Positions 1 through 43,036 of a stretch of DNA of 43,036 nucleotides are shown here, in pieces (within the stretch, counting starts at the first letter, position 1; the number at the start of each line of letters is the position of its first letter). Below the pieces are notes generated by a model, which was not told the DNA's origin, did not search any database, and saw only the letters and a program-made list of their open reading frames with translations. The stretch is from a virus (lineage: Duplodnaviria > Heunggongvirae > Uroviricota > Caudoviricetes). The stretch covers positions 1 through 43,036 of the IMG/VR virus record IMGVR_UViG_2671180804_000003; one strand, 5' to 3'. The position numbers and the translations under genes are program-made.

Positions 1-333
1 GGTTTGGGAGAAGCGGCAAAACGGAATGTGGGAACAGGGGAAAATCAGATACCTGATATGTCAGCTTATTCATCAGGATCTGGCTGGCAAAAATTGCCTG
101 ATGGTTCAATTGAACAGTGGGGAAGAATTAATTTCCCGAATAACGCCGCGGCGGTATCTACAAATGTGACTTTCACCATTCCTTTTACGCAGGAGCCAGA
201 CGTAGTGATTGTATATGACGGCGGTTTTGGTGGTGGGAATATGTGGGGCGCAACTAACTGGACGAAAACAGGTTTCGTTGCTCATTGTAACTATGGATTT
301 GAAGGTGGAGCCTTCTACGCGAAAGGGCGTTAA
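1..333 (+). CDS. Tail fibre protein, C-terminal variable part (5' end outside window)
   Basis: ORF open at window start; Gly/aromatic-rich C-terminus typical of fibre tips; immediately followed by a tail fibre assembly gene. Confidence 0.55.
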   Translation, partial: GLGEAAKRNVGTGENQIPDMSAYSSGSGWQKLPDGSIEQWGRINFPNNAAAVSTNVTFTIPFTQEPDVVIVYDGGFGGGNMWGATNWTKTGFVAHCNYGFEGGAFYAKGR

Positions 334-335
334 TT

Positions 336-776
336 ATGAAATATTTGTATGTTGATAATCTGGCGTACCCTTATGCCCTCCAGTCTGTTTACGCTGCAAA
401 AGGCCAATGGCCCGAAGGTAAAGGCGTGGATATAGACGAAGCTATTTTCAGGGAATATTTCCATGATACGCCGCCTGACGGTAAGTACAGAATTACCGGA
501 GACGATGGAATGCCAGCATGGGCAGATGTTCCACCGCCAACACGTGAAGAACAAATTGCATCAGCCGAAACTAAAAAGCAGCAATTAATTAATCAGGCCA
601 ACGATTATATGAACAGTAGACAATGGGTTGGTAAAGCGGCTATTGGTCGTCTGAAAGGTGAGGAACTGGCGCAATATAATTTGTGGCTGGATTATCTGGA
701 CGCACTGGAGCTGGTCGATACTTCCAGTGCACCAGATATTGAATGGCCTACTCCTCCGGCAGTTCAGGCCAGATGA
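336..776 (+). CDS. Tail fibre assembly protein (Tfa)
   Basis: 146 aa; C-terminal LWLDYLDALELVDTS..WP motif characteristic of Tfa chaperones. Confidence 0.7.
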   Translation: MKYLYVDNLAYPYALQSVYAAKGQWPEGKGVDIDEAIFREYFHDTPPDGKYRITGDDGMPAWADVPPPTREEQIASAETKKQQLINQANDYMNSRQWVGKAAIGRLKGEELAQYNLWLDYLDALELVDTSSAPDIEWPTPPAVQAR

Positions 777-1350
777 CATCCGGCGCGGTGCTGGTATCTG
801 TTGCCGTCACCGCGTCAATGTAATCCAGCACAGCGTTAAGCCGGGTTGTTTCTGCCTGCGTCAGTTTCCGCCCGGCCTGTAATTTCAGTTGAATCAGACT
901 AATGGAAGCCATTGCAGTATCAATCAGTGACTGACGCTGTGCTTCTGCCGCGTCTACTGCGGCGCGATGCTGTGCCTCAGTATCTGTCACCCATTTCTCA
1001 CCATCCCATTTATCGTATGGCGTTAACGGGGCGATAGTGGTTGTATTTTCAGGGTAATCACCCGGAGCTGTGATTTCTTTGGCGTCTCCCGTTTCGGTGT
1101 TATAGACGATTTCACCGCGATGGTCTGACACATATTCCCATGATTTTAAATCCACAGAACGGCAAATTGTATAACCAGCTTTATGTGTAACTGGTGCATC
1201 TAAACAAGAACATGCCGGGATACCGACGCCAACCGCAAGATATTCAGTTGATGTGGAAATATATTCCCGCGTTTCGCCATCATAGTTATGTACGATGATT
1301 TCCCCATCATTTAAAGCGTAACCGTCTTTTCCCAAAATAGCCTGTTCCAT
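748..1350 (-). CDS. Tail fibre assembly protein (Tfa), second copy on opposite strand
   Basis: 200 aa; C-terminal LNAVLDYIDAVTATDTSTAPDVIWPELP motif; converges on and overlaps the plus-strand Tfa. Confidence 0.7.
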   Translation of the reverse strand: MEQAILGKDGYALNDGEIIVHNYDGETREYISTSTEYLAVGVGIPACSCLDAPVTHKAGYTICRSVDLKSWEYVSDHRGEIVYNTETGDAKEITAPGDYPENTTTIAPLTPYDKWDGEKWVTDTEAQHRAAVDAAEAQRQSLIDTAMASISLIQLKLQAGRKLTQAETTRLNAVLDYIDAVTATDTSTAPDVIWPELPEE

Positions 1351-1842
1351 TTATGCAGCCCTCACAATGTAGTTAAATGCAATGTTTCGCGGGCTACCAT
1401 CACCGGCGCCGGAACTGACATGATTTGTTCTATCCATTCGTTTACTGTCATTTGTTGTTCCACTCCCATCCTTCCACGAATACAATAACCCGCCATCGCC
1501 AATGCTCAACTGCACCGCAAATACGGATGAACTGGATGAATAAACATCTCTAGCCATGAGTGGGTTCCCTGTCCATCCATGCATTTCATGGTTATGTTCA
1601 AGGATAGATGCCGCCTGACTTGAAAGTAGCAGTCTCGCGGAATCAACACCTCGCCCATCATCCCACCCGCGAATAAACTCACCGCGCAAATCCGGTAATT
1701 TTAACTTTGGGTAAGCCTTTGCCAGTTTTGGGTACTCTTCGGCAGAAAAAGGTGCACCGTTGCATTTCAGCCAACCTGTTGGTGGTGTGGCTGAAGGCCA
1801 CGGAACAGGCACACCAACGGGTAACGCTGAGCCTTCTCCCAA
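1351..1842 (-). CDS. Tail fibre protein with phage tail-collar domain
   Basis: PVGVPVPWP...GWLKCNG...LPDLRGEFIRGWD...HNHEMH matches the tail-collar domain pattern; TTG start in this frame, with an ATG ORF in another frame upstream. Confidence 0.65.
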   Translation of the reverse strand: MGEGSALPVGVPVPWPSATPPTGWLKCNGAPFSAEEYPKLAKAYPKLKLPDLRGEFIRGWDDGRGVDSARLLLSSQAASILEHNHEMHGWTGNPLMARDVYSSSSSVFAVQLSIGDGGLLYSWKDGSGTTNDSKRMDRTNHVSSGAGDGSPRNIAFNYIVRAA

Positions 1843-1982
1843 ATCAATGCGGCAATACCACCAGCAACACTTCCATCAGTATATTTGCCATCCTGCGTTG
1901 CAGTGGCTTCGACTTGCCCGATTCGGAGCATAGTTAATCCTCACTTAGTGTTAAGCGATAAAATCAGAGGGGGAAATATCAG

Positions 1983-2576
1983 TTATGAATAATTGAAAAT
2001 GATGTTCAGATGGGATGGGGCAATTTTGTTGATTGAACACTCCAGTTGTTTATTGCCCCACGATGCGAGCGGATCTCCGCAGTAGGACGCGCCAGCAAGC
2101 GAATACTTGATCGTTGTTTGTGGCGCATTTATCCGCCAGGTAAATGGCCACTCGTCACCGTTAAGCGCATCACCGCATACTGACATGCCACTCATAGCGG
2201 GCCGGAACTGTGTGATAGTGATGGTATAACCAAGAGCTGCAGCCACCCGGATGTAATAATCGCGGTTCAGGCCGCCGGTGCTGATTAACTTTGCCACCAC
2301 GGCGCGCTGGCGATCGCTGACGCCACCGGATTCACCAATCGCACAATCATCTGGTAACCCCAGAGAGCTTTCCCATTCTGACAACATTACCGTCGCTGTA
2401 GGGGGAAAAGCACCAGTAATCAGGCTTTGCGCATCGTTGTCAGAACGCTGAAACGCGCTGCCCAGTGCCCGTAATACCGCAGCCTGTACCGTTCTTTGCG
2501 ACCGGGGCCACGCCCTGCCCGTCGGTAGCAGCGCACCAAGCGCACCGGCATAATCATTTTTTGAAAAGAGGCTCAT
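1983..2576 (-). CDS. YmfQ/DUF2313-like tail protein (Mu gp48-like)
   Basis: 197 aa; position between baseplate J-like gene and tail fibre; sequence family recalled from Mu-like and e14-like tail modules. Confidence 0.6.
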   Translation of the reverse strand: MSLFSKNDYAGALGALLPTGRAWPRSQRTVQAAVLRALGSAFQRSDNDAQSLITGAFPPTATVMLSEWESSLGLPDDCAIGESGGVSDRQRAVVAKLISTGGLNRDYYIRVAAALGYTITITQFRPAMSGMSVCGDALNGDEWPFTWRINAPQTTIKYSLAGASYCGDPLASWGNKQLECSINKIAPSHLNIIFNYS

Positions 2577-3715
2577 ACAAAATTCACCCCGCCAAGCACC
2601 GGAATTTCGCCAACAGCAAAGGTGATATTGGCCGTCGGAGAGTTAAGAATATAGCCCGTCGTGCCGCTAACACCGCCGATACTCCCGTTAATATCAGAGA
2701 GGTAAACTTTCCCGGAACCATCAGGGTTAGCTTCATCAAAAAACAGCGCCGTCAGCGCGTCTTTTATCCCCTGAACTGTGGTGCTGTCGGCATTTTTGAT
2801 CCCAGAGATTTCAATATTGATGACTTTCTTGATCGGGGAACATACGAAAACAATGGCAGTGTCTGTCTGCTGCGGATAGATGTGGTCGGCGACAGCGAGC
2901 TGGTCTCCGGTGGCTTTAACAGCCCCCCAGTCCTCAAGTTGGGATATTCCGTCGGTACCGACCGGAAACCCACCATTGTCATTCCGATCACACATGATAT
3001 ACACGCCAACGGTCCCGGCCCCGTTCAGACGCCGCTTTACCCACGCGCGGGTGACGCCCGAAACCTCAAGCGCCCATTTTTTATAATCGGCGTCGCTTCC
3101 ACCCTGAGGCGGATTCTGCCATGCCAGCAAGCCACGACTGCGAAAATCCTCTTCCGTTTCAATATCGGCTCCGCCGGTCGCAGCGGACAGTAACGTTACC
3201 TGTGGATCCACGCCAGCAATATTCGCGTCCAGGGTCATTATGGTCCCGGCATCAGCGTTACCGCGCGCGCCTCCACCCGTTACATCACTGGTAATATCCG
3301 GCAGTATGGCCGTCACCGCGACGATACCAAATCCATCTGCCTGAATTTTAAGATCTGCATCCGTCCGGTACTGGTATCCGTCCCCGCGGTTAATGATCGA
3401 GCCAACAGGGATAATACAGTCAACACTGCCACTAGCCTGTACCGCAGGCGACTTCGCCGCTGCAGCTGGTTTTCTGAATACCTGCTTAAGGGCCATCCAC
3501 CCGGCGAGATACTCATCGGTAGAGGTAAACGGGTTTGTCTGCAGGGCAATATAGTCAAGGTAGGCGTAATGCAGATGCCCCATCCCCGCATCCATGTCAG
3601 CCAGTACCTTCAGGTTCGCGAAGCGCAGGAGCGCACCAACATCCTCAAGCTCCGCCTGCATAAATTTCCGGTTTCCGTCGCGGAGTTCGCTCAGCGTCGG
3701 TCGTTTAAACGGCAT
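2573..3715 (-). CDS. Baseplate J-like protein (Mu gp47-like)
   Basis: About 380 aa from internal ATG (MPFKRPTLSEL); synteny in Mu-type baseplate cluster. Confidence 0.75.
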   Translation of the reverse strand: MPFKRPTLSELRDGNRKFMQAELEDVGALLRFANLKVLADMDAGMGHLHYAYLDYIALQTNPFTSTDEYLAGWMALKQVFRKPAAAAKSPAVQASGSVDCIIPVGSIINRGDGYQYRTDADLKIQADGFGIVAVTAILPDITSDVTGGGARGNADAGTIMTLDANIAGVDPQVTLLSAATGGADIETEEDFRSRGLLAWQNPPQGGSDADYKKWALEVSGVTRAWVKRRLNGAGTVGVYIMCDRNDNGGFPVGTDGISQLEDWGAVKATGDQLAVADHIYPQQTDTAIVFVCSPIKKVINIEISGIKNADSTTVQGIKDALTALFFDEANPDGSGKVYLSDINGSIGGVSGTTGYILNSPTANITFAVGEIPVLGGVNFV

Positions 3716-3716
3716 A

Positions 3717-4154
3717 TTAACGTTGCTCCCATATCCAGTAAAACCTGAATTCCTGCCAGTCCTTCCCCGGTGCCTGATAGCGGATAATGAGATTGAGCCG
3801 GTCAGGCAGGACGATCCTTGCAACAGGAATAACCTCGCTGACAACGCCATCAACCTTTAACCAGTTGAGCGCTTCACTCGAGTATTCCTCCGCTTTTTTT
3901 GCTACATCCGGGGTCAGTTTTTTCCGCCGTAGCAGCCACAGCCGGGATCCCAGTTGGGATTCCTCCCCGGAATCCCCCCACCAGCCGCGGCGATCGCTAT
4001 CCTCATAATCATCGTCAGCGCGCGCCAGCCTGTCGGTAAACAGGCTGTCCAGTATTGCAGTCTGTAAATCGTTCCCCGTGGTGAGTTCACCCAGCCCTTT
4101 CTGCCAGTCAGCAAACATCTCATCCACATTCCAGAATGAAGCGATGTCACTCAT
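3717..4154 (-). CDS. Baseplate protein, phage GP46 family
   Basis: 145 aa; synteny and GP46-like sequence. Confidence 0.65.
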   Translation of the reverse strand: MSDIASFWNVDEMFADWQKGLGELTTGNDLQTAILDSLFTDRLARADDDYEDSDRRGWWGDSGEESQLGSRLWLLRRKKLTPDVAKKAEEYSSEALNWLKVDGVVSEVIPVARIVLPDRLNLIIRYQAPGKDWQEFRFYWIWEQR

Positions 4155-4735
4155 GTCACCTGATCCTCTGTTTTTTGGCTGCGGATATTGTCATTGCCAC
4201 TCTGGGCATTTTTAACCACATGATCATGGTCATTATGTGCATCCCGCAGCTCTTTCAGTGTTCGGGTATTGGTTTCACAGTTATCAACAATGTCACCCGT
4301 GCACCTCAGGATCGGGGTATTTGCAAGGATCCCCTGGCTGGCATTGATGGTCACGTTAGTGGCGTTATTGACCTCAACATTCTGGCCCTTTGCATCCAGG
4401 AAGATCCCCTTCTCCGTCAGGAGAATATTAAGGCCCCACTGGTTATACATGACCGTTTCGCCCGCTTTCAGGCCTGTATGACGGAACCCCTGATGGTTGG
4501 ACGCAATTACCACCGCGCTGGAACGATCACCGCCAATAAAAGCCAGAACCACGTCAGTCCCTGACGGCAGGCCGGATGAAAAGCCAAATTCTGCCATCCG
4601 CGGAGCGCTGGCCACCTCCAGCGGAGTCTGGTACTGGATAGACTGCACCACCCCACCATCTTTCATAGCCGTGATCCGGCCAATCCCCAGCATGCCGGCG
4701 ATCCTGGTCGCTGCATGTTTAAATAGTTGCTTCAT
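4151..4735 (-). CDS. Baseplate assembly/spike protein (Mu gp45-like, gpV family)
   Basis: 194 aa; synteny between hub and GP46 genes. Confidence 0.65.
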   Translation of the reverse strand: MKQLFKHAATRIAGMLGIGRITAMKDGGVVQSIQYQTPLEVASAPRMAEFGFSSGLPSGTDVVLAFIGGDRSSAVVIASNHQGFRHTGLKAGETVMYNQWGLNILLTEKGIFLDAKGQNVEVNNATNVTINASQGILANTPILRCTGDIVDNCETNTRTLKELRDAHNDHDHVVKNAQSGNDNIRSQKTEDQVT

Positions 4736-5817
4736 GTATTGAATCCCGCCAGGTTCTGGTAGAAGGCATATGGCTGAACGGAGAATGCTTCAGGCGGCAT
4801 CAGCGTCATGCGTGCATGGGTGCCGTAGTCATCGCGCATATAGGTGACTTCTGCCAGTAGCAATTCAGTCTTCGGCAACCGTAAGGTGGGAAGATCAACG
4901 GGGATCAATGTGTTTGGTTCCCACAGTTTCCCGTCTTTATCCCGCCAGGAATCGATGGTTACCGAGAGCTGTTTTGAACGTCCGTACCGCCGGTTCATTT
5001 CCCAGTCGATCGCACTTTGTGCCTGTTGAGTAGCCATCAGGGTACTTTCCACAATCGATATATGTTTTCGGTACCGCATGCGGGCGGCCTCCGGATCTCT
5101 CGCCGTTGCCAGAGTCACAGCGTCATAGGCCGTATCAGGCGAATACCCTGCAATTGGAGAAACGCTCATTGATACACCGACATAATCTGAAAACCTGTCA
5201 GCCATCGATTTGCGGTAGTATGCCTGCTCGACATTTACCCCTTCGGCTATCCCACTTGCCGCACGACGTGTTCCCACCCGGGTCAGTAACAGGTTTCCAT
5301 CGGGCTGATCGTAGTAAAGCAGAGCAGACCATCTGGCCACCCGATCGATGACTTCTTGCGGAGACTCACCCCAGTTCAGAGTGAACTGGGGTACCTTCAC
5401 AAGTTCATCAACATCCGTGGTTACGGTGATGCCGTAGTAGGATGCCAGGCGAGAAGCAATTTCAAGCGCATTACTGGCATTGATGACGTTGTTAGGCCAC
5501 TCGGCTGAGCAATCCACCAGGTCCTGACATTTGCTCCTGCCCGTGGCGCGGACCTCATGGCGGGAGCGCGATAGTGCGGGTTCCCAGTCATCAACATATC
5601 CCGTCAGTGTCAGATCATCTCCGATACGAACTTCACAAGACATTCCCTCTTCAACGAGTTGACGATCTTCGTTGCCAGGGAAGTAATCCATTAGCCCAAG
5701 ATCGAAATCAGAGGGAAAACGCTCAATACCCCGCGTTACCCGGACAGAATCCCACCCCTCGATGATTTTGCCGTCGACCGTCAAAGAAACAACATCCAGA
5801 TCGCTGTCTGCATTCAT
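4732..5817 (-). CDS. Baseplate hub / tail protein (Mu gp44-like, late control D family)
   Basis: 361 aa; synteny downstream of DNA circularisation protein. Confidence 0.65.
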   Translation of the reverse strand: MNADSDLDVVSLTVDGKIIEGWDSVRVTRGIERFPSDFDLGLMDYFPGNEDRQLVEEGMSCEVRIGDDLTLTGYVDDWEPALSRSRHEVRATGRSKCQDLVDCSAEWPNNVINASNALEIASRLASYYGITVTTDVDELVKVPQFTLNWGESPQEVIDRVARWSALLYYDQPDGNLLLTRVGTRRAASGIAEGVNVEQAYYRKSMADRFSDYVGVSMSVSPIAGYSPDTAYDAVTLATARDPEAARMRYRKHISIVESTLMATQQAQSAIDWEMNRRYGRSKQLSVTIDSWRDKDGKLWEPNTLIPVDLPTLRLPKTELLLAEVTYMRDDYGTHARMTLMPPEAFSVQPYAFYQNLAGFNT

Positions 5818-7220
5818 TGCCTCAGTACCTTCATGGTTGTCGGCATAAACGCCGGATGCGGTACGCGCGCTTCCTGTACCAGTTCATCTGCACGGGTGGC
5901 ATCCTGGTATAATCGGTTTGCCAGCGTCAGCGCCGGAAGCGGCTGAGCGGTAGTAACCTGCAGAAGCTCGCTCAGACCAGAAGCACGCTCACTCATCGTA
6001 GAAAGGAATGCCGATCTGACGGCGAGAAGCGCGTTATACATATCATCGTCTGCGCGGTCTCCAGCCAGAACCAGCGCCGTATCAAGTTGCACAGAAACTC
6101 GTTGAGTTAACTCTTCTGCCTCGTCTGTACTGGCTGGTCTGGAGTCCGCAGCGGCACTGGTCATGGCACCAGTACATAGCACAACAATCAGCGTGTTCAT
6201 GGTCGCCGAAATCGCTTTGCTGCTGTCGGACTGCTGGTACTCCGTGCTGATTGAATTAGCCAGTTTTTCCAGCGCTGTGATTCGGTCATTAACGCTGCCG
6301 GCGCTGTTAAGAATTGCGTTTACCACGTCGGCGACGCCCTGGACAAACTCATCAGGTGTGTTGGAGCTGCTAAGCTGGCTCGACCTGTCGGTAACATTTT
6401 TCCGGTCCATTACCGACTGGGCTGTTACCTTGTCAGCCAGTGCTCTCTCATCATCCACATCAGCAACTGACGATTTGCCAGCAACAGCAGAGGAACTACC
6501 GCCCACAGAGCCTTTACTGTAACGTCCGTACCGGGTATTCCCGAACGTGGAGTTCAGGACATTGCTGAGATTCGTGACCTGACTGATGGTGCTGTCAACC
6601 ATGTTAGTCCAGAACGTGACCGTGCCTCTGATGGTGTTTATAGCCTGTGTGACACCGCGGATTTCACTCTTAACTCTGGCAATCGTGCTCAGCACAGCAG
6701 TGCTGACCAGTTTCAGATAGTTGGTTTTCACCGTGGCGCCTGCAACGGTACTGCCCGTGACAGCAAACACTTTAAGCCCTGATTCAATTGCCATCAGGGT
6801 AAATTCAAATACTCGCCCGTTCTCCATCGAACCGGAAATACGCAAACCATTCTCAGGGATGGAAACCGTTAATTCGCCCAGTGTCGGATGGACAAGCGTA
6901 CCGCTACCTTTTTGTTCACAGGCTTCAATCAGTGACTGGCGCTGCGTGATAGCATCGCCGCCGCCGTAAACCTGGCTGTTCTGGATCAAGAAACCGCGAA
7001 TAACAAATCGCCGTGTTGCCCGCCCGATATCCTCTATCCAGGCTGTATCACGGTAGGGATATTCATGTACCGCCTGGCGTCGGCCGTGGCTCCCTTCCTC
7101 AGCAACAATTGCAAATGGCACACCTCTGAATGAGCTGGGCCGTAACTGCCCCTGCCAGTCATCGCTGGTATCTCCCCCCAAAAGAGAAGTTATTGCGTCC
7201 TGGATAATTGACGGCATCAC
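5814..7220 (-). CDS. DNA circularisation protein N-terminal family tail protein (Mu gp43-like)
   Basis: 468 aa; follows tape measure gene; GTG-ATG start preceded by GGAGG. Confidence 0.65.
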   Translation of the reverse strand: MMPSIIQDAITSLLGGDTSDDWQGQLRPSSFRGVPFAIVAEEGSHGRRQAVHEYPYRDTAWIEDIGRATRRFVIRGFLIQNSQVYGGGDAITQRQSLIEACEQKGSGTLVHPTLGELTVSIPENGLRISGSMENGRVFEFTLMAIESGLKVFAVTGSTVAGATVKTNYLKLVSTAVLSTIARVKSEIRGVTQAINTIRGTVTFWTNMVDSTISQVTNLSNVLNSTFGNTRYGRYSKGSVGGSSSAVAGKSSVADVDDERALADKVTAQSVMDRKNVTDRSSQLSSSNTPDEFVQGVADVVNAILNSAGSVNDRITALEKLANSISTEYQQSDSSKAISATMNTLIVVLCTGAMTSAAADSRPASTDEAEELTQRVSVQLDTALVLAGDRADDDMYNALLAVRSAFLSTMSERASGLSELLQVTTAQPLPALTLANRLYQDATRADELVQEARVPHPAFMPTTMKVLRQ

Positions 7221-7232
7221 GCCTCCGGAAAT

Positions 7233-7257
7233 AAAAAAACCGCCATGTCGGCGGTTT
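7233..7257 (-). terminator. Rho-independent terminator-like hairpin (CCGCC-loop-GGCGG plus T7 on minus strand)
   Basis: Forward AAAAAAACCGCCATGTCGGCGGTTT; on the minus strand the GC stem is followed by a T-run. Confidence 0.45.
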
Positions 7258-7560
7258 ACATATGCACTGAAATGACTTATCTATTTATCGCTGGATCCAT
7301 TACGGTCAAGAGATTCGGCGATCCTGTAAAGATGCTCAGTCGCCTTGAATGAGTTCATTAGGAACTCATAAAGCACACGTAAAAGCAATGCACTTACCAC
7401 CGATATCGTAATCGCCGTGAAATTCATTGAGACAACAGAAAAAACGAGGAAAATGCCAATTACCAGGTAAACAAGCGCAAAAACCTTTGGAGTCTAAATG
7501 GCTTTTGCTCCAAAAACTTTTTCATTCATAACTTCTTCCTTAACGAAATGACGACAGTGA

Positions 7561-9489
7561 TCAGTAATTCATGGCCGTTGTTATTCTGCCATTATTTTCC
7601 GCATTATAGGTTTTTCGCTCACCCTTATCATTAACCATTGTGATTTCGAGCTTAAGTGGTTGTTCTGACATTGCCTCTTTAAGAGACTTAGCCAGATTGT
7701 CGCCGAGTACACTTTCATCACTTTTCTTACCCGTATCACTCAGAATGATGGATTCCCGATTTCTGTTCTGCGAGCCTGAGAGAATATCAGTTTCATCACT
7801 CGGGTTACTAAGAGTGCTGGAGTCACGATTTCCAGTTTGCGAACCTGAGATAATGTCATACCGCTGCTGGGCCAGCACATCCGGATTTCTCTTCCCTGAC
7901 CACCGATCATCAGTAATGGCGGTCTGGATGGCGTTTAGCAGTTGTTCCTCAGTATAAGGTTGTGCGCCATTCTCATGTTTAATCATGGCTGCCATTATCG
8001 TTTTTAATGTTTCCGGATCGTGCAGATTTACTTGCTCTTTGGCTCCATATCCAGTGGCTTTTGAGACGGAGTCAATATATGCACGAGTATTATTCTCTGA
8101 TTGCGGAGCATAGGTATGAATAATCCCATCCAGAGTATTATTCCCCCTGTCACCATACAACATCAGCTGTCTCGCCATTGCAGTTCTTCCGTCGGCATCA
8201 TTCGCAAAGGTAGAAAATCCGCCATTTTTACCCGTTGCGTTTGCTGCAACTCTCAAATTACCGGGATTATTATTTCTGAAGCCAATTGCGTTATTCCTTG
8301 TTTCCCCGTAAGGAACATTGCCGCGTGCAACGTTGGATTGTGGCTGGCTGATAGCGGATAAGTCATTCTGCAATTGAATCGCAGAATCGGTCGCGCGGTA
8401 ATTCGCATCGTACCGCTTTCTTACAGCATCAGTCATGAAACCCGAGTCAACCTGCCCACGTTCACTGCGGGGTAAGCTGTTATAAAGTTCCTTATCGTTC
8501 TGAATGCGCCGTAGTTTCTCAGCATCATTGCTGTTGATAAAACCGAGAGCATGAGACAGCCCAGTAAAATCACCATTAGTGAACAGATCGGTAACACCTT
8601 CAAGGCCGTCTTTGACTGAACCATCCGAAAGAATGGTCTTAAGTGCCTTGTTTTTTGAACGTTGCCACAGACCATCCCAGGATGCGCTGAGCTCATTCAT
8701 AGTGCCGTTCACTTCACTCAATTGCTGATTTAGTGCCGGATCCACAGTCAGACCAAATTCATCCGATTTCGCCAGCAGCTTTTTCATGCGCTCACCGTCA
8801 CGCATTAGCGCCAGCAATTCGGGCGTCAGCCCAAGTGCATCAGCGGCGGACTTCTGCTGTTCAGGTCGCAAGGTTGGAAAAATTTTTGCGATAGACTCCA
8901 GTGTTTTAAGGGTATTTACTGAACCATCGCTGTTTTTTTGGATTTGAGCACCAATTTGCGCCATCGCTGCCATAACCCCCTCGTTTTTACCACTGGCAGC
9001 CTCATTGAATGCTTTGAAAATACCTTCTATTGATGCATTAGCGCTCTCGCTGTCTGCCCCAAGAATACGCATTGCCCCGGAAAGTCGGGTAAAATCGTCA
9101 ACGCGCATTCCCGCATTTTTTGCCGAGACATCAAGATTATAGGCCTGACGGGATGCCTCCCGAAATCCATAAGCGACCTGTTTCAGTCCGTAGCCGGCAG
9201 CACCGGCTAACCCCAGCGCCCCCATCTTCCCCGTGAGCTCCCCCACCATTTTCAGAGGGGGAACCATGTCGCCAATAAACTGCACGTTATCCCGCGCGCT
9301 CTTCGACATATTCTCGAGGCGAGAAATAAAACCGCTCAGTCCGTCGGCTGTTTCCTGACCGCCTAACTTGAGCCCTTCTTTAGTTTTATCTAGCTTCGGC
9401 TCCAGGTCACGGACAGCCTCATTAATGCGGTCTATAGCCTCGCTAACCTGGTCGCTGGCCACCAGCTCAAAATCAAAAGAATTACTCAT
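7561..9489 (-). CDS. Tail tape measure protein
   Basis: 642 aa, helical/Ala-rich, directly downstream of the chaperone frameshift pair; tandem duplicated segment near C-terminus. Confidence 0.8.
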   Translation of the reverse strand: MSNSFDFELVASDQVSEAIDRINEAVRDLEPKLDKTKEGLKLGGQETADGLSGFISRLENMSKSARDNVQFIGDMVPPLKMVGELTGKMGALGLAGAAGYGLKQVAYGFREASRQAYNLDVSAKNAGMRVDDFTRLSGAMRILGADSESANASIEGIFKAFNEAASGKNEGVMAAMAQIGAQIQKNSDGSVNTLKTLESIAKIFPTLRPEQQKSAADALGLTPELLALMRDGERMKKLLAKSDEFGLTVDPALNQQLSEVNGTMNELSASWDGLWQRSKNKALKTILSDGSVKDGLEGVTDLFTNGDFTGLSHALGFINSNDAEKLRRIQNDKELYNSLPRSERGQVDSGFMTDAVRKRYDANYRATDSAIQLQNDLSAISQPQSNVARGNVPYGETRNNAIGFRNNNPGNLRVAANATGKNGGFSTFANDADGRTAMARQLMLYGDRGNNTLDGIIHTYAPQSENNTRAYIDSVSKATGYGAKEQVNLHDPETLKTIMAAMIKHENGAQPYTEEQLLNAIQTAITDDRWSGKRNPDVLAQQRYDIISGSQTGNRDSSTLSNPSDETDILSGSQNRNRESIILSDTGKKSDESVLGDNLAKSLKEAMSEQPLKLEITMVNDKGERKTYNAENNGRITTAMNY

Positions 9490-18188: not shown

Positions 18189-20318
18189 TTATTTCGGCAG
18201 GAGTTGCGATATTCGCTTACGTTTGACCGGCGCTGGTTCTTCAATAACCGCACCCGGCAGCTCGTAATTGATTTTTTCTTCCTGTCCAACTGGCGCTGGC
18301 AGGAACTTATCCGGATCGGCTTCGAGGTTGGCGGCCCGGACGTTGAGTTTTAACCCCATATGTTTGAGACCGCACAGCGCGGCATAGCTGTAAACGAGGC
18401 AGTCAAGCGCTTCGTTAGCTCGTCCTGGTATTGCTTCCCAGATACTGTACCGCTGCCCGGAAATGACTTTGTAAACCAGTCGCTCCGCCAGCAGCTGATT
18501 GAAGTACCCGAGATCGCGATCGTCAGGAAAATGCATATAACCCGCAGCGGCGGCGCCAGGTTTGGGTGGCTCAAGATGCAGGCGACCGCGTATCACGTCT
18601 TTCGCTGAGTTAACCCCCAGAATGACAGGGCGGAAACTGGCTTTGCTTTTCGATGATGGTCGTTTGGTCGGCCAGACAGGATTGCGTTTACCTCCCTGTG
18701 CAGACTCCCCCTTAATTGCCCAGACACGACGGCCAAGACGCTCTTTGGCGAATTCGTATACCTTCTGCGTATGGTGGCCACCGGAGTCCATGCACGTTGC
18801 CATGATATTCAGGCCGCGCCCGTCACCACGTCGCCAGATCTGTTTCAGGTATGCATCCAGTCGCTTCCAGGGTTCTTCCGTCTCAAGGTCACCATAAATA
18901 ACGTCATGCGCGACCGACCACGATTCTTCATCTCTCCCCCAGCCGGTGATCGTAATTTCGAAGCGATCGTCCTGGGTATCAACTCCAGCTGTTAACAATG
19001 CCACCCCGTCCGGAACGACGGCCGGAAATATTTCCCGGCGCGCCAGCAGAACATCAACAGGGAGCTGTTTCCCATGATTAGGTCGGTGCGGAAGCCCCAT
19101 CTGGGTATTCCACCACGCCTGTTCCTTATCCGGATCGCCCTTCGCATCGATATATTTTTTCGCAATATCCGACGGCTTATCTTTTTGCCAGGGGCTGAAA
19201 AGCTTGGATGCCTGGTACCCCGCGTGGTGGTTATCGACTGCCTCCTTTCCACAGGAGGGGCAGATTGCGCGATAGACCGCATGCCGTTCCGACTCTGACC
19301 ATTGCCAGACCTTTTCAACGCTGCCCTCGTCTGCCGCCCGCCAGGCAAGGTCATAATCCATCAGCGGTGAGTGCCGCTCCCCGCAGCACTCAAATGGGCG
19401 CGTCTGATGCCATCGAATAGTTTGCAGAGCTCTGAGGCGCTGTCCTTCGGACCAGCCACTACCACAGCATTCGCAATAGAGCATCGCCGATTTAGTCAGG
19501 TGTTTATCTCCCTCTTTCGGCCACTGAACGTGTTTGAAAAAGTCGGGGAACTGGCGGTGGCCACAGTGCGGGCAAACCACAGATGCCCGGCGCTGATCGG
19601 AGTCGGCGTAGCTGTCAGCAATGCGGCTCTCATCCTCCACCGTCGGCGAACAGGCGCGTACAGACAGCCAGGTCAGGCCAAATGTCGCTGTACGCTCTTC
19701 GGCCAGCGCAATTGGATCGCCTTCGCGGGTTATCGGGTACTTGTCCACTTCATCCGCCAGCAGGACACGAATCGGACGACGCGCAAGGTTATCAGGGCTA
19801 CCAGCACCCGCCAGCGCCAGAAATCCGCCAGTGAACGCCTTGTAAAGAATGGTTTCTTTCGAGCTTTTCTGTTTCGAATCACCGATGATTTTACGCAGTA
19901 CCGGCGTCACCCTTACCAGCGGGCTAATACGCTCTTTCGAAAACTGTTCAGCGGCTTCTTCTTTCGGCTGCAGCAGCAGTATCGGACAAGGATCGAGGTG
20001 GGCAAAATAGCCAAAAAGGTTTTCCAGCAGTGCTGTCTTCATCAACTGGGTACAGCACATTACAGTGATGATATGAACCCCGGACTCCGTCGCGGCAAGC
20101 ATCGGTCCGCGGGCAATTTCTACCGTCGATGTTTCCCAGTTTCCCGAAGTGCTCCCAGCCTCTTTTGCCAGCTTACGATAGTCATCTGCCCACTGCGGCA
20201 CACTGATACGCGGCGGGGGTGTCCAGCCTTTGCGGACGCTTAATTCAAGACGCTCAATCTTCTGCCGGGTTAAACTCTGGCTCTCCGAGGACTGAGATGT
20301 GTTTGTGGACATGTTCAA
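18189..20318 (-). CDS. Terminase large subunit (lambda gpA-like)
   Basis: 709 aa; ATPase and nuclease regions; follows Nu1-like gene. Confidence 0.9.
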   Translation of the reverse strand: MNMSTNTSQSSESQSLTRQKIERLELSVRKGWTPPPRISVPQWADDYRKLAKEAGSTSGNWETSTVEIARGPMLAATESGVHIITVMCCTQLMKTALLENLFGYFAHLDPCPILLLQPKEEAAEQFSKERISPLVRVTPVLRKIIGDSKQKSSKETILYKAFTGGFLALAGAGSPDNLARRPIRVLLADEVDKYPITREGDPIALAEERTATFGLTWLSVRACSPTVEDESRIADSYADSDQRRASVVCPHCGHRQFPDFFKHVQWPKEGDKHLTKSAMLYCECCGSGWSEGQRLRALQTIRWHQTRPFECCGERHSPLMDYDLAWRAADEGSVEKVWQWSESERHAVYRAICPSCGKEAVDNHHAGYQASKLFSPWQKDKPSDIAKKYIDAKGDPDKEQAWWNTQMGLPHRPNHGKQLPVDVLLARREIFPAVVPDGVALLTAGVDTQDDRFEITITGWGRDEESWSVAHDVIYGDLETEEPWKRLDAYLKQIWRRGDGRGLNIMATCMDSGGHHTQKVYEFAKERLGRRVWAIKGESAQGGKRNPVWPTKRPSSKSKASFRPVILGVNSAKDVIRGRLHLEPPKPGAAAAGYMHFPDDRDLGYFNQLLAERLVYKVISGQRYSIWEAIPGRANEALDCLVYSYAALCGLKHMGLKLNVRAANLEADPDKFLPAPVGQEEKINYELPGAVIEEPAPVKRKRISQLLPK

Positions 20319-20823
20319 TCAGCACCTCTGTCATCCTGTCCGCCGGTACATCCAGATCAGCAGCCATTAGCGGCGCCACCCTGGACGGCCAGTTAAGCCA
20401 GGCATCACGCTGTTGGCGAAAGGCGTTGAATAAAACCTCCTCGGCTGCTGTCAGCTCAATAAGCTGGCCGCTGTATTTTTCATACTGCAGCTTTGCCTGC
20501 AGGGCCATGTAATTCTCGCGGATACGTCCCGCTTCCTCTCTCGAAAGATCTGCCCCTTCAGTGAGCATTATCTGGCGGACAGTTTTATTGATTTCATCAC
20601 CGTCATCATCGTTATCGCTAACGACGGGAGTTTTCTTTTTCTTCGCGTTCGAGGCGCGCGGGTCTTTGCCATCGCGGTTTTTCTTCAATGCCGCATCGCT
20701 GGCCTCTACGTCAATCAGGTCTCCGTCCATCACAATGAAGCGCCCGGCTTTAATCCACCGACCAATTGTTTTGCGATCCACACCTGAATGTTGTGCGTAC
20801 TGACTCTGGTTCATCGTGGTCAT
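20254..20823 (-). CDS. Terminase small subunit (Nu1-like, N-terminal HTH)
   Basis: 189 aa; N-terminus MNQSQYAQHSGVDRKTIGRWIKAG resembles Nu1 winged HTH; adjacent to repeat array. Confidence 0.8.
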   Translation of the reverse strand: MTTMNQSQYAQHSGVDRKTIGRWIKAGRFIVMDGDLIDVEASDAALKKNRDGKDPRASNAKKKKTPVVSDNDDDGDEINKTVRQIMLTEGADLSREEAGRIRENYMALQAKLQYEKYSGQLIELTAAEEVLFNAFRQQRDAWLNWPSRVAPLMAADLDVPADRMTEVLIEHVHKHISVLGEPEFNPAED

Positions 20824-20970
20824 GGGACATCACCTGGGACATTTTCTGGGGTGGGACATTCGCCTGGGACATTTTTGCCATGTCCCACCAGAATGTCCCA
20901 CTGGAATAAACTGGAATAGCCAGAGCTGGCGAGGTGTCCGTAATGATCGCCAGAGGTGGGACATGGGACA
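20823..20970. repeat. cosB-like array of TGGGACA(T) repeats upstream of terminase small subunit
   Basis: At least 5 direct copies of TGGGACAT, 2 inverted copies (ATGTCCCA) and one shorter TGGGACA within about 150 bp. Confidence 0.5.
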
Positions 20971-21062
20971 CAAATCTGAAAGTTGTAGCTAGGAAAACAC
21001 CGCGGCGCGCAATGCCCGTGCCTTACAAAAGGCTCAGGAAGGACCCAAAACCCCTGGGGGGG

Positions 21063-21716
21063 CTATCTGGCCGAGCTGATCGCCTCAGCAATCGCCTGGT
21101 GCAGCGCTGAGGGTAACAATGCGTTGGCCATGGTGTTTGCCCTGTCCATATAGCCGAGCGTTGGTTTGACTGGAAGCGCGTCTCCAAACCGAATAAGCAA
21201 TTTTGGTGCAGGTTGCTTAATCTTGTCTCTGCGCGTGCCGTTCGGAGAACGTTTTGCCCGTTTCTTCCCTTTTTTGGTTTTCGGCTTTTTTCTCTGCCAC
21301 ACGGCATTCACGCCACCAACGTCACCAATAAATACGTTTGGCTTTGCTTTGAGCTGAGAGAGCTTATTACGCGGCAGGTTGCCGTATTTATTAAGCTTTA
21401 TGTCTTTCGGGTTAAGCAAAGCACCACCATTAAGCTTGTGCGCTCCGCCGAACTCGAAGGGTTCAAGGTAGCCAGCAGCAGTATCACGAACAAACACCTT
21501 CGCACGAAGGCTGTTTTTCCTGGCACCAACTGACCCTACCGATTTAACTGTAAAAGGTGTTGGATTATCCAGATTCTGCTCAAATGCTGTTTTTTGGGCC
21601 GCTTCTATCTGGCGAACCACTTTAGTCATAGCCTGGGCAGTCGCAAACGGTATTTGCTTCTGCAGCTGTCTTAACTGACTGGAAAGGTCCTTAAGCGTTG
21701 CCATATCATTGACCAC
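21063..21716 (-). CDS. Hypothetical protein (basic C-terminal half)
   Basis: 217 aa ORF between lysis cassette and cos region; no family recognised. Confidence 0.4.
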   Translation of the reverse strand: MVNDMATLKDLSSQLRQLQKQIPFATAQAMTKVVRQIEAAQKTAFEQNLDNPTPFTVKSVGSVGARKNSLRAKVFVRDTAAGYLEPFEFGGAHKLNGGALLNPKDIKLNKYGNLPRNKLSQLKAKPNVFIGDVGGVNAVWQRKKPKTKKGKKRAKRSPNGTRRDKIKQPAPKLLIRFGDALPVKPTLGYMDRANTMANALLPSALHQAIAEAISSAR

Positions 21717-21759
21717 CTAGTTACAGTAATTAAGATCAGTTTGCTCATAAAGTTGACAA

Positions 21760-21783
21760 TAAAAAACCGCCCGTAGGCGGTTA
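21760..21783 (-). terminator. Rho-independent terminator (CCGCC-cgta-GGCGG plus T-run on minus strand)
   Basis: Forward AAAAAACCGCCCGTAGGCGGTT overlapping the stop codon of the upstream minus-strand gene. Confidence 0.5.
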
Positions 21784-22184
21784 GTCGAACATTTTATCAA
21801 GTTGCTTAGCAAGAGCTCGGTTAAACAGCTCCTTCGAAACTGTCATCAGCGTGCCCATACTGGCATCTTTGAATCCGGTTTTTAATGTTGCCCAAACCTC
21901 TTTGTTACGGAGAGCATCCAAGAAGTCAGCCCCATCGCGGTCAATCGCAAGGGCATTACAGCCCAGTGAGTCATTCCGTCTAAAGACTGAATAGCACCAA
22001 AGCCGGGCTCTCCATCACTCCTGATAATCAGCCCTCTATCCTCAAGCAAACGCATATGAAACACAAATGTGTCAGTTTCACAATTGAACCCTAAATCATT
22101 TAATCGAATAATATCGGTATCAGGTGAATCCGATGCCTCGAAAGCCTCGAGCAAACCTTTAAGGTATTCTTGATCTATTTGCAT
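21781..22184 (-). pseudogene. Hypothetical protein gene with apparent internal frameshift
   Basis: N-terminal part in ORF 21882-22184; protein-like C-terminal continuation ending at 21781 is in another frame, switch near 21960-21990. Confidence 0.4.
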
Positions 22185-22216
22185 AACCCCTCCGTATGTA
22201 AAAGGTTAATTTAACA

Positions 22217-22678
22217 TCAATTTAAGCACTGCTCTTTGATGTATTCCTGCAAATATCCAACCTGTTTCGTCACTGTGACGATTCGCTCTCTGAGGGTGAA
22301 ATAATCCCGTTCAGCGGAGTCAGTAAGTCGGGGGCCGGTAACATCGCCCAGGCCGCCGGTGCTGGTCGCTCCGTTCGCGGGACATCTGGCGTTGACGTGC
22401 AGCCCACACTTGCCAGTGCGAACACAACGCTGCAAATCATCAAGCTGCTTTTTAGCATCAGCTAAGTCCTTCGTGTATTTGGCATCCAGCACCGCTGCAT
22501 CACGCTGGCGGATCTGCATGTCTTTGATGGTGGCGTTCGCCTGGTTAAGATTCTTAATGGCTTTATCGCGCTGGTCTTTGTAGGTGATGGCGTTGCCGCG
22601 GTAGTGGTTAATAGCCCAAGCCATGGAAACCATCAGGCAGATAACGACAGCACAGATAATTGCTGTTAATCGGCTCAC
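22217..22678 (-). CDS. Rz: Spanin inner-membrane subunit Rz
   Basis: Close similarity to lambda Rz ([23 protein letters not shown]); GTG start overlaps endolysin stop. Confidence 0.8.
22270..22458 (-). CDS. Rz1: Spanin outer-membrane lipoprotein Rz1 (embedded in Rz, +1 frame)
   Basis: 62 aa, lipobox-like SVGC, Pro-rich, C-terminus [11 protein letters not shown] as in lambda Rz1. Confidence 0.75.
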
Positions 22679-23214
22679 TAATCTAACCCCCAACACGCCA
22701 GCGCGCTTTCCTGGTCCCGTCTCTCAACCTGACCATAGCAGCCATTCTTCTGGCCTTTGGTTAGTCGGCAATCGCGGCCACCGTCTTTGATCCACCAGCG
22801 GATTGCTTCACATGCCCCTTTACGATCACCGGCGTTGATGCGTTTATAAAAGGTAGAAGGGAAGCATTTACCAGGACCAATGTTGTACGGGCAGAATGAG
22901 GCAATCCCCGCTTTCTGCGGTTCGGTCAGTGGTACCTGGATATTGCGGTCGACCCAAGCCAGCGCCTTGTTCAGCTCGCTGGCGTTCACCTGATTACATT
23001 TCTCTGGCGATAGCCTCATACCTGGGGTAACAGGCTTGCCGTCAACCGTGGTAGCTCCCCGGCAAATCGTCCAGATACCGCTGCCATCTTTGTACGCTGT
23101 AAGGCTGTTTCCCTCTTTCTCATTCAGAAACTGATCGAGAATGACGGATGCTGGCGCACCAGCAAGTACCAACCCCAGAACAGCAGCACTTAATTTTGCT
23201 CTGGATCCCATCAC
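22678..23214 (-). CDS. SAR endolysin (T4-lysozyme-like muramidase with N-terminal signal-anchor)
   Basis: Hydrophobic Gly/Ala-rich N-terminus then E..YKD..G.WT.C.G catalytic region; resembles phage 21 R. Confidence 0.8.
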
Positions 23215-23513
23215 TCACCTTCCTTTTGTAATGCCTCAACGACCACGCTTGCAGCCGCAGGACGTTCGTGAAGGGGTTTATCACCAACGCCTTTCAGGTA
23301 GTCATTAACCATTTTTGTTCGCTTCTCGTCCTCTCTACGCCTGCGGTGGGCATCCACGCGACCATTGACATAGGAGGCAAACGAGATAAGCAGACCAGCG
23401 GCGCCAAAGAACATGAACACCATATCCTGAGTGGTAAAACCAATGGCTGACGCCAGAGCTGCTACCCACGCGAAGAACTGCGTGAAAATGTTCCCTGAAT
23501 CATTCATTTTCAT
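23211..23513 (-). CDS. Holin (likely pinholin partner of SAR endolysin)
   Basis: 100 aa, two hydrophobic segments then charged C-terminus; first gene of lysis cassette. Confidence 0.65.
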   Translation of the reverse strand: MKMNDSGNIFTQFFAWVAALASAIGFTTQDMVFMFFGAAGLLISFASYVNGRVDAHRRRREDEKRTKMVNDYLKGVGDKPLHERPAAASVVVEALQKEGE

Positions 23514-23581
23514 GGTCTCTCACCTCGCTGTGTGCGGGTGTTATTGAGGTAATAAAAAAGGCCGCTTGAGCGACCTCACGT

Positions 23582-24634
23582 TTATTCCCCTGTTAACGCC
23601 CTTATTTCCTCCACCGTCTGGCTAAACCTGTCCTCCTCGAGTTCAACGCCGATAGCCTGGCGGCCAAGTTCCAGCGCGATTTTCACGGTCGAACCGGACC
23701 CCATAAAGAAATCAGCCACCACATCACTAGGCTTACTGCTGGCGTTGATGATCTGCCGCAACATGTCAGCGGGTTTTTCGCATGGGTGTTTACCTGGGTA
23801 AAACTGAACGGGTTTATGTGTCCAGACGTCGGTATAAGGAACGGATACGGAAACAGAGAAATGCCGCCGAAGCGATTTGTACTCTTCGAGCAGCTCTGAA
23901 TACTTGCGATTTAACGAATGCCACATAGCCACCAGCTGGTGGTGTGGTGTTGCCAGTTCGCCGTTCTGGTGCTTTTCGATGGCTACCTGCGTGAAAAGGG
24001 ACTGAAGATTCCGGTAGTCTGATTCATTCGGTAATTGCCACTGGCTACCGCTGAACCAGTGAGACACCATGTTCTTCTTTCCAGTCGCATCGGCTATTTG
24101 TTTTGAGGTTATGCCAAGCGCTTCACGTGCATCCCGGAAATAAGAAATTAGGGGAGTCATTACATGCTGCTTCAGCTCGCTTCCCTTCTCCGCGTAACCG
24201 TCGCTCTTTGGTTTATACGGCCCCTGGTAATGCTCAGCGAAGAGGATGCGCTCTGTTGCAGGGAAGTAAGAGCGCAGACTCTCTTTATTACAGCCATTCC
24301 AGCGGCCCGACGGTTTAGCCCAGATGATGTGGTTCAGGACGTTGAACCGCTCACGCATCATGATCTCAATGTCTGCCGCCAGGCGGTGACCGGAGAAAAG
24401 ATAAAGACTGCCAGCAGGTTTAAGCACTCGCCAGAATTGTGCGAGGCACATATCAAGCCAGCGAAGATAATCCTCATCCCCTTTCCACTGATTGTCCCAG
24501 CCGTTGGGTTTCACTTTGAAGTACGGCGGATCCGTGACTATCAGGTCAATGGAGTTATCAGGGAGAGTGGCGATGTATTGCAGGCTATCAGCGTTGACTA
24601 ACTCAACACTGTTTATATTTACAGTATTTTTCAT
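23582..24634 (-). CDS. DNA methyltransferase, beta-class amino-MTase (N6-adenine or N4-cytosine)
   Basis: DPPY motif near N-terminus (LIVTDPPYF) and FxGxG (FFMGSGST) near C-terminus. Confidence 0.85.
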   Translation of the reverse strand: MKNTVNINSVELVNADSLQYIATLPDNSIDLIVTDPPYFKVKPNGWDNQWKGDEDYLRWLDMCLAQFWRVLKPAGSLYLFSGHRLAADIEIMMRERFNVLNHIIWAKPSGRWNGCNKESLRSYFPATERILFAEHYQGPYKPKSDGYAEKGSELKQHVMTPLISYFRDAREALGITSKQIADATGKKNMVSHWFSGSQWQLPNESDYRNLQSLFTQVAIEKHQNGELATPHHQLVAMWHSLNRKYSELLEEYKSLRRHFSVSVSVPYTDVWTHKPVQFYPGKHPCEKPADMLRQIINASSKPSDVVADFFMGSGSTVKIALELGRQAIGVELEEDRFSQTVEEIRALTGE

Positions 24635-24803
24635 AGATCAATAAGCGTAACTCTGATAGGCTCTCTTTGCTTTTGCGCTAAAGCAATGGGCCTTGGTTAG
24701 CTTGTGACCTGAAAGCATGAGCTGATGGCTGGTGGGTGCTCCAACATCCACCAGCCGCCCATTTTCACAGCAAAATACCTCCGAAATGGAGGTGCGAAGG
24801 CAT

Positions 24804-24826
24804 AAAAAAACCCCGCTTAAGCGAGG
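24804..24826 (-). terminator. Rho-independent terminator ending the two-gene cassette
   Basis: Forward AAAAAAACCCCGCTTAAGCGAGG; on minus strand a GC stem followed by T7, about 20 bp after stop of 24844-25248. Confidence 0.5.
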
Positions 24827-24843
24827 TTATTTCGAATAGATAA

Positions 24844-25248
24844 TCAAGCAGCAGGTTCGGATGGATAAACCTGCTCATACATCTGCTGAAGGGTGTCAAT
24901 AGCTTTGTTAGCCATTATCAATATAGCTTCCGCATCAGCCTTACTTAAAGTTCTATCAAGCTCGTAATCTGCCCATTTACGTCGGGTATGCAAATGTCTC
25001 AGCATTGTTCCCATAGAAATGAGTTTCATTTTTTCAAACGGCTCATTTCCTTTTAACCATGCATCATTTGTAAGATAGTCGCGAACAGCTTGGTGTGACG
25101 ACTTGTTTGGGCATTTCTCAAGCTTATCAAGCGTTTCATGATAAACTCCATAATACGCTCGACCAATGGCGTTTCTGTAACCGATTTCATCGTTGTGAGA
25201 AATGCATTTACCAGCAAAAACAATAAAATCTTTCCCCGATACGCTCAT
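24844..25248 (-). CDS. HEPN-like small protein (putative RNase-type toxin/effector)
   Basis: 134 aa; RAYYGVYH (R-x6-H) in a predicted first helix plus RRKWADYE, resembling HEPN hallmarks; AT-rich; start overlaps upstream stop (ATGA). Confidence 0.5.
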   Translation of the reverse strand: MSVSGKDFIVFAGKCISHNDEIGYRNAIGRAYYGVYHETLDKLEKCPNKSSHQAVRDYLTNDAWLKGNEPFEKMKLISMGTMLRHLHTRRKWADYELDRTLSKADAEAILIMANKAIDTLQQMYEQVYPSEPAA

Positions 25249-26003
25249 CAGTAAATCCCTCTTTTTTCATCGCTTTGAAACCAGGATGTAAAAGGGCTGT
25301 TCCGATAACTATCATCTGAGAGCAAAACCAACAGTTCCATGTTCATTTCAGCTAAAACCTGCGGATCAGCAGTTTGGGCTCTAACGATGAATGCATTGTC
25401 ATCATCTCCACCAAGATAATAGCTAACACTTGAACAGTTAATACCGCGCTTGTTCGCAATCTCTTCAGCTTGATCGCAAAGGGCTTCTAGTTCTCGAGAA
25501 GAAAGACGGGTAGCGTTTTTGAAATCAACAATCTGTTCAGCCATATAATTTCCCTGATTGATTATATCCTCTCGCTCTTGGCCATCATAAAGAGCAGCCA
25601 TTTTGAGGGAGAACTTTTTAACCAACTTGTCGTTGCCGATACAAAATGCAGCGTTTCTTGCTACAAGCCTCAGTTCATGTGAAGGGAAAAGCTCAACTAT
25701 TCTAAACAACTCAACGCGATGCTCATAGTTATGAGCCGAACGAGAAAGATACGCCAAGTAGTTTTGTGCGATCGTTGGACTCCCAGAGCTCATCGCGTCT
25801 TTGAATAAACGTACTGCATCAGAGTGACGCCCGAGAGTTCCATTAAGCCATGCATACGCATGTGCGCGCTCACTTATTGGAAGTTTAGCAATGTCGCGCT
25901 CAATTTCCGCAATAGTGTCTGTATCCGGGACTTCTCCCTTCTGGAAGTAATCGAGGATTGTTGCAAGCAGTTCTTGTTCTTTTGACTCAGGCTGTCCTGA
26001 CAT
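25248..26003 (-). CDS. Hypothetical helical protein, partner of HEPN-like gene
   Basis: About 251 aa from MSGQPESK; no recognisable catalytic motif; translationally coupled to downstream gene. Confidence 0.55.
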   Translation of the reverse strand: MSGQPESKEQELLATILDYFQKGEVPDTDTIAEIERDIAKLPISERAHAYAWLNGTLGRHSDAVRLFKDAMSSGSPTIAQNYLAYLSRSAHNYEHRVELFRIVELFPSHELRLVARNAAFCIGNDKLVKKFSLKMAALYDGQEREDIINQGNYMAEQIVDFKNATRLSSRELEALCDQAEEIANKRGINCSSVSYYLGGDDDNAFIVRAQTADPQVLAEMNMELLVLLSDDSYRNSPFTSWFQSDEKRGIY

Positions 26004-26124
26004 AATTTTCCCGAAGAAAACCAAATTCTGTATGTTTTCAATAGCTTCACTGGATAGGTTTTTATATTGCTGTCATCAGTATTGAAGCTTTTACGGGATT
26101 GTACAGGACCATCAGCGTTCTACT

Positions 26125-26228
26125 TGTGCATAAGAATTTAATAAACCTACAGACTTATCCACAGAAAAAAGAGTTATCAACAAAAAAAGTTATTCACAAC
26201 TTAACTAATAGCAAAATATTGTTGATAA
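26125..26228. promoter_or_regulatory. Cluster of DnaA-box-like 9-mers in cassette upstream region
   Basis: TTATCCACA (26155-63), TTATTCACA (26190-98), TTATGCACA on minus (26125-33), plus two TTATCAACA variants. Confidence 0.4.
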
Positions 26229-26350
26229 GCTGTGCGTAATTATCATATCCATCAAACTTACGCACATTAGAGCCTTGTGTTGCCTATCCATCGTTTTTTC
26301 CTATCAAAACGAAACGACATGCTTTTCTGCGATTAAAAAAGTATTCCGCA

Positions 26351-26378
26351 AAATTAAAAAACCCGCTCACTGGCGGGT
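26351..26378 (-). terminator. Rho-independent terminator downstream of Q-like gene (tR'-like)
   Basis: Forward AAATTAAAAAACCCGCTCACTGGCGGGTTT; on minus strand a CCCGC/GCGGG stem followed by TTTTTTAATTT. Confidence 0.55.
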
Positions 26379-26472
26379 TTATATACTGTTGGCAACATAT
26401 CAAATTAGCTTCAAATATCGCTTATTTTGTTGCATTTTGCAAGCCCAATTGAGGGAGTTAGTGAAAGTTATC

Positions 26473-27165
26473 TCACATTTCCGCCACTTTGAGTTCTTGG
26501 TACTCTTCGTACCGTGACAAAATTTCGCTTAGTGCCTGGCTGTCCATTTCTGCAAACGACGCTTTGAAAGCCGCCCAGTGGCCTGAATACACTCTGAGCC
26601 AGGTGGAACGCTCAACGCTGACCATGCGCGCCAGAGCTGCTCCAGCATACTCCTGATAGGTATCGTTATTACGCGAGGCAGCAACTTCTTGCGCCGCCAG
26701 CCAGACAAGCCCTATCAGTTTTTTAGTGACACGGCCCTGTATTTTTTTGCCGCTATGCTGACGCTGAAATTGTTCCCACACGTACTGGCACATTAACGTC
26801 TGGTACCGGAAGGTCAGGTCATACCCATAGCAATACCGCACCCATGCCTGCAAATGCTCCCCCAGACCATTCACCGACCGACGCCATGCTGAACAAGCGA
26901 ACTCCGTATCCTTAATAGGCGGTAAAGGTCGGCGACGGCTCCTTGTCTCAAGAACATAAAGCGGAGTGGCCAGAGTTTTTACAACCTTCGATCCACAACC
27001 TTCCCCACCTTCCATGACGATTTCAGGATGGTGCCGGGGGTATTTGTTCTTATCTGCTGGTGGATGCTCACTGAACGCCTGCAGCTGTCCTTTTGTCGAA
27101 CCTGATAAATCCGCCAGCGCTCGGCGCAGTTCAATCCGCGTATATTCCAGTTCTTGTAAATTCAT
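26473..27165 (-). CDS. Putative late-gene antiterminator (Q-like)
   Basis: Position immediately upstream of terminator and late genes; Cys-containing 230-aa protein; family assignment tentative. Confidence 0.45.
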   Translation of the reverse strand: MNLQELEYTRIELRRALADLSGSTKGQLQAFSEHPPADKNKYPRHHPEIVMEGGEGCGSKVVKTLATPLYVLETRSRRRPLPPIKDTEFACSAWRRSVNGLGEHLQAWVRYCYGYDLTFRYQTLMCQYVWEQFQRQHSGKKIQGRVTKKLIGLVWLAAQEVAASRNNDTYQEYAGAALARMVSVERSTWLRVYSGHWAAFKASFAEMDSQALSEILSRYEEYQELKVAEM

Positions 27166-27186
27166 TATGCTCAGCGCTCCATACAA

Positions 27187-28248
27187 TTACGCTTTTGTTA
27201 TTACGCCGATCGCCAGCGCTCGATTCATAAATCGGAATAGCAGCTCCAGCTGGGTACCGTGTTTTTTCTCGAACGCTGCAACATCAGCATGTAATTTGTC
27301 GTGACACTCTCTGCACAGAGGGATCACGAACAAATCGTGGGCTTTAGTGGCGGTACCGCCCATGCCGTGACCAATGACATGGTGTGGATCATCCGCTGGC
27401 CGCCGGCAACCTTCACAGGGCTGGGTTTTAGCCCACCGGGTATAGTCCTCATTCACCCACCTGCGGTGTTTTGGGCGCAACATGAATGATTCAGGGGATT
27501 CAGGATCCGCATGCAGAGCCAGAACCTGTGGCTGGTCATAGGCCACTTCCTGATTTGTTCCATGCTTTAAATGCGCAGCCGTGACCGCAGGGGTGACCTT
27601 CTTCTGCAAAATGTTTTTTGTCGGTGGCATCGGCACAATGTCACTTTCGCGATATACGGATAAAAACGGCTCATCCGGTAAGCGAAGCGCATGCTGGGCC
27701 ATCCTTTCCGTGATTGCATCAGCAATGCCTGAGTAAACGGCCCACCAGCACAATTCACCGAGGGATAGTTCACGCTCGTTGTTGTAGCCAAGCGAAGACA
27801 GGATAGAACTGATCAGCCAGTTAATGAGATTACGCCGGGCCAGTTCTGCCAGCGCCGCGGTGGTTTGCTCGCGCAGCTGGTTATCGCAATGCCAACAGAG
27901 CAACATTGATCCAGGGGGATGTCGCATCGTTACCAGCTCATGATGGTGATAATCAGTGTGCGGGTACTGGCATTCCTTCACGTTACGCTCTAGCCAGGAT
28001 TCCAACCCGGACAAACCGCCTGCTGCACGGATAACTCTCTCGTCGGTGAAGAATTCCTCGAGGGACTTATCTTCTGCCAGCGGCTGCCGGGCATCAGGGA
28101 CGAGCCCCGACGGAAGCCCAGCCATGCTTTTTGGCTGAGGCTCCACCAGCACACGCCCCTGTTGAAACAAAGACATCAGTTCGCTACCCGGCTTTAACAG
28201 CACAAGCCCAAGGCGCGGAACAGTCTCGGCTGTAAACAGTCCTCTCAC
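27187..28248 (-). CDS. DUF968-like protein with C-terminal HNH-like Cys/His motif (YdfU-like)
   Basis: 353 aa; C-terminal HHVIGHGMGG...CRECHDKLH; typical lambdoid nin-region gene. Confidence 0.55.
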   Translation of the reverse strand: MRGLFTAETVPRLGLVLLKPGSELMSLFQQGRVLVEPQPKSMAGLPSGLVPDARQPLAEDKSLEEFFTDERVIRAAGGLSGLESWLERNVKECQYPHTDYHHHELVTMRHPPGSMLLCWHCDNQLREQTTAALAELARRNLINWLISSILSSLGYNNERELSLGELCWWAVYSGIADAITERMAQHALRLPDEPFLSVYRESDIVPMPPTKNILQKKVTPAVTAAHLKHGTNQEVAYDQPQVLALHADPESPESFMLRPKHRRWVNEDYTRWAKTQPCEGCRRPADDPHHVIGHGMGGTATKAHDLFVIPLCRECHDKLHADVAAFEKKHGTQLELLFRFMNRALAIGVITKA

Positions 28249-28937
28249 GCGGCATGCCCCTTAGCGATGTGTGCCGTCCACAGGCCGCCGATCCACTCGA
28301 TGCCTTTGGGTGTAAAACGTGCCTGGCTAAAGGCGTAGTTTGTTTCGCTCGTAGTGCCAGTTTTCACTTCAAACCGCCCGGCAGCAATGTGCTGGTGCCG
28401 AGGTGTCAGCACTCCACTGAGCCGGTACAAAATGCCGCTCTCAATGAGGAACAAGCGGAAATCGGTCTCTTTGGCCTGCAACAGCTTTGCCACCTGGCGG
28501 AAAGACATTGAGCCTTTGGCAGTACAATATCGATCGACAAACTCAACTTTCGGCGCGGCAGCGGCTAACTGCTGGCTGAGTTGTTCTTTCTGCTCGGCCA
28601 GATCCGCGGCGAGACGTAATGCCTCCGGCAATGTTTGCGGGACACTTACGGCCTGGCTGTTCTCCAGCTCTTGCCAGCGATCGACAACAGCGGCGGTAAA
28701 TTCTGGCGACAGCCTGGCGACGATCACCAGAGAATCACGTTTGTTAAACCAATACTCCTCGTAGGTTTGCCCGTTTTGCGGGTGTGTGTAGGGGGTGTGC
28801 GCCAACGGCGCGGTTAAAATACCAGCAGATGCAAGGCGCTCAGCTGAGCGCTTCACATCACCATGTTTGCTCTGCACCAGCCTGGCAATTTCACGGCTGG
28901 ACATTGTCACAACACCCTTAGCGGTTAACTGATTCAT
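28245..28937 (-). CDS. Rha-family phage regulatory protein / antirepressor
   Basis: N-terminal MSSREIARLVQSKHGDVKRSAERL matches Rha family; start at MNQLTAKG. Confidence 0.7.
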   Translation of the reverse strand: MNQLTAKGVVTMSSREIARLVQSKHGDVKRSAERLASAGILTAPLAHTPYTHPQNGQTYEEYWFNKRDSLVIVARLSPEFTAAVVDRWQELENSQAVSVPQTLPEALRLAADLAEQKEQLSQQLAAAAPKVEFVDRYCTAKGSMSFRQVAKLLQAKETDFRLFLIESGILYRLSGVLTPRHQHIAAGRFEVKTGTTSETNYAFSQARFTPKGIEWIGGLWTAHIAKGHAA

Positions 28938-28951
28938 GCTATTTCTCCATA

Positions 28952-30889
28952 TCAGGCGGCTGCACCCGCCTTTTGATTTGCACATAATTCAGGAAGATTT
29001 GCTTCTACCAGCGCACGAGCGAACGGCGGCGGTACTGCGTTACCACAGCGCGCTACCTGCTTGTCTTTGGCGTAACGATTGCCGCGATAGTCCTGATCGA
29101 TAACGTAGCCGTCAGGGAAGCCCTGCGCCTTATAAAGCTCATGCGGTTGCAGCATGCGCATTCCGATATCGACGATCTGGTACTTAACCCCCTCGATCGT
29201 CACCAGCCATTCATCCTCGCTATCACCGCAGTAGGTTTCGAGGAATGTCCGGACCTCGCCAACGTGCTGGCCACCAGCGGTAATCGTCGGCATAGGTGTA
29301 TCCATGGTCTGACCGTCGCGGCAGGTTCCGCGCAGCTTCACCAGGTGCGACGCAACTACCGCGTGGTGATCAACAGTAGTGACTGAGTGGGCAGGCTCAT
29401 CCATACCAACACCCGGCCCCGTGTAATTCCCACCATAGTGCTTCGCCAGGAACGCGCTCACCGTTGCAAACTTATTACCACCAGCAGTGACCGTGCCGAG
29501 CGGGTTATTCAGTTGAAGAACACGCGGTTCTTGCCCTGGGCGTTCGCCGTACCCCATCTGGATCAGTGTTGGAGTTACCAGCTGCGACTTACCGCCACCA
29601 CCTGCAGTAATCGTCGCACTCGGTTCGTCAGCCCTGTGCCCAACACTGGCTCCAAACTGGCGGGCGATGACCGGCGCAACCACGCACGCGCGGGACTGCT
29701 TGAGGATTGTATGAGCGGGTTTATCCAGCGGGCGCGGCTTTGCCTGGTACTCACTGCCGCCATTGCCAGCCAGGAACGGTGTCAGGGCGGCCTCAACTAC
29801 GCCAAGCGCATGCCCATTCCCGCCCGGGCGCGCCGACGTACCAGCGGTGACAGTTGGTACCGGCTCGGTCACTGGCTGCCCGGTGGCCCCGGTGCGGAAT
29901 TTAGTAAGATGCGGTACCGCCAGTGCGTAGCCATGCTTTTTAGTGATGGTCTGCAATGGCTCTAACAACGATTGCCCGCGGAAACAGTCATAACCTCCTT
30001 TCGTCGTGGTGTGGTTACACTTCACGATGAAAGGTGATGCGCTTTCGATAACAAAGCGCTGGATGCCGCGCGCGATACGTTTGAGCGTATTTTCCGCCAG
30101 CGGCTTTTTGCGGTCGAAGATGGACCGGGCCGGGATATTCCAGTCAATGCACTCCGCCGCGGTACGCCATGGCGCCAGCTTGCCGCTTTGTACTTCCAGT
30201 GATTTTGGATCCCCATGAGTCGCTTCAGGCCAATGAATCTTGCGGCCGTCACAGCGCATGACCATGAAGAAACGCTTTCTGATCGTCGGCGCGCCGTAGT
30301 CACATGCGCGCAGCTCCCGATAATCAACCTCATAACCAAGCCCGGCGATCAGCTGTTGCGCCTGCTGGCCGTGCGGCTCAATGGCAAGGAATTCACAAAC
30401 CTCAGCCAGCGCAGGGTGATTCGCCGCGATCCCCGTCGACAGCATGCCGACAAATGCCTCGAATGTTTCGCCAGCACGCTCAGGATCTGGGCGTAATTCT
30501 TCATCCAGCAGCGGGCCCCATGTCTTAAACTCTTCGACGTTCTCCAGCATCATGACGCGGGGACGTACTGCCAGCGCCCAGCGCAGGACAATCCACGCCA
30601 GCCCGCGAATCTCTTTCTTAACCGGCTTAGCGCCCTTCGCCTTGGAAAAGTGGCGGCAGTCAGGGCTAAACCAGGCCAGACCGACAGGTTTACCGCTGGT
30701 GGCTGCGCTTGGGTCAACGTCAAACACCGACTCGCAATAATGCAGCGTGTCAGGGTGATTCGTCTTATGCATCGCAATAGCGTTTTCGTCGTGGTTGATA
30801 GCGATATCCACGCTACGCCCGATCGCCAGTTCAATGCCGGTACTCGCGCCGCCGCCACCAGCAAAGTTATCAACGATAATTTCACGCAT
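28952..30889 (-). CDS. DNA (cytosine-5)-methyltransferase
   Basis: Motif I DNFAGGGG, PC motif FSPDCRHFS, ENV motif MLENVEEF; start at MREIIVDNF. Confidence 0.85.
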   Translation of the reverse strand: MREIIVDNFAGGGGASTGIELAIGRSVDIAINHDENAIAMHKTNHPDTLHYCESVFDVDPSAATSGKPVGLAWFSPDCRHFSKAKGAKPVKKEIRGLAWIVLRWALAVRPRVMMLENVEEFKTWGPLLDEELRPDPERAGETFEAFVGMLSTGIAANHPALAEVCEFLAIEPHGQQAQQLIAGLGYEVDYRELRACDYGAPTIRKRFFMVMRCDGRKIHWPEATHGDPKSLEVQSGKLAPWRTAAECIDWNIPARSIFDRKKPLAENTLKRIARGIQRFVIESASPFIVKCNHTTTKGGYDCFRGQSLLEPLQTITKKHGYALAVPHLTKFRTGATGQPVTEPVPTVTAGTSARPGGNGHALGVVEAALTPFLAGNGGSEYQAKPRPLDKPAHTILKQSRACVVAPVIARQFGASVGHRADEPSATITAGGGGKSQLVTPTLIQMGYGERPGQEPRVLQLNNPLGTVTAGGNKFATVSAFLAKHYGGNYTGPGVGMDEPAHSVTTVDHHAVVASHLVKLRGTCRDGQTMDTPMPTITAGGQHVGEVRTFLETYCGDSEDEWLVTIEGVKYQIVDIGMRMLQPHELYKAQGFPDGYVIDQDYRGNRYAKDKQVARCGNAVPPPFARALVEANLPELCANQKAGAAA

Positions 30890-32216
30890 TGACGGCCCCC
30901 TGCATGCTGTTGAAGAGACCACCAGCGGTCGTGATAATTTCACTCGTCGGCATACGTTCGAGCCACAGCTGGTTGATATTGGCTTTCAGCTTGTTCTGCT
31001 GCGAAACAGGTAGAGCGTCAGCCCCTTCAATCTGGTTAAACACCAGTCCAACCTCAAGAGGCCAAACGCGCGATTCGTTTAACGCCTTGTCCTTTGATTC
31101 CTGCGTCTCACGGACATGGGCGCGGATCCCCCGAATATTTGACCATTTGGCTTTATCCAGGCTTTCCATGGTCGCGATGAATTCACTGTGGTTAATGCCG
31201 TATTCTTTCGCAGACTCAACGGCAACCGTGCGTAACCGCTCTGACATGTCTTGTTTCACGTCATCGCTATCAAAGGGCAATGTTTCCAGCCATGCATTAA
31301 CACCCACCAGGATGCTCTCGCTGATCAGCTTTTTCGCTCTGTCGATCGTCAGCGGTGAAACATTGGTAAATTCAGGGTTTTCCAGAGAGTCGGCAGCCCA
31401 GGTATGACCAAACTTTGACTCGCTGAAGGTGTACTCGTCTTTCTTGCCGAACGCCGCGACAACACAGGCCCAAGCCTCTACACCGCTGGTTTCCAGAATG
31501 GCTTTTTGGGTTAATGGCAGTTCTGCCTCTGATTTCTCCGGCACTACCTCAGCGTCCAGCTCCGGCGCCGCATCAGTTTGCGTTCTTCCCACGGCAAATT
31601 GGGCCAGCGACATCGCAGCACGGCCTTTGGCCTCCAGGTCGGTGCGGTTGATGTAACTGAAACGCTCACCCCGCCATGTTTTGTCGAAGACCACGATAGC
31701 GCCAGCAAAAAATGCGCTGGTGGGCTGCTGCTTTTCGTCTTTCGGCACGAACCATGTAGGAAGATCGAAACCAATTCGGCCACGGATGAATGTGACGTGA
31801 TCTGCCTCTACCGGCCACCACGTTTCACTCGTCGCAGACTTAATGAGAAAAACGTACCGACCACCCTTTTCTCGCATGGCCATAGCGTGGTTAATGATGT
31901 GGGTCATTCCGGTAACGGCCTGCTTGTCGTGGTACTGAGAGCGGCTGTAAGGCGGGTTGCCAAACCCGGCACCACCGAGTTCTGCCAGCCGCTCTGACCA
32001 ATCCTGCGTCAGGGCATTATCTTCAGCCGTGTACCATGCTGGGCACTTCGCGTTGCTGTCGTCGGCAAAAAGGTCCAACACCAGAGGGCCGAACATCGCA
32101 TTGATCCCCCAAAACAACAGATCCGGAGTGCGCCATTGATCACCGACCTCTTTCAACTCGTGTGCTGGTTTTGAACGGAGTTCAGCCAGTGCACGGCAGT
32201 ATTTATTTTCCATCAT
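30882..32216 (-). CDS. Phage Dam-type N6-adenine methyltransferase with about 250-aa C-terminal extension of unknown function
   Basis: N-terminal W.TP..LF and GFGNPPYS motif typical of phage Dam family; C-terminal half unassigned. Confidence 0.65.
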   Translation of the reverse strand: MMENKYCRALAELRSKPAHELKEVGDQWRTPDLLFWGINAMFGPLVLDLFADDSNAKCPAWYTAEDNALTQDWSERLAELGGAGFGNPPYSRSQYHDKQAVTGMTHIINHAMAMREKGGRYVFLIKSATSETWWPVEADHVTFIRGRIGFDLPTWFVPKDEKQQPTSAFFAGAIVVFDKTWRGERFSYINRTDLEAKGRAAMSLAQFAVGRTQTDAAPELDAEVVPEKSEAELPLTQKAILETSGVEAWACVVAAFGKKDEYTFSESKFGHTWAADSLENPEFTNVSPLTIDRAKKLISESILVGVNAWLETLPFDSDDVKQDMSERLRTVAVESAKEYGINHSEFIATMESLDKAKWSNIRGIRAHVRETQESKDKALNESRVWPLEVGLVFNQIEGADALPVSQQNKLKANINQLWLERMPTSEIITTAGGLFNSMQGAVNA

Positions 32217-33067
32217 CCTCTGAACCCCTCTGGAATCTTGCTATCAACCGGACCGAACTTCATCGGGTCATGTTTCTTTTCACCCCAGCTGTCACGCGGT
32301 GGCCGCCCCTTCTTGTCCCAGCGGATCCCGCTTTGCAGATAACCTTCAAATTTTTTCGGACCGAAGAGCGTTTCAGGACGCATGTACTGGTACTGCACGT
32401 CATTGCCGTTCCAGTGCTCATGCTTAAGGTCGATCACCAGCTGTAAGTCGCTAACGGTGTAACCTTCACGCAGACGAGCACGGATGTTTTCCAGAGAAGT
32501 TTTTGATTTTTGGTATCGTGAGCCACTAACCAGGTTCAGATGATTCAGAACCAGGATGGCGTTATCGGTGATCATCACTTCAGGGTCTGGTTGCGGCGCA
32601 ACCGGACAAGAAGGTTTTTTAACTGATGGATCAGTAGTTGTATTTACTGACGGATCCCCCCCAGATTCTGACGGGTGAAAACCGCCTTTTTCATCGTTTT
32701 TTGATGCCTCAGATTTTGACGCGTCGGTTTTTGAGGCATCAGATTTTGATGCGTCAGAATCTGACAGGTGAGAAAAGGCAGCAGCCTGCAATTTCGCAAC
32801 ATTGAGCTGGTAAACGTTCGATGCATTTCGGTTGCCTTTACGGCGCTGCTGGCGGGTTAACCAACCATCTTTTTCCAGCTGAGATATGGCTGTACGAACC
32901 GTGCTCTCACCAGCACCAATCTGGCGCGCGATGGTAGCGATGGAAGGCCAGCTAACCCCTTCATCACTGCTGAAGTCTGCCAGACGCGCCATGATGGCAA
33001 CGCTGGATAACTTCATGCCTGACGAAGCGCATGCATCCCATACGTAACCGGTTAATTTAGTGCTCAT
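32213..33067 (-). CDS. Replication initiation protein (N-terminal HTH, O-like organisation)
   Basis: N-terminal HTH (WPSIATIARQIGAGESTVR); central SDASK repeats encoded by tandem DNA repeats; C-terminal conserved phage region. Confidence 0.55.
   Translation of the reverse strand: MSTKLTGYVWDACASSGMKLSSVAIMARLADFSSDEGVSWPSIATIARQIGAGESTVRTAISQLEKDGWLTRQQRRKGNRNASNVYQLNVAKLQAAAFSHLSDSDASKSDASKTDASKSEASKNDEKGGFHPSESGGDPSVNTTTDPSVKKPSCPVAPQPDPEVMITDNAILVLNHLNLVSGSRYQKSKTSLENIRARLREGYTVSDLQLVIDLKHEHWNGNDVQYQYMRPETLFGPKKFEGYLQSGIRWDKKGRPPRDSWGEKKHDPMKFGPVDSKIPEGFRG
32661..32770. repeat. Tandem 15/30-bp repeats inside replication gene (iteron-like, candidate ori)
   Basis: TTGATGCCTCAGATTTTGACGCGTCGG / TTGAGGCATCAGATTTTGATGCGTCAG with flanking partial copies. 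Confidence 0.45.
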
Positions 33068-33076
33068 GGTCGTCCT

Positions 33077-33415
33077 TTAATTCTGTAAATTTACGCTGGA
33101 ATTGTTCAAGAGGGCTGAAGCACTCATGATCGTACCCTTCGCGAAGGTATATAACGCGCTGTGTATCTGGCTCCCAGCGGACAACTCTGACGGGAACTCC
33201 GTAGTGATCTCTGAACCGCCGGTTAACTTCAGCCATTCCTCGCGCCCCTTCTCGTTCATCTGAACAAATGCTTCTACCATCAAGTCTGCTGGCTGGTAGT
33301 TGCCTCCATCAGCCGCGTTATTTATGATTTCCACATAGCCGAACTGGGCATCTTTACCCACCAGCGGCAAACATCTGAATTGCTTAGCTGGTCTGAATCG
33401 GTTTACACTGTTCAT
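33077..33415 (-). CDS. Hypothetical protein
   Basis: 112 aa ORF between CII-like and replication genes; no family recognised. Confidence 0.35.
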   Translation of the reverse strand: MNSVNRFRPAKQFRCLPLVGKDAQFGYVEIINNAADGGNYQPADLMVEAFVQMNEKGREEWLKLTGGSEITTEFPSELSAGSQIHSALYTFAKGTIMSASALLNNSSVNLQN

Positions 33416-33975
33416 GCGTTAGTTTCTCCACTGATACGACACGCCAAGGCGCCCGGAGCTGCACACTCGCGGGCGTCACCTTTTCTGCCTGTTGAAACGA
33501 ATACGTCAATCGCCTGATCTGAAACACCAACCCCATAAAGCGCCATAAATCCCAGGAACCCGTGAATCTGGTGGCGGAGCTTCTTACTGAATAATTCTGA
33601 AAGCGTTTTGCGCTCTGATGAATCAATTACCCCATCAGCCGCTGCTGCCATCTTGGCATTAGCCAGCTCACCAGATGCTGCTGCCGCTTTCATCTCAATG
33701 CTGTACAGCTCAACGTTATCCAGGCTCTCAGCAGTTGGAACATCCACCAGCCATTTCCCTTTTCGGTTCGCCTGGTACTCGGCCAAGTAACAAGAACCAG
33801 ACAGGTCCTCCATCCGTTCCAGTTCTGCCAAGGTAAAGAACCGACTGCCACACTTCTGGTACAGGTGGTTGTGGAACTGGTCGATAGTCATCCCTAAATC
33901 GGAAGCCATACCTAAGCGACCATGCTTGTGTGCCTTACACATCAGGCGGATTGCTGTATTTATGCTGTCTACCAT
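33412..33975 (-). CDS. CII-like / YdaT-like regulatory protein
   Basis: Start at MVDSINTAIRLM; position directly after Cro-like gene as in Rac-type immunity regions. Confidence 0.45.
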   Translation of the reverse strand: MVDSINTAIRLMCKAHKHGRLGMASDLGMTIDQFHNHLYQKCGSRFFTLAELERMEDLSGSCYLAEYQANRKGKWLVDVPTAESLDNVELYSIEMKAAAASGELANAKMAAAADGVIDSSERKTLSELFSKKLRHQIHGFLGFMALYGVGVSDQAIDVFVSTGRKGDARECAAPGALACRISGETNA

Positions 33976-34001
33976 GTTGATTTCCCTCTGGTAGTTAATA
34001 A

Positions 34002-34016
34002 TCAACTTAAAGTTGA
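34002..34016. promoter_or_regulatory. Palindromic operator-like site TCAACTTAAAGTTGA
   Basis: Perfect 7-1-7 inverted repeat between Cro-like and CII-like genes; related to the sites at 34296 and 35169. Confidence 0.4.
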
Positions 34017-34264
34017 CTATTGTTGTTAGCGGAAGGTATGCCGTCATTTTTGTTCGGATAAATATCAGGTCGTAATTGATGGGGAGTTACTACCCATCCG
34101 CCCCATTGGCAGAGTTGAATAACTCTTTCAGAAGGTACTCGGTTCTTTGCAATCCAGTTCGCAACAGATTGAACTGATTGGAATTCAAACCGCCTTGATA
34201 CCTCTGAAATCGACCCGATCGCCTTCACAGCTTTAGCTGTTACATTCTTGTGTTGAGATGACAT
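34007..34264 (-). CDS. Cro-like repressor (YdaS/Cro family HTH)
   Basis: Start at MSSQHKNV; VANWIAKNRVPSERV...LRPDIY matches the YdaS/Cro pattern; divergent from cI-like gene. Confidence 0.7.
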   Translation of the reverse strand: MSSQHKNVTAKAVKAIGSISEVSRRFEFQSVQSVANWIAKNRVPSERVIQLCQWGGWVVTPHQLRPDIYPNKNDGIPSANNNSQL

Positions 34265-34295
34265 GTGTTCTCCTATGACTAAGCCTGCATCAATA

Positions 34296-34308
34296 CTACT
34301 TATAGTAG
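34296..34308. promoter_or_regulatory. Operator-like inverted repeat CTACT-TAT-AGTAG in cro/cI divergent promoter region
   Basis: Located between Cro-like start (34264) and cI-like start (34334); shares half-site with 35169 site. Confidence 0.45.
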
Positions 34309-34333
34309 CAATTATTAGCAACTTAAAATAGAA

Positions 34334-35053
34334 ATGACAACTATGCCTTGTGCGCTTAATCTTCTACTTATGGTGGAAAATGCTAAATACAAAGACTTTG
34401 CCGAAAGGCTAAACAGGTCTCTCCAAGAGCAATCTATTGGAGTTAAAGAATTGTCAGAGTTCAGTGGTGTCTCGTATGAGATGGCGCGGCGCTACACTCT
34501 TGGTACTGCAAAGCCGAGAGATGAGAAGATGATTCGAATTGCAGAAAGACTTGCCGTCTCACCGGCTTATCTTGATTATGGTGTGCCTGTTAATGGTGGC
34601 GACGCGCCAGCCAAAGGCACGGTCAGAATAGAGCAATTGGATGTTCATGCTTCAGCCGGTTCCGGATATATAAACCAACCATTCCCTACAATAGTGAGCT
34701 CAATAGAGATTCCAGAAGAGAGGATCTTCGAGTTGTTTGGTCGTAGAAGCCTTGATGGCATCGTCATGATAAATGTTGATGGCGATAGCATGATGCCCAC
34801 GCTTTGCCCAAAGGACCTGCTTTTCATAGACAGCAAGGTTGAACAATTCAGCGGCGACGGCGTTTATGTGTTCAATTTTGAAGACAGTACGTTCGTTAAA
34901 CGTTTGCAGAAGGTAAAAGGGCGCCGACTGGCAGTTCTTTCAGACAATGAACATTACCCGCCCTTCTTCATAGAGGAGCATGAAATGAATGAACTATACA
35001 TATTCGGCAAGCTAATCAGATGCTTACCTCTAAAAATGATAGAGTTTGGCTAA
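34334..35053 (+). CDS. CI-like repressor (XRE HTH plus S24 LexA-type autopeptidase domain)
   Basis: N-terminal HTH; C-terminal GDSMMPTL and FVKRL (Ser/Lys dyad); no SD upstream, consistent with a leaderless start. Confidence 0.85.
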   Translation: MTTMPCALNLLLMVENAKYKDFAERLNRSLQEQSIGVKELSEFSGVSYEMARRYTLGTAKPRDEKMIRIAERLAVSPAYLDYGVPVNGGDAPAKGTVRIEQLDVHASAGSGYINQPFPTIVSSIEIPEERIFELFGRRSLDGIVMINVDGDSMMPTLCPKDLLFIDSKVEQFSGDGVYVFNFEDSTFVKRLQKVKGRRLAVLSDNEHYPPFFIEEHEMNELYIFGKLIRCLPLKMIEFG

Positions 35054-35070
35054 TAATTAATTCATCAAGA

Positions 35071-35094
35071 AACCGGCGAAAGCCGGTTTTTTTT
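35071..35094 (+). terminator. Rho-independent terminator after cI-like gene
   Basis: AACCGGC-GAAA-GCCGGTT followed by T8. Confidence 0.65.
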
Positions 35095-35168
35095 ACGCCT
35101 CCAATTCCTCACCTCATAACACTACACTACTAAAAATTTCATTTTCTACTTTTTGTTGTTGCAATTAT

Positions 35169-35181
35169 CTACTTAAAGTAG
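35169..35181. promoter_or_regulatory. Operator-like perfect palindrome CTACTTAAAGTAG (OL-like)
   Basis: 6-1-6 inverted repeat upstream of the plus-strand early operon. Confidence 0.45.
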
Positions 35182-35297
35182 CTATAGTCATTGCATCGAA
35201 AGCGAACAGGCAGGACGCCCACGAAGTAGCCGCCGGTGGCATATGAATAACCGGATGATTCGCTGACAGAAAACTTAGGTTGGGGGTAGAGGTTTAC

Positions 35298-35663
35298 ATG
35301 AATCATTTATTCACATGCTCATTTTGCGGAGCAACCGAACTGGGAGCGATAAAGATCGTCGCAAAAGGTGGTAAGGACGAACCTGCCATCTGTTCGGAAT
35401 GCGTAGTCACATGTGTAGAAAAAATGATCCTGACTAAAAAATCAGAGGCTGAAAAACCAACCTCTGATAACGAAATAATATCAGTCGATAAAAAACTATT
35501 TAAAGAGCTTCTTCAGCTTGTCCTCAACCTTCCTGATTTCGGAAGTAAGCTGGCTGCTGTTGACATTGATAGTAGCTCCACATCGACAAGTGAAACTTTT
35601 GTTCGACTTGAGCCAAGCGATTTTCTTCTTCGTCTTAGTGCCGCACTTAGGGCATGCGGGTAA
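35298..35663 (+). CDS. Small protein with ClpX-type zinc-binding-like N-terminus
   Basis: CSFCG-x19-CSEC resembles the ClpX N-terminal zinc-binding domain; AGAGGT 4 nt upstream of ATG. Confidence 0.45.
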   Translation: MNHLFTCSFCGATELGAIKIVAKGGKDEPAICSECVVTCVEKMILTKKSEAEKPTSDNEIISVDKKLFKELLQLVLNLPDFGSKLAAVDIDSSSTSTSETFVRLEPSDFLLRLSAALRACG

Positions 35664-35693
35664 CGTAATTTCCTGGTTATCAAAAGCGCCCAT
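35496..35693 (-). CDS. Small zinc-ribbon-like protein, antisense and overlapping the 3' half of 35298-35663
   Basis: CPKCG-x17-CRCG motif; AGAGGG 6 nt upstream of second ATG. Confidence 0.3.
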   Translation of the reverse strand: MGAFDNQEITLPACPKCGTKTKKKIAWLKSNKSFTCRCGATINVNSSQLTSEIRKVEDKLKKLFK

Positions 35694-36005
35694 AAACATC
35701 CCTCTTGGTTGTGTGAGAACACCAAGATACCACCGCGCCTGATGTGGTTAAAAGCAGGCTAAAGCAATAACAAGTAACTCCCTGTTCTGGCGGCCCGGTG
35801 TTTTCCCGTGTATTTCCGGTAACCGCCAGCCTTTTTCAGGGCACAACAGAAAAGGGCATCACCGGGCGACGGGCTCATAACCCAATCCACCCGGGCAAAA
35901 AGAAAGCGGTCTCTGCAAGCCGCCGACCAATGCAGGTGCCCTTCTCTGTTGTGTATGGAGAAACTAACTTTTTAGCGTCTGTGCAGATGCGCTGAGGAAC
36001 CGAGA

Positions 36006-36923
36006 ATGAATAATCCGTTTTTCAAAAATATGTTGGTGTATCGCATTAGTCGCGATTTCACCATCAACCAGGAAGAGCTGGAACAGCAGCTTGAACTATT
36101 TCGCTTCACTCCATGCGGTAGCCAGGATATGGCAAAAACCGGTTGGGTATCACCACTTGGTCAGCTGTCAGATCGCTTGCATCACACTGTCAATAATCAA
36201 GTGTTGTTGGTTATTCGCCGGGAAGAAAAAATACTGCCATCTCCTGTCATTACTGAAGAACTGCGCAAGCGTGTGTCGCGTCTGGAATCCGATCAGGGGC
36301 GTCGCCTCAAAAAAACTGAGAAAGATTCGCTGCGTGATGAAGTGTTGCACTCCCTGCTTCCTCGGGCGTTCTCCAAAAACTCGACTGTTGGTTTGTGGAT
36401 CAACGTCACCGACGGTCTGATCATGGTTGATGCAGCCAGCGCTAAACGTGCCGAAGACTCACTGGCCCTGCTTCGTAAAACTCTCGGTTCTCTCCCGGTG
36501 GTACCGCTGACTATGGAAACGCCGATCGAACTAACTATGACCGACTGGGTTCGTTCCGGTAGTGCGCCTGCTGGCTTTGGCCTGGGTGATGAAGCCGAAC
36601 TGAAAGCTATTCTTGAAGATGGCGGTATTGGACGCTTTAAAAAACAGACTCTGGTCAGTGACGAAATTCATGTGCATCTGGAAGCTGGCAAAGTAGTTAC
36701 AAAGCTGTCTATCGACTGGCAACAGCGCATTCAGTTCGTTCTTTGCGATGACGGCAGCATCAAACGCCTTAAGTTCTCTAATGAGATTACAGAACAAAAC
36801 GACGATATCGACCGTGAGGATGCGGCTCAGCGGTTCGACGCTGACTTTGTTCTGATGACCGGCGAGCTTATCTCTCTCATTAACGGATTAACAACCTCTC
36901 TCGGCGGCGAAGCCAAGCGATAA
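36006..36923 (+). CDS. rdgC: Recombination-associated protein RdgC homologue
   Basis: 305 aa collinear with E. coli RdgC throughout ([60 protein letters not shown]). Confidence 0.9.
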
Positions 36924-37031
36924 ACACCAGGCAACAATTACCCCCATAAGCATGGGTTGGGTTGCTGCACGCTAAATTCAGCAATTCATTAATTTAATGG
37001 CGCGGTGCAGCGCGCCAATATGGAGAAAACC

Positions 37032-37571
37032 ATGAGCTACATTCAGACATTATCCGGCAAACACTTTAATTACCTCGATATCCAACAGGACGATATCGTC
37101 ATCGAGGATATTGCTACTGCGCTGTCTCATATCTGCCGTTTTGCTGGGCATCTTCCTGAGTTTTACAGCGTCGGCCAGCATAGCGTTTTAACCAGCCATC
37201 TCGTTCCGCAGGAGTTTGCCTTAGAAGCACTGCTTCATGATGCCGCCGAAGCCTACCTGCAAGATATTCCCTCACCGCTTAAGCGCCTGTTACCGGATTA
37301 CCAGGTGATCGAAGCTCGCGTAGACGCTGCTATTCGCCAGAAATTTGGCCTACCGACGGAGCAACACCCAACAGTGAAATATGCCGATCTGGTGATGCTC
37401 GCCAGCGAACGCCGCGATTTTGAGATTGACGAAGGTTCCGTGTGGCCATGCCTCGATGGCGTTGTCCCGACGGACCTATTCATCATCAATCCAGTTCGTC
37501 CAGGCCAGTCATACGGCATGTTCATAAATCGCTTTAATGAGTTGATGGAGCAGCGTCAATGCGCCGCATGA
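37032..37571 (+). CDS. HD-domain phosphohydrolase (YfdR-like)
   Basis: HD motif LLHDAAEAY; start MSYIQTL preceded by GGAG; resembles prophage YfdR-type HD proteins. Confidence 0.75.
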   Translation: MSYIQTLSGKHFNYLDIQQDDIVIEDIATALSHICRFAGHLPEFYSVGQHSVLTSHLVPQEFALEALLHDAAEAYLQDIPSPLKRLLPDYQVIEARVDAAIRQKFGLPTEQHPTVKYADLVMLASERRDFEIDEGSVWPCLDGVVPTDLFIINPVRPGQSYGMFINRFNELMEQRQCAA

Positions 37572-37735
37572 AGGTAAAAGAACTCGTGGCGGAGGCGTTT
37601 GCCTCCGTGGCTGAATTGCCACCAAAGCATGCATCGCTTATGCGCGAAGTCGCTACCAGGCTTGAAGCTACGTTCGCAGCATTAACCGAATCATTGGCGC
37701 AACTGGAACAGGAACGTAAAGGTAAAACGCAATGA
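37568..37735 (+). CDS. Small hypothetical protein (55 aa), translationally coupled
   Basis: ATGA overlap with upstream stop and with downstream start; below the 60-aa cutoff of the ORF track. Confidence 0.4.
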   Translation: MKVKELVAEAFASVAELPPKHASLMREVATRLEATFAALTESLAQLEQERKGKTQ

Positions 37736-37986
37736 CCGTATTTGAATATCTCCAGGGCCACCCGAACGCCACCAGCGGTGAAATCGCAAGGGCGATGGGT
37801 AAAAAGACGCCAGCCGTAGCCAGCGCACTATCTCAGCTTTATGCAACAGGGAGAATTGTTAAGTCTGGCGCACGCGGTGGGATACCGACATACCGCGTCA
37901 ATGATCTGCCGTTTGGATGCAGCAATAACTTAACGCTGATATTTAACCAGCTTCTGCGAAACGTCCGCAAAGGAGCAGCCCAATGA
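37732..37986 (+). CDS. Small putative winged-HTH protein
   Basis: 84 aa; TSGEIARAMGKKTPAVASALSQL helix-turn-helix-like segment. Confidence 0.45.
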   Translation: MTVFEYLQGHPNATSGEIARAMGKKTPAVASALSQLYATGRIVKSGARGGIPTYRVNDLPFGCSNNLTLIFNQLLRNVRKGAAQ

Positions 37987-38300
37987 GCAAATTTACGGCA
38001 TTACCAGTAGAACGCGACCAATACGGCTACTGGACTCACCCCGTCTATGAGCAATTTTGCGATGGTCGTGAATTTATCTCACCTGATGAGTTCAACGCCT
38101 GGCTGGATAAAAACGGCCTCGAATGGACGGTAGTTTACCGGGATGAAGAAGACATCGATCCTGAAGTTGATGGTTACGATATTTCAGCCTGGCAGCCAGA
38201 ATCGCCAGCCGGTGAAGGTTGGTTTGTCGGTTCAATTCACAACACCGAAGATGGCGCGGTATGCATCTGGTTACGTAACGTTGAAGGCGGTGCAGCATGA
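37983..38300 (+). CDS. Hypothetical protein
   Basis: 105 aa; overlapping start/stop with neighbours in early operon. Confidence 0.45.
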   Translation: MSKFTALPVERDQYGYWTHPVYEQFCDGREFISPDEFNAWLDKNGLEWTVVYRDEEDIDPEVDGYDISAWQPESPAGEGWFVGSIHNTEDGAVCIWLRNVEGGAA

Positions 38301-38653
38301 GCAAATCATTAAATGCACGCTGTATCCGCCGCTGGGAAGTTGAGTTCAAAGGCCTTTGTGATTCGAAGGTGAGTCCGTGGTGGAATAAGCGCGATCTCCG
38401 CGGCTATATCCGTGAATGCGCCCTGACAACTGCTGAATGCATGGTAGAGAGCCTGGCCTATAACAACGCAATGCATGATTTTTTTGCTGAAAACGGCGAT
38501 GACCGTGGCTGGTCTCCAGAATTCTCAGTTTGGTACGACAGCAGCCGTCGTGAGCAGTACAGGAAAGAAGCACTGAGCTACCTCAATGAAGAGGCCAGCA
38601 ACGACGAAATAGACGAAGAGATTCAGAACGAGCTGGAGGCCTGGAATGACTAA
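38297..38653 (+). CDS. Hypothetical protein (acidic C-terminus)
   Basis: 118 aa, coupled to flanking ORFs. Confidence 0.45.
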   Translation: MSKSLNARCIRRWEVEFKGLCDSKVSPWWNKRDLRGYIRECALTTAECMVESLAYNNAMHDFFAENGDDRGWSPEFSVWYDSSRREQYRKEALSYLNEEASNDEIDEEIQNELEAWND

Positions 38654-38915
38654 CTGCCCATCAACACCTAAACCTTTTCGCGCTGACGGCGGCGATATAA
38701 GCACTGGCCGCCTCAAAGAAATAGCGGACAATCCATACGGTGACGAAGAGAAATGCTGTCTGGCTAAGCGTGTGCTGGCGTCACTTGAAGTGGAGCCTGT
38801 GGCGTGGACTGATGCGGATGAATTGCGTGATGTAAAGAATGGAGGCAGCGGCTATCTGTTTGCTATTGGTGGTGAGGCCAATAAATTTGCTGATCCGCAC
38901 CGCCAACGCCGGTAG
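38646..38915 (+). CDS. Hypothetical protein
   Basis: 89 aa ORF in operon. Confidence 0.4.
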   Translation: MTNCPSTPKPFRADGGDISTGRLKEIADNPYGDEEKCCLAKRVLASLEVEPVAWTDADELRDVKNGGSGYLFAIGGEANKFADPHRQRR

Positions 38916-39343
38916 TGCCAGAAGAAATGCCAAAAGGTCTGGCTGGTCAGATTGTCAGTCTTCTGGCGCATAACATCGGGGATAAATTTTTGGCACAGAA
39001 AATCTGGAACGCCTGCCGCACCGCCATGCATCTGGGTGCCGAAAACACCGAGTCGCGCTGCACCATGCAGCCCGCGTCAGCATTAGATTCTTTGCCCTCA
39101 AATGCCGATTCGCGCTGCAGCAACTCTCCGGTGATTCCGGATGGTTGGAAACTGGTACCGATTGTGCCGACGGAGAAGATGGTTATCGAAGGCTTCGAGT
39201 CGGAGCCAGACGAATTCTTCAGTAAATCTGAAGTGTGGGAGGCGTATCAGAAAATGAGTGGCTGCGAACAAGCGGCGCATCGGGCCAAGTTATGCTGGGC
39301 AGCGATGATCTCAGCAGCACCACAACAGGAGGTGAAGCTGTGA
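38915..39343 (+). CDS. Hypothetical protein
   Basis: 142 aa ORF in operon. Confidence 0.4.
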   Translation: MPEEMPKGLAGQIVSLLAHNIGDKFLAQKIWNACRTAMHLGAENTESRCTMQPASALDSLPSNADSRCSNSPVIPDGWKLVPIVPTEKMVIEGFESEPDEFFSKSEVWEAYQKMSGCEQAAHRAKLCWAAMISAAPQQEVKL

Positions 39344-39579
39344 CTAAATCAGAATTCCTCCAGAAGGTAGCGGTGCTGGCCGGTGAATGCCATAAGTTGG
39401 CCTGTGAGCTGGACATAGGCGATGAACGAATAGAGATGTTCGAGATTTATGAAGTGCTTCGCCGAATCCAGCGGAGTGGTGCAGCCGGTGAAATGCTGGC
39501 TGCAACAAACCCTTTACTATCCCCTGGAATACCTGAGGACACTGAATGGGTAAATTTCCATAAAGAGGATGAGGCCTGA
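39340..39579 (+). CDS. Hypothetical protein (GTG start)
   Basis: About 79 aa from GTG overlapping upstream stop. Confidence 0.35.
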   Translation: MTKSEFLQKVAVLAGECHKLACELDIGDERIEMFEIYEVLRRIQRSGAAGEMLAATNPLLSPGIPEDTEWVNFHKEDEA

Positions 39580-39755
39580 TGCCTAAGACAATCATCATAA
39601 CCATCGAAATTGATGTTCCGGATCACGCTACCGATAGCGACATATCAGATTGGGTAGACGTCGAGTACGGGCAGTGTGGTGGACAAAAATTAGATAACCC
39701 CTGCCGTGGCGATGCCACTGAAGTAATAAACCATTCATGGAAATTTGAGAGCTAA
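39579..39755 (+). CDS. Small hypothetical protein (58 aa)
   Basis: ATG overlaps upstream stop; ends 3 nt before exonuclease gene. Confidence 0.3.
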   Translation: MPKTIIITIEIDVPDHATDSDISDWVDVEYGQCGGQKLDNPCRGDATEVINHSWKFES

Positions 39756-39757
39756 CG

Positions 39758-40330
39758 ATGAACGATTTAATGATTGACCTCGAATCAATGGGGAAAAAGC
39801 CAAACGCGCCGATCGTCTCAATTGGTGCCGTCTTTTTTAACCCTCAAACAGGTGAACTTGGCCAAGAATTCTACACGGCCGTCTCGCTTGAAAGCGCAAT
39901 GGCTCAAGGCGCGGTACCGGATGGAGATACAATTCTTTGGTGGCTAAAACAAAGCCCTGAGGCGCGCTCAGCTATTTGCGTTGATGATGCGATGCCTATC
40001 ACTGATGCACTGTCGGAACTTAGCCATTTCATTCACCGGCATGCATATAATCTCAAATACATGAAGGTCTGGGGTAACGGGGCCACCTTTGACAATGTGA
40101 TTCTGCGCGGAGCTTACGAACGCGCCGGACGCATTTGCCCGTGGGAATTTTGGAACGATCATGATGTACGCACGATTGTTACCCTCGGTCGCAGTGTTGG
40201 TTTCGATCCGAAGCGTGACATGCCTTTCATTGGCGATGTTCATAACGCCCTGGCTGATGCGCGCCATCAGGCAAAATATGTGTCAGCAATTTGGCAGAAA
40301 ATTATCCCTGCCACCAGCACCAACGAGTAA
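39758..40330 (+). CDS. 3'-5' exonuclease, DEDDh (DnaQ/RNase T-like) family
   Basis: MIDLES (Asp/Glu motif I) and HNALADARH (H-x4-D motif III). Confidence 0.7.
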   Translation: MNDLMIDLESMGKKPNAPIVSIGAVFFNPQTGELGQEFYTAVSLESAMAQGAVPDGDTILWWLKQSPEARSAICVDDAMPITDALSELSHFIHRHAYNLKYMKVWGNGATFDNVILRGAYERAGRICPWEFWNDHDVRTIVTLGRSVGFDPKRDMPFIGDVHNALADARHQAKYVSAIWQKIIPATSTNE

Positions 40331-40374
40331 ACCACTCAGCCCGGGTGCAGCCGGGCTTTATGGAGAAGGAAACC

Positions 40375-40584
40375 ATGGCAAAGCTAATGAAAGCGAGTCT
40401 CTGGAGTAAGCGCGAATTTACCAAAGACTCCATTCCTGACAACCGTACAATTAAACGTTGGGTCGAAAACGGATTACTCATGGGAAGGATTGTAGATGGT
40501 TCAGTTTTTGTCTATGAAACCGAAAAGTGGGGAGTTGACTCAATTGTTAATCAGGCGGTACGTCAGTTAATAATTGAGGGTTGA
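40375..40584 (+). CDS. xis: Excisionase (Xis)
   Basis: 69 aa; TIKRWVENGLLMGRIVDGSVFVYE resembles lambda Xis winged helix; GGAG before ATG; stop overlaps int start. Confidence 0.7.
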   Translation: MAKLMKASLWSKREFTKDSIPDNRTIKRWVENGLLMGRIVDGSVFVYETEKWGVDSIVNQAVRQLIIEG

Positions 40585-40586
40585 CC

Positions 40587-41768
40587 ATGGCAGCAAGGCC
40601 ACGAAAAAAAGAATACCGCCACCTTCCTGATTATCTTTTTTTTGATAAAGATCGTGGCGTGTATAAGTTCACGCTTATAACTGGGAAAAAGAAAACTCTC
40701 GGTTCGGATCGAGTAATGGCTATCGCCATCGCCCGAGAATATAACCTGAGGATGCGCCCTGAAAATACACCATCGATAGATTCATTAATTCGGGAATCGG
40801 GAGGGCTGAATGGTGAAGCCCACCCGTTTTCTGAACATGTTGATCGCATTATGGAGAGAGCGATCAAAGATGAGCAGCCGTCTAAAAGCACACTTGACGA
40901 TTGGAATAATGATGCCATCAGGGTTAAAGAATTTTTTAATAACATACCCGCATGCGATATTGAGCTTGAGCACGTAAATGCCTACATACGAAATTACCAT
41001 TCTGAATCGTCGGCCAATGTTCAGAACCGAAAAGTTAGCTTCCTGAAAAAGCTATTCTCTTATGCTGTTGATGAATCGCTAATGATGGATAACCCTGCAA
41101 CACGGAAAAAAATGCGGCGTGTCGATAAAAAGGTCCGCCGGCGACTCACTTTGGAACAGTTCTTGGCCATACATGCAGCTGCTGAACCTTGGCTGAAGAC
41201 TGCAATGGACCTTGCCATACAAACTACGCAAGCGCGCCTGGAAGTTTCCCGGATCCGGTACTCGATCAAGGAACCTCAAGAAGGGGTTTGCGGCTGTGTA
41301 TGGTTCGATCAGGAGGAGGCTGGCATATTCGGAACGCTTTACATTCACCGGCAAAAAGTGCAGCACAAAGAGGCTTCACACGTCGCTATTCCGATCGGCA
41401 GGGCCCTGAAAGAGATCATCGACAACAGCAGAGACAATGTGGCCAGTCCTTATGTTGTTCACCGGCTTCTGGAAAAGAGAAGCAATCCGATAAGTAAGGA
41501 AGTTAACCACCCAACACAGGTGGCCCCTGATTATTTGAGCAGGGCATTTTCAGAGCTGCGGGACCGGATAGGTGTAGCGGCAGAATTACCTATCAAAGAA
41601 AGGCCAACTTTCCACGAAATTAGAGCGCTGGCGGCTCATATTTTCGAAAGACAAGGTATCGATCCGCAGGCAAGGATGGCCCATAGTGATGCAAAATCGA
41701 CAAAAATTTATACCCAGAATCATGTTGAATGGGTTGAAGTACCACATGCAGAAATAAAAATGGCATAG
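40587..41768 (+). CDS. int: Tyrosine integrase, lambda Int family
   Basis: About 390 aa; N-terminal arm-binding-like region; C-terminal R...HxxR...Y region (HEIRALAAH, KIYTQNH). Confidence 0.9.
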   Translation: MAARPRKKEYRHLPDYLFFDKDRGVYKFTLITGKKKTLGSDRVMAIAIAREYNLRMRPENTPSIDSLIRESGGLNGEAHPFSEHVDRIMERAIKDEQPSKSTLDDWNNDAIRVKEFFNNIPACDIELEHVNAYIRNYHSESSANVQNRKVSFLKKLFSYAVDESLMMDNPATRKKMRRVDKKVRRRLTLEQFLAIHAAAEPWLKTAMDLAIQTTQARLEVSRIRYSIKEPQEGVCGCVWFDQEEAGIFGTLYIHRQKVQHKEASHVAIPIGRALKEIIDNSRDNVASPYVVHRLLEKRSNPISKEVNHPTQVAPDYLSRAFSELRDRIGVAAELPIKERPTFHEIRALAAHIFERQGIDPQARMAHSDAKSTKIYTQNHVEWVEVPHAEIKMA

Positions 41769-41792
41769 AAAAAGGCACCTGATGGTGCCTTG
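41768..41792 (-). terminator. Hairpin terminator at int stop (AGGCACC-tgat-GGTGCCT; T-run on minus strand)
   Basis: On the minus strand the stem is followed by TTTTTCT; also closes int on the plus strand. Confidence 0.45.
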
Positions 41793-41887
41793 AATAAAGT
41801 CTTGAATAAGACACCCGAAGGTGCCTTAAGTGGTTCTCTTAGCAACGAACTAAGAACGCCCACGCCTCATACCCATAATCATGAGCA

Positions 41888-41992
41888 TCAAGGACTTTTG
41901 CGGATTTCCCACGTACCTTGCGGTAACGGCAGAAAACCCAACGGAACCCTTTTGGTGCCGCTTTCGAAGCGATAGATTTCAAACTCATTCAT
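41888..41992 (-). CDS. Small ORF (34 aa) with strong Shine-Dalgarno; possibly a truncated gene at the attachment site
   Basis: TAAGGAGGTG 5 nt upstream of ATG; short ORF ending within the putative att region. Confidence 0.25.
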   Translation of the reverse strand: MNEFEIYRFESGTKRVPLGFLPLPQGTWEIRKSP

Positions 41993-42146
41993 GTAACACC
42001 TCCTTACCAAGAGAGATTTTTCCCTTGAACATCTTCCCTGAAGGTGTTAGTTTCAGGCTGTCTATTGAAGCTGTTCACGGTGGTGACGCCTCTCGGATTC
42101 ATCACCTTAAGACCCCTTGCATTGGTTGGCGCCAAGCAGGGGGTTT

Positions 42147-42668
42147 TTACATTTTGTCTAACTGATATCGTGCGGCCACTAATGATACTCCGCATGCCTC
42201 AGCTACATTTTCAGCACTCATACCTTTCAGAACATTGGCATGAATAGCCGGTACTAATAGCTCACCACTGAAACATTTGGCTTGCCACTCACTACTCTCA
42301 AAAGGGCGGATTTTTACCCCTGGAGCAGAACGCGCGAAAGCAATGTTCCTGTGCATGAGAAGATGTCCCAGTTCATGTGCGGCAGTCATCCTGTCACGCC
42401 CTACCCCATTCAAAGCACCCTCGTAAATGTCTTCACGAAGAATCAATAAATGTTCCTGTGGGTAGGTGAGACCGTGCGTCTCCCCCATTTCCTTCATCCC
42501 ACCGATATGGAGTTCAAAATCTGGGATCAACTGAGGCAATGCGAACTCAATCACCTCCATAACAGGAAACATCAGACCTGTAATACCGAAGGTGCTCCGC
42601 AGAGATCTGACGATAGAACGTATTGATTCGCGGTTCTGCGGGGGTACACGATAATCTTGTCCGCTCAA
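42147..42668 (-). CDS. ImmA/IrrE-family zinc metallopeptidase
   Basis: HExxH motif (AAHELGHLLMH); immediately downstream of XRE HTH gene. Confidence 0.8.
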   Translation of the reverse strand: MSGQDYRVPPQNRESIRSIVRSLRSTFGITGLMFPVMEVIEFALPQLIPDFELHIGGMKEMGETHGLTYPQEHLLILREDIYEGALNGVGRDRMTAAHELGHLLMHRNIAFARSAPGVKIRPFESSEWQAKCFSGELLVPAIHANVLKGMSAENVAEACGVSLVAARYQLDKM

Positions 42669-42676
42669 AATGCCTC

Positions 42677-43036
42677 CTACTGCTGTTTTCGATTCAAAAT
42701 CTGTCGTAAATTCCGGAAGTCTTCTTCATTTAACTCATCAAAACTACGAGCGAACGCAATTGCGACTTCACGAGCATGGTCGTTCTTACCTGACAAGCTG
42801 ATCTCTACTGATTGCTGAGAGTCACGAGCTGCACTGATAAGCTTTTCTTTTTGTTTTTCATCCGCATTCAGATAGCCAATGATGCTATCAAGCACGGGTT
42901 TAGTGACCGCCCTTTTACCAGTTTCGATTGCTGAAAGATAAGACGAGGTCATACCCATAGCCTCAGCCATGCTTTTAAGCGTAAGCCCCAGGTCTATGCG
43001 CATTTTTCTTACTGTCTTACCAAACGGCGTTAACAT
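42677..43036 (-). CDS. XRE-family HTH transcriptional regulator
   Basis: N-terminal HTH (LTLKSMAEAMGMTSSYLSAIETGKR); ATG at window edge. Confidence 0.8.
   Translation of the reverse strand: MLTPFGKTVRKMRIDLGLTLKSMAEAMGMTSSYLSAIETGKRAVTKPVLDSIIGYLNADEKQKEKLISAARDSQQSVEISLSGKNDHAREVAIAFARSFDELNEEDFRNLRQILNRKQQ

What the first reader, a model, noticed from the sequence alone, without database searches (positions are those of the whole stretch)
35298..35693. Convergent, overlapping zinc-ribbon-like ORFs next to the repressor gene
Right after the cI terminator and the OL-like palindrome, a plus-strand ORF (121 aa) begins with a ClpX-type zinc-binding-like motif (CSFCG-x19-CSEC). Its 3' half is overlapped on the opposite strand by a 65-aa ORF with its own SD and a C-x2-C-x17-C-x-C zinc-ribbon motif. 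A 340-bp non-coding stretch lies downstream (35664-36005). Antisense-overlapping coding pairs are unusual; a ClpX-like domain next to an immunity region could relate to repressor or antirepressor turnover.
Basis: seen in the sequence. Interest (0 to 1): 0.6.

Follow-up and report, generated by a model that had tools for sequence, protein, structure and literature searches.

The report
Two proteins encoded on opposite strands
In an E. coli Nissle prophage, one 170-base stretch next to the repressor gene appears to encode two conserved proteins, one on each DNA strand: an unannotated small zinc-ribbon gene with its own promoter and terminator, and the tail of the first early-operon protein.

Summary
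A 121-aa plus-strand ORF (35298-35663) and a 65-aa minus-strand ORF (35693-35496) overlap by 168 nt, codon for codon.

The minus ORF is a real gene that RefSeq does not annotate:
- It is intact in all 51 related loci, with all four Cys invariant.
- It has its own Shine-Dalgarno site, a conserved ~95-nt promoter/5'UTR and a downstream hairpin.
- It belongs to an uncharacterised zinc-ribbon family of 331 clusters.

The plus frame also looks selected:
- It is open and stops at the same codon in every locus.
- It always starts at an SD+ATG, behind at least seven different N-terminal parts. The ClpX-like finger is only one of them.
- It shows third-position wobble in the 7 codons outside the overlap.
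- It is more conserved than simulations with selection on the zinc-ribbon frame alone (p about 0.001-0.01).

Openness of the plus frame alone is not significant once codon usage is modelled.

Most likely this is a mobile antisense cassette whose opposite strand has become the C-terminal domain of the first pL protein. Convergent transcription would make the two mutually exclusive. Neither protein's function is known, and the link to ClpX or repressor turnover is untested.

The parts
35067..35097 (+). Intrinsic terminator of the cI-like repressor gene (34334-35053)
   Evidence: Inverted repeat I5 (35067-77 / 35082-92) followed by a T run. The weak Rfam hits here are terminator look-alikes only.
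35147..35188 (+). OL-like operators and pL-like promoter (TTGCAA 35159-64, 18-nt spacer, TATAGT 35183-88; palindrome CTACTTAAAGTAG 35169-81)
   Evidence: Promoter scan. Direct-repeat family D1 links these sites to the OR palindrome at 34294-34315. The function is inferred by analogy with lambda.
35298..35663 (+). Plus ORF, 121 aa (RefSeq WP_016240143, 'ClpX C4-type zinc finger protein'), the first ORF after the pL-like promoter
   Evidence: It matches phrog_20296 over its full length. SD GAGG lies at 35289-92.
35313..35420 (+). ClpX-type C4 zinc-finger-like segment (aa 6-41) of the plus ORF
   Evidence: Pfam PF06689 at 26.2 bits, cutoff 27. phrog_5259, a 70-position finger-only family, matches aa 1-56. 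The only PDB hits are ClpX N-domains, at E 0.15-1.
35478..35663 (+). C-terminal module of the plus ORF (aa 61-121, ISVDKKLFKELLQLVLNLPD...LLRLSAALRACG, plus stop). Apart from its first 6 codons it is encoded antisense to the zinc-ribbon gene.
   Evidence: The module is found behind at least 7 different N-terminal parts, always in frame and with SD+ATG. The 7 codons just upstream of the overlap show plus-frame wobble (pairwise difference 0.28/0.26/0.62 at positions 1/2/3). It is more conserved than simulations with selection on the zinc-ribbon frame alone. There is a selection gradient among zinc-ribbon-synonymous changes.
35436..35468 (-). Hairpin plus U run about 30 nt after the zinc-ribbon stop, a terminator-like site lying inside the plus ORF's linker
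   Evidence: Terminator scan: 12-bp stem, then TTTTT. Every lineage has a hairpin at the same place with a different sequence; the U run is present only in some.
35496..35693 (-). Unannotated zinc-ribbon gene, 65 aa (MGAFDNQEITLPACPKCG...CRCG...KLKKLFK) plus stop
   Evidence: It is intact in 51 loci (19 distinct CDS) with all 4 Cys invariant. The 10 N-terminal codons lie outside the plus ORF and show zinc-ribbon-frame periodicity. The family has 331 clusters. Simulations with selection on the plus frame alone never reproduce its conservation. AF2 gives pLDDT 75, a zinc ribbon plus a C-terminal helix.
35694..35795 (-). Conserved ~95-nt promoter/5'UTR cassette of the zinc-ribbon gene. It holds SD AAGAGGG (35700-06), an extended -10 TGgTATCTT (35732-35724), an inverted repeat ACCAC-N10-GTGGT (35729-48), and a CTTGG..CCAAG hairpin next to the SD.
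   Evidence: Alignment of 14 upstream regions, including phage SfII, where the same cassette drives a different gene, SfII_36. The inverted repeat occurs once in the window. Promoter activity is inferred, not shown.

Best explanation
The locus holds a compact, horizontally mobile minus-strand cassette. It consists of an extended -10 promoter with a short 5'UTR, a 65-aa zinc-ribbon gene and a terminator hairpin, spanning roughly 35436-35795. The cassette sits antisense inside the first ORF transcribed from the repressor-controlled pL-like promoter.

The strand opposite the zinc-ribbon gene is not an idle shadow. Read codon for codon in antisense, it forms a ~60-aa C-terminal module. In every related phage this module is translated as the tail of whatever small protein comes first after pL. 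Here that protein is a ClpX-type zinc-finger protein. So the same ~170 bp encode two proteins, both under purifying selection. By the overlap class rates the ratio of nonsynonymous to synonymous change is about 0.16-0.20 for the zinc-ribbon frame and about 0.4-0.5 for the plus frame.

Inferred, not shown: the two transcripts converge and are fully complementary, so expression should be mutually exclusive. In a lysogen, with pL shut by the repressor, the zinc-ribbon gene would be expressed. After induction, pL transcription would run through the cassette, make the plus protein, and silence the zinc-ribbon gene by collision and RNA duplex formation.

The biochemical roles of both proteins are unknown. 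My best guess is a lysogen-expressed small nucleic-acid- or protein-binding factor and a lytic-phase partner or counter-domain that are co-inherited because they share DNA.
For: Zinc-ribbon gene is real:
- It is intact with 4 invariant Cys in 51 loci and 19 distinct CDS, down to 63% identity.
- The SD, the ATG and 10 codons lie outside the plus ORF and vary mostly at the zinc-ribbon frame's third positions.
- It has 331 family clusters among 1.84 billion representatives, mostly stand-alone 62-76-aa proteins.
- The promoter/5'UTR is conserved and is shared with a different cargo gene in phage SfII.
- A hairpin with a different sequence in each lineage follows the stop.
- Simulations with selection on the plus frame alone never reproduce its conservation (P<0.0005).

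Plus frame is selected:
- It is open and stops at the same codon in all loci, including those found with the zinc-ribbon protein as query. Zinc-ribbon Leu11 is only ever TTA or CTA.
- Every version has SD+ATG, and there are at least 7 N-terminal architectures in frame.
- Many zinc-ribbon synonymous sites are frozen in 19 of 19 sequences exactly where plus residues are invariant, for example T21 ACG, A13 GCA, and Lys fixed as AAG or AAA by column.
- The plus frame is more conserved than under zinc-ribbon-only selection: identity 0.683 against 0.62 +/- 0.02 (p 0.0005-0.005), and 11 invariant residues against about 5-6 expected (p about 0.005-0.01).
- Class rates run SS > SN > NS > NN.
- Among zinc-ribbon-synonymous changes, rates run plus-synonymous > conservative > radical (p 0.003-0.04).
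- The 7 plus-only codons next to the overlap differ by 0.28/0.26/0.62 at positions 1/2/3.

Orientation: the plus ORF always runs with the lytic operon, either after cI/pL or after the lysis genes, and the zinc-ribbon gene runs against it.
Against: - There is no expression data for either ORF.
- Openness of the plus frame is not significant by itself once phage codon usage is modelled (P 0.23-0.33).
- The simulations and class counts rest on parsimony over 19 related sequences and a simple model. The NN versus NS comparison is partly confounded by codon position.
- The AF2 model of the plus protein is poor (pLDDT 53), and the module has no relatives outside this clade.
- In the stand-alone versions the ~22 linker codons upstream of the module show no coding periodicity.
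- In the closest non-enterobacterial relative of the zinc-ribbon gene the antisense frame has two stops. Dual coding is therefore clade-specific and could be young and weakly selected.
- The promoter and terminator are consensus-level predictions. The U run is missing in several lineages.
Confidence: 0.6

Rival explanations
1. Only the minus-strand zinc-ribbon cassette is functional. The C-terminal half of the plus ORF is a read-through 'shadow' of that gene. The first pL gene simply runs into the cassette and keeps going, because the codon-aligned antisense frame of a Lys-rich gene that uses few TTA/CTA/TCA codons rarely contains stops.
For: With phage codon usage, all 19 sequences stay open in 23-33% of simulations. 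The N-terminal parts are complete small-protein families that exist without the module (P0013, P0014; phrog_5259, phrog_1744). The AF2 model of the plus protein is poor. The antisense frame is also open in three distant, partly GC-rich relatives where only the zinc-ribbon gene is called. The linker shows no coding periodicity.
Against: The plus-frame amino-acid conservation exceeds the zinc-ribbon-only expectation (p 0.0005-0.01). Zinc-ribbon-synonymous changes are filtered by their effect on the plus protein. Third-position wobble appears in the 7 plus-only codons ISVDKK. The stop stays fixed at one TTA/CTA Leu codon (P about 0.05-0.09). All N-terminal architectures enter in the one open frame and have SD+ATG.
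Confidence: 0.32
2. Only the annotated plus ORF is a gene, as RefSeq has it. The minus ORF is a chance antisense ORF.
For: PGAP and almost all gene callers annotate only the plus ORF. The word-index search found just one cluster for the minus protein.
Against: A full HMMER scan finds 331 family clusters, mostly stand-alone called genes. In one relative the antisense frame is closed. The 4 Cys, SD, start codon and N-terminal codons outside the plus ORF are conserved. Simulations with selection on the plus frame alone never give the observed zinc-ribbon conservation. The gene has its own conserved promoter/5'UTR and hairpin.
Confidence: 0.03
3. The pair is a toxin-antitoxin-like module. The zinc-ribbon protein is a toxin or abortive-infection effector, and the pL transcript (type I-like antisense RNA) and/or the plus module (protein antidote) neutralises it.
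For: Full antisense complementarity, and a small size like the Rac prophage RalR/RalA system (from my own knowledge, not tested). Weak sub-threshold similarity to Lar/RalR-type and YnfU zinc ribbons. Distant relatives sit near restriction-modification and PIN genes.
Confidence: 0.1

Closest known systems
Prophage 'morons' (for example lambda bor; independent promoter-gene-terminator units inside phage operons)
   Same: A compact unit with its own predicted promoter, SD and hairpin terminator. It is oriented against the lytic operon. It is present in only some related phages (39 of 5426 E. coli genomes). It occupies a slot that carries other cargo in SfII, and in one group it sits after the lysis genes.
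   Different: The cassette does not lie between genes. It is embedded antisense inside a translated ORF, and its opposite strand is itself conserved as protein.
Antisense overlapping protein-coding genes reported in E. coli (for example ano, and the three antisense overlapping genes reported in EDL933; PMC5960689, PMC9927249)
   Same: A long antisense overlap of two ORFs, each with its own translation signals. One partner is missed by annotation.
   Different: Those cases rest on RNA-seq and Ribo-seq in one strain and are mostly young ORFs inside old genes. This case has no expression data. Instead, both frames are conserved across about 19 sequence variants and at least 7 architectures. Here the embedded, unannotated ORF is the older and better-conserved gene, and the annotated one is the overprint.
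ClpX N-terminal C4 zinc-binding domain (Pfam PF06689)
   Same: The CxxC...CxxC spacing and flanking residues (TCSFCG ... ICxECVxxC). The only PDB sequence hits are ClpX N-domains.
   Different: It scores just below the Pfam cutoff and has a 3-residue longer loop. There is no AAA+ body. It is a free 45-aa finger fused to an unrelated module, and it is interchangeable with other N-termini in sister phages.
YnfU-family and Lar/RalR-type small prophage zinc ribbons
   Same: Prophage proteins of about 55-65 aa with a CxxC-x(17-18)-CxC/CxxC ribbon. Weak profile similarity (NF038384 E 1e-5 to 3e-3; PF14354 E 0.004).
   Different: All scores are far below the curated cutoffs (16.9-24.9 bits against 36; 17.7 against 28.6). 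The conserved W27, the KTxK motif and the C-terminal amphipathic helix define a separate family.

Membership tests
ClpX C4-type zinc finger (PF06689) | Score at or above the Pfam gathering cutoff (27 bits) | tested here: not met
   26.2 bits, E 7.6e-6, aa 6-41. This is a narrow miss, and PGAP still uses the name.
ClpX C4-type zinc finger (PF06689) | Four Cys as CxxC ... CxxC with ClpX-like flanks | tested here: met
   C7, C10, C32, C35. The alignment to ClpX chains shows TCSFCG / IC-ECV--C. The loop is 3 residues longer than in E. coli ClpX.
ClpX C4-type zinc finger (PF06689) | Binds ClpX adaptors or substrates, or affects ClpXP proteolysis | not testable with these tools
YnfU family zinc-binding protein (NF038384) | Score at or above the NCBIfam cutoff (36 bits) | tested here: not met
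   16.9 bits for the window protein. The best family member reaches 24.9 bits.
Lar restriction alleviation (PF14354) | Score at or above the Pfam cutoff (28.6 bits) | tested here: not met
   17.7 bits, E 0.0043.
Moron (autonomous transcription unit in a prophage) | Own promoter and terminator flanking the gene | tested here: inconclusive
   An extended -10 is conserved in 14 upstream regions and a hairpin is present in all lineages. These are sequence predictions only, and several lineages lack a U run.
Moron (autonomous transcription unit in a prophage) | Patchy presence among otherwise related phages, with variable cargo at the same slot | tested here: met
   Present in 39 of 5426 E. coli genomes. 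The same promoter cassette carries a different gene in SfII. It occurs at two kinds of genomic position.
Antisense overlapping protein-coding gene pair | Both ORFs intact, with start signals, in all homologues | tested here: met
   The only exception is one locus with a frameshift that breaks both frames (L054).
Antisense overlapping protein-coding gene pair | Purifying selection detectable on each frame beyond what the other frame imposes | tested here: met
   Zinc-ribbon frame: P<0.0005. Plus frame: p 0.0005-0.01, plus the gradient and the wobble in plus-only codons. The model is simple, so the plus-frame result is moderate, not overwhelming.
Antisense overlapping protein-coding gene pair | Both products translated | not testable with these tools
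   This needs Ribo-seq, epitope tags or mass spectrometry.
Known anti-phage defence proteins (PADLOC-DB) | Match to any defence-system model | tested here: not met
   No hit for either protein at E<=0.01.

The most novel reading that the evidence does not exclude
The cassette is a mobile two-strand gene pair whose two products work on each other. One would be a lysogen-expressed zinc-ribbon effector. The other would be a lytic-phase partner or neutralising domain, written on the opposite strand of the same codons. The pair could then never be separated by recombination, and it could be plugged behind any first-early protein. That would be a new genetic architecture for a phage switch or self-immunity module, born by overprinting.
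Probability: 0.2. Interest if true: 0.85.

Novelty: new variant of a known kind. Interest (0 to 1): 0.62.

Why it matters
Antisense overlapping protein genes in bacteria and phages are still disputed, because most candidates rest on expression data from one strain. Here the evidence is comparative. Two frames on opposite strands are each conserved across many prophages, and the module is reused behind different proteins.

The case also shows a systematic annotation error. Gene callers keep the longer plus ORF and drop a member of a 331-cluster zinc-ribbon family.

The locus lies at the pL side of the immunity region of a prophage in the probiotic strain Nissle 1917. It could therefore bear on the lysogeny/lysis decision or on superinfection behaviour. 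It is directly testable with recoded alleles that knock out one frame while leaving the other silent.

Tried and rejected
- Rfam at a permissive threshold on 34900-36200 gave only terminator look-alikes.
- The word-index protein search with the minus protein found one cluster. This wrongly suggested an orphan until the full HMMER scan.
- The GTDB genome scan with the plus module found only 2 loci.
- A control gene for the class-rate analysis (rdgC, cI) was not usable, because homologues were either above 97% or below 40% identical. Simulations replaced it.
- Uniform-codon simulation made plus-frame openness look significant (P 0.0055). With phage codon usage it is not (0.23-0.33), so I do not rely on it.
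- The broad-family alignment was too diverse for a locus scan.
- The AF2 model of the plus protein was too poor to search with.
- PADLOC gave no hit for either window protein.
- The 'phage repressor pr' of Bury et al. 2018 (PMC5987069) was checked as a possible link. Its primers are not in this window.
- A lambda-N-like role for the first pL ORF was considered and dropped. No family search returned an N-like match. By eye I saw no arginine-rich motif.
- Extra scans for the L044 and L039 clades added almost nothing.

Full report
**Where we are.** The window is a lambdoid prophage of E. coli Nissle 1917 and is 100% identical to NZ_CP022686. A cI-like repressor (HTH + S24 peptidase) lies at 34334-35053 on the plus strand, and a cro-like gene diverges from it. 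The repressor gene ends in a hairpin terminator at 35067-35092. After it come operator-like palindromes that repeat the OR palindrome, together with a TTGCAA-18-TATAGT promoter-like site at 35159-35188. By analogy with lambda this is OL/pL. That assignment is inferred, not tested.

**The observation.** Both ORFs exist as described. The plus ORF (35298-35663, 121 aa, good SD) begins with CSFCG-x20-CSEC. Pfam zf-C4_ClpX scores 26.2 bits against a cutoff of 27. PGAP calls the protein 'ClpX C4-type zinc finger protein'. The only PDB sequence hits are ClpX N-domains, at weak E-values. The minus ORF runs from 35693 to 35499 with its stop at 35496-98 and encodes 65 aa. AAGAGGG lies 6 nt before the ATG. 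Its motif is C-x2-C-x18-C-x-C. RefSeq does not annotate it. The overlap is 168 nt and is codon-aligned, so plus position 3 pairs with minus position 1. A single antisense ORF of this size is not unusual by chance, so everything below rests on comparison.

**The minus ORF is a real gene.**
- I collected 51 related loci with 19 distinct coding sequences, down to 63% protein identity. They came from searches with the plus protein and, independently, with the minus protein.
- In all of them the 65-codon frame is intact and all four Cys are invariant. The start and stop are in the same place, and replacements are conservative. The exceptions are a frameshifted copy (L054) and one cut by a contig end (L055).
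- Its first 10 codons lie beyond the plus stop and vary mostly at its own third positions (pairwise difference 0.27/0.17/0.44 at positions 1/2/3).
- A full HMMER scan of 1.84 billion representatives finds 331 clusters at E<=1e-3. Most are stand-alone 62-76-aa proteins with the pattern FDxxxIxIPCPxCGxKTxKxIxWxKxNxxFxCxCG followed by a helix.
- The sources that name any family member call it 'hypothetical protein'. No Pfam, NCBIfam, PHROG or PADLOC model is met. The nearest named thing is YnfU, far below its cutoff.
- Simulations in which only the plus protein is selected never reproduce the observed zinc-ribbon conservation.

**It is a self-contained cassette.**
- About 95 nt upstream of the ATG are conserved in all contexts. 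They contain the SD, a CTTGG..CCAAG hairpin, an extended -10 (TGgTATCTT, 35732-35724) and an inverted repeat ACCAC-N10-GTGGT.
- The same upstream cassette drives an unrelated 63-aa gene, SfII_36, at the same place in phage SfII.
- About 30 nt after the stop every lineage has a hairpin of different sequence. In the window it is a canonical terminator at 35468-35436.
- Homology between contexts ends just outside these elements.
- The cassette is rare. It occurs in 39 of 5426 complete E. coli genomes, all at 99% identity or more, and in one phage record.
- It sits either right after cI/pL or, in one group, after the lysis genes. In both settings it is oriented against the lytic operon. This is the behaviour of a moron.

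**The plus frame is nevertheless also selected.** If the plus C-terminus were only a shadow of the cassette, I would expect stops, frame changes and free drift at sites that are synonymous in the zinc-ribbon frame. That is not what I see.
1. The plus frame is open through the whole cassette in every locus, including those retrieved with the zinc-ribbon protein. It always ends at the same codon, and zinc-ribbon Leu11 is only ever TTA or CTA.
2. Every plus ORF has an SD and an ATG. The module is fused in frame to at least seven different N-terminal parts:
   - the ClpX-like finger;
   - AlpA HTH, in two versions;
   - a P22_Y8K6 domain;
   - a complete phrog_1744 protein, and a longer variant of it;
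   - another 130-aa form;
   - two short stand-alone forms.
3. Many zinc-ribbon third positions are frozen in 19 of 19 sequences exactly where the plus residue is invariant. Examples are T21 ACG (plus Arg), A13 GCA (plus Cys), and Lys columns fixed as AAG (plus Leu) or AAA (plus Phe). Others toggle freely: C36, C38, N43, R37, G39, P15.
4. Parsimony class rates in the overlap run SS > SN > NS > NN. These are OLGenie-like ratios. They give roughly 0.16-0.20 for the zinc-ribbon frame and 0.4-0.5 for the plus frame.
5. Among zinc-ribbon-synonymous changes the rate falls from plus-synonymous to conservative to radical. For transitions the rates are 3.05, 1.46 and 1.02. For transversions they are 2.16, 0.85 and 0.37 (binomial p 0.003-0.04).
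6. Simulations with selection on the zinc-ribbon frame alone give plus identity of about 0.62-0.63 +/- 0.02, against 0.683 observed (p 0.0005-0.005). They give about 5-6 invariant plus residues against 11 observed (p about 0.005-0.01).
7. The seven plus codons just upstream of the overlap (I-S/T-V/I-D-K-x) lie in the zinc-ribbon gene's 3'UTR. They vary almost only at plus third positions (0.28/0.26/0.62).

**Caveats, stated plainly.**
- Openness of the plus frame alone is not significant once phage codon usage is modelled (P 0.23-0.33). My first uniform model overstated it (0.0055).
- The statistics use parsimony on 19 related sequences.
- The NN versus NS comparison is partly confounded by codon position.
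- The AF2 model of the plus protein is poor.
- The linker that contains the hairpin shows no coding periodicity.
- In the closest non-enterobacterial relative of the zinc-ribbon gene the antisense frame has two stops. Three more distant, partly GC-rich relatives have it open. Dual coding therefore seems specific to this enterobacterial clade and looks like an overprint on an older zinc-ribbon gene.
- No expression data were available.

**How it most likely works.**
- Shown by comparison: two conserved ORFs share about 170 bp on opposite strands, and the cassette has an autonomous architecture.
- Inferred: in the lysogen the repressor shuts pL and the zinc-ribbon gene is transcribed from its own promoter. 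After induction pL transcription reads through the cassette and yields the finger-plus-module protein. It also suppresses the zinc-ribbon gene by promoter occlusion, polymerase collision and duplex RNA.
- Guess: the two products act on each other or on the same target.

But it is only one of several interchangeable heads, and nothing here tests that idea.

**Verdict.** The zinc-ribbon gene is a real, unannotated gene (confidence about 0.95). Both frames are functional coding sequences with confidence about 0.6. The main rival, at about 0.3, is that the plus tail is a tolerated read-through. In kind this is a new variant of known things, namely morons and antisense overlapping genes. It is not a new category. 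Interest is moderate to high because it is a comparatively supported, experimentally separable case of two-strand coding at a phage switch.

Noticed in passing
window 35841-35955 (+), inside the 'non-coding' stretch upstream of rdgC: A long-range inverted repeat (35841-57 / 35938-54) closes a branched stem-loop; folding z-score is about -2.9 on either strand. Both arms are conserved in phages SfII and mEp460, where the centre is deleted. RNAalifold on 5 sequences gives 33 pairs, 4 of them with compensatory double changes. The 55-nt left arm (35842-35896) matches roughly 270 E. coli genomes and about 60 lambdoid phages (SfV, SfIV, cdtI, Stx2c phages) at around 90-94%. There is no Rfam family. 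It may be a cis-acting leader RNA, perhaps put-like antitermination, in phages with no N gene at this place.
   Followed up: partly
window 35729-35748: A perfect inverted repeat ACCAC-N10-GTGGT overlaps the predicted extended -10 of the zinc-ribbon promoter. It occurs only once in the window. A differently sequenced but similarly placed repeat is present in the divergent L039 version. It looks like an operator for an unknown regulator.
   Followed up: partly
L063 (phage SfII) 2133-2339 (+) and 2301-2492 (-): At the same slot, SfII carries a different minus-strand gene (SfII_36) behind the same promoter/5'UTR cassette. An unannotated 68-aa plus ORF converges on it with a 39-nt 3' overlap. The slot after pL seems to be a general landing site for antisense cargo.
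   Followed up: partly
window 36006-36923: A full-length RdgC homologue (Pfam E 2e-115) is the first large early-left gene of this prophage, and of several relatives (L005, L010). This is an unusual recombination-associated cargo for a lambdoid pL operon.
   Followed up: no
L044 2989-3273: A distant (43%) zinc-ribbon relative has a CxC first knuckle. It is also completely covered by an 83-aa antisense ORF that ends at the equivalent codon (...AAVAG*). Here it lies next to cro/cII-like genes rather than after cI. No further relatives were found to test selection.
   Followed up: partly
L054 3001-3194: One metagenomic copy (95% identical) has a 1-nt deletion that frameshifts both the zinc-ribbon ORF and the plus ORF. 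It is the only frameshifted copy seen among the loci.
   Followed up: no

Follow-up and report, generated by a model that had tools for sequence, protein, structure and literature searches.

We read the segment described here, with fair confidence, as the early-left (PL) operon of a lambdoid prophage of E. coli that can be induced; the operon would be silent in the lysogen and on induction would supply an RdgC homologue, an HD-domain protein and a DEDDh exonuclease. It lies in a stretch of viral DNA of 43,036 nucleotides (the window; Table 1), and the xis/int region (40375-41768) forms the end of both the operon and the prophage. Identical DNA is present in E. coli ECONIH5, where rdgC and a 3'-5' exonuclease are annotated, and the order rdgC, HD gene, exonuclease, xis and int is also that of the isolated Salmonella phage F1055, in which two opposite-strand genes separate cI and rdgC. 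Related prophages were found as circular records of 43.7 kb next to their own chromosomal copy, which indicates that they excise. The gene set is already annotated in RefSeq and already described in a 2025 paper, and the finding is an ordinary one.

Table 1. Features of the early-left region, in window coordinates; promoter, operators and terminator are predicted.
Feature	Position	Strand	Basis or remark
cro-like gene, divergent from cI	34007-34264	-	ORF list
Twin operator CTACTTATAGTAG between cI and cro	34296-34308		
cI-like repressor, LexA/S24 family	34334-35053	+	ORF list; RefSeq 'LexA family transcriptional regulator'
Intrinsic terminator immediately behind the stop codon of cI, AAGAAACCGGC-GAAA-GCCGGTTTTTT and U run	35067-35098	+	Sequence, inverted repeat
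PL-like promoter, TTGCAA-N18-TATAGT	35159-35188	+	Promoter scan
Palindromic operator CTACTTAAAGTAG inside the PL-like promoter	35169-35181		
First ORF of the operon, 121 aa, N-terminal ClpX-type C4 zinc finger	35298-35663	+	Pfam, PHROG, RefSeq
Conserved, moderately structured leader	35664-35963	+	Alignments with ECONIH4 and L111; fold z=-2.3
rdgC homologue, phage lineage, 305 aa	36006-36923	+	Within exchangeable cassette, ~35964 to 36950/37000 (limits from alignments of relatives)
YfdR-type HD-domain protein, 179 aa, H...HD...D ligands	37032-37571	+	ATG 37032 start preferred here and by RefSeq
Eight small coupled ORFs	37568-37735, 37732-37986, 37983-38300, 38297-38653, 38646-38915, 38927-39343, 39340-39579, 39579-39755	+	
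DEDDh 3'-5' exonuclease, Rv2179c-like/T4 DexA family, 190 aa	39758-40330	+	
Small ORF in excisionase position	40375-40584	+	ORF list
Tyrosine integrase, overlapping the small ORF	40581-41768	+	ORF list; RefSeq integrase

An earlier note on this DNA had taken the genes for an early operon, and the predicted elements upstream agree with early expression under repressor control. The RNA fold of the cI terminator has an energy of -16 kcal/mol (z=-4.9), and none of 200 shuffles was as stable. The operator search gave 8 matches against 1.26 expected, and the only perfect palindromes are the two in the immunity region, one between cI and cro and the other within the promoter-like site that follows cI. 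The scan of 35188-39745 gave no further promoter-like site on the + strand. Since cI has a strong terminator and an operator-bearing PL-like promoter stands between cI and rdgC, repression of the operon genes in the lysogen is probable, as is their expression after induction. A structured leader of 342 bases lies between PL and rdgC, in which a hairpin and then CCUUUUUC occupy 35788-35836; its part from 35664 to 35963 contains an inverted repeat (35842-35858 and 35937-35953), has no Rfam match and is common to prophages that carry different cassettes. A possible gene is seen on the opposite strand at 35496-35699. Because of this possible gene and of the structured leader with its hairpin, read-through to rdgC may need an antiterminator.

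The 305 amino acid protein had been described as collinear with E. coli RdgC, and this is borne out by an alignment to PDB 2OWL (residues 3-303) that has no gap and shows 67% identity (E=3.7e-135). The Pfam RdgC profile (PF04381) is matched at 298 of 298 positions (E=2e-115, 385.7 bits against a cut-off of 25), and the NCBIfam equivalog NF001460 is passed with 510.7 bits (cut-off 501). E. coli RdgC binds dsDNA as a toroidal dimer and inhibits functions of RecA, and its mutagenised gate, horseshoe and fingertip residues are listed in PMC2965237. All ten of these positions are kept in the prophage protein, with K98 changed to R. The gate residues R118 and F120 are identical at positions 120 and 122, as are the horseshoe interface residues Q212, E218, H222 and K227 at positions 214, 220, 224 and 229, whilst the fingertip R97, K98, K100 and K101 becomes R99, R100, K102 and K103 and so stays basic; in E. 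coli RdgC the basic fingertip is needed for loading onto circular DNA (PMC2965237). The AF2 monomer model has a pLDDT of 62, with residues 169-266 poorly predicted, and its sole significant PDB matches are 2OWL and 2OWY. Judged by its sequence, this is a full-length, true RdgC of the same length class as the E. coli protein, with a putative RdgC activity; its gene is located in a prophage PL operon and not at the chromosomal rdgC locus.

The same protein had also been called near-host-like, which is too strong a description. Chromosomal RdgCs of Enterobacterales are 82-91% identical to each other, whereas the prophage RdgC is 58-71% identical to them, or 67-70% in the test of its clustering with them, and falls outside their clade, in a separate one with phage and prophage copies that includes those of phages KpF5 and F1055. 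Within this phage clade dN/dS is 0.04-0.49, indicating purifying selection. Because of the separate clade, the low identity to chromosomal RdgCs and the purifying selection, the gene belongs to an old phage lineage, and its recent capture from the host housekeeping rdgC was rejected. More distant is HrdC of phage P1 (PHROG 724, 'exonuclease recombination-associated'), a phage-borne RdgC homologue that is 56% identical to the prophage RdgC and keeps the same conserved residues. The hrdC gene likewise stands behind a repressor-controlled promoter, in an operon with a C1-repressor operator upstream. It is located between uhr and the dmt methyltransferase gene, whereas the prophage rdgC adjoins the HD gene, and P1, unlike the prophage here, is a plasmid prophage.

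Another question is raised by the position of rdgC, which follows cI on the same strand within 1 kb. Lambda RexA has a distant fold relation to RdgC and is also encoded next to cI (PMC11077077), and a RexA-like role was suggested for the RdgC genes that adjoin cI in lambdoids, with RdgC possibly in the cI transcript (PMC12315714). The protein would then be made from the cI transcript in the lysogen, and it would either take part in superinfection exclusion or tilt the choice between lysis and lysogeny. In vitro, RecA-dependent cleavage of LexA is inhibited by E. coli RdgC, as cited in PMC11077077, and the prophage repressor is LexA-like. However, lambda RexA shares the transcript of cI and has RexB as its partner, whereas here the predicted strong terminator and operator-bearing PL lie between cI and rdgC, and the gene downstream encodes an HD enzyme and no RexB-type partner. 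The protein is, moreover, a true RdgC with its ring-interface and finger residues kept, and P1 hrdC is repressor-controlled. A RexA-like role is thus improbable. As a candidate, a lambda RexA/RexB-type exclusion module was rejected on the terminator and operator-bearing promoter before the operon and on the HD enzyme next to rdgC.

The YfdR-like HD phosphohydrolase and the DnaQ-like exonuclease that had been reported in the operon are both found there. The HD protein aligns without gaps to K-12 YfdR over 178 amino acids with 63% identity, and the QH, HD, E, D and YAD positions are conserved, the HD dyad being H68-D69; for its start an earlier reading had used GTG 37005. It matches phrog_318 (E=3e-96) and an HD protein of known structure, PDB 2GZ4 (E=2.8e-13). 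The Pfam YfbR-like cut-off is not reached (20.6 against 25.9 bits, over residues 63-114 alone), and on these comparisons the protein is a YfdR orthologue that belongs to the YfdR branch and not to YfbR proper. K-12 YfdR was described as a YfbR-like 5'-deoxynucleotidase with low nucleotide affinity and as a DnaA-binding protein, and dNMP phosphatase activity and DnaA binding are known for this K-12 protein only (PMC4776307). The exonuclease covers 177 of 177 positions of the Pfam Rv2179c-like profile (PF16473; E=2.5e-72, 242.7 bits against a cut-off of 27), and it carries the motifs Exo I (DxE, D7/E9), Exo II (F111-D112) and Exo III (H-x4-D, H162/D167). It matches phrog_255 and PDB 8KEL, which is T4 DexA (E=1e-9). 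Full-length family coverage and DEDDh motifs are common to T4 DexA, M. tuberculosis Rv2179c and the prophage protein, but the identity to T4 dexA is just 27.7%, over residues 1-139, and we regard the protein as a putative nuclease of DNA or RNA.

Several small ORFs had been noted between these two genes, and eight are present. They are separated by overlaps of 4 or 8 bases or by gaps of at most 11 bases, an arrangement by which they are translationally coupled as read from the DNA, and from the HD gene through to the exonuclease neighboring genes overlap or almost touch. All match PHROGs of unknown function and are hypothetical proteins in RefSeq, and the one at 37732-37986 is a winged-helix protein. 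The first ORF of the operon matches Pfam zf-C4_ClpX slightly below its threshold (E=7.6e-6, 26.2 bits against 27) and phrog_20296 (E=3e-68), whilst the small ORF in the excisionase position has neither a Pfam nor a PHROG match.

A role of these genes in nucleotide-based defence signalling had also been proposed, with the HD hydrolase, the exonuclease or both acting against defence by breaking down nucleotide second messengers or further nucleic-acid signals of host immunity. The HD superfamily includes cyclic-nucleotide phosphodiesterases, and early-left operons often carry counter-defence genes. The exonuclease weakly matches a generic Cas-associated DEDDh model of PADLOC (E=2.8e-4), a collection whose models describe defence and not anti-defence systems, and the other nine proteins tested have no PADLOC match. 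Against this proposal, the HD protein is a YfdR orthologue in a YfbR-like 5'-deoxynucleotidase branch (PMC4776307), and the exonuclease belongs to the Rv2179c/DexA family, which is widespread, with 1671 phage records. Neither a cyclase nor a sensor or effector gene is located near the operon, and we found no literature tying YfdR-type HD or DexA-type families to signal degradation. We consider this role very unlikely, as no result obtained here supports it.

With respect to recombination, a tblastn search (E<=1e-3) of the window and of 159 related loci gave no homologue of lambda Exo/Bet/Gam, Rac RecT/RecE or P22 Erf/Abc1/Abc2. Chi sites are abundant, 23 in the window against 1.7 expected, with 18 of the 23 on one strand, and the density in the related loci is 0.52-0.60 Chi per kb. 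Because of the missing Rec module and the Chi enrichment, the prophage matches the published 'LLS functional type' of lambdoids (PMC12315714), a paper that already noted the location of RdgC close to cI and of DnaQ-type nucleases close to int. In those phages, as here, RdgC is located just left of cI, the DnaQ-type nuclease adjoins int and a yfdR-like HD gene is present. Their RdgC was suggested to be part of the cI transcript, whereas in the prophage here a predicted terminator and PL separate the two genes.

The mechanism that we propose for the PL operon starts in the lysogen, where the LexA-like cI repressor would occupy the operator within the PL-like promoter, whilst transcription of cI would halt at its own terminator, so that the operon would stay silent until induction. 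It would then supply three accessory DNA-metabolism proteins. By analogy with the E. coli protein, the phage-lineage RdgC most likely encircles dsDNA regardless of its sequence and dampens the activities of RecA filaments, both strand exchange and coprotease function. It would act during phage DNA replication, in a cell on whose RecBCD-Chi-RecA pathway the phage relies, and in this sense the earlier suggestion that it modulates host recombination is a reasonable one. The YfdR-type HD protein would by homology be a weak 5'-deoxynucleotidase able to bind DnaA domain I, and the third product would be a DexA-like DEDDh 3'-5' exonuclease whose gene adjoins xis and int. Whilst the identity of the genes, the structure of the operon and the behavior of its cassette come from the data themselves, these biochemical activities and the benefit to the phage are taken from homologues. 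A RecA inhibitor has no obvious fit in a phage that apparently depends on host RecA-mediated recombination.

It could also be argued that such genes are functionless passengers of a decaying prophage, as P1 hrdC is dispensable, being non-essential in a CRISPRi screen (PMC10695390), and deletion of yfdQRST in K-12 has no phenotype (PMC4776307). Yet none of the ORFs is disrupted and their translation is coupled, purifying selection acts on rdgC, whose functional residues are kept, the layout recurs in isolated phages and excised circles of related prophages occur, so that this explanation is the least likely that we weighed.

What is modestly new is the behavior of the slot upstream of the HD gene, which on near-identical backbones holds the prophage RdgC, a second RdgC that is 21% identical to it, or YfdP and YfdQ. 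Alignments with ECONIH4 and L111 place the left cassette junction at ~35963, and near-identical backbones share exact junctions. Among 80 HD loci the slot contains YfdP and YfdQ in 57, the prophage-type RdgC in 12, the 21%-identical RdgC in 6, while the other 5 have no RdgC and no YfdP/YfdQ there; RdgC and YfdPQ never occur together. Conversely, the HD gene directly follows rdgC in 53 of 80 phage RdgC loci, with HD identities of 62-100%.

One possible option is that RdgC and the adjacent HD protein form a two-gene unit for host takeover. The HD protein would bind DnaA and block initiation at oriC, and the upstream DNA-binding partner (RdgC, or elsewhere YfdP and YfdQ) would be needed for this block or would suppress RecA-dependent restart, so that host replication stops and phage DNA replicates. 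The mutual exclusion, the exact junctions and the frequent adjacency fit this option, as does the observation that in K-12 multicopy yfdQ and yfdR together with yfdS or yfdT inhibit oriC initiation, YfdR binding DnaA Phe46 (PMC4776307). In a broader form, the slot in Chi-rich lambdoids lacking a Rec module would be functionally constrained and filled by interchangeable DNA-binding partners, that is, two very different RdgC lineages or YfdP and YfdQ. Together with a DnaA-binding HD protein, these would make up a unit for the takeover of host replication and recombination, which steers RecA and the replication-restart machinery toward Chi/RecBCD-dependent phage replication. Mosaic cassette exchange is, however, common in lambdoid phages and need not mean that the cassettes are equivalent in function. 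A profile comparison of RdgC with YfdQ gave no similarity (hhalign probability 0.05), the HD gene is absent from 27 of the 80 RdgC loci, and no homologue of YfdS, YfdT or TorI is found in the window; the K-12 yfdQRST deletion, as mentioned, has no phenotype. Both the two-gene unit and its broader form are speculative and, in our view, equally unlikely.

The slot can also be compared with the yfdP-yfdQ-yfdR-yfdS-yfdT cluster of K-12 CPS-53 (PMC4776307). There yfdR has the same early-left position as the prophage HD gene, upstream of xis (torI) and int. In CPS-53, as in phage LLS, yfdP and yfdQ are located upstream of the HD gene, where the prophage here carries rdgC instead.

A lambdoid E. coli prophage makes up the window, and the stretch from 36006 to 40330 is 100% identical to positions 4081340-4085664 of the E. 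coli ECONIH5 chromosome, where RefSeq lists rdgC, a 'phage protein', eight products named as hypothetical and a '3'-5' exonuclease' ahead of a small ORF and the integrase. Gene identity and operon structure are directly observed. In the run of genes that starts with the HD gene and ends with the exonuclease, the junctions show overlaps of 1-8 bases or a spacing of at most 11 bases and, because neighbours overlap or nearly abut, this part can be regarded as one translationally coupled unit. The operon is real and was correctly described in the earlier note, but it is ordinary, and both its annotation and its discussion in print predate this analysis; RefSeq already names its genes and the finding as stated adds little.

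Features of the early-left operon and its surroundings (window coordinates unless a locus is named)
Feature	Position	Strand	Remark
cI-like LexA/S24 repressor	34334-35053	+	
ClpX-type zinc-finger ORF	35298-35663	+	
342-base gap	between zinc-finger ORF and rdgC		
rdgC	36006-36923	+	
HD protein	37032-37571	+	
Eight small ORFs	37568-39755	+	
DEDDh exonuclease	39758-40330	+	
ORF in xis position	40375-40584	+	
Integrase	40581-41768	+	
Second RdgC, 305 aa	L111:4976-5893 (IMG/VR UViG 2909288124_000003)		also in the related loci L095, L112, L116, L124 and L125

The identities of RdgC, the HD protein and the exonuclease were confirmed by profile, alignment and motif matches. RdgC covers the whole Pfam RdgC model (E=2e-115), passes the NCBIfam equivalog cut-off and aligns without gaps to E. 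coli RdgC (PDB 2OWL) with 67% identity. Ten positions of E. coli RdgC were mutated by Briggs et al. (PMC2965237), in the fingertip (R97, K98, K100, K101), the gate (R118, F120) and the horseshoe interface (Q212, E218, H222, K227), and all ten are kept in the window protein, the sole change being K98 to R. The description of this protein as near-host-like is too strong. Chromosomal RdgCs of E. coli, Klebsiella, Cronobacter, Atlantibacter, Serratia and Lonsdalea are mutually 82-91% identical whereas the window RdgC shows only 67-70% identity to them, and it groups instead with prophage and phage copies of 305-309 aa, such as those of Klebsiella phage KpF5 (74% identity in the alignment, 73% by tblastn) and Salmonella phage F1055 (71% by both). 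HrdC, the RdgC homologue of phage P1 that has been recognised as such for two decades, falls outside both the chromosomal and the phage groups (57%). Inside the phage clade dN/dS is 0.04-0.49, 353 phage records hold RdgC homologues, and the window allele is found in 33/5426 complete E. coli genomes, one of them that of the probiotic strain Nissle 1917. Judged from these comparisons, the window RdgC belongs to an old, selected phage lineage and is no fresh host capture. As this lineage keeps the ring and finger residues, it has probably preserved the RecA-modulating biochemistry; no experimental work on an RdgC from a phage turned up in literature searches.

The HD protein is orthologous to YfdR, with 63% gapless identity to K-12 YfdR over 178 residues and matches to phrog_318 and the PDB HD protein 2GZ4; its score for Pfam YfbR-like is under threshold. 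The exonuclease covers the whole Pfam Rv2179c-like model (E=2.5e-72), has the motifs DxE, FD and H-x4-D, and is a distant relative of T4 DexA. A role in nucleotide-based defence signalling, as proposed in the earlier note, finds no support, because orthology ties the HD protein to YfdR, the exonuclease family is widespread (1671 phage records) and the PADLOC result is essentially empty, with a single weak DEDDh match. No YfdS, YfdT or TorI homologues were found in the window. A recurrent link between RdgC and a nucleotide hydrolase across phage groups was also considered and dropped, since P1 uhr is labelled 'nucleoside triphosphate pyrophosphohydrolase' in its record but has no Pfam match.

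One new point comes from the slot upstream of the HD gene. In ECONIH4, an otherwise near-identical prophage carries YfdP- and YfdQ-family genes in the place of rdgC, with cassette junctions at ~35963 and 37000. Among 80 phage RdgC loci in IMG/VR the HD gene lies directly 3' of RdgC in 53, and YfdP or YfdQ occurs in none. When 80 HD loci in IMG/VR were taken instead, the slot held YfdP and YfdQ in 57/80, the window-type RdgC in 12/80, a second RdgC that shares just 21% identity with it in 6/80, and neither RdgC nor YfdP/YfdQ in 5/80. This second RdgC (Pfam RdgC E=7e-33, phrog_724 E=1.6e-75) fills the exact rdgC slot, shares the left junction of the window cassette and sits among the repressor, zinc-finger ORF and HD gene that the window backbone also has; its gate residues are kept and its horseshoe residues are not all kept. 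By their position in these genomes, RdgC, the distant second RdgC and YfdP plus YfdQ are alternative cassettes before a shared HD gene in phages that are rich in Chi and have no Rec module. It is conceivable that the HD protein has a paired function with whichever partner sits upstream, since multicopy yfdQ and yfdR together with yfdS or yfdT block oriC initiation in K-12 and K-12 YfdR binds DnaA (PMC4776307). Yet, no resemblance between RdgC and YfdQ in sequence or fold could be demonstrated: hhalign of shallow profiles gave a probability of 0.05, the mediocre AF2 model of RdgC (pLDDT 62) matched only 2OWL and 2OWY in a Foldseek search of the PDB, and the poor YfdQ model (pLDDT 52) gave meaningless Hsp90 matches and missed the YfdQ entry 9O7M. 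This entry is a solved structure of a large assembly, with 36 chains. The three-way alternation offers a concrete swap experiment on the function of unstudied genes.

Another addition, like the alternation a minor one, is the placement of rdgC behind a predicted early-left promoter. A hairpin with a U-run (-16 kcal/mol, z=-4.9) lies immediately 3' of the cI stop codon. A perfect 13-base palindrome, CTACTTATAGTAG, is located between cI and the cro-like gene, and its near-twin CTACTTAAAGTAG at 35169-35181 lies within a promoter-like TTGCAA-N18-TATAGT that points into the operon; the promoter scan gave no other + strand promoter-like sites before 39745. We infer that the second palindrome and the predicted promoter are OL and PL, the operator and promoter of the early-left operon, in which case the operon, rdgC included, would be repressed in the lysogen and expressed upon induction. 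This agrees with phage P1, where the hrdC operon lies behind a C1 operator, and with phage F1055, where two opposite-strand genes separate cI from rdgC. It is relevant to the proposal in the literature that the rdgC genes of lambdoid phages may belong to the cI transcript, as rexA does, and may act in a RexA-like way (PMC12315714); in this prophage rdgC lies behind the predicted PL and would be outside the cI transcript, which counts against such a reading, at least here.

Between the zinc-finger ORF and the cassette junction lies a conserved, structured leader (35664-35963, z=-2.3) that is common to prophages with rdgC, the second RdgC type or yfdPQ; it is whole in the yfdPQ prophage of ECONIH4 and present only from ~35842 onward in the L111 type, which carries the second RdgC. 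It contains a 17-nt inverted repeat (35842-35858 / 35937-35953) and, as it is structured, with a hairpin and then CCUUUUUC, antitermination may be needed for read-through of the operon. The leader corresponds to no known RNA family, as a search of 33900-42200 at E<=1 gave no Rfam match. The - strand of the leader holds GCCCTGAAAAAGGC, a near-perfect likeness of lambda boxB; this GAAAA-loop version was rejected as a boxB because it lies on the wrong strand. The zinc-finger ORF, the first behind PL, has its ClpX-type C4 finger at the N-terminus, and an unannotated zinc-ribbon ORF of 67 aa (35699-35496, - strand, CPKCG...CRCG) overlaps its C-terminal half and leads into a strong terminator with a 12-bp stem (35468-35441, - strand).

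The window and 159 related loci gave no tblastn match to lambda Exo/Bet/Gam, Rac RecT/RecE or P22 Erf/Abc1/Abc2. Chi sites (GCTGGTGG) number 23 in the window against 1.7 expected from shuffles (for example at 1858, 3978, 9459 and 40311), 18/23 of them on the - strand, and the related loci, at 0.52-0.60 Chi per kb, are biased to the same strand. In E. coli there is roughly 0.2 Chi per kb. The prophage fits the 'LLS functional type' of a 2025 lambdoid survey, that is, lambdoid phages without a Rec module that are Chi-rich and RecBCD-dependent (PMC12315714). The same survey describes RdgC adjoining cI, DnaQ-type nucleases adjoining int, and yfdR/yfdQ/yfdP-like genes in early-left operons. The best-supported reading, with activities taken from homologues, is that upon induction PL would express accessory DNA-metabolism functions: an RdgC-type ring that would bind dsDNA and damp RecA activities, an HD nucleotidase of YfdR type that would also bind DnaA, and a 3'-5' exonuclease resembling DexA.

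Two RefSeq 'plasmids' of 43.7 kb (NZ_CP081704.1 and NZ_CP081794.1) each represent the full circular form of a related prophage that carries rdgC. The first is E. coli AH02 'plasmid unnamed3' (L167, circular, 43,680 bp), on which a type II restriction-modification pair and a DinI-like gene are also found. Because AH02 has the circle in addition to a chromosomal copy, the related prophage excises or replicates in culture. Just past the window integrase, at 42147-43036 on the - strand, are an ImmA/IrrE-family metallopeptidase (Peptidase_M78, E=3.6e-9) and an HTH protein, which could form an element of their own at the attachment site; the pair is likewise found beyond the integrase in ECONIH4, and in ECONIH5 ppx directly follows the integrase.

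Follow-up and report, generated by a model that had tools for sequence, protein, structure and literature searches.

Genes for an XRE-family repressor and an ImmA/IrrE-type metallopeptidase often stand side by side in mobile elements, and where such a pair lies at the very end of a phage sequence two questions arise: to which element does it belong, and what does it control? The locus examined here raises both. It lies at the end of a 43,036-nucleotide stretch of viral DNA, analysed as a whole and referred to as the window, which is 100% identical to sequence of E. coli SZQ1 (NZ_CP173996.1). The first-pass annotation had placed an XRE gene and an ImmA/IrrE peptidase gene with an HExxH motif at 42147-43036. 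Both genes were indeed found there, with matches to Pfam and with the motif in the form HELGH. Both are read from the minus strand, a point on which that annotation was silent, as it was on a conserved third gene and an RNA leader just downstream (41839-42146).

The gene for the XRE-family HTH repressor (42677..43036, minus strand; 119 aa) was identified as an open reading frame and by Pfam, PADLOC and PGAP, and its start ATG is formed by the final three bases of the window. The protein consists of an N-terminal HTH (residues 5-63) followed by a C-terminal domain of about 55 residues. Its matches to HTH_31 (2.4e-10) and HTH_3 (3.7e-10) both exceed the Pfam gathering thresholds, and the PADLOC profile capH matched it over the full length (4.6e-10; residues 2-116 on profile positions 4-97 of 103). 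The peptidase gene (42147..42668, minus strand) starts 9 bp past the XRE stop codon. It codes for a single-domain M78 (ImmA/IrrE, COG2856) zinc peptidase of 173 aa, which was recognised by HELGH and by a match to Peptidase_M78 (PF06114) at 3.6e-9 (36.9 bits, with a cut-off of 22). HELGH corresponds to residues 98-102 and the downstream Glu ligand to E127, and H98, E99, H102, H106 and E127 were invariant in an alignment of 31 homologues with identities down to 37%. The homologues form a family of about 173-181 aa across Gammaproteobacteria, and PGAP calls both coding sequences in 13 complete E. coli genomes.

The PADLOC profile capP also matched the peptidase (1.1e-10), covering HMM positions 56-147 of 242. 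A profile of the peptidase family matched the CapP structure 7t5t_A at 3.7e-15, limited to CapP residues 81-184 of 291, and IrrE in the PDB (3dte) at 3.1e-4. We found no GAF domain in the 173 residues of the peptidase, the profile alignments covering the catalytic domain of CapP only. Since the groove that binds ssDNA is built by the GAF domain, triggering by ssDNA cannot be assumed for this enzyme. Taken by itself, the XRE-M78 pair is of a known class and ordinary within it.

In SZQ1, a lambdoid prophage sits between a tRNA-Pro gene, which adjoins yejM, and yejO, and the pair is placed between int and the attachment site of this prophage. The yejO side was matched in all 5,426 complete E. coli genomes; prophage-free genomes, including K-12, align only from L001 position 21635, which is 298 bp past the window end and is annotated as tRNA-Pro. 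A tRNA scan of the window itself returned none, the tRNA fragment of the att site lying just outside. The att repeat (72 nt, 88% identity; its core spans about 50 nt) occurs in exactly two copies in the 49-kb region, one at the real tRNA and the other, a partial copy of the 3' part of tRNA-Pro, beyond the XRE gene. That there are only two copies indicates a single integrated element with the pair inside it; a second element in tandem was considered and rejected, there being no third copy. In the phage record KM389287.1, int, ImmA, XRE, attP and the side with the UmuD-like gene and DinI follow each other unbroken, a contiguity that is consistent with the pair belonging to the excised phage genome.

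Past the window end come about 160 bp that contain the putative promoter and operator region, then the attP arm and core, and then yejO, narP, ccm and nap. The first-pass annotation had assigned the pair to a neighbouring element whose downstream genes would lie beyond 43036. With two att copies and a phage contig that runs contiguously across attP there is only one element, and the flank beyond 43036 holds core chromosome genes and no cargo, the very outcome that the annotation had itself named as refuting its proposal. The same annotation had set the pair apart from the prophage's own cI/cro switch, and in this it was right: the prophage owns a LexA-like CI and Cro, and the pair is an accessory module.

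The borders of this module were delimited by comparison with related phages and genomes. In Flotzy, an isolated sister phage that has no XRE-M78 genes, int keeps 97% identity as far as window position 41755, and the attP region follows directly. That int abuts attP in Flotzy implies an insertion of 1.44 kb here, from window position 41756 to about 43196. A copy that is 89-91% identical (window 41805 to about 43210) was found in 8 other E. coli genomes, in a different, prophage-rich context. By pairwise blastn, the left junction of the cassette of about 1.4 kb falls at 41756..41805 (no strand assigned), between the end of the homology to the int of Flotzy at 41755 and the beginning of the homology to the cassette copy of IPCEC31 at 41805. 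The right junction, together with the putative promoter and the candidate operator, lies 76-175 bp past the window end. Two similar hairpins, recognised by a terminator scan and from their sequences, are located at the left end (41767..41827, minus strand), downstream of the last gene of the cassette. The hairpin at 41827-41808 is the cassette's own terminator remnant, and the one at 41791-41767 (GGCACC-ATCA-GGTGCC, then TTTTTCT) stands back to back and is shared with int. The corresponding hairpin of IPCEC31 has a T-run and marks the end of the cassette there. The cassette is convergent with int and is not co-transcribed with it. It is phage cargo, or a moron, at the int-attP junction, which is a recurrent moron site.

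The conserved third component of the cassette is a gene for a basic protein of 49 aa (MSLKSIASKAAPKGFRWVFCRYRKVRGKSAKVLDAHDYGYEAWAFLVRC; 41839..41988, minus strand), which has no annotation in SZQ1 and is labelled hypothetical in IPCEC31. The protein has a pI of 10.1, is soluble-looking and is not hydrophobic. A 49-aa open reading frame follows ImmA in Klebsiella, Aeromonas and Pseudoalteromonas as well (ImmA identity of 87%, 53% and 49%, respectively), and the neighbours differ among these genera (a tail/P4-like region, a nin region and an integrase region); no conserved gene was found downstream of the small gene when the three loci were compared. Thirteen residues were invariant in 25 homologues of the small protein, which is 60-80% identical across Gamma- and Betaproteobacteria and is conserved more strongly than ImmA. 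Differences between homologues of the gene numbered 1688, 1145 and 4708 at codon positions 1, 2 and 3, and 64% of the differing codon pairs were synonymous in frame, versus 7-9% out of frame. By these counts, the gene has accumulated substitutions in the way that a protein-coding gene does.

The sole database match of the small protein was to phrog_33859 (1.5e-26), which has no assigned function. No match was obtained in Pfam, NCBIfam or PADLOC, and no relative among PDB sequences was found with a profile of the protein. An exhaustive profile search gave 110 clusters, nearly all of proteins shorter than 130 aa. The AF2 model showed a confident small beta-rich fold (pLDDT 89.9), for which no significant structural neighbour was found and no toxin fold was matched. 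A type I toxin-antitoxin system would have a small hydrophobic toxin and a promoter for an antisense RNA; neither trait was seen here, as the protein is not hydrophobic and a promoter scan found no promoter-like site on either strand. A literature search found nothing specific on a trio of XRE, ImmA and small protein or on an associated RNA motif, and both the protein family and its RNA leader appear undescribed.

The stretch between the ImmA stop codon and the small gene was identified by covariation as a leader RNA of about 160 nt (41989..42146, minus strand). Across genera, the gap between the two genes was 118-209 nt, mostly 140-180, in the loci surveyed, and compensatory changes within it were visible by eye. 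From 5' to 3' on the minus strand, the leader contains P1 (42143-42113; loop CGCCAA), P2 (42106-42082; loop AATCCGAGAGG), a long P3 (42076-42027; loop ACTAACACC), a pyrimidine tract (42017-42007) and an invariant SD (AAGGAGGTG; 42005-41997), after which the small gene starts with ATGnATG (41992-41986). The loops are highly conserved among leaders, with CGCCAA in P1, CCAAGAGG in P2 and TAACACC or TAGCACC in P3.

RNAalifold run on the raw MAFFT alignment gave a partial structure only, and the helices were then set by hand and with a covariance model. This model, R1, was built from seven sequences and a hand-drawn structure and recovered 25 leaders at E <1e-3. In the alignment of these 25 leaders, whose fitting to the model inflates the pairing statistics, 88.1% of the cells were paired, versus 57.5% after shuffling (0 of 500 as high) and 40-45% after sliding, 36 of 38 pairs were compensated and the covariation score was 0.70, versus 0.19 when shuffled. 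A structure-blind MAFFT alignment of 14 leaders is for this reason the fairer test. In it, 77.6% of the cells were paired, versus 66.1% after shuffling (again 0 of 500 as high) and 39-53% after sliding; compensation was seen for 29 of 40 pairs, and the covariation score was 0.365, versus 0.19 when shuffled. The MFE z-score of the leader was -2.9. In the MAFFT alignment, a pseudoknot between the P2 loop and the pyrimidine tract was 86.6% paired, with 4 of its 7 pairs compensated. In a separate count, an alternative pairing of the tract with the SD was found in 93.5% of the cells. In all, the leader has four covarying helices and a pseudoknot. A P4 (CAAGG:CUCUUG) was dropped as a firm helix, as it was only 71% paired, and an attC-like or integron cassette structure for P1 was set aside on inspection by eye. 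When the leader was compared with Rfam 15 at E up to 10, the sole match was to STnc130 (E 7.7), a chance match to the terminator, and a scan of 12 related loci at the gathering cut-off yielded no Rfam family.

A second class of leader was found at loci in which genes other than ImmA precede the small gene, and it has a covarying helix analogous to the pairing of the P2 loop with the tract. This helix joins a purine-rich GGGAAGC, GGAGAGC or GGGAGGC to a pyrimidine loop just before the SD (for example, GGGAAGC:GCUUCCC). Model R1 detected neither the Acinetobacter leaders nor those of ColE1-type plasmids, which marks these as divergent variants.

How regularly do the pair and the small gene occur together? 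Among species-representative genomes, 115 species were positive for the small gene, as were 28 plasmid records. XRE-ImmA was found directly upstream of it in 46 of the 80 genome loci examined and in 63 of 80 IMG/VR viral loci examined; 47 of these 80 viral loci were within 3.9 kb of a contig end, and in 19 an integrase lay in convergent orientation no more than 700 nt away, which is also the arrangement in the window. The Acinetobacter plasmid that was examined showed the canonical order of XRE, ImmA and small gene. Within E. coli the distribution was patchy (13 of 5,426 genomes). In 34 of the 80 genome loci the small gene occurred without XRE-ImmA, and a motif search found no hidden M78 peptidases in these 34; thus, XRE-ImmA is not an obligatory partner. 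Other partners upstream of the small gene were a family of 188-195 aa, a family of 240-263 aa, GmrSD-like genes, a STAND NTPase gene, a pair of XRE and RadC/JAB genes, and an NrdJ-like gene, the last assigned from its N-terminal sequence alone, without a domain search. The 188-aa and 256-aa partner families gave no match in Pfam, NCBIfam or PADLOC. Some of the small-gene loci adjoin GmrSD-like, STAND NTPase or TIR genes.

Two ColE1-type Klebsiella plasmids that were examined (4.0-4.6 kb) have a different arrangement. Their XRE, of 97 aa, is a different one, and their ImmA is longer, at 254 aa. These two genes are divergent from an operon that begins with a YjzC-like gene and continues with a leader and the small gene, and a 22-bp perfect palindrome lies between the divergent operons. 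This independent architecture provides the strongest evidence that XRE-ImmA pairs control the small protein.

A palindrome, ATCAACA-N6-TGTTGAT (7-6-7), was also found at the locus studied here, at a distance of 76-95 bp upstream of the start codon of XRE. We regard it as the candidate operator (ATCAACAAAATTCTGTTGAT; L004 1283-1302, equivalent to window positions 43112-43131) on the basis of its conservation across genera, as it is kept over the range from E. coli to Pseudoalteromonas; Vibrio has a GGTT variant. Throughout the 49 kb of the prophage region the exact palindrome occurs once, in the promoter region of the pair itself, which argues that XRE controls its own operon only. It overlaps a putative -35 element (TTGATT), and 17 nt further on there is, as the putative -10 element, a TAACTT with an upstream TG; the elements are weak. 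The promoter is thus a putative one, a simple automatic scan having returned no sigma-70 site.

On balance, we favour the view that the locus is a self-contained and horizontally mobile switch cassette with three parts, in which a repressor and a peptidase are coupled to a gated small effector, carried as a prophage moron between int and attP. Its order is XRE, M78 peptidase, covarying leader of about 160 nt and gene for the basic 49-aa protein. By analogy with ImmR/ImmA, DdrO/IrrE and CapH/CapP, XRE would bind the palindrome that overlaps the putative -35 element and repress its own operon. In the manner of the same characterised relatives, a stress signal would cause the peptidase to cleave XRE, and transcription would increase. 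Transcription would then read through the weak P1 hairpin into the leader. Attenuation at P1 is a conjecture, because P1 is without a clear U-run. The anatomy of the RNA further suggests that the pyrimidine tract may have a choice of two partners, the SD and a purine-rich SD mimic that lies in the P2 loop, and these alternatives would constitute a second gate, on translation of the small protein. The small basic protein would be the output of the cassette.

What the output does can be addressed only tentatively. Our leading guess is that the small protein acts on a conserved target in the host, as an effector that arrests growth or serves in defence (anti-phage), which would make the cassette a three-component, toxin-antitoxin-like module. 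The suggestion of an effector is prompted by the patchy distribution, the ties to mobile elements and plasmids, some defence-type neighbours, the layered control, the strong conservation across hosts, the high pI and the earlier prediction of three-component Xre-COG2856 systems (Makarova et al., 2009); against it, the protein is not hydrophobic and matches neither a toxin fold nor a PADLOC profile. Somewhat doubtful, in our estimation, is the wider idea that the leader represents a new class of cis-regulatory RNA, a three-way switch of SD mimic, anti-SD tract and SD with a pseudoknot and at least two variants, which would gate a widespread effector family of basic beta-proteins of about 49 aa. 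This family would be common to several sensor modules (XRE-ImmA, XRE-RadC/JAB, and the 190-aa and 250-aa proteins) in phages, plasmids and islands.

Other explanations of the locus were weighed against this reading. The presence of a transcription factor and a gene for fewer than 60 aa in a temperate phage with a LexA-like CI, the recurrent position at the int-attP end, and the DinI and UmuD-like genes that flank attP would all suit a module for prophage induction independent of SOS, with the small protein as an antirepressor of CI and XRE/ImmA as a second input to the lysis-lysogeny decision. The TF-smORF modules described by Silpe et al. (2023; PMC10432266) likewise combine a phage-borne transcription factor with an adjacent, unannotated small gene. 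Those modules, however, are divergent and activator-driven, and their lineage-specific smORFs are without homologues and target the cognate cI. The genes here are co-directional, and the small protein occurs in 115 species and on plasmids, also outside phages; its strong conservation across Gamma- and Betaproteobacteria argues against a cI-specific antirepressor. Its gene is moreover found on ColE1-type plasmids of 4 kb and after NrdJ-like, GmrSD-like and STAND NTPase genes, with no phage repressor near, and we regard a role in prophage induction as unlikely. It could also be supposed that the leader is mainly a site for protein binding or autoregulation, for example for the small protein itself, and not a switch that sequesters the SD. 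The high conservation of the three loops and the very basic character of the protein speak for such a site, but the covarying helix between purine mimic and pyrimidine tract, present in both leader classes, points to competition for the SD. Protein binding thus seems to us an improbable main function of the leader; the two ideas are nonetheless compatible.

The simplest account would be that of a plain two-gene Xre-COG2856 pair, a type II toxin-antitoxin or regulator module, next to which the downstream open reading frame and the hairpins are incidental. Xre-COG2856 pairs are common as two-gene modules, P1 could be a mere terminator, and the small gene is without XRE-ImmA in 34 of 80 loci. Yet it follows ImmA at similar spacing in 46 of 80 genome loci and 63 of 80 viral loci and is conserved above ImmA, the spacer with its four covarying helices and pseudoknot goes beyond one terminator, and the divergent arrangement of XRE-ImmA and small gene on plasmids is independent; we hold an incidental association to be quite improbable. 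Least credible of all is the proposal of the first-pass annotation, that the pair serves as sensor for a distinct mobile or defence element next to the prophage, along with the alternative that it is the remnant of a tandem element. Flotzy indicates that the phage can dispense with the pair, which also occurs in other contexts. However, the flank consists of the cassette end, the attP arm, the tRNA-Pro fragment and the core genes yejO, narP, ccm and nap, the att copies are only two, the phage contig is contiguous across attP, and the IMG/VR cassettes lie on viral contigs, usually at contig ends.

Taken as a switch cassette, the locus resembles several known systems. CapH/CapP, a CBASS-associated pair of HTH repressor and ssDNA-activated metallopeptidase (Lau et al., 2022, bioRxiv 10.1101/2022.04.27.489752; Calloji et al., 2026), gave the best profile matches (capH, capP, 7t5t). 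It shares with the pair a logic of two genes, one for an M78 peptidase and one for a repressor that has a C-terminal domain (in CapH an oligomerisation domain), and the plasmid variant described above is divergent from its cargo, as is CapH/CapP. The locus differs from CapH/CapP in that the GAF domain of CapP is absent from the 173-aa peptidase, in that int, the 49-aa gene and the att site, and no CBASS/DISARM-type immune operon, adjoin the pair, and in its cargo, a gene for a 49-aa protein that is preceded by an RNA leader and runs in the same direction as the pair. ImmR/ImmA, known from ICEBs1 and phage phi105, is similar in having a single-domain M78 peptidase right after an XRE repressor, near an integrase and in a mobile element; ImmA has a length of about 170 aa. 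Unlike ImmR/ImmA, the pair studied here is not the master immunity switch, as the element has its own CI/Cro and Flotzy does without the pair; here, too, the sole exact operator is at the pair's own promoter and the cassette is convergent with int. ImmR/ImmA of both elements is summarised in Lau et al. (2022; 10.1101/2022.04.27.489752) and Makarova et al. (2009; PMC2701414).

DdrO/IrrE (PprI) of Deinococcus also combines an XRE repressor with a COG2856 peptidase, which cleaves DdrO, and cleavage of the XRE protein studied here would be by analogy. IrrE has HTH and GAF domains and controls a chromosomal DNA-repair regulon, whereas the cassette here is minimal and mobile. In a study by Makarova, Wolf and Koonin (2009; PMC2701414), the authors predicted a three-component Xre-COG2856 toxin-antitoxin system, with a RelE or PIN toxin as the third component, and reported that Xre-COG2856 systems are abundant in prophages. 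The cassette has in common with this prediction the concept of a protease-cleaved Xre repressor that controls a third, effector gene. Its third gene, however, is neither RelE nor PIN and is without a Pfam match, coding instead for an unrelated beta-rich basic protein of 49 aa behind a structured leader.

Pairs of XRE and M78 genes are among the commonest unexplained gene pairs in phages and mobile elements, and the target that they control is usually obscure. Here there is a likely output to name: a conserved protein of 49 aa, overlooked in the annotation of this strain, together with a covarying leader that is absent from Rfam. The boundary call is also corrected, in that the cassette belongs to the phage and not to a neighbour. 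As a compact and clonable E. coli unit of 1.4 kb, the cassette would allow tests of how a GAF-less ImmA is triggered, of the function of the small-protein family and of the leader as a new translational switch. If the wider idea of a new leader class that gates a shared effector family is true, the locus would represent a new effector system triggered by stress or infection, and not just an ordinary regulator pair.

Several viral contigs in IMG/VR start at the initiation codon of the XRE gene, about 1,049 nt 5' of the small gene, just as the window ends there at 43036; loci with a contig edge of this kind are L105, L107, L111, L113, L114, L125 and L181. Prophage boundary calls appear to have been cut back to the first codon of a gene, with loss of the promoter, the operator and the att site. 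On the far side of attP and outside the window, a DinI gene and a UmuD-like gene (46813-47735 of L004, the region that carries the operator and the surroundings of attP) adjoin attP on the tail-fibre side, and their placement is the same in Flotzy, the sister phage without the cassette. The UmuD-like gene, the hypothetical gene upstream of it, attP, the XRE gene and the ImmA gene all share one orientation in the circular form of the phage. Separately, a gene of the phage early region (window 39758-40330, plus strand) was found to code for a full-length Rv2179c-like 3'-5' exoribonuclease domain (PF16473, 2.5e-72).

Directly 5' of the XRE start in a Lysobacter locus (L039, around 4770-4895) are eight tandem copies of an 8-mer, ACGACTAA/CACGACTA. 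These copies occupy the position of the palindromic operator in other genera. In ColE1-type Klebsiella plasmids, the XRE-ImmA operon diverges from one made up of a YjzC-like gene, the leader and the small gene, and the DNA between the two contains a perfect 22-bp inverted repeat (AAAAGTATCGCCACAGCAATAC / GTATTGCTGTGGCGATACTTTT; L099, 1240-1300; L100, 3560-3620).

At the start of the small gene itself (window 41986-41992, minus strand), the true start codon is variable, either ATG or GTG. An ATG in another frame, located 2-4 nt 5' of it, is invariant, and the two together read ATGnATG, ATGAGTG or ATGTG. The spacing from the Shine-Dalgarno sequence favours the out-of-frame ATG over the true start. 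The out-of-frame ATG may be a decoy start or a piece of RNA structure. The interval from int to the small gene contains a back-to-back pair of near-identical hairpins (AAGGCACC...GGTGCCTT) at window 41767-41827. They look like a duplicated terminator, and are possibly a recombination scar of cassette entry.

The small gene was also found with other partners. In four Competibacteraceae loci (L079, L080, L082 and L089), from which XRE-ImmA is absent, it lies directly 3' of a gene of about 720-744 codons, which we take to be NrdJ from its N-terminal sequence, and the leader is class-I-like; these loci look like ordinary chromosome. In L085 (3003-3986) and L087 (1416-2417), a tyrosine-recombinase profile matched genes that lie 3' of the small gene, within about 0.2-0.9 kb of it; their N-termini seem to us to resemble those of integron integrases. 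In Thalassolituus / Saccharospirillaceae (L055, 1593-3179, and L092), the genes that precede the small gene are one for an XRE protein and one for a RadC-like JAB metallopeptidase (PF04002, 4e-47) that replaces the M78 peptidase, and an integrase is again convergent with the small gene. By analogy with XRE-ImmA, we regard XRE together with the RadC-like JAB protein as a sensor pair whose protease differs in fold.
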